In this document: piece after piece, positions 1-64,000 of the stretch
How the letters are laid out: every line of letters begins with the position of its first letter
Numbering within the stretch: position 1 is the first letter of the stretch
Source: Eledone cirrhosa
Taxonomy: Eukaryota
Direction: 5' to 3'
Assembly (NCBI GenBank): GCA_964016885.1
Contig: OZ024741.1
Location: 108,810,001 to 108,874,000 of the forward strand
Length of the DNA stretch: 64,000 nucleotides
Program-made: the position numbers and the translations under genes
Notes under the pieces: model-generated
Seen by the model: only the letters and a program-made list of their open reading frames with translations
Databases searched by the model: none
What the model was told of the DNA's origin: nothing

Positions 1-315
1 CACACACTATATATATACACACACATATAGCGTCATAATGTCGTAATGCAGACAGTCAGACATACAGACAGATATTATAAGGGCGCAACGTTATATCTAT
101 GTATCTATCTAAAAAGAAAGACTAATAATTATAGAGAGGGATCGCTAAATCGCCTAATGCGGTCCCTAGGGCATTGAAAATTTGAAATATCTTTTGCTCA
201 AAACACTCACACGACCATAAGTATTACATATGTAAAGTTTGAAAACAATCAATTTGGGGGTTCTCGAGTTTTAGGGAGTCAGACAGACAGACATTCTCTG
301 TTTTAGATATAAAGA
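1..315 (+). mobile_element. 3' part of a non-autonomous Helitron-like (Lep1-type) repeat
   Basis: Near-identical to 11105-11432, 11565-11865 (inverted) and 63540-63700. Ends with GTTCTCGAGTTTTAG...(ACAG)n...TTTTAGATATA, resembling Lep1-type Helitron 3' ends. The class assignment is inference. Confidence 0.55.
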
Positions 316-1253
316 CTAGCAAAAACCACCCGGTGGGCGGTTTTCTGCTAGCAAATCTAGTGTATATACTGATATTGTTGAGATTTGGATGAGAAATGTT
401 TTCGGCACCACATGTTCACCGTCTCTCAGTGTGTCTTTTATGCATGTACAAATATATATGTTATCTATACGGTGAAATCTTTGAAATAAATATATGTTAA
501 AACGAAAAAGGAGAAAATAAATAACTGGTGGTTAGAAAAAAATATTCCTATGAAATTTTAATCATACCATTAGGTGTGAATAAGGAAATATTTTTTTATT
601 GTCAAAACAAATGTTCAAAAGTTAAACTTCCATTTTTTTAATTATTTCCAATTTTTTCATGAAATTGAACACTGGACATTGGTTGCTGGAAATGGAAATT
701 AAATCGTATTTAATTGTATTTAAATTTCTAACCTTATTTTATTATTTATATTTTTTCAATAAGAAATAAAAAAAAACAACAACAAAAGTTGAAGAAAAAA
801 ATTGAACAAATCAAATGTAGGTTATGGAACTGCGCAATCTGATTAATAAATTACCTCATCAGCAGCAACCTTCTTCAAATGGTCCTTATTATCAGCAGCA
901 ACAACCACAAATTCAATGGCAAACTTCTTCAAACCACAAATTCAATGGCAACCTTCTTCGCATGGTGTCAAGTCAGAACCGCCTCGAACTGGTTACTTCT
1001 GGCTTGTGCAAGGTATCTCTATAGCAACCAGCGATTCCCTCAGCCTCAGTGACCAAAGTCAGTGGGGAGGGGAAGGTAATATTTCTGTAGCATGTGTTTT
1101 AGCGTCTATTCACTCTCTCTCTCTCCCTCTCTCCCTCCCGCTATCCCCCTCTCGTAGTCTGTCTCTTTCTTTCACTCTCACTCTCTCTCTACTCACGTGT
1201 TTCCACTGTCGGACTGACAGACAGAGAAATGGCTGGTTATATATATAAGTAGA
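316..1253 (+). mobile_element. Second non-autonomous Helitron-like repeat, directly following the first
   Basis: Starts CTAGCAAAAACCACCCGGTGGGCGGTTTTCTGCTAG (hairpin) and ends GACTGACAGACAGAGAAATGGCTGGTTATATATATAAGTAGAT, the same terminal architecture as the other copies. Confidence 0.45.
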
Positions 1254-1440
1254 TAATAATTGTTTTTACTTTTGGCACAAGGCCAGCAACTACCCAGTGC
1301 ATTACTGGTACTTTATTTTATCGACTCCGTAAGGTTGAAAGGCAAAGTTAACCTCAGCGGGATTTGAACTCAGACCATAAAGGGCCGTAAATCTTTGCTG
1401 CAAAGCATGGCGTCAGACATTCTACCGATACTGCCAATCC
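1253..1440 (-). mobile_element. tRNA-derived SINE, family 1
   Basis: Minus strand has A-box-like TGGCAGTATCGG, B-box GAGTTCAAATCC, central GCCTTTCA.CCTTACGGAGTCGATAAAATAAAGTACCAG and tail GGCCTTGTGCCAAAAG..AATTATTAT. Multiple copies in the window. Confidence 0.85.
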
Positions 1441-1877
1441 CATAATACTGAAACGAAGTCATCGGATAGACCGATATACCTTCGATCATTTTCCCACTCC
1501 CCCAATGCTTCTATTAGCCAATATCATTAAGATACCAACCAAAAGGAAAGCAGAGTGCACACTAATACGTTAAATAGTGAGAACAATGATTTCGTTGGGG
1601 TAGATAATTTGAATCTCTGGCCCCGGGCTAATGAATTAATCCATCTGCTGGCAGTCCATATGGAACTGGCATGCACAGAAATTATGTAACGCTATTAAAC
1701 ATTACGTAAGTGGCCAAGAGCAGCTTCATCTGCTAGAAAAATTAACCTCTTCGCAACAGATCCAGTACTTGGTGGGAATTCACCATTACTGTAGTAATCT
1801 CGACTTCCAGTGTCATGTGACAGTGAAGAAGGAAGAAGAGTTAAACTAGCAGTGCTTATTTTTTGAAGACATTGACA

Positions 1878-1925
<48 letters not shown>

Positions 1926-2063
1926 AATTACAAAACGGAGTTAAAAACTCACATTAATCCCCTATAATTTAATAAGCTCAAGGGATATATTCCGGGCTCT
2001 TTATAAACCATTATATAGAGAGAAGATAACATAGAGATATGTGTTCAATCATAGGGGATAGAA

Positions 2064-2098
<35 letters not shown>

Positions 2099-2242
2099 TG
2101 TGTGTGTGTGTATGTATGTGTGTGAGTGTGTGTGTGTGTATGTGTATGTCTGTAGGTGCGTGTGTGCGTGTGTGTGTGCGCGCGCGTATGTGTGCGTGTG
2201 TGTGTGTGCCTGTTTGCGTGTGTGTGTGTGTGTGTGTGTAAA

Positions 2243-2620
2243 GGAACGTGGCTGAGTGGTTAGAGGAATCGCAATCGTGAGGTTGTGAGTTCGATTCCCG
2301 GACCGGATGATGTGTTATGTCCTTGAGCAAGAAACTTTATTTCACATAGCTCCTCCTACATGGAGTTGCGACCGACAGATAGTATTAGCAATTGGAATAT
2401 ATATATAGGCGTGTGGCTGAGTGGTTAGAGAATTGGATTCGCAATCGTGAGGTTGTGAGTTCGATTCTTGGACCAGGCGATGCGTTATGTCCTTGAGCAA
2501 GACACTTTATTTCATGTTGCTCCTTCTACCTGGAGTTGCGACCGATAGATAGTATTAGCAATTGGAAAGACCAACGGAAACATTGTTTCCTCGGTCCGAT
2601 TTGACGAAAGTCGATCGTTC
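2243..2620 (+). mobile_element. Two tandem tRNA-derived SINEs, family 2 (2243-2397, 2407-2620)
   Basis: GTGGCTGAGTGGTTAG A box and GAGTTCGATTC B box followed by TGTCCTTGAGCAAGACACTTTATTTCA. Also at 50783 and 60626. Confidence 0.85.
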
Positions 2621-3717
2621 CTAAAAAAAAACAACATATTATTTCTGTATTTTGTTTAAGATGATGATTACTAATTAAAATACTCAATACGTTGGTGTTT
2701 AGAGTATGTAAAATATTATATTTATGTCATTGTTTGAAAATAGTCGATCCCATCAGAAGAAATCTGGTCACAATCCAAGAGACATGATACGATTGCTACT
2801 AGAAGCGTTCGGAATCAACACGGAACACATATTTTGAACTTGTATATAAAAAAAGTATATACCACAGAAGGTCAATTCATATTAACATACCCAACTTCCA
2901 ATTGAACCGACTGATCTCCTCGCCCTAGTTCCTCCAATTTGTCATTATTTTGTTTACTTATTTGGACACTTCTTTTTCTTTCCTGTATAATTTTCTTACT
3001 TTCTCTACCACCAGAAAAGCCTACTTTGGCCGATACATTATATCCTTTTTCTTAAATTTGCTGCGATATAAAATGATATTCCGAAATCAGACCATCTTCT
3101 GTCTTGTTATTTTTGAGTTACTCCGTATTTCGCTCAGTAGAAATAAAAAAAAACACACTCACACACTAGCACACATATGCACACACACACACATGCACAT
3201 ACAAATACGCATAAAATATTATGTGTTCATGCTCAAATTTGCTATAAAATGGCTTATAAAATTGAACCTCATAGCGGCCGGTGGTAACTTCTCTTTCCGT
3301 CTTTTATAGGTTTTCCTCCTATTTTATAAGCTATCTTGCAGCATCTCTTCCCATGAGAACAGGCTTTACATGAATTCTATATTCTCCCGATTTAAAATTC
3401 TACGTACAGTGTTTGTGTCTGTATATAGAAACCATTTCTATATAAAAAAATGTATACTCTGTTATGTATTGAATACCTTACTTACTGTGGTTACCCCCTA
3501 TTCAACCTGGAATACACACACACACACACACACATGTATATATATACATATATATATACACATATGTAAACACATATATATATACATATATAAACGCATA
3601 TATATATACACATATAAATATTTGTATGGATGTATGTGTGTATGTATATATGTATACATACATAAACACATACATCCATACAAATATTTATGTGTATATA
3701 TATGCGTTTATATATGT

Positions 3718-4128
3718 AGGGGAGAGATGACCCCTTAGCCTTTGTCAAGGCAGAATTCTAGGAGAAGGAAAACTCTGATATAACACCTGCAACCCTGATG
3801 GTATCCAATGATGTTGATTTGTTCTTCTTTTTGGTAAATATCATCTTGGTTAAGAGAGTGGGACTGGCTTTGTGCAGTGCCTTTGCTCACTATAAAAGCT
3901 TCACGGCACAGGCATTGCTTTATATTTGGAGATCTCTCTGAACTTGTCGTCACATGGTATCATGGGCCCAGGACTATGTGTCAATAATTGTCACAAGTAT
4001 AGTGTTTGTGCCAGAGTTTTCAAGTCGCTGGCTGGACTAAAAAGTCACACTCGTTCAGCGCATCGGTAGGGGTTCTCCTACATGGATATAAAGTAGTGGA
4101 CGTACTCGAAAACGAGTTGGCAGCCACC
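3718..4128 (+). mobile_element. Non-autonomous RTE-like short retroposon, 5'-truncated copy
   Basis: Inverted near-identical copy of 18872-19278. Contains CTAGGAGAAGGAAAACTCTGAT and ends GTACTCGAAAACGAG before a TA/TATG-rich tail. RTE affinity is inference. Confidence 0.6.
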
Positions 4129-4768
4129 ATGTATATATGTATGTTTGTATGTGTGTTTGTATATATATACATATATATATTCATGTCTATGTTGGTATGC
4201 GTGTATAATGATTAGAATATCGAAAGGTGTTCAGATGACTCGATCGGTGAAAACGGTTGTAATATGTATATGGGTGTTTATGTCTGGATATGAGTCTGCA
4301 TGCAGTGTCGCTAGAGTGTGTGTTCATATGCGTGATACAAGAATGCTAATTAATAGATTTTCTTCTTGAAATTCTATGTCAATACGAAATTATGATAAAT
4401 ACGTATGTGATAAAATTCTATGTTTTTATCTCTCCAAAATTATGCTCACATATTTACTTTTCAGTATATCTATATGCATATATATGTACTTCCTCTCGCT
4501 ATGAATATATATAGTCATTTCTATATATTTAGATGAAATCATCTTCCTTTTCCATGCCCATCGCTCTTGACTTTCTGCACGTCTCTTTAAAGACAATCCG
4601 TGTTTGATAAACACTGAAGTTCGCATCGAAGTGATCAATAGAGGCAATCAATAAATATACACCGAGTGAACTTGTGTGATAGCTGAAACCAACTCTCACC
4701 CTATTTCTTTCCCACTTGCTCCACTTCTGTCATTTCTCTCTCTTTTTCTAACATTCTCTCTCTCTCAC

Positions 4769-4840
<72 letters not shown>

Positions 4841-5368
4841 AGAGATACATATATATATGTATATATGCACTTTATTTATTGTTTGCTTTTCATTATCATT
4901 TTTGTAACCGCTGTGAATGTCAGTGATATTGGTGCAGAGAGACCAAAGCCAATTCTTTGTTCTTGTCTATATATTGCATTTTGATGGTGATGTTATTATT
5001 AGCATTATTTTTTTTTTCTAATTTGCGACGGACGTGGTCATGTCGGCTCCAGAAGGTTGGTCATTTTGAGTTGTTTTAAAGTAGAATTTGATAAAGTAAA
5101 ATATAATGTGTCATTCATTTCCCCGTGAAAGGGCATCCATATATGTGCCAAAGTCTCAAATATTTGAACTTTATTCTTTGAACTAATTATTTTCTGTCAA
5201 AAGATATGGACAGAAAACGTCACCGCTACGCCACCTTGAGCCAGTTGTTACATGACTGCAACTGAAATCCTGAGAGATCACGGTGTAGAGAGAGGGGGAA
5301 TGTCCAAGGTGAGGAGAAGGTGAGAGGGGCCAGGAGAAGGAGTCGAACAGCCGAGGTGTGTGTCATAT

Positions 5369-5397
<29 letters not shown>

Positions 5398-5400
<3 letters not shown>

Positions 5401-5597
5401 GGAACAAGTAAGACCCCGACGGCTGAGCTCAAGCCGTTTCGACGGCTGATTCTGGTAATTCCCAGAATTAGCCGTCGAAACGGCTTGAGCTCAGCCGTCG
5501 GGGTCTTACTTGTTCCTATTACCCACTCTACTACCCTAAGTATTGAGTACTTTGGTGCGTTATGGTCCACCTGGTTCCTTACCACATTTCCTTCGTT
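5398..5597. mobile_element. Fold-back PLE-like tail fragment (58-bp arms, 6-nt loop) inserted in (TA)n
   Basis: 5398-5455 is the reverse complement of 5462-5519 (one mismatch). Each arm contains GTC-GAAA-CGGC, resembling the 3' half of an HHR. TA repeats on both sides. Confidence 0.65.
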
Positions 5598-5800
5598 ATA
5601 TATATATATATATATGTGTGTGTATGTGTGTGTGTGTTTCATAGTCAAAATACATGGCTTGACACTTTTAACTTTACGTTAAATATATATATATATATAT
5701 TATAAACATTTATTGTACTGCCTCTCTGTTCTGTCCCTGTTCAAATTTTTCATTATATATATATATAGTTAAAAGAATAAAGGTGTAACACACAAGTTAT

Positions 5801-6296
<496 letters not shown>

Positions 6297-6614
6297 TTTG
6301 GAGGGTTATATACATTTCAACAAATCACTGAACCACTCGATGGTCTGGTTACCCATTCTCTACACACTAACAAGCTCGGTGATAAATGAAATGTATTCGG
6401 ATCACGCCTCCTGTGATATTTCCCTTGCTACAAGGGAAACAGTCCTTTTCTCCGAGGTGCTCCTTGACAAGCTATTTGGCCTCACAATGATGGTGTATAT
6501 CTATAATGTTCAAATGTTGCATATGGATCATTGAAACTGTACAGTCGGGACTATTAAGAAAAAATAGTTATAATTTTGACTATTATTTCCTCTTATTTTA
6601 TAATTATATATATA

Positions 6615-7052
6615 TATTAGAATTGGTGCTCTGAAATAGCGATATATATATAAATGTATATATAGTGTATTTTGCAATACACTGTATGCTTAATTTAAAG
6701 CATTTCGAAGACCTTACGCTATTGTTTTAGAGTAGTGACAGTCTAACTTACTTTAAATTTTCGGCAAACAGGGGAGATAAAGATGACAGAGCTCTGTTTC
6801 GTACTTTTTGGTACTTATCAAAGCGAAAGTACTCCACCTGTTTCCTGAAAATCATGAATGTTTGATTCTTATAGAATTCTAGTAATAATCAGGAACTGAT
6901 TATACAGAGCGGTTGCCGGTCAAGCAGAAATTGAAAATTAGAATTGGTGCTCTGAAATAGCGACATATATACGAATGTATATATAGTGTAATTTGCAATA
7001 CACTGTATGCTTAATTAAAAGCATTTCGAAGACCTTACGCTATTGTTTTAAA
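6615..7052 (-). mobile_element. Family A retrozyme-like element: ~320-nt unit plus partial direct repeat, containing an HHR
   Basis: TTAGAATTGGTGCTCTG recurs at 6617 and 6938. Homologous to 22823-23243. Confidence 0.7.
6762..6848 (-). ncRNA. Type I hammerhead ribozyme, U3-A8 core variant (family A)
   Basis: TTGATAA-gtac(caaaaa)gtac-GAAA-cagagctctg-TC. Extended stem I caggaaacagg / cctgtttgccg; proximal stem I is imperfect. Confidence 0.7.
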
Positions 7053-7149
7053 TACATGATGATATTACCGGATTCATACTGAACTCGGTCATTGAAATGA
7101 CTATAGTATAATAAACATTTCAAGGATTTACACAAGTCGAGCCTCCTGT

Positions 7150-7188
<39 letters not shown>

Positions 7189-7275
7189 GTTATGCAAGAA
7201 ATGCTTAGGATTATCCTGAAGGTTAAGCTATCTGTATTCTTCAAACCACTCTCTCTCCCATTTCTCAGACCCCTA

Positions 7276-7332
<57 letters not shown>

Positions 7333-7647
7333 ATCTCTCTCTTTCTCTCTCTCTCTATTTCTCTCTCTCTTTCTCTCTCTCTCTCCCTCTCTCTCCTTCT
7401 TTCTCTCTTCCTTTTCTACCCTATCTTCCCCAATAACCCCCTTTAAGAAATACAAGGGAATTTACAATTTAGCTATTTGCTCTGAAGACTTGGAAGGATA
7501 AACGTTATTTGAAAATTGAGTATATGCAAATAAATAACTACCAATTTGTACATAGCATGACTAGGCTGTGTAACTACTAAAATAACATTTGTAAGCAGTC
7601 GGAATAAATTACATTTTATGATGTCTACCTGTTTTATTAATCATTCG

Positions 7648-7834
7648 AGATGAGGTTCTACAGGACTAGAACTGCTTCATTCTTTAGAAATCATCAGGAA
7701 TCTCAGATTCCTGATGATTTCTAAAGAATGAAACAGTCCTGTAGAACCTCATCTATATTAAAACATTTATACTCTGCAATGTATTGAGTACCTTACTTAC
7801 TGTGGTTACCTCCGATTCAACCCGGAATAACGTA

Positions 7835-7836
<2 letters not shown>
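7648..7836. mobile_element. Fold-back element with two back-to-back HHR-like cores and family C tail
   Basis: Inverted repeat 7648-7754 centred on GGAATCTCAGATTCC. CTGATGA-tttctaaagaat-GAAA-cag-TC at 7711. The tail GTATTGAGTACCTTACTTACTGTGGTTACC is shared with 3455-3512 and 32600-32655. Confidence 0.7.
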
Positions 7837-7879
<43 letters not shown>

Positions 7880-8155
7880 GTAAAACACTGGTGTGAGTTA
7901 TATCCGTAGTAGTAGAGCATTCAGTCCATGGGACGAGTTTGGTAGAAGTAGTTCCGCAACAGTTATATATATGTGTGTGAGTATGTGTGTGTGTGTATGT
8001 GTGTGTATGTGTGTGTTTGTGTGTGTATTTGTGTGTGTGTTTGTGTGGCTGTATCTATCTATATATATATATATCCAGGTAGTGTAACGCGAAAGTACTG
8101 TAGGCTCCACCGGGTGAGCACTCCATGTTTAGGTTCACGTCATTACTACCACAGA

Positions 8156-8240
8156 GGTCCGAAGAGCTATTGATTCCAGAGTCGGGCTAGATCGATACAG
8201 ATCGAAACTTGCGCTGATCAGTAGCGAAAGACCCGTCACC
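8156..8240 (+). ncRNA. Degenerate hammerhead ribozyme with long stem II
   Basis: ggt-CCGAAGA-gctattgat...atcagtagc-GAAA-gacccg-TC-acc. Stem III is imperfect. Lies in an insert between (TA)n tracts (8075-8290). Confidence 0.5.
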
Positions 8241-8290
8241 AACCAATAAACCTAATGAAGGAGTAACCATTCATCCTTGTATCTATTATC

Positions 8291-8376
<86 letters not shown>

Positions 8377-9616
8377 ATACATTTTTCTTTTTGCGCCCTC
8401 TTCTGGCTTTCTTTATAATATGTATTTTTTTTAGCACAATAGCGTTTATCCAAAATAAATCAACTTATTTTGTCAATTATTATTTCATAGAAATTCGTTG
8501 TTTTTTAATATGCTTATATTTGCTGAACGATGGTCGTGGCGGATGGGGGTTACTTTTCCTTGTTTTCTACAATCTTCTTAACAGAATTTACATTTTTCCT
8601 TTATTTACTTATTTATCTATTTTTAGAGAGTGTTTTATTTTTTTATTAACATAATTGTTAATTTGCTGATTGTATTTTTAAAGCTGAATATTCAGAATAT
8701 TTGTATACTAAAAACAGAAATAAGAATTGTAAATAAAATATTAAATTAGAATGAACATTGAATAGCAATGGGTTTACATTGGCTGACGACAGCTGACACT
8801 AGATGGCATTAATGGCGGTTTTAATCCCATCATGCATTATAATCTGCCACATGACAGTTAAGAATAACGTTTCATCTGACCTTTTCCTCTCTCCACCCTT
8901 TTCTTCTAACACCCTGATAAAATATGAAACTCAGGAATACACATATACACATACATATATTCACACTCATTCACACACATTCACGTTTATTTCAACATAC
9001 CCATCAATACATGTGCACATGCACGTACACATGGATATACAGACAGATACAAATATACATTTATACACATATACATATAAAAAAAGATTACACGTACACA
9101 TACAAGATGTGTTCACCTACATATACACAAATAGACGTATGCACATCATTACATGTACTTGGACATACACATATACGTCTTCCAATGCACACATATTTTC
9201 ACACACATCCGCAAATAGATATACAATCATAAAAAAGTGGTTAATTTTCTCTTTCTTTTTCTCTATATCTTGTTTTCATCCTTAAATCCAATTTTAATAA
9301 ATGCTGCTAAAAAATACATATTATAAAGAAAGCCATAACATGAAAAATAATAAATACATGTATATAAAGAGACAAATAATGAAATAGTAAAACTAATTTA
9401 AATGAAAATATAAACAACGAAACAAACACCAAACAATGAATTAAATGGCATTTCGTGTTGAAAGGCGAAGCTGTCTTTAAATAATATAAACAACCAACGG
9501 CTGAATTGAAGATATATTAAAATCTAAACAGAAAATAGTTCAATTGTGTGTTGTATTTTCTGGCAGGGAAAGACATTGCCCGCTCACGTCTTTTAGTGCT
9601 CCATTGAACATAGAAG

Positions 9617-9677
<61 letters not shown>

Positions 9678-10104
9678 AAGGAAAGAAATCAGGAAGGGAA
9701 AGGAGGATGAGAAAGAGAAAGGGTGAGAGAGAGAGTCAGAGAAAGGATGTTGAGAGATGAGAAGTTGATATTTTGATATTTACAACGATATCCTTGTTAG
9801 TGAAAGTGATTTTTTGTTGAAAATCTATCAAAGGTTAACAACCTTACAGGTGCTGTCTTGACAGTTTAAATATGTTTTGTTATCAATTAAGAATCTCCGT
9901 TGACTGGTAAGTGTCACTTATCTTAAGACAATGGTAGTCAGAAGAGTTTAAAGGAGAAGAAGAATAAAAGAGCGTACAGCAACTGTCAGCGTCTAGAAAG
10001 AATTGAGTTATTTGTGAGTAAGATAAATTACACGGCGGTATTTATTCCGAACCGTCTGCACTTTCCGTTTACTACTAGATTAAATATGATCTGGGTCAGT
10101 GCGA

Positions 10105-10262
10105 TCTCCACACTGTCAAAGGACTGGCTCAATCCGGGGTTCACATTGTCAGATTTCCTAGGCCAATATTATGTCAACACTGTCAAATGCCCTAGGTCAA
10201 TGATGGACCTAGACTGTCAAATTACCAGGCTCAATACTGGGTCTACGCTGTCAAAGTTATCG
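10105..10262 (+). repeat. Diverged ~34-bp minisatellite, 5 units
   Basis: (C/T)TGTCA at 10113, 10146, 10180, 10214 and 10248. Confidence 0.7.
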
Positions 10263-10683
10263 ACGTTAAAATATATGTTTAGTGTTTATGTTTAAGTGCG
10301 ATTCTTTGATGCTTGTACACCAGACATAAAACAAAACTCAACACATCAACTATGTACCACATTGTTATCTACAGTGAGTGAACATTCAATGGTTATATAA
10401 TTACATATATATAATTCATCCATCAATCATCATTGTTGTTCACATATTATTTCCTAGACGTAATCTAAATTCAATTTGTCGACCAAATTAGAAATATATT
10501 TGATTCTAGTTAATCATGTATTTACAGAATCATGTTCTATCTCGTACATCATCATGGATGATTTAACAGTGAGTCTGTATTGGCTAATGGACGCCCAAGT
10601 CATACGGCATTTGTCATTAAATCTCAACAGCGCTAAATACTTTTAACGTTAACGGTCTTAGAAATCTGTATTATAAATATATA

Positions 10684-10941
10684 TTAGCAGAATAGCCCGG
10701 CGTTGCTCGGGATTCTAAACATAGATTGGCATGATTATCCCTCCTTTCTGAAACAGTACAGAGAAGTACGGAATACCTCGGCCTCGGGATGGTGTCTACA
10801 TTTTGGGCTTATAAAAAAAATTCGACATAGATTACCAGGGTGTTTTTCCGTGCGAAGAGAATCAATACTTTATCGCGAAATAAATACTTTTGTTTATATT
10901 TTGTTATTGTGTATGCAAAAATATCTGTACACAAATATATA

Positions 10942-10991
<50 letters not shown>

Positions 10992-11432
10992 TAACAGATT
11001 GAAGTTTCAGCAAAGAATCGCTGCTTTCACCCTTAGCGGGATCTGCTGAAACTAAAAAAATGAATCTGTGAACGCAAAAGTAAATATTTCGAAAAACGTT
11101 ACACACTATATATATATACACATTATATATATACATATATACACACATATAGCGTCATAATATTGTAATGCAGATAGTCAGATATACAGACAGATACTAT
11201 CAGGGCACAAAGTTATATCTATGTATCTATCTAAAAAGAAAGACTAAGAATTATAGAGAGAGATCGCTAAATTGCCTAATGCGGTCCCTAGGTCATTGAA
11301 AATTTGAAATATTTTTTGCTCAAACACTCACAGACCATAAGTATTACATGTGTAAAGTTTGAAAACAATCCGTTGGGTGGTTCTCGAGTTTTAGTGACTC
11401 AGACAGACATTCTCTGTTTTAGATATATAGAT
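10684..11432 (+). mobile_element. Non-autonomous Helitron-like (Lep1-type) repeat with internal (TA)n and a family D insert
   Basis: 5' TAGCAGAATAGCCCGGCGTTGCTCGGG and 3' (ACAG)n...TTTTAGATATATAG. Matches 1-315 and 62915-64000. Confidence 0.55.
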
Positions 11433-11564
11433 ATATATTCGTAAATTACATGAAATGGATGTACAATATATACTTCAAATGTGTGTAAAATCTATACCTA
11501 AACTGTGTGTACAATTGTGCAATATATAGAGGAAGTGTGCTTACATGAAATATGCAATGAAAAT

Positions 11565-11864
11565 TCAATATATCTAAAACAGAGAATGTCTGACTCCCTA
11601 AAACTCGAGAACCACCCAACCGACCTTTTTCAAACTTTACACATGCAATACGGATGGTCCTGTGAGTGTTTTGAGCAAAAGAAATTTCGAATTTTCAATG
11701 CCTTAGGGACCGCATTAGGCGATTTAGCGATCTCTCTCTATAATTCTTAGTCTTTCTTTTTAGATAGATACATAGATATAACGTTGCGCCCTTATAATAT
11801 CTGTCTGTATGCATTACGACATTATGACGCTATATGTGTGTGTGTGTATATATGTATATATATA

Positions 11865-11865
<1 letters not shown>
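11565..11865 (-). mobile_element. Inverted 3' part of the same Helitron-like repeat
   Basis: Reverse complement of about 11130-11432 and 1-315. Confidence 0.6.
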
Positions 11866-11942
<77 letters not shown>

Positions 11943-12078
11943 AAGATTAATATGGTTCATTGATTACTCAATGAATATAGTTTTACAATAGATTGAAAGC
12001 ACTGTACAATGAAGTTTTCTGGAGTTATTAATATTATTTAGAATATTAATAAAGGAAGACATTCACATAATCAAAATA

Positions 12079-12150
12079 TATGTTTTATTATATATATTTC
12101 TAAGGTACTGTGTTGTTTTTTTCAGTACGTCCTCGTCAGATAAAATACAT
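12079..12150 (-). ncRNA. Type I hammerhead ribozyme in a (TA)n-adjacent insert
   Basis: atgtattttat-CTGACGA-gg..gtactg(loop)cagtacc..-GAAA-tata-TA-taataaaacat. Palindromic ATATAT stem III. Confidence 0.6.
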
Positions 12151-12575
12151 GAATTGATGTATGACATACCTCAACGGTCTTGATAGTTCAATTCCAGTAT
12201 TGGCAGTAATTTATTACAACAAATCTCAACATTTATATACCACAAATAATAACATGATAAATTTAAATTTAAAGAAGAAGAGGACGTGGAGCGAGATAGG
12301 GATATTAGGAGGGGGTGAATATGAGGAAATGCAAGAAAAAATAAATAAATACATACATAAATATTTAAATGAGTAAATAGATGTATTAGGGAAGAAATAT
12401 ATAAAAGGAAATAAACGGAAGAAAGAGAGAGGAAGAAAGAAGAAATAACGACAAAAAAGAAAGAAATGAGGGGGGGGGGTAGAAAGACCGTTGTTTTCAA
12501 ATATTAAGTCAAATTGAGGCAACCAATTAAATATCATGAAATTTTTTATATTTAAAAACAACGGTCTTTCTACCT

Positions 12576-12695
12576 ACCCCGTATGGATGAAAGGCAAAGT
12601 TAACCTTGGTGGGATTTGAACTTAGAAAGGCAAGGTCCGTAACTCTATGCGTCAAAGCATGGCCTCCGACCCTCTACCGATACTGCCAATCCACC
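12576..12695 (-). mobile_element. SINE family 1, partial
   Basis: Matches 1325-1440. Confidence 0.75.
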
Positions 12696-13579
12696 AATGA
12701 AGTACAAGTCAACAGGTTTGAATTTACGTCATTTATTCATTATACAATCTTTGTTAGGAATATTTCAATCATATCTCTTATGTAAGAGTTATGCCTTCAG
12801 GAAACAACTAGTAGTTGGACAGAAAGAGACATGAAGAAATAAAAAATTGCTCCCGCTGTTTAAATTTATTGATATATGCCTTGCTGACAATTGGTGTTGC
12901 GTTCTGAAAGCACCGGTGACATGATTTAGAATAAACTGCCTAACAGCGTCAACACAAATGGTATACAAGGCCCCTAGCTATTCCACCACCCTATCATCCA
13001 ACCATTGTGAATTATCTAGTGATGCCATGTTCTGAGATTGGCCACTCACTTGCTCAGGAAACAGATGATTTACTGATGATTTAGCAGTAGGGGTTAAACT
13101 TAGAAATCGGTTGCTGTGGGAGATGGATTTGTCTACAGCAAAAACAATAACAATCCAGACACTATCAAAGATACCTCAGTTAAATAGGAGGGGAAAGAGG
13201 CACTCGGCTTTAGTGACAGAAGTAGTAGTGGCAGTAGTGATAATATAATACAATATAACCATTCTACATACTGATGTTGTACAATACACATTAAGTGATA
13301 ATTAGCGTTGATATATAGGAATGATAATATAAAATAAAATTAAATTAAGTAAAATTAAAGTTGAAGATAGATTACCATTAAATAAATAAAGAACATATCG
13401 CAAGCGGAATGTAAGATTAACTAGTAGAGAAACAGAAAGAACAAGAAAATAACAAGAACTAATATGTGGGATGTGCGGAACAGTACTAGCATTAGATTAT
13501 GCCAACGCCTAATATGTATCATAAAATTGATAGTCGTTCAGAGATATAGAATATGCTAAAAAATGTATACAATTTGTAC

Positions 13580-13750
13580 AGGCGGAGAGGAAAGGCTTAG
13601 CACGGCGCCAATCCCACTCTCTAAACATCGAATGCATTTACCAAAAAAGTAGAAGTGGTCTACATCATTGGTTGCATTCGAAGTGGTAGGTTTTACATCA
13701 GAGTGATGTATTCCTAGAGAGATGTCTTAATGAAGATTAGGGAGTTCTCG
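13580..13750 (-). mobile_element. Old diverged copy of the RTE-like short repeat
   Basis: GCCAATCCCACTCTCT...TTTACCAAAAA...ACATCATTGG aligns with 19110-19270. Confidence 0.45.
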
Positions 13751-14971
13751 TACTCTACAGTGCCCCTAAACAATAAATGCACACACACACACACACACAC
13801 ATATCAAGTGATTGTTTATTAATGTGGCCTACAATATCTTGGACGCCATTACCCCATTTGACCATGTTTTATGTATTCAAGGTGACTGATTTCTAAAGGT
13901 ATATATGTCTGTCATGTAGTTTTTAGATTGATACCCCGTGACTGCTTTGCGTGTGAGGGTATGTACGCCTGAAAGGAATTATTCTGTGCTTTAAAGATCT
14001 TTTATTAAATGATATGTTCAATCCGTGTTTGGTATCGCCGATCACAGCAGATCAAGTATTTTAAAGGGTTAGAATGAATCAGAATGATCTATGATGAAAA
14101 GAATTAATAATTCATTTCAGTTTTCATTATATACAAGTGAAATAAGAATATTTCTTTTCTTTTCTTTATTTTTTTAAATAAAGAATTAAGAAGTAGAAGG
14201 TGTTAACGCTACATATTTGTTTTGTAATTGTTTTTTTTGTTTTTTTTTTGTTATTTCAGATTAAAATAACATAAAAAAAAATTGAGGTTAGGATGCAGAT
14301 GTAATGTGACTAATAAAGTGAGGAGATATAGCGTCGTGTCAATATGTCGATATGTTGTTTACGAGAGAAACAAACAACAATAGTATATATCAAGTAAAGA
14401 CCAACAGGAAAATATCAAGAAGCCTAAACATGAACGAAACAGTTAAAAAATGTTCACCCGTGGCATATTAATAAACTCAAATATTGAAACCACAAATGAA
14501 AGATCGATTCCGTTTTCTTTAGTTTAGCTGGTGGAAATAGAAGACGATATGAAAATGAATAAAATAGATGGGCAATTATTTAATTAACTTTTAATGAAAT
14601 ATAACTTAGTAAGTTGATTACTATTGCTATTTTTTAATTATTTCTTTAGAATATTGGTCTACATTTTTAACTTGCTCTATCAGCTGACTTGGATTTCCAT
14701 TTAGCTTTAGAACATGGGAAAATAATTGAATGTTCATGCATAAAAACCTTTTAGTCGCTTTCCGATAGGTATGTAATTGAACCTGTAACAGGAAGACTTC
14801 CGGTGATTTGGATCCCGTACCATCTCCCTATGCACTTATATCGGGGCAAATTTGGCAACCTGCAGGAGAGAGCCTCCTGTGTTGGAAGGGCTATTCCAAC
14901 GGATCTCCTTCGCCATCTTCTGAGGCAACATAATCTCCATTCTGTTTGCTGGGACGAGGTGACCCCTATAT

Positions 14972-15289
14972 TCGGGTTCTCAACCTTTCTTTCGCTGTGG
15001 ACCACCAAAATAAGTAATTTTTTTCCTGTGGACCACCTAAACTTTTAAATCTTTTGTAATAGAACTGCTGCTTATAAGCATCAGTAGATGTGTTTTTTTC
15101 AATGAATTAGAAAATGCTATTATCATGTCGCAGTGGCTAAACATCTACGCAAATAAACGGCTGAAGTCGTACTTATGCGAAGAACAAGAACAGCGCTTTA
15201 AGTCAAATGCATGGATCAAAAAGGAATTTGCTATTGAAAATTTTCTGTGGACCAGTAGTGGTCCACATGGACCAGGTTGAGAACCCCTG
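14972..15289. mobile_element. hAT-like MITE
   Basis: Terminal inverted repeats CGGGTTCTCAACCT / AGGTTGAGAACCCCTG and internal repeated GTGGACC motifs. No clear TSD. Confidence 0.6.
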
Positions 15290-15500
15290 GATTACACAAC
15301 GGTTTACTTGCACATGCGTGATATGTTTATTCATCAAATTTAGCTTTAAAATTGATTCACATCATTTAACATAGTGAATACAGCAGGAGGCAATGATTTT
15401 CAGAGCGAAAGATATGGTTGATTGGATGCCATCAACAATTAAATATACATTTATATTTATATCAAGAAAATGTGACCAGTTATCAATCATTAAACACACA

Positions 15501-15602
<102 letters not shown>

Positions 15603-15659
15603 TAACAAAGAATCACTGTTGCATCATATACATATTTAATTACATATTAGATATGCTTC

Positions 15660-16790
15660 ACTGTCAATCAGCTTGAGGAACGATCGATTAATGATCGAAC
15701 CTGACTCTGGAATCGGAAGCTCATAAGGGACAATTTCTTCTCGACACATTGCTGGGTGATAGTGGCCACACTGATCGTCATTTCGTCCCAATTCTCATCC
15801 ACCTGGAGATCTGGTTCGAACCAGACCCCGAGCAACTTTACCGGTCCGCCTGTCAAGCGCCCAATGAAACCTTTTAAGCGAGGTGCTGAGCTGCAAGCCC
15901 ACCGACTTTTCTGGGTTAAGTTTTGCTCCCGTCAACCTTTCATATTCCTCCAAGCAGGTGCCGACCACCTCGATTTCCCTGGTGTTCGAGACCATTAAAG
16001 TGCTGTCGTCTGCATATGCCGGCACCACACTTCCACAACCGGATTCGTGCAGGATGCTCTGCAATAAATGCTCGTGAGTCAAAACGTACAAATGGGAAGA
16101 GAGAGGGCACGCTTGACATCCCAATCAGGAGATCTGAAACGGTTCCGAAAAATGTTCATTAAATTTGACCACCGAGCTGATGCTGCTGTGCATTGCAGCG
16201 ATCCAGCCTCTGAAGACGGGTCCGAAGCCAGCTGCCCTGAGGATAGCCTCCAGGTATCGATCGTCGAAACTATGAAAAGCTTTTAATTGAACTAAATTTA
16301 CCACAGCTCTACCGAAGCCAGGTTTACACCCTACCCTCTCATAATATATCGCATGTGTTGGATGTTGTCGTGTATGAATCTGGTCAGGGTTACCCGAGTT
16401 TGCGCCTCCCCTACCAAATCCTCGACTACAAGCCTTGTCGAGAACACCTTGGCCAAATTCTTAAACTCTGTGTTTAGCAGAGTTATGTGCCTGAATGTGT
16501 TTGATGTATCCCTCCAGTTCTCGTATTTCTTTATCAGCGTCACTACGCCCTGGATCACAGAACTGGGAATACTTCCGTTCTGATGCCAGTTGCGGTGGAA
16601 CGCCTCGAGGAGATCGGAGACCAAATCAGGCATATCTATGTAAAGCTCGTAGAGCAGGCCATCCAAACCGAGTGGTTTACGCCTCGTGCAGGCGACTAGG
16701 CCATCCCGAATCTCGGCTGATGTTATCGGCCTTTTGCAGCGCCCATCATTGGCTGGTGAGAGAAGCGGTAGGTCTTTCAGGTAGGAACTG
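15660..16790 (-). pseudogene. L1/Tx1-clade non-LTR retrotransposon RT fragment, frameshifted
   Basis: ORF fragments encode DGLLYELY, GVVTLIKK, FRHITLLNTEFKNLAKV, QACPLSSHLYVL, AYADD and GAKLNPEKS, which are L1/Tx1 RT motifs. Confidence 0.85.
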
Positions 16791-17896
16791 AAATCTCCGA
16801 GGCCCCACTCCCCGAATTGTTGGTGGGGTTTTCTTTGGGAACCCCCTTAAAAGCCGACACGAGGCTCTCACACAATAGGTTCCCACGTCATCAGGGAAGC
16901 TCTCTCTAATGTTTTTGTAAGTATTCACTGGCATCCATACCATCAGCAGTGCATTGGGCACTTTGAAGTTACAGGTGCCAAACATCTTCCCATCTTTCTC
17001 AATATCTTGCCTTCGTGTTACAAATTTTTTTGATTTCTCCTTCTTAGTAACACGAGGTTGGGTGTTTCTGCTGTTGTTAGTGCCTGCATTTGTTTCCTTT
17101 TGTGTGTCATGTGTTGCAGTTGCGTTTTTGTTGGTGGTGGCGGTGGTTGTGTTTTTGTTGATGGTTATGGTGTTGGTTTTGTTGTATCTGTGCTTGTAGG
17201 CGTGTGTGTATTTTTGATTTTGTGTTACCTTTTGATTTTTTTGTCGTTTTTTTAGGTTCCCCCTTATCTTCACTTGGGAATGAGGAGAGACTAGTGTCTG
17301 GAGACTGTGTCACAGGGGAGTGTGGGTGTTTACAGGTGTGTGAATGTTTGTCTGTGTGTTTATGCGTGTATTTGTCTCGTGAGGCGAGTGGGAGAGCTTA
17401 CCTCACTTTTGACCTGGGTGGGTTTTGATGTTGGTGGTTCTGCGGGTGATGGTGCTGGTAGTGCTGCCGGTCCTTTTTTGTTTATCCTTCACTCACATTA
17501 TTAGAATGATCCCTGGATTAGCATCACTGCAAATGCAAAAAAACTGTTTTTACTGGTACGGCACATGTTTTCAGAAGAGAACGCTGTGAGAAAAATAATG
17601 ATCTATGTAATTTTTTACTTAACTTTATAAGATTATATTTCATAATTATGTAAGTTGTAAATAAGTGAGCACTCTGATACGATTAAATATTATTATGTTG
17701 TAAATATGATTTTAATCAGATAATGTGTACATGTATAAAGCAAATTATATATTTGTAACTGTGTAAAGTGCGTGACATGATCAATCCGGTCTATTTATTT
17801 TGTGGTTTATGTATGTATGTAGTGAGATACTCTGCTCTAGGTATCGGGAGGACACTCAGCAAGAAATGGAAACAAAACCTAAGGGATAAAGTAAAA

Positions 17897-17961
<65 letters not shown>

Positions 17962-18584
17962 ACCGATTACTCGCTTAAGTTTATTTTAAAAGCAACTCGG
18001 TAGAGAAGTTAATTCGTTTTGTGTGGTTTTTGCAAATTTTTGCAATAACTACACATGCTGAATTCACTGGCCAAAATAGGGATTTTCTCCCCTTAGAATC
18101 TCACATGTGCTTTCACAACCTGCGAGATTCCGGCGCAAGAAGAACAAGAATCTGTTGAGAAATCGATGCCTTGTTCGATCATTATACCAAAAGCTTATTT
18201 TTATAAGCAGACAGTATTATTGATTTAGGTCTTGCAAAAACACAATTTCGGAGTATTCCATCTTCCCCGAGGGTCCGGGTAACTATTTCATTCATATCTC
18301 ATTTTGTTTGACCCGTTTAGCTTGTTCGACTTTTTGGCTAAGGTGGCTATGGCTTCTTAACCATCGTCTCAGCGTGTATGACCATTTTAACTTATGTTTA
18401 TAGCACTGCTATCCTCTTTATATGCATGGAGCGCTTGTCTGCACAATATGGAAGTTACATTTCGCTAATTTCTACCCGCCGAAATGCGATTCTCGCTAAA
18501 TTTATATTTATATATATATATACAGAGGGAGAGAGAGAGATATACAGAGATTCATAAAGATACACACATACATATACATATACA

Positions 18585-19475
18585 TGATGGCTGCCCCCTC
18601 GTTATCGAGGATGGCCATTGCACGATATAACATTATTAATAATTATTAATCAATTCTATCGTGCAATGCCTGTGTGTGAAGATTCTTTTTAAAGTGAGGA
18701 AAGACTGTACACTGAGCCAATCCCACTCTCTGAGCGACAGTAGCTATAACCCGAAAAGAAGAAAAGATCAACATCATCGGTAACTACTGAGCCTCCGTCA
18801 GGGCATTCTTCTAGGAGAAGACAACTCAGGAAACTGGAATAACTCCGATATAAACATATATATATACATACAGGATGCCAACTCGTTTTCGAGTACGGCC
18901 ACTACTTTATATCCATGTAGGAGAACCCCTACCGATGCGCTGAACGAGTGTGACTTTTTAGTCCAGCCAGCGACTTGAAAACTGGTACAAACACTACACT
19001 TGTGACAATTATTGACATTTAGTGCTGGGCCCATGGTACCATGTGACGACAAGTGCAGAGAGATCTCCAGATATAAAGCAATGCCTGTGCCGTGAAGCTT
19101 TTATAGTGAGCAAAGGCTCTGCACAAAGCCAGTCCCACTCTCTTAACCAAGACGATATTTACCAAAAAGAAGAACAAGTCAACATCATTGGATACCATCA
19201 AGGTTCCAGGTGTTATATCAGAGTTTTCCTTCTCCTAGAATTCTGCCTTGACAAAGGCTAAGGAGTCATCTCTCCCGGTGATTTTGGATGGCCATTGACT
19301 CTTAAGAGCTCCTTTGCCCTTTGACAGGTTTTGTTTTTAGTCCTGCAGGATGTCCAAAATCACCCTCCTCACCAAGAAACCTTGGTGGGGTTGCCAGTTT
19401 AGTCTCCAACGACCCGACCATGGGACAGGTTGTATTGGGATACATGTTACCAGTAGCACCAACTGGTGACCTGAC
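18585..19475 (-). mobile_element. RTE-like non-autonomous retroposon (18870-19475) plus an older partial copy (18585-18830)
   Basis: Near-identical to 3718-4128 with an extra ~200-bp 5' part. Bounded by TA/CATA microsatellites. Confidence 0.6.
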
Positions 19476-19610
19476 ATACATATACATACGTGCATACATT
19501 CAAACATATACTATATATACATGCATATATAATATAAATATATATCTATATATATATATGTGTGTGTGTATGCGTGTCTAACTGAAGCCTAGTATAATTG
19601 CACTATATTG

Positions 19611-19795
19611 AATTGGCAGTATCGGTAGAAGGTTGGACGCCATGCTTTCTAGCATAGTTACGTCCCTTTACGGTCTGAGTTCAAATCCTGCCGAGGTTAA
19701 ATTTGCCTTTCATCGTTACCGGGTCGATAAAATAAAGTACCAGTAATGCACTGGGTAATTGCTGGCCTTGTGCCAAAAGTAGAAACAATTATTAT
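19611..19795 (+). mobile_element. SINE family 1
   Basis: Full A/B boxes, central domain and tail as at 1253-1440. Confidence 0.85.
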
Positions 19796-20754
19796 ATCTC
19801 TCTATCATACAGTATAGATACATAAATAAATCAATAAGACATTTACAAATTTCAATCACGTTTTCTCCATTTCGTTTGCATAAATCTAATCTCTTGTTTC
19901 AACAAACGTCTTCAATTTTACTTTCACACGCCTTTCCTTTCGCTCCTTATCGCATTACACCTCACATTGTTGTACCTCTTTTATATTTCATTTTTAATCT
20001 AATTTGTTTATTTTTATTTTATTTTTTTATTATTAGTTTTCGACAAATTTATTCTTCCAGATAAATCTTCAGTCGCGTACTTTTATTGAAGTCAATGTTT
20101 GAGAGTAATTGACTGATCCAAACTGGAGCTACTATCTGACAGCCCAGAGATTAGCGCATCATTTTGAAAGTTTCAAGAGAAGTGCTCCAGAGGCTAATGT
20201 GATGTATGGAAGATAGTTAAAAATGCTGCTTCAGGAAAACTGTCAACATAGAATTGCCCTCTTTTTCCATGAACATCAGTGGGCACCTGGAGTGACTTCC
20301 AAAGCATCCGACGGCACATGATTTTTACACTCTGATATTCATTAGAAAACAATCAACTCAATATTTCACCACCCACAATCCGTTAATATGTATCTACAAC
20401 AACCCACAAACGGTTAATCAAATCTAACTAATCCACATGATGTCTTCATTTGATACCTAAAACCACATTTTAGCCATTTGCTCACTTATCTATCCTTAGA
20501 ATATTAACCATCTTGAACTCTTATCTATATAGGCACACGTAGGCAAAGTATGTAATGAGGACAGCAGAGGCATATGTTTGTAGTTAAATATTAACCATGA
20601 CTGCCCTTACCTTGATGTGTGTGTGGATCACAAGAGACAGTGACAATTACCGTTAACATATCGAATTATTTTCGTTCCTTTTGTAGAAGGAATGACACGA
20701 AATTAATATACTTGCGTAGCATTCTTAAGAGAAAAAGAAAGAAATATGGCGGAA

Positions 20755-20784
<30 letters not shown>

Positions 20785-20787
<3 letters not shown>

Positions 20788-21150
20788 CAGATAAATCCAC
20801 CAATTAATGGTAGGGTCCAAGCCGTATGAAGAACTCAATGTAATCTGTATGTAGAAGATGTCGTGAAGCAAAGTTTAAAATACAAAATTTCAACGATATA
20901 ATTCATTGGAAGCAGAGTCAAAATAATACAAATAGTAAAAACAATGAAATGAAACAAAATACGGGTAATTCATAGTAAAACTCATTAATTTACGATCGTT
21001 TCTGGGGGGGGGGGTTAGTTTTCCGTATGCTCATTCTATTAGTGATCTTTGTAAATTATATTACAAATTATCACGATCGTAAAATAATGAGTTTTTACTA
21101 TGAATTACCCGTATTTTGTTTAATTTAATGGTTTTCACTATTTTTATTAT
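20785..21150. mobile_element. Family B PLE-like tail with internal inversion, in (TA)n
   Basis: 21073-21150 is an inverted copy of 20923-20999. Homologous to 21893-22100 and 23243-23620. Confidence 0.7.
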
Positions 21151-21164
21151 ATATATATATATAT

Positions 21165-21226
<62 letters not shown>

Positions 21227-21384
21227 CCACAAATCATGGGAGTACACAATGCATGGGAGGAAACAGGGAAACAGAGTGGGTATAGAGATATGTAAAAACT
21301 GAAACCCCTTGGCGCCGCAGTCACAATTTTACATCTCTCTCTGTCTCTCTCTCCCTCTCACTCTCACTCTCTCTCTCCCTCTCA

Positions 21385-21421
<37 letters not shown>

Positions 21422-21539
21422 AGTGTAAGTATGTATGTATACGTAGTATCAGCCGTACTAAGAGTGAGAAATGAAAATTCGTTTCATTCTTTTCCATATA
21501 TATATATAAATTTTACATATACTGTATATATATATATAC

Positions 21540-21626
<87 letters not shown>

Positions 21627-21635
<9 letters not shown>

Positions 21636-21826
21636 ATACTTTGGGAGGGTCATGTTGCCAATATGAAACACATGCACCAGTTGCTTTCACTTCAATTTAT
21701 TATAAATTGAAGTGAAAGCAACTGGTGCGTGTGTTTCTTATTGGCAACATGACCCTCCCAAAGTATAACAATATCGGTTTCAACACACGATTTCAGATAA
21801 AGAATCTTGCTAAACAAATTCAGAAA

Positions 21827-21830
<4 letters not shown>
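21627..21830. mobile_element. Family G fold-back PLE-tail insert in (TA)n
   Basis: ~72-bp inverted arms centred near 21701. Other copies at 33400-33475, 36465-37090, 39665-39880 and 41685-41740. Confidence 0.75.
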
Positions 21831-21898
<68 letters not shown>

Positions 21899-21946
21899 CA
21901 AATAGTGAAAACAATGAAATTAAACAAAATAAGGGTCATTCATAGT

Positions 21947-22095
21947 AAAACTCATTATTTTACGATCGTTTCCGGGGTGTAGTACTCCGTATGTTCATTC
22001 TATTAGTGATCTATGAAAAATATATTACAAATTATCAAAGTAAGAAAATATACATACGTCTTCTCTACCCGCCGTCTTCAGAAATAATGAGTTTT
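21947..22095 (-). ncRNA. Type I hammerhead ribozyme with ~105-nt stem-loop II (family B)
   Basis: 14-bp stem I aaaactcattattt/aaataatgagtttt, CTGAAGA core, stem II cgg..gggtag/ctac..ccccg, GAAA, palindromic ACGATCGT stem III, cleavage triplet GUA. Confidence 0.8.
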
Positions 22096-22761
22096 GTTTA
22101 TATAAAACATGTATGAATAAATAACCTTTTAAGAACAAGGTTGAGATTGACCAATACTAAAAATAGGAAGGGGCAATATAGATCATTAAGCTGGTAGTAG
22201 TAGATGAATAAATATACAGTCAGGGGATGAGGTATCGAATGACCTTTAAGGAAAGAAAGTTGCGAGTGTAAAGGAATTTAGACAGATTGTATAGAAATTT
22301 CAGAAAAGTGTGGACGGTCAAGGAAGATTTAAGTTGGAGGAAAAGGGTGCAGATATCAGTGGGTTATATCCAGTAAAATAGTATAGAACTATCCTAAATA
22401 TTTGTTATTTCTTTGTTCAAGAGGAATAATTTGTTTGAAAAATTGAACAAGTAGAGGAATATAGATGGAACCAAAGAAAAGTAAAAAGTAGATAAAAAAA
22501 TATATAGGTAAGAAAATAATAAAATGTGTGTAAGAATAAAGTTTTACTTGTAGGAAATTTTATTTTCGAATAAGAAATATCATTAATAATCTAGTTTTCT
22601 TAATAGGTTTAAATGCATGTCTGTTAAAGTTTTGTTAGAGTGTTGAGTATAATGTAATATATAGTGCTCATTAATAGTTAATTATTTAAAACAGTTATAG
22701 GGATGAGATATAGGATTGAATCTATGGAGTAATTCTAATAGCAAAACAAATATATACACAC

Positions 22762-22822
<61 letters not shown>

Positions 22823-22826
<4 letters not shown>

Positions 22827-23243
22827 TGTATATATAGTGTATTTAGCAATACACAGTATGTTTAATTAAAAGTAACGACATTGTCGCTTACTTAAATTTT
22901 CGGTAGACAGGGGGAGATAAGTTGACAGCTCTGTTTCGTACTTTTTGGTACTTATCAAAACTCACTACTCTCCTTGTCTGCCGAAAATTATGTGTGTTGG
23001 ATTCTTATAGAATTCCAGTAACAATCAGGAAGTGATTTTATAGAGCAGTCGCCGGCCCAGCAGAAATTGAAAATTAGAATAGGTGCTCTGAAATAGCGAT
23101 ATATATATGAATGTATATATAGTGTATTTTGCAATACACTGTATGCTTAATTAAAAGTATATTGAAGACCACACGCTATTGTTTTAAAGTAGCGACATTG
23201 TCGCTTATCTAAATTTTCGGCAGACAGGGAGAGATAGGTTGAC
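22823..23243 (-). mobile_element. Family A retrozyme-like element (317-nt period)
   Basis: CGG.AGACAGGG repeats at 22901 and 23218. Homologous to 6615-7052. Confidence 0.7.
22901..22983 (-). ncRNA. Type I hammerhead ribozyme, U3-A8 variant (family A)
   Basis: agtt-TTGATAA-gtac(caaaaa)gtac-GAAA-cagagctg-TC-aact, with distal stem I cggcagaca / tgtctaccg. Confidence 0.8.
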
Positions 23244-23620
23244 GATATAATTCATTGGAAGCAGAGTCAAAATAATACAAATAGTGAAAACAATGAAATT
23301 AAACAAAATACGGGTAATTCATAGTAAAATTCATTATTTTACGAACGGTTCTGGGGGGTAGTTCTCCGTATGTTCATTCTATTAGTGATTTATGTGAAAT
23401 ATATTACAAATTATCAAAGTCAGAAACGATCGTAAAATAATGAGTATTTTGTTTAATTTCATTGTTTTCACCATTTGTATTATTTTGACTCTGCTTCCAA
23501 TGAATTATATGGTTGAAATTTTGTATTTTAAACTTTGCTTCGCGACACCTTCTACATACGGATTACATTGAGTTCTTCATACGGCTTGGACCCTACCATT
23601 AATTGGTGGATTTATCTATC
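23243..23620. mobile_element. Family B fold-back element fused to family A
   Basis: 23243-23345 pairs with 23423-23511. 23511-23620 is the reverse complement of 20785-20895. Confidence 0.7.
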
Positions 23621-23741
23621 TATATATATATATATATATATATATTTATGAAAATAATATGCTCTACCGTTCTTATATATTTGATATATATTTATCCTTA
23701 TCGAGCCCTTTTGGGATTTTAGTCTTCAAATTTATTATTAT

Positions 23742-23831
<90 letters not shown>

Positions 23832-24461
23832 GTGTGTGTGTGTGTATGTGTGTGTGTGTAAAGGAATTATAAATCCGACCGCGACCATCATTTATACATG
23901 TATAAGTATCTCTTTCTCTCTCCGTCTCTCAAGACAACACCGCATTTAAGCGCGCCCGTAATCTCTGCGACCACCAGGTACACAGTTCCTTGTCTTCATT
24001 TTCTAGGACTCCGCCCGGCCTCCGTCCGTGATCTCGTCCCTGCTGTATCACATGTGCTTTCATTTCAAACCTCACTACTCTCACAGGACCTAACGATTCT
24101 TTCCGTCTCCCAGGCCACTCCGCCATACAGGTGTCAGTCCTCCGTGCGCTTTTACATTCACACTCTAGTTTCATATTGGTCAGTTACGGCCAAAACACAC
24201 ACTCGTACAGATTGTAAAGATCAACAACAAACACACACACACACACACACACATCTATACTTACTCTCACAGCTCTGTACAGACCAACAACTAACACACG
24301 CACACGCACACACTACACACACGCTCCTTCATAAACTTATATAGACACATATTTCCTCATAGCTTCGCATTTACAACAAAACACACGCGCGCCTATACAT
24401 ACACAACCTTTCCTAATCTTATATATGTGTGTATGTGTGTGTATGTGAGTGTATGAGCATG

Positions 24462-24543
<82 letters not shown>

Positions 24544-24648
24544 ATGGTTGCAATAAATGCGTCCGTAGGCGGTATGCCGTTTGAACACTTGATGCTCGCG
24601 CGAAGCAGAGTATATTATTATATATATTATTATATATATATAATATAA

Positions 24649-24687
<39 letters not shown>

Positions 24688-24720
24688 TAGATACACACAC
24701 GGACACACGCACACATGCAC

Positions 24721-24795
<75 letters not shown>

Positions 24796-25064
24796 AACAC
24801 AAGGAAGCATAGAAGTAGCATTTTGTACGACGCAGAATATACTAAACTAAAACTATTTCTGAAGAAAAGCTCATTTTGCTAATATCACCAATATCTTCAT
24901 TTTTATGCAATGCGGCTGATTATGGTTGTTGCAGCTTCTGCAGTTGTAATTTGCAGTCTATGCACCACCTATGATATTCTTGCTAATGTAGGAATGTTCA
25001 TCAGGTTCCAGTGTGGCTGCTTTATACATCACATTACTTTCCTTCTTTTTTTAACTCTCCATTA

Positions 25065-25114
<50 letters not shown>

Positions 25115-25241
25115 GATTATTATTATTATTATTATTATTGTATGTTGTTTTAATTTGCAGATGTTACTGCGTTTTAAATTTTAGATATAACAAGCTCAAC
25201 GTAACAGTTTGTTTTAGAGATATTTTCCATCTCTACCAAGG

Positions 25242-25388
<147 letters not shown>

Positions 25389-25664
25389 ATGTGTGTGTGT
25401 GTAAATGTGTGTCTGCGAATATAAGTGTGTGTGTGAGTGTGTATCTGTGTGTGGATGCATACATACACACATATATACATACATGCGTACATACACACAG
25501 ACATATATATATATATATGTGTGTGTGTGGGTGTGTGTGTGTATGCGTATGTATGTGTGTGTGTGTGTGTATAGATTCATATGCCTATGAATTTATCTTC
25601 TGGCACATTATATATTTTCATACGTTTTATTCTTCTCTATTTTACCATCCGTATCTCTCTCTAG

Positions 25665-25792
<128 letters not shown>

Positions 25793-25897
25793 TATCGTTT
25801 TCTCCCAATTTATCTTTTTCCAAAGCACACTGCTACTTACCGTGCATATATCTAAACAATTTGTGTATGAGTATACATTTATATTTTCACACACACA

Positions 25898-25959
<62 letters not shown>

Positions 25960-26007
25960 TACATACACATATACAAATATGCACACAAACACAAACACAT
26001 ACATACG

Positions 26008-26090
<83 letters not shown>

Positions 26091-26134
26091 AAGTTAAATA
26101 AAAGTCAAATGATTAAAATTTAGCTTCGTTTATT

Positions 26135-26189
26135 ACTGCTATATATATTTCAGTGACAGCCATCTTTGGCTGTGACCTCTTCAGGCAGT
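26135..26189 (-). ncRNA. Type I hammerhead ribozyme (mirror of 27603-27657)
   Basis: Reverse complement of the 27603 motif. Confidence 0.8.
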
Positions 26190-27602
26190 TTGAATTAGTA
26201 TGGTATAGACAAGTACATATGTTGTTTAGGTGTATGATATTGTCAATACTCTGATATGCCCAGTTCCTTGCTGGGTTGTTAATTCACTGGGGAACTGGAG
26301 TCATATGAATTCAAACAAACGAATTTTCGTGTCACAGGTCCCCTTCTCCTCTCATTGGTCAGTTATTAGTGTTGTCATTGTTGCAGTTAGCTTAAAAATT
26401 GATAAAATGGTAGAAGGGACAAGGTGTTGAAGGAACAAAATATCAAAAAATGTGTCAAACTTCCCATTGTTCAGTTCTGAGAGCATTCCTCAGTCAGAAG
26501 TCTATAGAATTCTTTCTGGGGTGAGGCTCCCTGTAGTGTTTATGCCTGCTATTGTTCAGTACATTTGACCTCCACCATTATTTTGGTACTGTTGTTGTTG
26601 TAGTGGTCAGCTTATACCTTGCTGCTGCTAACAATTTAGAAGTATTCAGTTTGTGTTTTCTCTTCATCCCACTCGCCACCATCGTAGTGGTGGTGGCGGG
26701 GGGGGGGGGGTTCTTTCATGTATATGAAGAAATATAAGGCGATAAATGAAGAAAACAGAAGATAAATAAATAATATAATAAAATAAAATAATTAATATAA
26801 TTTGTGTAATTTGAAAATAAATAAATAAATAGAGAATAAAGAATAAAGAGTAAATGAGAGATTGGTGAAAAAGTAATAATAATGTATATGGAGAAGTGAG
26901 AAATAATGTAGGATAAAGTGTGTGTGTGTGCTATAACCAATCTCAAGGTCAGAATATGTTGGATAGATTGGTATGATACAAGATGTTAAGATGAGATATT
27001 CAATGTGTTTGTGTTATAATCTATCTCAACTTAAAATAAATATAAGGTTATACAGTGAAGAGGGCAGAAAACAAATAACAAATTAATAAAGAGAAATCAA
27101 GATTTAAGATTGGAACTTTAAAGTCAGAAGAGAAAACACAAACTGAATACTTCTAAATTGTTAGCAGCAGCAAGGTATAAGCTGACCACTACAACAACAA
27201 CAGTACCAAAATAATGGTGGAGATCAAATGTACTGAACAATAGCAGGCATAAACACTACAGGGAGCCTCACCCCAGAAAGAATTCTATAGACTTCTGACT
27301 GAGGAATGCTCTCAGAACTGAACAATGGGAAGTTTGACACATTTTTTGATATTTTGTTCCTTCAACACCTTGTCCCTTCTACCATTTTATCAATTTTTAA
27401 GCTAACTCCAACAATGACAACACTAATAACTGACCAATGAGAGGAGAAGGGGACCTGTGACACGAAAATTCGTTTGTTTGAATTCATATGACTCCAGTTC
27501 CCCAGTGAATTAACAACCCAGCAAGGAACTGGGCATATCAGAGTATTGACAATATCATACACCTAAACAACATATGTACTTGTCTATACCATACTAATTC
27601 AA

Positions 27603-27657
27603 ACTGCCTGAAGAGGTCACAGCCAAAGATGGCTGTCACTGAAATATATATAGCAGT
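27603..27657 (+). ncRNA. Type I hammerhead ribozyme
   Basis: actgc-CTGAAGA-ggtcacagcca(aaga)tggctgtcact-GAAA-tatata-TA-gcagt. Palindromic stem III. Confidence 0.85.
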
Positions 27658-27798
27658 AATAAACGAAGCTAAATTTTAATAATTTGACTTTTATTTAACT
27701 TTATTTTACACTACTCCGGAGTAACCAAACCAACCTGCGCACTTCGTTGAGTGCTCCAGCCTGCATACTGAGGTGTTGGTATACAACCAACATAAACT

Positions 27799-27829
<31 letters not shown>

Positions 27830-28590
27830 AGTGGAAGCTTAGTAAAATCGAAGCCTTGTCTGTGGCCAAGCTAACGACCTACAATTAGGGATGAGCAGCA
27901 AAGCACTCAATACGGTTGCAGCCCTTAGAGTAATAACATATGTTTAGAATTGCGGCAGGTAAACCTAGCCACACAATACGAAAACAACGAAAAAACTAAT
28001 CAGCTGACCTGGACAAATCGAACGATATTTTGCAATACGTCCGATAGGTTTCTATGAAATCGAAATCATCCATCCAACTTATGTAATATGTAAGCTTTTG
28101 GTATTCCATGATCGAACAGTGGATTCATGTCATCAACAGCAATTTAGTTCTATGCCTCAAGCCGCTGTGAAATGCAACGCCGAACGGCTACCGTTGGCAG
28201 CCCTCAGCGTTTCACTATCACGTGTTATTTCCAACAAGGGAAGTAACCTCCGGTTTTTGGCGGGCAAATTCAAAGTGTGAATAATGATAATCAATTCCAT
28301 CCCACATTCCGAAAGAAAAGCTCTCGACTAGACGTTATTAAACAAACATAAATAATTAACCAATCAATGGAATTGTCTAATTAAATTAGTTAATTAATTG
28401 TTATGTCTAGGAGATTATAATACAATTGGAAGCTTAGTAAAATCAAAGCTTTGCCTGTGGCCAAGCTAACGACCTACAATTTGGAATGAGCAGCAAAGCA
28501 CTCAATAAGGCTGCATGCCTTAGAGTAATAACATACGTTGAGACAGCTTGACAAATTGAAAATTGCGGCAGGTAAAGTGAGAGAGAAATA
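27830..28590. repeat. Unclassified ~600-bp interspersed repeat (family E) plus partial tandem copy (28427-28590)
   Basis: GGAAGCTTAGTAAAATC start duplicated at 27833 and 28428. Diverged homolog at 39960-40590. Confidence 0.55.
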
Positions 28591-31500
28591 TGAGCTGTCA
28601 GTGTAGATCTCCCCGTTGTATTTAGATCATCAAAACGAACTACCACAAACTGCTTATAATATTATTGGCCATTACACAGGTACGGCTTCAGTAAAATGTA
28701 TTTTGAATATAAAGCAGAGATATTTTTTAATTCAATTTTCTAGTATCGTAGCAAATATTTTGAATGAGAAAGAAGAAAAGAAAGATTGGGATTCTCTGTA
28801 AAAAAAAAGCACAAAAGGAAAACAAAATATGAAGTGATAACATGAGTGAGTGGAATAGAAAGGAATAAACAAGGAAAGGTGTACATAGAAATAGAGAAAG
28901 AGAGAAAAAGATAGAAAGAAAGGGAGAAAGAAAGAGGAAGAAATGGAGTGAGTGGGTAAAGGGAGAGATTTAGAGTGGATGTAACCATATAAATAATGGT
29001 TTCTAATTTAAGCAAGTTTTCAAGAACTTTAAGGGCAGAGAAAAATATAATTCCGAAGTCTCAAAGACAAATAGATGTTATTAAAAAAATTGTTGCCTTT
29101 CATCCTTTCGAGTGCAATAAAAATGTACTATCCACATACTGGAATCCCTTCTTTCTCATGTCCTCTCTATCATTTACTTTCTCTGACAGAAATCAGCTGT
29201 ATTTAGACACGGAGAGGGGAGAAGTCTATCAGGTTTAAAATGACCATGATATTTGTGACCTTAGTACCCCTATGATTCCATTAGATGGTACGGTTCCTTG
29301 CATGTGCCTCTGTCATCGAAGAGGTTAACCTTTTTGAAGCTATTTTAAATGTATTGAGCAGTGCGTTATATCCTTGGGCAAGACACCTTCACAATAGATC
29401 GTTCCAGTCAACCCAACTGAAGAAAATGAGTACAACGGTAGTCCAATATTATGATTTTAATTTACGACGAATTCCTGTCATCTCCAGATGGAAGGTTTTT
29501 ACTCTCAATCACATACCACCAGGAAAACTTTGATAATCTCCGACTTGATGAGTTTCTAGGCTCGAGACATATTAAAAGGTCATTAAAAGGAGATTTTGAG
29601 TGGGGGTGGGGAGTCGTAGGTGTAGTGACATACAGTGTTTTGGGGGTACTTTTCACACTTAGCGAAGCTCATCTCCTCTCAAGGTCTAAGAAAGAGAGGG
29701 CGAGAGAGAGGGGCAGTGTGCGTGTGTGTGTGTGTGTGTACGCGTGTGTGTGCGTGTGTGTGTACGCGTGTGTGTGTATATGTGTGTGTGTGTGCGCGCG
29801 TGTGTGTGTATGTGTGTGTGTCTGTGTGTAATAGAGACAGAAATTGAGAAACAATCGACCCCATTACTGGAATGCTACTTTTTATCGACCATAAAAGAGG
29901 GGAAGGCGAAGTTGACTGTGTAGAGAGCCGGAGCGAATACCATAAAGCATTCTATCCGACAGCCTAACAATTCTGTCATTTTGCCGCCTCGACTTGGTGT
30001 TATTTCAAATATCAGCATGGTTGATTTGTTTTTCGAGGATTGTGTATGATTCCATCAACAACAATCTTCGAATTAAAAAATGGGCTGCCTTCGATCAGTA
30101 AAAGAGAAACTAAGAAAGTAACTCTGGCAATAGTTTAGCCACTGTCATAGTTAGAATTGTCACAATGTTAACAACATCAACCTATAAAGCTAAATTAACG
30201 AATAATGAATATAAAGATGGCACCAGACTGAATTAATATATTACTGTAACATCTCACAAGTTTCCGTATACATTGTTCAAAGTGTTCAGCGAGGTCATCT
30301 TTTCTTTTCCATTTACCCTAGCCGTATTATTGAAATATGTCTCTTGTTAGAAACAATTCAATGTTCCGCTCTATAAAATGTGGCTGTTATATTTTTACTC
30401 TAAAAGAGAATACGACGGTAATCAATCATCTTTATCCACAAGGTCCTCACCATCCTTCTCCGTGTCATCATTATCATCATCATCATCAACATTATCATCA
30501 TCATTATCATTATCATCATCACCATTATCCTCACCATCATTATCATCATGCTTCTCATCATCATCAACAACACAATACTCATCAACATTGTATTATTATT
30601 ATAATTATCACCAGCATAATGCTGCTTATACATTGTCTAGTAAAACTGACATTTCTGGTTCACGAATATATCTATTTCTTGATCTACATTCAGTGGACAG
30701 TTATGTAAGAAATCAATACATTAAACACATTCTGGGGGAGATTTACTATAGATGAATCTGTCTAATGGGCAACTTTAATTCCATAAGATTTTGTGTCCGA
30801 ATTGTTTTCGTTGATATCAACATTTACTGAAATGTTCTCTAATAAAGAGTTTAGATATTGGTATCAGTTTTATAGGGAATATTAATATTATTCACTTCAT
30901 ATTTAGTTTCAACAGGTGAAAACACTATATATATATATCATTATATAACGGCGACTACATAATATCGCAAAGTAGTGATAAAACAATATATGACAGCACT
31001 AAATATGTTATGACTATATACAATATAACCCTATACATGATATCAATATATACTGCCATCACGATATAATACAACTGTAGGAGATATTACTCATTATGAC
31101 GAAACTGTATTGTGATATTTCTTTATCATCACTAGGATGTATTAAAAGTATCAGTTTGCAAGTTATTACTATATAATAGAATTCTATCTAATATATCGCT
31201 ATATGCAATATCATTAACCATGATATCAGTATGGAAAATATGACTATATAATACAAATATAACTTTTATTTGGAGCGGGGAAGGGTGTATAAAGAAGTAT
31301 TAATTTTATGCCACAGTCCATTTATCTCCCGTAAAGTAGCGGCCAGACACATAGCATTCGATTAAATGATCGCGAGACTAAGATATCTAGTGAGGTCGAT
31401 ACGATAGTGGAAAACAATAAAGGTGATGATGTCTCAGCATGACTGGAGTTTCATTAATGAAATCAGTAGGAATAGAGAGAGATAGGAGAGAGAGAGAGAA

Positions 31501-31914
31501 AGAGAGAGGGGGTGAGAGAGGAGAGGGGGTGGGAGAGGAGAGGGGGAGAGTATATGTGTGTATATGTGTGAAAGATCTGCATATACACTGCAGTTAAAAA
31601 TAATTTTATGATACCAAAACTATATGTTAGCTTCAGCTTAATAACGTCTGTCTTCCCCATACACATGATTTGTGATTATCTGTGGTTGGTTAATGGAATA
31701 TATGGATTCGGCTCGCTATTTGGTTTACGGTATTTTCTGAGCGTTGTGTTTACGTGTTAGGGTAATCAACTATCTCCTTCGAAACCCACACAGACTCGCA
31801 GGCAGAGAGGCAGAGAAAAGAACCCAACGAGAGGAACAGAAAATGAAACCACAACGAATCGGAGAGGTTTCAATCTCGTGTCGTTTAATTCTGAAAGCTT
31901 GATAGAAAATTGTT

Positions 31915-32105
31915 AAATAATTGTTTCTACTTTTGGCACAAGGCCAGAAATTACTCCAGTGTATTACTGGTACTTTATTTTATAGACCCCGTAAGGATGA
32001 AAGGCAAAGTTAACCTCGGTAGAATTTGAACTCAGATCATAAAGGGCCATAACTCTATGCTGCAAGGCATGGCGTACGACCCTCTAGCGATACTGCCATT
32101 CCACC
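31915..32105 (-). mobile_element. SINE family 1
   Basis: Matches 1253-1440. Confidence 0.85.
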
Positions 32106-33086
32106 GCTGAAATGTTAAATAATAAAAGCATAGCATTCTCATGTTAGGTATCACTTTAACATGAAGAACATTGAGTAATAAGTTGTATCTAATCTTGACA
32201 AATATTATAGTTGAAGGAATATACATCTATATATGAGATCATGAATGTTCCTGTTCATGAGAATGTTTGCGTATAATTGTGTGGGTGCCTGTGAGTGTGT
32301 GTGCGTGTGAGTGTGTGTGTGAAAGAATGTACATCTGTATTCCTATCAACAACTGGAAACAAAGGTTAAATGTCTAGCTGGTTGTTGATAAAACGACGAC
32401 AACCTTGATAGAGATGTTTCTCAATGGCGATACCACATGTCTTTTTGTCGGTGAGGTTACAGAGAGAAGTGTGTATGTAAGCATATATATATATATTTAT
32501 ATATATATTAAGTTATATAAAGTTTAATATAGAAAAGGATTGTACAGGGCGACGAGGACTATTTCATTCAAAAGAAATCATATTAAACTTGTTTACACTC
32601 TACTAATGTATTAAGTACCTTACTCTCTGTCATTATCCCCGATTGAACCTGGGACTCAGAGAAACACACACACTAACACATGCACATACACACATACACA
32701 TACATATATATATAAATATCTGTGTGTGTGTATTTATGTGTGCTTGTGCATCTGTGTGTGTGTATGTATGTAAGTAGGTTGTTTCCTTTTAATAGTGGAG
32801 GTGGCTGCAATAAGAGTATACAGTGATACGGCAGTGTGTATATATAAAGTTGATACAATGGAGATTCACTTTAAAATGTATTTATTGAACTGTTATATAT
32901 AATTCACAGATGATTGGCTCGAAATCGTCATCGATATGATAGACATGATTTCATCATCGAATCTGTTCCGCAGACCTCTGGACTCAATGAAAATATTTAC
33001 ATCTCCAGGGAATCATATATGAAACATACAATAAATCATTTTAAAAGAAACTTCGTCATATCAGACTTCGCATATACACACACACA

Positions 33087-33160
<74 letters not shown>

Positions 33161-33466
33161 CAGACACACACATATATATATATGTGTCAGTATATTCGCT
33201 ATTTTTTATTAACTACTCACTACCTTATATTTTCTGTATGTATCCTTTTTGATCCTGTCTTTACTTTTATAATCCTTAAGAATGGCTAAAGCCAGATATC
33301 GCGAACTTTCTTCCCGCTTTTCCATATAACGTGTGAAACTAATAAGACTTTTTCTCTCTGTTTAGTCATTTCTTTGAACTATATATAGATATATATATAT
33401 ATTTCGTTTCTGAATTTGTTTAGCAAGATTCTATATCTTATTGGCAAACTGACCCTCCCAAAGTAT

Positions 33467-33511
<45 letters not shown>

Positions 33512-36344
33512 TACCCATCTTTAGTTGATCCTCAGTAGCTAAAACTCCATCTACATAGATTGGTTACGAGAGGTATAGCTGGGATTCCTTAAAGTATTAG
33601 AATTTAAAATCACCATGCAAACATCTTGCTAGTGCAAATTTTCTGAAAATCTCCCTATAATTATATAATGTAAATATATAGACTTACATATGAGTACCCA
33701 ATTCTGCATTACAAAGATAAATGCCTGTCAGTACGAGCGTGTGCGTATATGTTAATGAGTATATAGAGGTATATTGATAATATATACATAGATAGACAAA
33801 CATTCAATAGTTTTGTTTTTCTCAGCAATGTTCTAACGATAAAATGTATTCTATACTAGAGTTACAGCCTCTATATCTCATCTATTCTTATGTGTAGGTT
33901 TTTTTTTCTCTAATTGTTTCCGCTTATTTTCTCCCGACGCCTTTTGCAAAATCGCATTCAATCATTTTTATACACATTATATAGATCTCATTAGCAACCA
34001 TCGCTAGCATCCATGTACGTTTCGTTATTTGATGAAGTGAAATACGTTTTTGAATCAGCTGGTCGGTGTCCTTAAGGATATCTGTCTAAAGAACTTAAGA
34101 GCCATTTACAGAAAATCTAATTGATTTACGTTAAAAGACGCCTCCATACATCCAATCACTGATGAGTTGCTGCCATGGGAGCCATAAATCTTCTGGATCT
34201 TACAAACAAAAGGTTCGAACACATCACGAAGAAAAAAAAACAGGCAACAACATCATGCCATATATAATTTACAAACACTGCCTGTTTGTAGGATTACTGC
34301 AAACATCACGGAAAGAAGAAACCCATAATACAGGACCGGTGCATGGAAGAAGATTTGGAGGTACATAAGGAGAAGAATGGAACATATATTTATCAGTTTC
34401 AGTCGTTGTCCCTATTTAACGTATAGGGGAAAGTGGTTTTCGAGTGTTAGATAAAATAATCTCCTTGTTCCTAGAATAAATGATATTGTAAGTTCGTTCT
34501 GCCAACATGTAACCCTGTTCAACTGCAACATCCTCTCGGAGCATTGTTGGGGAGGCGGGTAATTTTTGAACACCATGCAAGATTAAAATCAAACCCGTCA
34601 AACAGCTGTCAAATTCCGGAAAGTCAACGGCCAGCATATATGGATAGTCAGTGCTCGTTATCCTTGGTTGGCAGTATGTCTAAAAAAAGGATCACTCTGA
34701 TTTTAAAACCAGGGTAGACAGGGCTAATTAGTTGATAATTTCAAGTGACAAACGACTTCATCTTTCTGATGAAGGTGAATCAGCTGCTATCCAGCTTTTG
34801 ATTAATGGCAGGACGGGATCTCTAAACACACTGATGTCGATTGATTTTTCATATAGATTGTCCCTGAATGGGGAAGGAAGAGTCACAGACACCCTAGACC
34901 CAGAATGAATGAACTAATTGATATAGCCTTTCCGAAAGTTGCTGTTCATGACCCCCCAGGATGATGGGGAGTGCACAGGCAGATGATTTACAGCTCCATT
35001 GAAATTTTAAAAAATTGGAAAGAAAAGAACTTCAGGAGTTTTGGCTTGACCAGACAAATTCATATGAATTAGACACCATGCACCTTATATATAAAGCATT
35101 AGACATTTTACACATGTCACAAGGAGGAAGGGATCATCTCATGCGATGCTTTGGATCTGTAATAATGGGTATCATGAACAATTGGTAAGCTTTTTAAAAT
35201 AGGTATAATATGATGTACCATTATTTCATTCCTCTTTTATTTGGTGGAGAGAGGTGTAGGAAGTTACTCAGAAATAGTGAAAAAAAGAAAATAAATTGCA
35301 CTACTGCAATTGTACTTATATATAGAGGAAACTACTGCCATTGGGGAAACATGAAAACAAGCGAAAATACGGTTGCAGGAATCATACTGGCAACGTCAAC
35401 TGAACAGCAAAGCATCGAAATGTTAAACTATGTCCTTAATACGAGGTCAGATTAAGAAATTTCAGTTTGAAATTGAAGGAGAGAAGATTTCGACAGTAGG
35501 GGATATGACAATTAAGAGCCTTTATCGTATCTATGCAGTGCTCCAAAATGAGGCTAAAAAGGGTATTGAGATAGAGGCCAATGCCAAATAGGGATTAATT
35601 TTCATTGAAGACAATGCTTCGGCAGCGAAATATGAGGTGTAATGTTCCCAAACCTTACAGTCGTGAGAGCAACATTCTAACCACTCTGCTGAACAGCAGT
35701 CAATTGCTGGTATTTATTTAATCAAATGTAGCTTCGATCAATATGTATGGCCTTGCGCCAAACTTAGGCATCAATATTTCACATAAGAAGCGTTACATGT
35801 AAGAAACACCAAAATAGCTGAAGTTGTTCATAGCTCAAGAGTTCATCAATTTCTAGTCTATAAATATGTTTCCTATAACAATCGCTCACAAAAGTGGTCG
35901 GACATGGACACGGACACATATTTTTAGCTGCACTAAATCCTAACTACTTTACTACACCAATATACAAGTTGACCGGAAGAATGCACTTTAAAGAAGTCTC
36001 AGCAAGTATAAGTACACTATTTATATGTTATTGATATATCACATTATACAACCTGAGAAAATAGAAAAACATTCTACATCTTAACGCAAATAAACGCATA
36101 TACAACGACATAAACCCTTACACACAAACATACTTACAAACTCATACACACATCAAACACAATCATAAAACTGCGTATATATAGTATATGGGATTCAGTG
36201 AATTACTGGTTGTGATACGAAAATTAGCAGTCGATGCACAGGCAGATTGTATAAATTAGGAAAAACGCCGAAGTTTCACAGTAAAACCTAAACTTCATCG
36301 TTTCTCTCCCCCCTCTTTGTCTCTCCCCGTCTCTCTCTCCCTCC

Positions 36345-36406
<62 letters not shown>

Positions 36407-36432
36407 TATTTATTAAAATAACAGATTATTAT

Positions 36433-36464
<32 letters not shown>

Positions 36465-36468
<4 letters not shown>

Positions 36469-37084
36469 CGTTTCTGAATTTGTTTAGCAAGATTCTTTAT
36501 CTGAAATCGTGTGTTGAAACCGATATTGTTATACTTTGGGAGGGTCATGTTGCCAATAAGAAACACACGCACCATCACAACTTACAATTAAGGACAAAAT
36601 GAAAACACACACACACATAGAACAAACAACTTACAATTGAAAACACACACAAAATGAAAACACACACAGGACAAAATGAAAACACACACACACATAGAAC
36701 AAACAACCAACCAACAATAAATAAATAAATAAATAAATAAACAAATAGAAAAATGAACACAAACACACACAGACACCCGGATGTGGCGCATGCGCAAACT
36801 GAGTAACACAACACACACACAGAAACAAAATGGCGTAGGATAGAAGAAAGGAAAGGCACAGAAACGAAGAAAGGAATCCCCAGTCACTGAAGAGGTCACA
36901 GAGTGTGTGACGAAAGGACTATGGCTATATATAAACAACTATCTGGTTGTGGAACCAACCAACCAACCAGAAATTTATAAGTTTGTAGATTTGTAAATTT
37001 ATAAATTTATAAATATATAATAAATTGAAGTGAAAGCAACTGGTGCGTGTGTTTCTTATTGGCAACATGACCCTCCCAAAGTAT

Positions 37085-37090
<6 letters not shown>
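36465..37090. mobile_element. Longer family G element with inverted termini and an HHR
   Basis: 36523-36574 pairs with 37040-37090. Bounded by (TA)n. Confidence 0.75.
36882..36926 (+). ncRNA. Minimal type I hammerhead ribozyme (family G)
   Basis: agtca-CTGAAGA-ggtcaca(gagtg)tgtgac-GAAA-ggac-TA-tggct. Confidence 0.75.
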
Positions 37091-37145
<55 letters not shown>

Positions 37146-37231
37146 CAGAGTGATCCTTTTGTTTCCACTCTCTGATTTGACGAGGATCTTGTCGATCGAA
37201 GCCAATATATATATATATATATATAAATATA

Positions 37232-38066
37232 TTCATTAGTTAAGCAAAACAAGACCACAAATTTCACAAGGAAGATATTATTAAAAGATTGTCAACATAT
37301 TTTAGTTTGATGTAAGGAATGTAGAGAATAATAATAATAATATTAATAATAATAATGTCCGTTTACAATTCTTTCGCTACTCCATATAATATTTCTGGAT
37401 CAAATGATTATAGATCATTATTGATCTGGTTCAGTTGAAAATAATTAACTTAGGTAAAATTAGAGCAGCTCATCGGAACTTCAAAAGGAATATCAATTTA
37501 AATAAGGAAAGAATGTTACATGAATGTAATGTTCCATATATTGGTATTTCACTATGGTGTCCTGGGTATATCTATTGTCTGCCATAGTCGAGCAGTATTC
37601 TTCTGTCGAGGCTGCATTGTGTGAGATCTGCCTATGAGTAACAAGATAGCCGCCAATGGACATATTTACCTTACTAATTAGAGGGTGGTTTCAGGGGAAG
37701 TAACTCCTCGAGAGATTAGAAATTGTGGGTAGATTATAGTTAAGAAGTGCTAATTGTAAACGGACATTATTATTATTAATATTATTATTATTATTCTCTA
37801 CATTCCTTATATCAAACAAAAATATGTTGACAATCTTTTAATAATGTCTTCCTTGTGAAATTTGTGGTCTCGTTTTGCTTAACTAATGTATATTTCCAGC
37901 TCTGTGCACCTAACTTCTGCATGAACCCAGCCATCTAGCTGCCTTCCACTGCATATTGCACACTGAGCACATGCCTTTACGCTTTGGCTTCTAACTAATT
38001 CACCAATCTCTCTTCTCCTATCTCCTCTCCTATCTCCATCTCTCTTTAAGATTGGTTATTCTTGAA

Positions 38067-38070
<4 letters not shown>
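37232..38070. mobile_element. Fold-back element (arms 37232-37370 / 37752-37890) with an HHR in the spacer
   Basis: ~138-bp inverted arms with TA flanks. Confidence 0.7.
37361..37479 (-). ncRNA. Hammerhead ribozyme with long stem-loop II, slightly degenerate
   Basis: gtt-CCGATGA-gctgctcta...tggagtagc-GAAA-gaattg-TA-aac. Confidence 0.6.
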
Positions 38071-38150
<80 letters not shown>

Positions 38151-38658
38151 GGGGTAGTTTACTACGTGGCGTTCTTAGCATAAAGATATACGATTTCATA
38201 TTTTCAGTACCCTTTTTATCTGCTTAACCTTAATATGCTCCTATTTCAAATAGTAAATATACCAGAAAAGCCCTCACAACTTTCACCAGGAGACCGCTGT
38301 TTGAGAAAATGTGAATACAGACAGAATGACATCAGATCAATGATTTCAGATTATCAACCTCATATAGGTTTATGTGTGTGCGAGTGGGTGTGGGTGGGTG
38401 TGTATCCGCCCGCGCATATTTGTTTGTGTGCGTGTTAGTGGAGGGGCTGTCTGTTGGTACTGAGTGGCTATTCATCAACTGCTCTCTCTGATAGTCAATA
38501 TAAAGCCTGCTTTGATACGACATTACATCAAGCATTTACTACTCTCCAAACAAGACATGATCCCCCCGATGTTTGAGTTACATAAGCATTATTCAGAGTG
38601 CACCACTCTGTGGTTCCGTTAGCCGCAAATATCAAATCTGAATCCATGATATGTTGCG

Positions 38659-38824
38659 TTTATTTCAGCAATCTGTACATATCCGTCTATAGGATTATAG
38701 AACAAACTTTTTGCCACTAATAATTCCCAAAGACTTTAGCTCCTCCCAGCTCTTTGGGAATTATTAGTGGCAAAAAGTTTGTTCTATAATCCTATAGACG
38801 GATATGTACAGATTGCTGAAATAA
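38659..38824. repeat. ~74-bp inverted repeat with ~19-nt loop
   Basis: Arms 38659-38732 / 38752-38824, directly visible. Confidence 0.9.
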
Positions 38825-38855
38825 ACAGACACATACACACAGAAGTACACATTCA

Positions 38856-38940
<85 letters not shown>

Positions 38941-39664
38941 GTGGCATACCACTTACTGTGGACTGCGCGAGTTCTTTTATTCAATTTTTTATTCATGTAA
39001 TTTTCTGTTCATGTAATAGATTTCTGAAAAGATTTTAACTGTTATATAACAGTTACCATCGAGCTGAGTATAACAGCGAGAATGTAATCAATAAAATCAG
39101 GTAAAATATAACCTAATATATATAGTTGTTGAAGGCAGTTACCTACGTTCACTAGTATCGGTAGATTTAAAAATACAAAATAAATCAAGCATATATCTAT
39201 ATATATATATACATATACTTATTTAGCCTGGGTTAAGCCATTTTATCCGTTTGGACGAAGCTCGTTGAAGAAGTAAATTTCCTGTCCGCTGAATTCTAGA
39301 AGTCTTATATATTTATATGTGAGCTGATAGAGAATAGTTTAAGGATTTACAGAAACCCAAGAAGCTAGATTTAACATCTTTCACAGCGGGTCCGGGTATG
39401 CATTTTACATTCATTTAATTTATTGAATTATTGATATTTTTTATCTGAGTGTCCCGAATCTTCCGTTATCGTATTTTTCGATCGTGCGGTTGATTATAGA
39501 CTTGTTCTATGTGTGACGGTATTTTAACGATAGTTATAGCTCTGATTTATCTAAATCAGCGAGCACTCTGCCGCTCATATCGAATTTTGTTTATCGTGAA
39601 CTCGTATGCCGATTTTTCGATACTCGATCATTCTAATATATATATATACATATATAAATATATA

Positions 39665-39880
39665 TATATTGTTATACTTTGGGAGGGTCATGTTGCCAAT
39701 AAGGAATACATGGACCAGATGCTTTCACTCCAGTTTCTTATAAATTAAAATTGTAACTTTAAGAATTTATAAATTTCCGGTTTCTTATTGGCAACATGAC
39801 CCTCCCAACGTATAACAATATAGGTTTCAACACACGTTTTCAGATAAAGAATCTTGCTAAACAAATTCAGAAACGAAATA
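39665..39880. mobile_element. Family G fold-back insert in (TA)n
   Basis: Matches 21627-21830. Confidence 0.7.
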
Positions 39881-39895
39881 TATATATATATTTAA

Positions 39896-39958
<63 letters not shown>

Positions 39959-39959
39959 C

Positions 39960-40589
39960 AAATTTTAGTACAGCATTAACGAAGCTTTAGGCTGCTGCTA
40001 AGCTAACGAATGCAAATTCGGAATGTAGCGTTAGCACTCGATGGAGAATAATACCCCAGAGTAATAACAATACGTTTAGACAGCTTTGCAAATCAAATAT
40101 AGCGATCGGCAGTCCAGCCGCATTGCCATAGCAACGAAAAAGACTGGACTCAGGAAAAGATTTTTGACTGACCTTGACCATCACGCGGAGACCGAATGCA
40201 ATACATAATGCATATCGTATAGCATACGATATACATCACATATAACATACAACATCTACGCTAGGTTTCTGTAAATCCGAGATCGACTAATTCCGCTTGC
40301 AGGGGTCTGAAAGTTAATGCCCTTTGACGACAGAACAAAGGATTTACTTCGTCAACAAGTCTTGCGTTCTATAGCCTCAGCGGGTGTATTCTAGCAGTAA
40401 ATTTCGCTATAGACACGTGGTTTTCTCCAAGGGAGGTAACCCCCGTTTTGGCGGTGAATTCGAAATTTGAGACAAAGGAATGAAATTCCTTTAGACAAAC
40501 CGAATTAAGCACTCAACCAGAAGTTATCAAACGAACATAAACAATTAATCATCAATAGAATTGTCTAATTAAATTAACCAGTTAATCGT

Positions 40590-40590
<1 letters not shown>
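39960..40590. repeat. Family E interspersed repeat, diverged copy
   Basis: Shares AAGCTAACGA, AGAGTAATAACA, AAGGGA.GTAACC...TTTTGGCGG and GAATTGTCTAATTAAATTA with 27830-28410. Confidence 0.55.
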
Positions 40591-40653
<63 letters not shown>

Positions 40654-40784
40654 GTGAGGTTTTTTTTACAAAATGAAAAATAACCGAGGTGTCCTACACG
40701 AGTGGAAGTATAAAGAAAAAGGGATGAAATCGAAAATGCAACTGAAGTCTTATTTTTTTTTTAAATATATATATTTATTTGGTT

Positions 40785-40822
40785 CCTTTATCGGTTTCGC
40801 AGTTCTTCTGCTTTTCAAAAGG
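40785..40822 (-). ncRNA. Minimal type I hammerhead ribozyme, U3-A8 variant
   Basis: cctt-TTGAAAA-gcag(aagaa)ctgc-GAAA-ccga-TA-aagg. Confidence 0.7.
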
Positions 40823-41004
40823 TGAGTTGAGATGGAGGGTCTGTGGTTTTTCTCACATGTGAGAAAAACCACAGACCCTCCATCTCAACTCACCATGTTT
40901 GTTTACTCCGGAGTAATGTAAAATAAGTAAGTCAAACATGTAGTAAATGTTACATGTTTGACTTACTTATTTTATATATATATATATACATATATAAATT
41001 GTAA

Positions 41005-41735
41005 AACTAGAAATGTAGTCTGTAGCATAAGATGTACAGAGGGTACTTACAGAAATATGACAACGACATACATAGGTGAGACAGTATAGAAGAAAGAATA
41101 GACCAATACTGGGGGGAATTAAAAGGACAAAAAAACGGTTCAGTACTATATGAACGCGCCAGACAAAGACATGAAGGTAATATAGCCAGCATAGAAATTA
41201 AAATAATATCCAAGCATAGAAATGACTCAACAGGTAGGCAAATCAGAAAAGCAACTGAGATAGAATTAAGAAGACCGAAGTTGAACAGAAAGAACGAATG
41301 GAATAACAACAACAAACTTACCCAAACAAACAATACTGACTTAAGGGAAATATAAATAAATAAATTTATAAGTATATACACAAGTACAATAACAACAAAC
41401 ACATATAAACACACACTAGTGAACACAAATAGAATACAAAAACAAAAACATATACACTCAAATAAAAATGGCGTAGACTTTACAATACAATGCGAGGAAA
41501 CATGCGAGGAAACTGATGATGTTGCAGATGTGTGACGAAAGAACTTCGATTGACTATATATATATTATTTATATCTGTATTTTTAACCGTTGGTCAATCA
41601 ATGATAGACATTGATTGCTAAATAAATTAAATATGGAGATATAAAAGATACAGAAACGAAAACCAGCCCAAACCAAACAGTGAGTGTGTTCTCTTATTAT
41701 TTCTGGCAATATTTTAACAATATGACCCTCGCCAA

Positions 41736-41740
<5 letters not shown>
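41005..41740 (+). pseudogene. 5'-truncated PLE: decayed GIY-YIG C-terminus, HHR-like motif (41505-41552) and family G tail
   Basis: Plus-strand translation TRNVVCSIRCTE..TYIGET and RQIRKATEIELRRPKLNRKNEW. Then CTGATGA-tgttgca(gatg)tgtgac-GAAA, and the tail ATGACCCTCGCCAAGTATA running into (TA)n. Confidence 0.7.
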
Positions 41741-41827
<87 letters not shown>

Positions 41828-42069
41828 TTGTGTAATTAAACAAAACAATGTGTGATTAAACAAAATAATGTTATATGATACTTCGTTCCCGCTCCTTATT
41901 AATATTATTAACACTCTGCTTCTTCTGGAAACCGACTACATTGAAATACCAAACGTTGAATACAATCGTCGACAGCCGGTCTTGTATAATGAGTTGTCAA
42001 ACTGGTTAACCAATAGTAACTAAACGTTATACACGAATACACTATATATATATATGTATATATATATGT

Positions 42070-45000
42070 ATCTATGTTATCCCTTTCTCTTAATTTCGAG
42101 TATATTTTTTTGGACCGGCCACCTTCCTGGTGGCAAGGTTGTAAAAGAAAAGAAATTGTCATCCCTTGAATCGCAAGAATGTTTTGCAAATTTTGAAGGT
42201 GCCAGCTATCGCAGCCATTTGTAGACTATGAATTAGGAAGCTGCGCTTTTTGTCCGCAAATCCAAGTTCAGTCATACTTTGGTCCAAGCGGGTTGGTATA
42301 TAACCCGTAGCTCCAATAATGATGGGTATGAAGCTAAAGGTGTATCTTGGATACTGGATTTGTAAACTCCTCATCAATAGTCCGTAGATGTTCTCCTTCT
42401 CCTGTATTTTTCTGACAACGTTTACCTCAAGTGGGCAGCTGATCTCCACAACAGAACACGTTTTCAATGTGTGGTCCCAAACTACAATATCAGGCTTGTG
42501 CTTTAATTTGGTGGCAGTTTTTATTTTCAGGTTCCAAGAGTATTCCTTAGTGCCATCTGTCTCAATATATTCTTCCTCGTTTGTTGTTAATTTTGTTTTC
42601 CGAAGTGCGTTCCAGATGGTTCTAGCTATCCCATCGTGTCTCATGGGGAGGTAGTAGCGAGATGACATTCTTTCGCAGCTGGCAACAATGTGGCTTGCAT
42701 CCTCGATCTTTGTTTTACATAGCCTACATTTATTGTCAGCTGCTGGCCCTCCTCTTTTGTGCAGCAGATATTTGGTAGGGAGTTCTTGTTCCTGTATTGC
42801 ATAGAGATATCCCTCAAGGTGTGATGTCATAAACTTGTCGGAACTCCATGCCAGGCTTTTTGAGTGGTTTATCCCCTCTATGGTCTGTGTTTTACGTCTC
42901 AAGTATCCATGCACAACTTTTTCTGTAAATTGGTCAATTTTTTATCTTGTTTGAACATTGAATAGGATCTTCCGATTTCTCTGGGTGACAGATTTATATC
43001 AGGCTTTATTCCATATCTCTCCTCCAGATCAGTCGCTATTCTAATGATATTTTTTTTATCATGCTCATAAACCTGGGCAAGATGGTTGCCAACCCTTTTT
43101 CTCTGTTGAAGGTGTTGCTTCAGTGTTACTATCCGGGTCTCATATGTTATTAATATTGATTTTAGACGCCGGCCACCTTCCTTGCGTGAGAAGTATAGCC
43201 TATCCACATCACCATTGATGTTAAAGTTCCCAGTAACACTGACAAGTTTGCGAGTTCTAACATCCATCTCACTTAGTTCTTGCAATGACCAGTTCAGCAG
43301 GCCAAATGTTGGCGTTAGAATTGGCACAGCATAAGTATTGAATGCAATGTATTTGTTGTACGCTGACAGTTCTGATGACCATATTTGCTTTACTCTTCTG
43401 AGGTATTCAGTTCTGGTTCTGTCTTTATTTATAGTTCCATCATATCTGACATTCTCATCCTGTCCAAGATATCTGTAGTTGTCACCTGACTGTAGTGGTT
43501 GTATTGTCAGGCCGTTCATCTCTAGATTTCTAGAGGAGGGCACAGCTCTTCCACGTTTTACTGCCAAATATGCACTCTTGGACTCACCAAATTTCATTTT
43601 GATGTCGGTTGAAAATTGTGTAATGAGGTCCAATTGTTTCTTGATGTCATTGATATTTGGCCAATACAACTTCAGGTCATCAACAAAGAAAAGATGGGAG
43701 ATACTTCTGGACCCACTTCTTTGTCCACCTTGTTTCCTGAGTAGGTAAGATAGTGGATTCAGTGAGAGAACGAAGAGTAGCACTGACAAGCTATCACCCT
43801 GAAAGATGCCCTTCTGGTAATGTATCTTATCAGTCTTAACTTGCTCCTTCTCACCTCTAAGGATCAAATTGGTGTACCAGTTCTTCGTCAGGCGTTCAAC
43901 AGCAGCTACCAATGGTTGTGGGACTTTGGCTAACTGTAAAGCCTTTTATAATCCACCCATGAGGTACACTATCATATGCTTTTTGATAGTCCAGCCACAC
44001 CACAGTCATGTTTTTGCGATACTTTGTTGTTTTTTCCTGAATCATTTTGTTAGTTAGTAGGTGATCTATGCAACCCCACACCTCCCTCTTTCCACCAGCT
44101 TGCTCAGGTGTTATGATGTTGTTGGTAGCACAGTGATCCTGTAAGAACAGGTTAAGGCACCCAGTATATAATTTATACATGATGTTTTGGCAGGCTATTG
44201 GGAGGTAATTGTTAGCAAGGGTGGTTTGGCTATTTTTAGGAATGAGGAGAGTAGTGGCAGTTGATAACCATCTGGGCAGTTCTTGTGTGCCTTTAATGGT
44301 TTCTGTAAACAGCCGTATGAGATCTTGCCGATAGAAAGTGAAATTCTTCAACCAGTATCCTGTAATGAGGTCTGGGCCTGGCGATCTCCTATTCGACATT
44401 TTCTGTAGAGCTTTTTCCAGTATTGACCCATCTATGCCATATTGTTTTGTCTGGACATGTTGGCAGTAGTCCTGTTCCAGTTCTTTTAGCCAATTAGTTT
44501 GTCTGTTGAATCCGTCATCCGTTTCCCATACAGATCTCCAGTAGCTCTCAACCTGTTCTTTTGAAGGGGTGTCATTTACAGGGATTGAGCTTTTGTCACC
44601 GAAGCTGCGATAAACTGATTTAGGATCTCTGGCAAACAATCTATTTAGCACTTGTCGTTTATGTGCTGTTGACTTATATTTTAGTCTTTCTGTTGTAGCT
44701 GTGAGTTGTTGTTTCAACTGGTGTAATTTGGAGTTCAAAGTTTTAAATTTTGTATCTCCAAATCGTCTCTCTAACTTTTTTTTTAGGTCTTGCCGGTGTC
44801 GTGTGAAGTTGCTCTCTATGGTGCATTTCATAACGACTGCGATGTGTGAGATTCTTCGTTTCAGGGACAAAATTTTGCTTTTTAAATTTCGCATCCACGC
44901 TGGTTCAGGCTTTCTGTTTGTATCTTGATTGCGTGTTTTTAGATGTGTGTTATATGATAGCAATGTGACAGCTGAAACATATATCAAAATATTAAGCGTT

Positions 45001-46280
45001 TCAAATGTCGTTTCTACACGTATAGCCTTCAGATAATTGCCAGCTATTTCGTTCACCGCTTCCAATTCCAATTTAATGGGTTCTTTACTGATTCTGGTGT
45101 TGTATGGTCTGTCACTCACATTAAGGCTGTGTATCTTTTGAAACGTATCGTTCCTTATCACTTGTAAGGTGTCCACAAGTTTTTGGTGTTCTGTTTGTTC
45201 AGTAGAGTCATGAATTTCAGCCTCGTTGTCGATGTGGTGACAATTACTACTAGAGTTAGCTGACCTTTCTCGCTGTTCTTCAGTGGAAGTGGGATGGATT
45301 TCAGCAAAATTGTTGGTGATTAGATTTAGCTGGCCATTCTCTTTGTCTGTCAGTGGAGGTGGGTGGTTGTCTACAAGGGCTGTATTTGTAGTATCACTCA
45401 ATTCCGTTAGATGTATCAATTTACATCTAATGATACGTTTTACCTGTCCATTTAAATGCTTTGGAGAAAAGTCTAATTCTGGGTGTTTGGAGTTCCATAA
45501 AGTTTTTAGCCTTTGCATAAAACCAAACTTTTGGGGTTCAGATTGTTTATATGCTTCATATAATTCTTTGTTAAGCTCGTAGCTCCACTGTATACAACGG
45601 TTGTAGTTGCGATTTGGTCGAAGGAGACTTGTACTTTTTGCCATGATGAGTTCGTCTATTCACTAATATTTAGTATTTATTTTTCAAAATAGACGATGAT
45701 CTTCTTTAAAAGTTTCGACAAAGTTCTGTCAGAATTAAATTTAAAGTTATTCACAGCTTGGGTAATATTTCTTTTCAGTTAGTTTTTAATTCTACAACTA
45801 TGTTTTAAACGTTGTTCTTGAATCGTTTGAATCGAGAACAAAAAGAACCGTTACTTAGTATATTTCTTTATGAATGTAATATAATATAACAACGCTGTAT
45901 TTATATGTTAAAGTTTATGTATCATTCATATAAACAGGTGTTCTACAACTTATTCACAACATATTCACAGTTCAAACACTTATGTTTTTGTTTCTGAATC
46001 GAAAACGTTACTTGTATATTCTTTTATAAATGTAATATAACAACGTAGCATTTATATGTTAAAGTGTATGTATCGTTCATATATCATAAGTGTATGTATC
46101 GTTCATATAAATAGGTGTTTTACAACACACTTACAGTTCAAACACTTATGTAGAATTATTGTATGTAATCTTACCACGTAATGTAGCAGCTCAACTTTTT
46201 CCAATATATGGTATGTTGCCTTCATGTAAGCCGTAATTACACACGTCCGGTTATCGGACACTGACCACAACGGTCGCCAT
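42070..46280 (-). mobile_element. R4/Dong-like non-LTR retrotransposon (RT + restriction-like endonuclease), near full length, two frameshifts
   Basis: ORFs 43896-45644, 42899-43912 and 42159-42914 join into one ~1160-aa protein with SPGPD, WLDYQKAYDSVPH, GIFQGDSLS, FFVDDLKLY, CRLC..H...C, RHD and KPDIVVWD..EISCP..K motifs. The 5' boundary is approximate. Confidence 0.9.
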
Positions 46281-47359
46281 TATGTATGTATGTATGTATG
46301 TATGTATGTATGTATGTATGTATGTATGTATGTATGTATGTATGTATGAATGTGTGTATTATGTATGTAGGTATGTTCTTCTGGTTTTATAATTTTAGAA
46401 ATGTTTGCCAATAGAGAGAGTTGTTTTCTAACATAGTTACAAGACTCTCTCATTGGAATTTACACAACATCAACTAGGTAGATATGTATGCATGTCTGCA
46501 TGTGTGTGCAGCAGGGATGTTATTGTATGCGTGGATGTGGATATTTTGAGTTGTAAATATGCATGTGCATATGTATTGCATCTGTACAAGTGTATATATG
46601 CAGTTATTAGATGCACAATTTCTGGAATGTCTTACATATTTTTACTGTTCCATTAATGGATTGTACTTGTAATTTCCTAACTAATCACGTATGTATGTAT
46701 GTATGCATGTATGTACGTATGTATGTTTGTTCGTTTGTTTGTATGTATATATGTATGCATGGATGTAGGTATGTATGTTTGTATGTATGTATGTTTTTTT
46801 GTATGTATATATGTATATATGTATGTATGCGTGCATGTATGTCTATATGTATCTATTCTCCTATTTGAAACAGAAAATAACCCAGAATAGCTCGGAATGG
46901 TTTCATCTGGAGGCCGCTATTCGACAAAATATAAATAAGAATGTAATGACGTCATTTCACATCATCTGCACACACACACACACGCTCCCACACGTATACC
47001 CATACATATACAAGCACACAAGCACGTGAATTTGATTGAGTCTATTTGTGAACATGCAGACAGTTTGTTTGTTTACGTTTCCGTACAAATCCATGAAAAT
47101 ATTACTTAAAATGCTAGCTTGCGTTTAAAATGTTTTTAATATATGTTTATATATGATAATATATATCTAGCTCTAGGAAGTGAAAACATTCTGGTAACAA
47201 GAGACATCAATTTAAATTTAGATAAATGTTTAACTTTGTACACATGTGATCGTTTTCTTCAAAATCTGTTAAATATCTGTTTCGTGTACACTGAAATGCA
47301 CACACACAAACACACACACATACACACAGACAGAGACACGCACACATACTACTCACACT

Positions 47360-47404
<45 letters not shown>

Positions 47405-47514
47405 ATGTATTATATGTATATTTATATATAAGTGAACCTAATACTAACACTTTGTACTGCACTCTTCGTTATTGTTTTTGTTTTATGTTTTAACTTATAT
47501 ATATATATATATAT

Positions 47515-47710
47515 AGGTAGAACACTGGAAGGTAATATCCGTAGTGGTAGAGCACTCAGTCCATGGGACGAGTTTGGTAGAAGTAGTAACAACAGTTAGT
47601 TCACCATACCGAGAACAATTGTTTCACCTTATGCGGATCTTCAGCTCGGACCAGTCCGCATAAGGTGAAACAATTGTTCTCGGTATGGTGAACTAACTGT
47701 TGTGTTACTA

Positions 47711-47713
<3 letters not shown>
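47515..47713. mobile_element. Fold-back HHR element in (TA)n; tail also at 7877-7965
   Basis: Arms 47580-47637 / 47655-47713. Confidence 0.75.
47609..47649 (-). ncRNA. Minimal type I hammerhead ribozyme
   Basis: ccgag-CTGAAGA-tcc(gcataa)ggt-GAAA-caattg-TT-ctcgg. Palindromic ACAATTGT stem III. Confidence 0.85.
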
Positions 47714-47753
<40 letters not shown>

Positions 47754-47758
47754 TACTA

Positions 47759-47803
<45 letters not shown>

Positions 47804-47875
47804 AGAGAGACAGAGAGAAAGAGAGAGAGAGATAGAGAGAGACAGAGAGATAAAGAGAGAGAGAGAGAGAGAGAT

Positions 47876-47927
<52 letters not shown>

Positions 47928-49261
47928 ATGGCCATACGTTTAAAACTCCTGGTTAAAATTTTAAATATCAATTATTGCACATTATTGCACCATCCATTTT
48001 GTTATTTTAAAAATACTTACAATAGATTCAATTTGTCGTTATTTTGATATTTGTTTAACAGTTGTCTCCTAGTTTGAAGAATATTTATTTGTTCTAAATG
48101 ATTGTTTTTGTCATGCGTAAAGATACTTCAGACATAGCAAAAATCCGTCATTTTATGAGTTGACAGAGACATTCCCTTTACGACACAGATTACTCACAAC
48201 ATAAAATCCCTAGGCTGTAGGAAGACAACAGTTCATAATGTTATTAACAAATACCAAATAGGTTTCTCATGTTCTGACAAAAATAGCAATTGTCGCCCAG
48301 AAACCTCTAGAGATGTTTGTATGATCAACAACATTGGGACCCTTTCTCCAATATATTTATGATTAGAGAGTTCATGTGTCTTTATCGTTTACTAGATTTT
48401 CAATCATCGAAAATTTACATGGCTGGCGAGATATTAAATGTGGGTTCATTCTATGAATTTATAATTTCTGAATGATGAAATTATCCTTGAAAATAATTAC
48501 AATTCGATATTTTTAGATGTGTTGAAAGGTCGACACCAATATCAGAAATCCGGTTCCGATGCAGCATGTGTGTTGGGAAATTATCATGACCCAGGAAAAG
48601 AATACAGTGAATCGATCAACAAATCTGGTGCTTCCCTAAAAAAAAAACATCATCCAGGTGCCAGGCATTATATATATTTATAGTCATATATAAAAGAAAG
48701 TTTTGAAATTTTTGTACACAACGAGACTGTGTGTTTATTAAACATGCATATGTAAATCTATTTAAAAGTCTTCATCAGTTAAACCACACACAATTCAATC
48801 TTTAAAACACAAGGTAATTAATGCTTAAAATTTAGAAAAAACATAAATGAACCTGAATTGAAATTTATTGAAATTTTACAATTTTATTTATTTTTCTAAA
48901 TTTGAACATTAGAAGTAAAACTTACTATATTATAACAGATGCAGAATCTGTTAAATGGAAATTACTAACATGTATGGACAAGTTGGAAGGAATTTGGCGT
49001 TAAGTTGGTTAGAATGGGGCAGAATTCCAAATGTTTAATAGGTATGGGATTAGAGAAACTTGTGAATATTTTTTAAACAGTTGAAAATGATTTATTTTAA
49101 CATGGAATATTTCATTTGCACACTATTCCAAAAGTATTACGTACAACAAATTCGATAATTCTCAAAACATTGCACAGTTTCTTAGTGAAATATGAAACTG
49201 AGATTCTTTTTCAAATTCAACATCGTGTTTTATTGTTCTTCAGCGTTGTTCAACAACACAC

Positions 49262-49352
<91 letters not shown>

Positions 49353-49949
49353 CACACACAGATATGTATATATATATTATCTTTCCGCTACTGAATAATC
49401 ACAACCATAACACTCACGGGGATACAAACATACCCACAATCTTCCCCCACAATCTTCCCCCACACACGCGGAAATACACGCACATGCGTAAAAACAATAG
49501 AAACAAGTCAAATACTCAAGGAATGACACCCTCACACACATTCATTCAACACAGACGTGATAATACTCACACACACACAATCTTACACACTCTCAAACAT
49601 AGATACTACAGAACCTCACGTAAACGTCCACACACAAAAAATCTAAATACACACGGACATACACACACACATACACACATACCAGTGTGCGCACATCAAC
49701 TTTAGAAGACTCCGGGAAAACCACGTTACCACACACACACATAGACTGTAGCCACCCATATCTTCGGTACGTACACACACGCTCACAACCACATCCATGA
49801 CTCCCTCGTACCCTCCACTCTGGCCTCCGAGGCTGGACCTTTCACCAGCCCACACTGTCTATCTTTCTCCTCCCAACCCCTTTATTTTCTGAACTTCCTT
49901 TACCATCCTTCTCTACTCAAACTTATATTCCTTATGCCCTTATCCGAAC

Positions 49950-49985
49950 ATTCTTGAAGAAGGAATTCTGTCCGAAACGTTGAAA
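49950..49985 (+). ncRNA. Minimal PLE-type hammerhead motif, degenerate
   Basis: ttc-TTGAAGA-agga(attctg)tcc-GAAA-cg-TT-gaa, about 85 nt upstream of a (TA)n tract. Confidence 0.5.
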
Positions 49986-50064
49986 TCTCCTCCATGTCCT
50001 CCAAGCGCGAACCTAACATAACTACGCAATTTTGCTTTTTGTGTTTTGTTTTGTTTCATTTATG

Positions 50065-50118
<54 letters not shown>

Positions 50119-50275
50119 ACTGCTGTTTCTTGTAAACAGTCATTCGTCTCATTCTGACGTCACTAGCCATGTTCTCCATGTGTGTTTATTATCTTAATTC
50201 CACACGAGGTGTAACTAGCCTGCTTTTAAATTCCCTTCTGGCATATTTTAGCAGTAGATTTGGTTATCGTGTTGA

Positions 50276-50356
50276 GCTCTACTGATGAACGACTCCAACC
50301 GTGACTAACCCCACTGAAAAGTTTCGTGAAATAGTCTTTTTAAGACTATATAGAGC
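50276..50356 (+). ncRNA. Type I hammerhead ribozyme with a true hairpin stem III
   Basis: gctcta-CTGATGA-acga...tcgt-GAAA-tagtctt(ttt)aagacta-TA-tagagc. Confidence 0.85.
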
Positions 50357-50601
50357 ATTTGTAGATTTTTCCAAATTGAAGGATAAGTATTTACTCTTAA
50401 TTTTATTCTGATTTAAGATTCTATTGGTTTTTTCCCTGGATTACACAAAATCTGTGGATAACATTTTTGTCTTGACTTTTTTGAATTGCAATTGAATTAT
50501 TTTCCCATATCTTACGTTAAATATTTTCCATCTTGACGTAATAGTCACTTATATGTATGAATTACTGTTGGCTTCTTGCTCACATTAATTTCTCTATTTT
50601 C

Positions 50602-50657
<56 letters not shown>

Positions 50658-50658
50658 A

Positions 50659-50750
<92 letters not shown>

Positions 50751-50782
50751 AGAGAGTGAGAGAGAGAGAAATGGAGAGAGAG

Positions 50783-51050
50783 AGAACATGGCTTATTGGT
50801 TAGAGTGTTAAGTTCACAATGGTAAGGCCGTGAGCTCGATTCGCGGACCGGGTGGTTCGTTTTGTTCTTGAACATAATTTATCTCACGTTATTCCAGTTC
50901 ACTCAACTGGCAAAATGAAATATCCCTCTACTTCAAGGAGCCAGGCTTGCTTTTCAAACATTGTGTCAGGTTGAATCTCCCTGGAAACTACGTGTATGTA
51001 TCTGTGAAATGGTCAGTTATTTACTCGTTAATTTCACGAGCAGACACATT
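50783..51050 (+). mobile_element. SINE family 2, diverged
   Basis: TGGCTTATTGGTTAG...GAGCTCGATTC...GTTCTTGAACA. Confidence 0.65.
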
Positions 51051-51236
51051 TGCATACCGAGCGAGTTGCATAGAGTTGCAAAGTGGCATAGAGGTGAACA
51101 GTCCTGATGAAGGGTAATGACAGAGAAACATGTTGAGTATTCCCCGATGCTACTGTTGAACAAACAGATTACGATTGGTCATCAAGGCAAAAACGAAGCT
51201 TAGTTGGGCCGTTTGCTTGCAAGCGAATCGAATATT

Positions 51237-51433
51237 GGTGGATTGGCAGTATGAGTAGCGAGTCGGACGCCATATGCTTTGCAACAAAGAGTTACGGCCC
51301 TTTATGGTCTGAGTTCAAATGCCGCCGAGGTTAACTTTGCCTTTCATCCTTAAGGAGTCGATGAAATAAAGTACCAGTAATGCACTGGAATAATTGCTGG
51401 CCTTGTGCCAAAAGTAGAAACAATTATTATTAT
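51237..51433 (+). mobile_element. SINE family 1
   Basis: Matches 19611-19795. Confidence 0.85.
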
Positions 51434-51903
51434 TCGATACAATCCATACGTACATATGTATATATGTGTGTGTGCGTGTGTGTATATATATATATATATA
51501 TAAAGGTTATCATATACATAAAATTAAATTAAAGATATATATATGTTGCAACTGTTCACTTTTACTGTTCACATAATATCTGATTGATTCTATAGACATG
51601 ATTTATGATATATATATATATATATATGTGTGTGTATATGTATATATGTGTGTGTGTATATATATATATGTGTACGTATGCATAGTTACATTTATATATC
51701 TACTATGCTAGAGCGAGTAATACAATTCTAATCTTATTTATATATATATTTGTGTTTGTTTGTGTGTGTGTGTATATATATATATATATTAATAAGAGGA
51801 ATTCCAACTTTGACTGATTTACTCGTTTTATTTACAATCCTTTAAAATTTATAATGGTATTATAATGAAATAGTATGATAGAATATTAAATTCTAAGTGT
51901 TAA

Positions 51904-51944
51904 TTGAACAAGTACTTTCATGCTTTCGCAATCTTCAGGTTCAT
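51904..51944 (-). ncRNA. PLE pseudo-LTR hammerhead ribozyme
   Basis: tgaac-CTGAAGA-ttgc(gaaa)gcat-GAAA-gtac-TT-gttca. Confidence 0.8.
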
Positions 51945-52331
51945 AATATGTGGTGACAGTCAAGTTTGCAATTTTCAACTGTAATAAGATGGGTAAATTT
52001 CCTACCTTTTATACATTTTATACAGGGAAAAGTGGCTCCAGAATGCTAAGCCCTGCAAACTGTATTTCGACCAATCAGTGTGTAGTTTCACTTAATTACT
52101 AAAGCTGATTGGTTTAAGCGTCACGGCTGGTTGAGCATGTCTAACGACCAATAATTAATCATATCCAAAGCATCAATTGTTTTGCTATTTTTAGAAATGA
52201 TGAAAATAGCATTTTCTTTTAATCATCACCATCAACATCACTTTTATTATTATTATTATTATTATTATTGTTGTTGTTGTTGTTAGTGGTCGTAGTCATG
52301 GTGGTAGTAGAAGTAATACACCTAAGCGTTA

Positions 52332-54164
52332 TTATTGTTCATTTAAATTGGGTTTGAATTTTTCAATAAAATTCTTTTCTTTGATTTTTCTCTTGATTTC
52401 ACTTGGGCTGTGTAATTTGTAGAATGGGAATATTATAAATATTCCCTGACCACATGTTGCTAGATGGTTACTTAGGGGTATCTGACGGACATTTGGGTCT
52501 CTGATTTGTTGACGGTGTACCCGTGCACGTTCCAATAGTGCATTTCCAGTTTGACCGACATATAGTTCTTCACAATTCGGGCATTTAATGCAGTAAATTA
52601 GATTTCTGCTTTTGCAGTTTATATTTGCATTTGGGAATATTTTTCCAGTTTTTGTTTTCATATATTGACCGGCGTGTATGGGTTGACATGTGCCGCATCG
52701 ACTATCATTGCATTTAGATACAGTGAATGATTGGTCTTTGTTGTTAAGGTCAAACTTTACTTTTGTTAGTAATTGCTTCAAATTTTTTGACTGTCTTTTA
52801 CTAAGAGTCAAAGATCGATCTGTGATTAAGCCTTTTAATTCATTACTTTGAGCAATGATCGGTAGGTTTGCTTTGGCAGTGTTGAAGATATTCTGGTGAC
52901 ATGTGTTGTGTGTCATTATAAATGGTAAGACCAGTTCTTGGTTTCTTCTTCCTTGGGTTGTCCTAAGTTGTTGTATAGGTATTTTTATAGCCCGCTGTAT
53001 GCCATTTTCTATAAGTAGAGATGGGTATTTTTGTTTGAGCAAAAATTCTCTTAGTTCTGTTAGGCGTTTGTACCTGGTATTCGTATCTTCTACAATGGTA
53101 CAAATTCTTCTGGCTAGGCAGTATGGGATGTTGCGTTTTGTATGAGGTGGATGGCACAACTTAAAATTCAGATATTGATGGGTGTCTGTGTGTTTATAAT
53201 ATATATCCGTGGTAATGGTGGTGTCGTTTTTGATTATCATTATATCTAGAAATGGTAATTTGGTCCTACTCATCTCTTTTGTGAATTGGAGAGATTGGTG
53301 TAGGTTATTCAGGAGGATATTGAACTCATCCAGAGTATCTAAAGATTCTGTCCAGATGATGAAACAGTCGTCAAGGTATCTCTTCCAAGATTTTTCAATG
53401 TACTTTCTAAAGTCAGTACTATATTTTTCCTCTATTTCTTGGTAGAGTTGTTGTTCTAAGTATCCCATTACAGAGTTCGCGTAAACGGGAGCAAACTTCG
53501 TTCCCATCACTGTGCCTCTAATTTGGATGTAATTCTTTCCATTGAAGAAGAAAGTGTTGTTTTCCAGAATAAGTTTAACTGCGTCTAATATAAATGGCGC
53601 TGTGAATCTGATGGGAATCACTTCTCTATGTTTTTCCACCCAGTATGTAACCGCCTTTATTCGTAAATCATGTGTAATGTTGGTGTAAAGGCTTACCACA
53701 TCAAAACTGAGTAGAAGTGAATTTGTTTCCGTGGTTTTGGGAAGATGGGACAGGAAGTCGATATCATCCCGGATGAAACTGGGTATGTGAATACATAGTG
53801 GTTTCAAAATAATGTCAACAAAATTGCTTAGACGGTGAGTGGGGCATGTTGGACCAGCTATAATAGGTCTAAGTTTTAAGTCTTTTGGGTGTAATAATTT
53901 AATGTACTCACTGTTTTGTTCTCTTACTGCCAGTTGTATTTCTTTTGACTTATGAACTTTCGGTAGGCCATACAGGTTGCTGGGTTTCGGCTCAAAATTG
54001 GTGGTGTAGTCTCTTTCCTTATCAGTAAGTGAGTTGTGGTATTTTGAAGCCAAGTTTTTGATCTTCTTCATGATGTTGTGGTCTATATTTGACGGTATTT
54101 CATGATAGAATGTTGTGTCTTTCAGTTGTTCCTCAACCAAATCCTTGTAGTATTCAGTATCCAT
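52332..54164 (-). CDS. Penelope-like (Neptune-type) reverse transcriptase + Cys-rich linker + GIY-YIG endonuclease, 610 aa, N-terminally truncated
   Basis: LYGLPKVHK, LRPII, FDVVSLYTNI, GTVMGT, RYLDD, LPFLD, CNDSRCGTC and NLIYCIKCPNC..LYVGQT motifs. Confidence 0.92.
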   Translation of the reverse strand: MDTEYYKDLVEEQLKDTTFYHEIPSNIDHNIMKKIKNLASKYHNSLTDKERDYTTNFEPKPSNLYGLPKVHKSKEIQLAVREQNSEYIKLLHPKDLKLRPIIAGPTCPTHRLSNFVDIILKPLCIHIPSFIRDDIDFLSHLPKTTETNSLLLSFDVVSLYTNITHDLRIKAVTYWVEKHREVIPIRFTAPFILDAVKLILENNTFFFNGKNYIQIRGTVMGTKFAPVYANSVMGYLEQQLYQEIEEKYSTDFRKYIEKSWKRYLDDCFIIWTESLDTLDEFNILLNNLHQSLQFTKEMSRTKLPFLDIMIIKNDTTITTDIYYKHTDTHQYLNFKLCHPPHTKRNIPYCLARRICTIVEDTNTRYKRLTELREFLLKQKYPSLLIENGIQRAIKIPIQQLRTTQGRRNQELVLPFIMTHNTCHQNIFNTAKANLPIIAQSNELKGLITDRSLTLSKRQSKNLKQLLTKVKFDLNNKDQSFTVSKCNDSRCGTCQPIHAGQYMKTKTGKIFPNANINCKSRNLIYCIKCPNCEELYVGQTGNALLERARVHRQQIRDPNVRQIPLSNHLATCGQGIFIIFPFYKLHSPSEIKRKIKEKNFIEKFKPNLNEQ

Positions 54165-54250
54165 TATAACAACTGCACCCCTTTATCTGCTTGTTTAATT
54201 ATTATTGTTTTATCAGTTGAACATTGCAAACTTGACTGTCACCACATATT

Positions 54251-54291
54251 ATGAACCTGAAGATTGGGAAAGCATGAAAGTACTTGTTCAA
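54251..54291 (+). ncRNA. PLE pseudo-LTR hammerhead ribozyme, with a C>G change weakening stem II
   Basis: CTGAAGA-ttgg(gaaa)gcat-GAAA-gtac-TT-gttca. Confidence 0.65.
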
Positions 54292-54496
54292 TTAACACTT
54301 AGAATTTAATATTCTTTCATACTATTTCATTATAATACCATTATAAATTTTAAAGGATTGTAAATAAAACGAGTAAATCAGACAAAGTTGGAATTCCTCT
54401 TATTAATATAATCTTCTATACACAATCATACACACCCGTGTATATTTACCTATCTATATATATATATATATATATTCCTATTGTGTATATGCCAAC

Positions 54497-55846
54497 ATGT
54501 CTGGAAAACAACAAATGAAATCAACAGAATCAGAAAGAATTCTAAAGGAGATATCATTGAAATTATCAACACTTACCACGATGATGGACACACAATCCTC
54601 TATTTTAAAGGAAATAGAAAAACAATCTACAGACGGAAAACTTATAACTGAACATATAAACTCTGAAATTAAGAATTTAGCTGAAATTATACCAACAGTT
54701 ATCAAAGATACAAGAGAAAGCCTACCACAACCCCCTTGGATGTCAGAAATAAACGAAAGAAATTTGGAAAACAAAACACATCGAATAAAAAAAGAAATGT
54801 GGAAGACATGGAAAAAATTCCTTAACATAAGAAAACAAAATTTCTGGAAAGCATACAAATGCGAAAAATATGTCGAAACACATTCGAAATGGCTCTCTCT
54901 AACGGCACCCATACTCCCTCGCAAATACCTAATTACAGAAATTGCAGGAGAACCAGAAGAAGAAACAAAACTCCGATGGGAACTTACATTGACAAAATTC
55001 AGGACCGACATCTCCATTTCTGAATGTAAACAATCCCGCTACAAAGCCAAATATGAAGCTATTGATGACCAAATTGAAGTTGAAATTTCAAAGCTAACGA
55101 CTGGTATTATAGCTGAACAACTACGAGAACTATGGATCAGAGATATCTCAAAAGAAGAAAACAAATCAAGAAAGGTATGGCAGCAGAATCAATTATTTCT
55201 CGACGAATATGCTGCAAATTACGGTAAAGATTCTGGAACCCTGAGAAAAAGCATTAAAAGTGGACAATCTCGTCAACACAACATACGCCAGAACACGTGC
55301 CAACACAAACACTCACCTTACCTTGAATCAAAGAAGAACTACGGTAATAACTCTTCGCTTTTTCTACAAAAACACCCTATCGCACACAACATGAACAAAA
55401 AGCACAAACACGATAGATATTCCTTTGACCAGACCATGAGAAGTAGTAAAACCAGGAGATCATTTTCAAGATCTCAACAGAGACTACCAACAAGGAATGT
55501 GGAAACAAAACGTAGAATAACCTGATCACTCTCAAGTTCTCAACAGAGATTGCCCACAAGAAACTGGACGAAAAAACGATCTAAACCTGAAAGCAAACCT
55601 AGGTCATTTCCCCAGATTGTCAAAAATAGTGCTAACAGGAAGAAAAATAATATACAGAATACCAAAAATAGGACAAAATACATAACGAAACCAAATATAA
55701 TATCACGACCAAAAGTTCATCAAGCGAACACCAACAGGAATATAAATCCTGAACAGAGAAAAATCCATTTTTTAACGTCAGGACAACAAAAACCGGAAAA
55801 AGAAAAACTCCAGGAGGAAACATACCCAAAACAACTGTACACGTAG
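54497..55846 (+). pseudogene. PLE ORF1: helical/coiled-coil-like N-terminus and basic tail, one in-frame TGA at 55523
   Basis: ORFs 54497-55525 and 55550-55846 are in the same frame. The TGA aligns with the Arg of an internal RSxSxSQQRLPTRN repeat. The coiled-coil nature is inferred from composition. Confidence 0.7.
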
Positions 55847-58060
55847 ATCCTAAAATAATTAATTTATCTAAAAGAGATCTTGACAATGATGAAATGCAAA
55901 TTCTGTCAAAAGGACTGAAATTCACACCGGCTCCAACAGTCAACCACCAAGAACTGAAGGAAGATACCCAAGAATTCTGTCGAAAATTACGTCTTGTAGA
56001 ATTCTTCGCTGATAAAAGTAATGAGAGTGATGAATCACTAGTAAAGAATAAATCAAATTTCACTCCGCCAAAAGGAAGAAATATCTATCTCGACCAATAC
56101 ATTGACATCCTGTCTAAATATCCTCTTAGACATAATACTAATGTTAGGCCAAACATTAACGAATCAGAAATGTCTGCACTTAAACGTATACAAAATGATA
56201 AAACAATAATAATTAAACAAGCAGATAAAGGGGGTGCAGTTGTTATAATGGATACTGAATACTACAAGGATTTGGTTGATGAACAACTGAAAGACACAAC
56301 ATTCTATCATGAAATACCGTCAAATATAGACCACAACATCATGAAGTAGATCAACAAATTGGCTTCAAAATACCACAACTCACTTACTGATAAGGAAAGA
56401 GACTACACCACCAATTTTGAGCCGAAACCCAGCAACCTGTATGGCCTACCGAAAGTTCATAAGTCAAAAGAAATACAACTGGCAGTAAGAGAACAAAACA
56501 GTGAGTACATTAAATTATTACACCCAAAAGACTTAAAACTTAGACCTATTATAGCTGGTCCAACATGCCCCACTCACCGTCTAAGCAATTTTGTTGACAT
56601 TATTTTGAAACCACTATGTATTCACATACCCAGTTTCATCCGGGATGATATCGACTTCCTGTCCCATCTTCCCAAAAACACGGAAACGAATTCACTTCTA
56701 CTCAGTTTTGATGTGGTAAGCCTTTACACCAACATTACACATGATTTGCGAATAAAGGCGGTTAAATACTGGGTGGAAAAACATAGAAAAGTGATTCCCA
56801 TCAGATTCACAGCGCCATTTATATTAGACGCAGTTAAACTTATTCTGGAAAACAACACTTTCTTCTTCAATGGAAAGAATTACATCCAAATTAGAGGCAC
56901 AGAGATGGGAACGAAGTTTGCTCCCGTTTACGCGAACTCTGTAATGGGATACTTAGAACAACAACTCTACCAAGAAATAGAGGAAAAATATCGTACTGAC
57001 TTTAGAAAGTACATTGAAAAATCTTGGAAGAGATACCTTGACGACTGTTTCATCATCTGGACAGAATCTCTAGATACTCTGGATGAGTTCAATATCCTCC
57101 TGAATAACCTACACCAATCTCTCCAATTCACAAAAGAGATGAGTAGGACCAAATTACCATTCCTAGATATAATGATAATCAAAAACGACACCACCATTAC
57201 CACGGATATATATTATAAACACACAGACACCCATCAATATCTGAATTTTAAGTCGTGCCATCCACCTCATACAAAACGCAACATCCCATACTGCCTAGCC
57301 AGAAGAATTTGTACCATTGTAGAAGATACGAATACCAGGTACAAACGCCTAACAGAACTAAGAGAATTTTTGCTCAAACAAAAATACCCATCTCTCAGCG
57401 GGCTATAAAAATACCTATACAACAACTTAGGACAACCCAAGGAAGAAGAAACCAAGAACTGGTCTTACCATTTATAATGACACACAACCCATGTCACCAG
57501 AATATCTTCAACACTGCCAAAACAAACCTACCGATCATTGCTCAAAGTAATGAATTAAAAGGCTTAATCACAGATCGATCTTTGACTCTTAGTAAAAGAC
57601 AGCCAAAAAATTTGAAGCAATTACTAACAAAAGCAAATTTGACCTTAACAACAAAGACCAATCATTCACTGTATCTAAATGCAATGATAGTCGATGCGGC
57701 ACATGTCAACCCATACACGCCGGTCAATATATGAAAACAAAAACTGGAAAAATATTCCCAAATGCAAATATGAACTGCAAAAGCAGAAATCTAATTTACT
57801 GCATTAAATGCCCGAATTGTGAAGAACTATATGTCGGTCAAACTGGAAATGCACTATCGGAACGTGCACGGGTACACCGTCAACAAATCAGAGACCCAAA
57901 TGTCCGTCAGATACCCCTAAGTAACCATCTAGCAACATGTGGTCAGGGAATATTTATAATATTCCCATTCTACAAATTACACAGCCCAAGTGAAATCAAG
58001 AGAAAAATCAAAGAAAAGAATTTTATTGAAAAATTCAAACCCAAGCTAAATGAACAATAA
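55753..58060 (+). pseudogene. PLE RT-GIY-YIG reading frame, disrupted by a TAG at 56347, a 19-nt deletion near 57396 and a 1-nt deletion near 57637
   Basis: IINLS, LSKGLKFTP and IKQADKGGAVV followed by sequence near-identical to the 610-aa inverted copy. Confidence 0.9.
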
Positions 58061-58134
58061 TAACGCTTAGGGGTATTACTTCTACTACCACTATGACTAC
58101 GACCACTAACAACAACAACAACAACAACAACAAC

Positions 58135-58174
<40 letters not shown>

Positions 58175-58471
58175 GTGATGTTGATGGTGATGATTAATAG
58201 AAAATGCTATTTTCATCATTTCTAAAAATAGCAAAACAATTGATGCTTTGGATATGATTAATTATTGGTCGTTAGACATGCTCAACCAGCCGTGACGCTT
58301 AAACCAATCAGCTTTAGTAATTCAGTGAAACTACACACTGATTGGTCGAAATACCGTTTGCAGGGCTTAGAATTCTGGAGCCACTTTTCCCTGTATAAAA
58401 TGTATAAAAGGTAGGAAATTTACCCATCTTATTACAGTTGAAAATTGCAAACTTGACTGTCACCACATATT

Positions 58472-58512
58472 ATGAACCTGAAGATTGCGAAAGCATGAAA
58501 GTACTTGTTCAA
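58472..58512 (+). ncRNA. PLE pseudo-LTR hammerhead ribozyme
   Basis: tgaac-CTGAAGA-ttgc(gaaa)gcat-GAAA-gtac-TT-gttca. Palindromic AGTACT stem III. Confidence 0.8.
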
Positions 58513-58693
58513 TTAACACTTAGAATTTAATATTCTATCATACTATTTCATTATAATACCATTATAAATTTTAAAGGATTGTAAATAAAACGAGTAAATC
58601 AGACAAAGTTGGAATTCCTCTTATTAATATAATCTTCTATACACAATCATACACACCCGTGTATATTTACCTATCTATCTATCTATCTATCTA

Positions 58694-58815
<122 letters not shown>

Positions 58816-59604
58816 CGTGTCTACAGGAGTGTGGGTGCATGCATATTTACGTATACGACTGCAGCTTGTTGAAGCTGGAAAGGTCAACAGAAATAATAGG
58901 TCTCTCCCTCTCAGATATGACTAACAATTACTATTGCCTGTGTCAGCAGCAACCAAGTATATGAAAGAAAATATAAATAAATGTATAGTTATCAGTAACA
59001 AGCAATAAACATAGAAAGCTGATTTTTTTGTTTCTCTAGTTAATAGTGTGCATTGTTTTTTTTTAAATTGCCTCGTGTGGATGTCATTTTTTATGACTTG
59101 ATATGTGTGAAATTATTAATGTAAATACAGAATTCATGTGAAGAAGAAATTTATTCTTACAAATACTTACATAAATACATAAATATTTACATACATACAT
59201 ACTTACATACATAGATATTTACATACATACATACTTACATACATGCACACGTACATTTATACATAATATATACATAATATATACATAAATACATACATTC
59301 GTACTCGCATGTGATGCCAGTTTTCGCAACAGATATGAGTACCGATCTGTTGGTATGAGATGATAACATAACAAAGACTTGACAGGAAAATCTATGGGTT
59401 TCTTTCAACCAAAACCACAAGAAAAAATAAAAAGGCAAGAAATTAACGGACTTAGCTAGTAAAATGTGCAACGTGTTAATGTTGGAAAAAAATAGACTGT
59501 TGTCAGGGGTCTTTAGAAAAGTTGTATATGTCCACCAATAAATATTGCTGACGAGGTAAATTAGCAGCTGTCTCTATTTGCATTTACTGTGTTGATAATA
59601 TATA

Positions 59605-59785
59605 TAGTAATAATAATAAATTTGAAGACTAAAATCCAAAGAGGGCTCGATAAGGATAAATATATATCAAATATATAAGAACCCTAGAGCAAATATTTAT
59701 AAAAATAACAGATTAAAGAATCGCTGCTTAAGGGTGAAAGCAGCGATTCTTTGCTTAAACTTTAATCTGTTATTTTAATAAATAT
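59605..59785. mobile_element. Family D short fold-back insert in TA-rich tract
   Basis: Pieces recur at 10985-11060, 23645-23746, 63765-63830 and 63863-63910. Contains TAAGGGT-GAAA-GCAGCG, an HHR-like 3' half. Confidence 0.55.
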
Positions 59786-60407
59786 ATATATATATACAAA
59801 TATTATTCAAATATCTTTGTTGTTAATGTTCAGAATTAAAGAATTATGTTGTAATCACATCTGCTGTATCCATGTACGTAAGAATTGGTATTAAATGTAT
59901 GGCATCCGACGTAGTATTGTTATATTATAAAAAAGGAAGCTACTTTTCTGTTTACATACTTCAATTTATTATATTATAAACATCCAAAATGCCATTTCAA
60001 AAGTATTAGACTCTTGTTACATAATGCTTACTTATTTCTAATATGTCATAATTAGACCGATGTAAATAATGTCTGACACATGAATAGTTGCATGTATGAA
60101 GCTGATTGTCCAAATTATTGTCGTCATGTTTCACATAAAATTAATAGTGAGGCTAATAAACAGAATATCAAACTTTTATTTTTCCGAAAGAACTTAAATC
60201 CAGACAAATTCACTTAGTTTAGCTGTCTAAAACTACATGCTTCCATAACTGAACCGCTTGGTACGGCCCTATCCCAAAGCTTAGTATGTACAATATTCCA
60301 GGACCTGCTAAATTTTCTACTAATTTATTTATATTTCCAATCGATTAGGAGACTTAAAACCATTATTCCCGTGCTTGATTTCCAACATTATTTCTATTAA
60401 GGGTGGG

Positions 60408-60500
60408 GGTGGCAGTATCGGTAGAGTGTCATACACCATGCTTGGCAGCATAGAGATATGTTCTGAGTTCAAATCCTGCCGAGGTTAACATCCTTACGGA
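60408..60500 (+). mobile_element. SINE family 1, partial
   Basis: TGGCAGTATCGGTAGAG...GAGTTCAAATCCTGCCGAGGTTAAC. Confidence 0.7.
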
Positions 60501-60625
60501 TTAACATCCATACGCTTATTTATATATATCTTTATCTTTACTTATAAAATATCACAAATGTTGCACTTATAAACAAACATATGAATTACGGAACTTTTCC
60601 CACCAGAGCATACCAAATTAGTGAA

Positions 60626-60830
60626 GGCGCGTGGCTTAGTGGCTAGAGAGTTGCGTTCGTAATCGTGAGGTTGCGAGTTCAATTCTAGGACCGTGTGATG
60701 TGTTATGTCCTTGAGCAAGACTCTTTATTTCACTTTGTTCTTTCTGCCAGATGTTGCAACCGGTAGATAGTATCAGCAATAGAAAGACAAATGGAAATAT
60801 TGTTTCCTTGGTCCGATCTGACGAGTTCCA
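60626..60830 (+). mobile_element. SINE family 2
   Basis: Matches 2407-2620. Confidence 0.8.
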
Positions 60831-62200
60831 CCGCACTCTACACGCGAATGAGTTCTGGGATCTTGTCGATCGGTCAGAGAGCGAGCATACCAAATTGACC
60901 GATGGAAAATAACAAAAAACCACCCTCATTACCCTGTTACCCTGGTCTCTAGCTTACACAGTGACACATAGGACCTGAACAGAACAAAGTTTATACTATT
61001 ATGTTGCACTGAAATTAACCCGTTACTGATATATTCGCCTCTATAATTAACTAAGAAGAAAATTACCACAATATAAAAAGATAAAGTACAAAGCAGAAAA
61101 TAACAACTTTATAACTCGAGATAACACCCACAGTAAAATGACCTGATGACCATGACAGTTAATGTTCCCATCAATCAAATTAATCTCTTCCTACTCACCA
61201 CTACTATGAAGGTAACTGCCCCACTTTAAAACCATGTAGCTGACAAAGAGGAATTGAATGACGTTTCTACAATAAACCATATTTCGACCAGACTTTGGAC
61301 AAGCAGCATCTGATGTCCAACTATTCATATATGAAATACATTATTTACATCTTTCTGATGATGATATATTAGATCTACATAACCATTACGTAATAATGGA
61401 AGAATACCTCATTAAAATATGCATTACTGGTGTTATAGAATATAACAAATTGAAGTATGGAAACAGCAAACAGTTTCTTCTATTTTATAAACACATACAC
61501 CCACAGAGCACACACACACATATATACATAAATGCACACACGTAATCAGGGATATATATATATGTATATATATATATATCGAGAATAGAAATGGATGTCT
61601 AGTTGCTATTTAAGGTAACTTAAAATGCAGTAGGAATACGAAGAAAGCAAGAACGGGGCGGAGGGAGTTTTCCTCATCAGTTGTCTACTGGGGTCCAGGA
61701 TATTTCTACACTTTAAAGACAAGATACCACTTCACCCCAGGGCGGCAATAACTGGATAAGTTATTGGAAAAACGAAGGAAGGGGGTAAGGAAAGCAAAGG
61801 GAAAGAAAAGAGAAACAATAACAAAACAGCGAAAAAAACCCACAAAGCGAGCAACTATATGTAGGAAATCATAGACCACTCGATAAAAGAACTTAAGTTC
61901 GAGACCGAGTAATCGAGAGAAATAAGACACACGTCTGGTGGCCGCAGTTGTAAGTGAGAAGAGAACTGCTAAACGGTCAGACGAAGGGGTGAAAGTGAGA
62001 GGAAGAAAGGGAGAGGAAGAAAGTGGGGTAAGAGTAGATAGGGAGAAGGGGAGAGGAAGAAAGAGGGGTGAGAGTAGAAAGTGTCGAAATAGGTAGGTAG
62101 AAGGATATATATATATATACGTATGCATGTATGTAAAAGGTAAACGGAAATAACAACACAATCGGTACAGTATATGGAAGGGATATATTAGGTTAACGCT

Positions 62201-62271
<71 letters not shown>

Positions 62272-62914
62272 TGTGCGTGTATTTATGTATATATGCATAT
62301 ATGAGTATTTTGTATGTATCTGTCTATATATATATATATTTATGTGTATATTATTAGAGGTTGCTTGAATGAAATCTTTGAATTTCAAGTTCAGATTTTG
62401 ATATATATTAACTGCAAAATATTAGAAGCTTCATTTAAATTAGCACAAAACAAAAACATTTTCGATACATCTACTGGTGCAAATTAGGTTCTTTCTCTTT
62501 GGGGTTTGATAATTGGGCCATAGTCTCCTATTTAATTTTTTTTTCTATGTTGAATAGATCCTGGATTTGTAGTTCTGTGTATTTCATAAATTATAGTCAT
62601 GTGACCCTCAAAGACTTTCAAAATGAAAAAATAAATAAAGAGAGCAAAACAAAATGCATAAACACTTTAAATAAGTTTTTTTCAGTAAATCCCAGTATAG
62701 TAGTTGCCCCGAAGTTTCGAATAGGATGCATTTTCAGATGAATGAAAGTTGATTTTATTTTTTTGATTTGAAATAAATATTTTCACATAAATCTATTGAA
62801 TTTGGTAGTAAATACATTTATGGCACACTGTTACAGTTGTTGTTATTGTGATTTGTTGTTATCAAATACTGCTGCTATATCTTCCAGCCTCATTGTTGAA
62901 GGACTAATCAAAAT

Positions 62915-63692
62915 GGATGTTTATCCCTCCTTCCTGAAACAGTACGGAGTACCTCGGCCCTTGGGATGGTGTCTACATTTTGTGCTTATAAAAAAAATTC
63001 GTCGTAGATTACCAGGGATTTAACTTAATTGGGTGCCTGAGAGTAAAATGTTCAACCCACGAAAGCCAAGACGATAGGGTTAAGTAAAATGGCATTCGAC
63101 AAACCGAACATGTATTTGTTGTGCTATGGTACAATGAAAGCAATAGCTACAGAGCAGTAAGCATGTGGGACTTCAGTGGTGGAGAGCATGAAGGAATTTA
63201 GTTGGATACTTTTAAGGTTACAGATTACAGGTCATAACGCAACCAAAATGGTAAACAATGCGGTCCCCGGGCAAAACTTTTAAATCTTTTTCAGTCAAGA
63301 GAATTTGTGAAACATATGTAAAGTTTTAAAACAATCGGTTGGGTACTTCTCGAGTTAAAGGCCCTAACGCAACGAAAACGCTTCAAAATCGGTTTTTCGC
63401 CTAATGCGGTCCCTGGATAAAAAAAAAAAGAAAATCTTTTAGGCTCAAAATACTTTAAACGACATAAGAATGCAAATCTTGAAGAAATTTTGAAGAAATC
63501 GCCTCGATTATTGTTCCGTTATGCCTAAAATATGCGGTTGTTCGCCTAATGCGCTCGCTAGGACATTGAAAATTTGAAATATTTTTTGGACAAAACACAC
63601 ACGATCATAAGTATTACATGTGTAAAGTTTTAAAAAGGTTGGTTGGGTGGTTCTCGAGTTTTAGGGGGACAGACAGACATTCTCTGTTTTAG

Positions 63693-63723
<31 letters not shown>

Positions 63724-64000
63724 CGCGCGCGCGTGTGTGTGTGTGTGCATATATATATATATATAGTAATAATAATAAATGTGAAGACTAAAATTCTTTC
63801 CTTAATCTTTAATCTGTTATTTTAATATATACTAGCAGAATGGCTCGGCGTTGCTTGGGATTTGCTCTAGGATTCTTATATATTTGATATATATTTATCC
63901 CTACCGAGCCTCGTGAAATAAATACGTTTGTTTATATTTTATTATTGTGTATGCAAAAATATATATATTAAAATAAGAGAATAAAGTTTAAGCAAAAAAT
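62915..64000 (+). mobile_element. Helitron-like repeat copy (62915-63700) and the start of another (63828-64000)
   Basis: Matches 10735-10840 and 11270-11430, with internal repeats of CGCCTAATGCGGTCCC. New 5' end ACTAGCAGAATGGCTCGGCGTTGCTTGGG at 63831. Confidence 0.55.

Follow-up and report, generated by a model that had tools for sequence, protein, structure and literature searches.

The 64,000-nucleotide stretch of the Eledone cirrhosa genome analysed here (the window) carries a Penelope-like element (PLE) whose reverse transcriptase (RT) and GIY-YIG endonuclease (EN) lie in a frame that overlaps, at −1, the end of a separate upstream frame, ORF1. The question raised by this locus is how the enzyme is translated. 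The initial annotation proposed a gag-pol-like ribosomal frameshift. Having compared the junction across copies, families and distant relatives, we consider −1 ribosomal frameshifting at U_UUU_UUA the probable route to RT-EN (probability about 0.85).

The element and its close copies

Direct-repeat comparison placed the element at 54214–58694 on the forward strand, where two 260-nt pseudo-LTRs flank ORF1 and RT-EN. The 5′ pseudo-LTR (54214–54473) is 97% identical to the 3′ one (58435–58694), which ends in a (TA)n tract. A pattern scan identified a minimal hammerhead-ribozyme motif with a palindromic helix III at 54251–54292, with a helix II mismatch in the window copy, and again at 58472–58513; a motif of this type has been described (PMC4209133). 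The pattern, a sequence motif for a putative ribozyme, matched three pseudo-LTRs of the window and loci L116 and L128, and in its strict form missed the divergent families F2–F4 described below. An Rfam search listed no hammerhead, only microsatellite-driven microRNA noise. An inverted, 5′-truncated copy lies on the reverse strand at 51716–54184, with a 616-codon open RT-EN frame and without the junction.

ORF1 spans 449 codons, from the ATG at 54497 to a TAG stop at 55844–55846. Its codons CAT TTT TTA (55766–55774, His-Phe-Leu) contain the slippery heptamer T_TTT_TTA at 55768–55774, in the correct phase and 25 codons before the stop. ORF2 (55768–58060), which encodes the RT, a Cys linker and the GIY-YIG domain, is in the −1 frame. 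That frame opens only after a TGA at 55750–55752, five codons before the heptamer, and has no ATG until 55894, downstream of KIINLS (55852–55869), which alignment shows to be the first conserved motif of the RT protein. The initial annotation had read this layout correctly, base for base at the heptamer, and its overlap of about 90 nt measures 94 nt. Pfam matches were obtained for RVT_1 (56644–57087, E 1.7e-7) and the GIY-YIG endonuclease (57791–58051, E 5.5e-7). A C-x4-C-x2-C motif, read by eye from the translation (57680–57706), is likened to the Neptune/Nematis linker of PMC8557442.

The window copy itself is dead and can no longer frameshift into the RT. ORF1 is interrupted by a TGA at 55523–55525, and ORF2 is broken by a TAG at 56347 and by losses of 19 nt near 57396 and 1 nt near 57640, in line with the decay already remarked on. 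The protein length of 449 residues is therefore taken from other copies; ORF2 is open across 770 codons in locus L116. The ORF1 tail of the window copy also holds a 66-nt tandem duplication (55458–55578), giving two SRSQQRLPTRN-type units that are 75% identical.

In an intact copy, most ribosomes would stop 25 codons past the heptamer and release the 449-aa ORF1 protein, while a small share would slip back one base and produce an ORF1-RT-EN fusion of roughly 1,190 aa. We infer this release, and the ratio of ORF1 to fusion, from the layout, phase and conservation of the site, all of which are directly observed. In the third frame, 11 of 14 sites, including that of the window (55770–55775), meet a stop at the heptamer itself (TTT TAG or TTT TAA), so that a −2 slip would end at once.

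A DNA search of the same genome gave 1,025 candidates, of which 40 were scored and the 30 closest fetched; these define family F1. The frame break is common to all 30, as are the ORF1 stop 25 codons after the heptamer and the closure of the RT frame 5 codons before it, and the heptamer is kept in 29. ORF1 is intact, at 448–449 aa, in 8 of the 30, so the proposed length of about 450 aa holds for these copies, though not for the broken one in the window. In a second F1 set, picked via an ORF1 homolog, 26 of 30 loci span the junction and 23 of the 26 have the heptamer; pooling both sets and removing four duplicates gives 48 of 52. As the copies are 90–99% alike, the break is ancestral to the family, although these counts provide no evidence of selection. 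A private indel, which alignment of the copies could have exposed, is ruled out by the family-wide break, and an assembly error is unlikely, given that contigs of two public runs show no indel at the T run. Three single, decayed genomic copies have ORF1 and RT in one frame, two of them (L072 and L040) through one added A and the third (L076) through a junction deletion.

Conservation of the heptamer beyond one family

Distant-homolog searches of the same genome uncovered three additional families, F2, F3 and F4, and a further search returned only families already known. All three have CAT TTT TTA in the ORF1 phase, with the RT at −1. Identity is 29–36% in ORF1 of these three, 29–48% in the ORF1 domain and 42–57% in the RT, and the flanks are unrelated. 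In F2, the heptamer is present in 17 of 20 loci and in phase in 15. The RT frame closes 5, 20, 10 and 7 codons before the heptamer in F1, F2, F3 and F4, respectively, and its first ATG falls at codon 43, 166, 60 and 156. In F2 and F4 this ATG lies beyond the GxKF and DK motifs, which are general to PLEs (supplement of PMC8557442), so an ATG start would remove both; in F1 it would drop only the KIIN motif. A C-terminal GIY-YIG domain with CCHH is present in all four families, as is, by eye, the C-x4-C-x2-C linker between RT and EN. One F3 copy (L111) has an in-frame poly(A) expansion that encodes a lysine run inside the RT.

An RT-only scan returned 80 metagenome loci and one genome contig. Of these 81 loci, 23 were left out for want of the RT start or of the 150 nt before it, leaving 58 for analysis. 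Seventeen are close to F1–F4, nine placed by the RT tree and eight by RT identity or shared sequence, and 13 of the 17, representing about 11 distinct families, have T_TTT_TT[AG] in the right phase. Among the other 41, two have an in-phase T6[AG], and in many the RT frame is open for 200–317 codons upstream, the canonical single-ORF arrangement. As a chance control, no in-phase T6[AG] occurred in 2005 upstream codons of 14 elements. The RT tree, built from 32 rows by a quick method with midpoint rooting and no named reference, unites F1–F4 and nine loci in a single branch (support 100), and the heptamer is present in 12 of its 13 rows. The exception is locus L148, where an ORF1 homolog and the −1 layout occur without the heptamer; L163, L182 and L188 also lack it and look like decayed copies of heptamer-bearing families. 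In L129 and L130 the heptamer ends in G, a form said in PMC3561942 not to be used in eukaryotes. Viral contigs gave no match in the RT scan, and scanning viral and metagenome contigs at DNA level with ORF1 was likewise without result.

The same signal is visible at protein level. We examined 151 ORF1 proteins, leaving out 59 with tails under 80 residues, and found Phe-Leu (FL) 11–42 residues before the stop in 72 of the remaining 92. The window just upstream contains FL in 3 of 92, and shuffles gave a mean of 2.9 and a maximum of 11. Various residues precede FL (H, S, R, P, N, Y, D, G, L), but at this position K, E, Q, M and W, whose codons never end in T and which make up 22% of tail letters, are absent throughout (nominal P 1.6e-8); since the homologs are related, P values overstate their independence. 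At the 14 DNA-level sites the Phe codon is always TTT. Of the 20 homologs without FL, three have FF, and several appear truncated or shifted. The homologs that carry a name are from Mytilus or from the assembly of a Solemya symbiont, the latter probably host DNA. The heptamer, whose conservation the initial annotation had proposed to check, is thus kept in phase across deep divergence, from F2–F4 through metagenome loci to distant proteins.

The scan also returned sites outside this branch. Four loci on a separate RT branch (support 99) carry slippery sites at L156:2459–2465, L169:2245–2251, L159:1243–1249 and L177:2436–2442. They are of three types (U6A, A6C and U_UUA_AAC), each followed by a stop after 2–4 codons, and the upstream ORFs, of 416–814 codons, end in an SGNH-esterase-like domain. 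The esterase assignment is weak, with a GDSL match below the cut-off (E 3.5e-5) in L177 only; in the same locus (L177:1–2442) a NADAR domain (E 6e-17) lies N-terminal to the esterase-like domain. This arrangement suggests frameshifting with a second type of ORF1. Long upstream ORFs overlap the RT in a −1 layout with no canonical heptamer at L173:1079–2968 and L184:2–1561, and L173 has G_GAT_TTT near the stop of its upstream ORF. PLE sequences under bacterial labels (L205, a MAG, and P0154, a gill symbiont assembly) are probably host DNA.

The ORF1 protein and other routes to the RT

A search with the ORF1 domain gave at least 392 clusters at 50% identity, with full-length proteins mostly of 340–470 aa. 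No single-ORF, fused form was found among the best 150 homologs, the longest of which has 706 aa, and homolog searches returned no longer fused relatives, which is weak evidence. The AlphaFold2 model of an intact copy (P0001) shows five long helices across residues 11–241, corresponding to 54527–55219 of the window, with 185 residues at pLDDT ≥ 90. The tail is predicted to be disordered and is basic (49 K/R versus 10 D/E).

We found no Pfam family for ORF1 and none shared among 50 members, no CCHC knuckle in 155 ORF1 proteins, and no Foldseek match at E ≤ 0.001. Fold comparison returned generic helical bundles only (best Z 9.2, rmsd 5.4, 146 aligned), and the best ESM Atlas score, 0.83, serves as a lead only. 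The earlier description of ORF1 as gag-like therefore stands by position only; structure prediction gave a helical domain and a disordered remainder with nothing specifically Gag. As modelled, ORF1 would not be a Gag but a helical domain followed by a basic disordered tail. LINE ORF1 proteins are oligomeric RNA-binding coats, and by analogy ORF1 is likely an oligomeric RNA-coating protein.

Could the RT be reached without a ribosomal frameshift? The T run might belong to a 3′ splice acceptor, TTTTTTAG, in which case removal of an intron covering most of ORF1 would link the RT frame to an ATG further upstream. PLE introns kept in DNA copies are in print, TTTTTTAG is present at 10 of 14 DNA-level sites, and the residue after FL has a G-starting codon in 50 of 72 proteins; F1 also offers a CAG 5 nt further on, with three more YAG in the overlap. 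Yet no AG follows the T run at four of the 14 sites (F1, L129, L130, L143), such an acceptor is impossible in about 22 of 72 proteins, and splicing would not need the fixed ORF1 phase through the T run that all 14 sites and 72 of the 92 proteins show. We regard it as quite improbable.

Separate production of the RT, by reinitiation, leaky scanning or a non-AUG start, with the heptamer kept for another reason such as a His-Phe-Leu motif, is highly improbable. It would suit F1, where the ATG at 55894 precedes GLKFTP, and IHFL is indeed kept in close relatives, but the position of the first ATG is not conserved (codon 156–175 in F2, F4 and L143). Moreover, the combination of a variable residue before FL, restricted to T-ending codons, with a constant TTT points to a nucleotide signal rather than a peptide motif. 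Least credible of all is polymerase slippage, in which one U added in the T6 run of some transcripts would give an in-frame ORF1-RT message. A homopolymer run without an RNA stimulator invites this reading, and single-base gains in nearby A runs do make in-frame copies (L072 and L040); the run is only six long, though, and an added U would work in any codon phase, whereas the phase is fixed.

Stimulation of the proposed frameshifting and relation to known elements

If −1 frameshifting is the route, what stimulates it? The absence of a strong downstream hairpin, already remarked on for the window, was borne out there (z +0.7 to −0.2 in three downstream windows), and in F1–F4 no fold better than shuffles lies at a useful position downstream of the heptamer. 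Across 19 sites, 16 fold with z above −2.2, and a simple H-type pseudoknot scan scored no better than shuffles. Two loci differ. In L175 (213–245) a 9-bp GC-rich hairpin starts 6 nt downstream of the heptamer (z −4.6), with the zero-frame stop directly after it, at codon 12, and in L154 (556–590) a weaker GC-rich hairpin follows the heptamer, then a zero-frame stop at codon 12. Since no RNA stimulator is general to these sites, frameshifting is likely inefficient, at about 1% or less; the HIV heptamer U6A alone gives about 0.1% (PMC3561942). The rate may indeed be low, or else a stimulator may escape folding scans.

The distance from site to stop shows one regularity, with a floor of 11 codons (0 of 75 proteins closer) and a value of exactly 12 in 18 of 72. 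Stops at 12 recur in numerous deep branches of the ORF1 tree, and also in F3, which has no hairpin; at DNA level, they arise from different −1-frame dipeptides. Codons 3–11 contain 0 stops in 126, versus 79 in 1,400 further into the RT; the third frame also has only 3 in 126, which makes the DNA-level contrast alone modest. With a stop at 12, the Leu codon lies 11 codons from the stop, about one ribosome footprint. This spacing is close to the collision period of 30 nt reported in yeast (PMC12852954) and to the 8–10 codons over which, in E. coli reporters, a stop-stalled ribosome raises −1 frameshifting (PMC6815119).

It is conceivable, if unlikely, that termination at the ORF1 stop keeps the following ribosome waiting on U_UUU_UUA, and that frameshifting in a large animal branch of EN-bearing PLEs is thereby structure-free. 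Such a queue, if real, would explain both the 11-codon floor and the peak at 12, and the spacing hints at it for some of the clade, F1 not included. Against it, the F1 stop lies at 25 codons, and the F2 and F4 stop is simply a TAA hidden in K-I-I. A hairpin could also produce the floor, as could a basic tail that is short, and the effect of a nearby stop in SARS-CoV-2 is to allow the pseudoknot to refold (PMC8168617). Slow-terminating Lys or Arg precedes the stop in 20 of 75 proteins, versus a background of about 19%, and thus gives no support for an aid to queuing. The slippery site about one footprint before a stop, with no RNA structure, resembles the stimulator of PMC6815119, but that work used synthetic bacterial reporters, and the interval here is 10–11 codons for some members of the clade and about 24 for F1.

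Judged by its motifs, the element is a Neptune-like, two-ORF, endonuclease-bearing Penelope retrotransposon. It shares with the Neptune clade of PMC8557442 the order of RT, Cys linker (CX2-5CxxC) and C-terminal GIY-YIG with CCHH, and with the Neptune rows in that paper's supplement the ADKG and AMG..FAP.YAN motifs; Neptune itself is described there as paraphyletic. The pseudo-LTRs, the inverted truncated copy and the hammerhead motif are likewise those of EN-bearing PLEs. These have been described as single-ORF (PMC8557442, PMC6431247), the latter source setting them against two-ORF EN-minus elements, whereas two frames are found here in all 30 copies and across four families. Unlike described Neptune elements, the RT-EN lacks its own start and depends on a 400–570-aa ORF1, and the present branch has an insert of roughly 25 residues before LRPII that is absent from the three Neptune rows compared. 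In a Neptune element from killifish, ORF1 is short and does not overlap (PMC12602865).

The Fig. 1 legend of PMC8557442, and of its preprint, states that PLE ORF1 can be frameshift-separated with a pseudoknot, the clades being unnamed in the text; a coiled-coil-type ORF1 before the RT, joined to it by what is here a probable frameshift, is the shared feature. The esterase-ORF1 PLEs (PMC3905857, whose main text does not use the word "frameshift") also place ORF1 before a PLE RT, and L156, L159, L169 and L177 resemble that type; they differ from the present branch in their ORF1, their separate RT branch and a stop only 2–4 codons after the site. HIV-1 gag-pol (PMC3561942) has the same UUUUUUA in the same phase, with a structural-protein ORF first and an enzyme ORF at −1, but most members here lack its stem-loop, ORF1 has no zinc knuckle or capsid match, and there is no protease, integrase or LTR.

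As for precedent, coiled-coil ORF1/RT frameshifts have reportedly been seen in the endonuclease-less Athena/Terminon PLEs, from which the present elements differ by their GIY-YIG endonuclease and by having no pseudoknot that we could find. Published PLEs already include a frameshifted ORF1, apparently in members that lack an endonuclease. In the literature searched, which includes the available text of PMC3846280, PMC5408684, PMC5009743, PMC5718144 and PMC13282606, we found no description of this slippery site or this ORF1; an earlier notice of it in Neptune, in older PLE papers or in Repbase, is possible.

On this comparative evidence, the heptamer is real and conserved across deep divergence, most probably as a recoding signal, in a Neptune-like branch of EN-bearing PLEs with two ORFs. 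The single-ORF picture is overturned for a sizeable branch of these elements, which are the retroelements closest to telomerase; RT proteins of the branch have been annotated without their real start, and an ORF1 family of 400–450 aa and at least 392 clusters has no Pfam entry. By frameshifting, an element of non-LTR type would make coat and enzyme in proportions like those of a retrovirus. The dozens of naturally occurring U6A sites with no evident RNA stimulator and a fixed minimum stop distance also form a test set for termination queues as a driver of −1 frameshifting in animals. If the queue reading were true, collision-programmed frameshifting would have a natural example in eukaryotes, one that supplies a hitherto undescribed family of helical ORF1 proteins.
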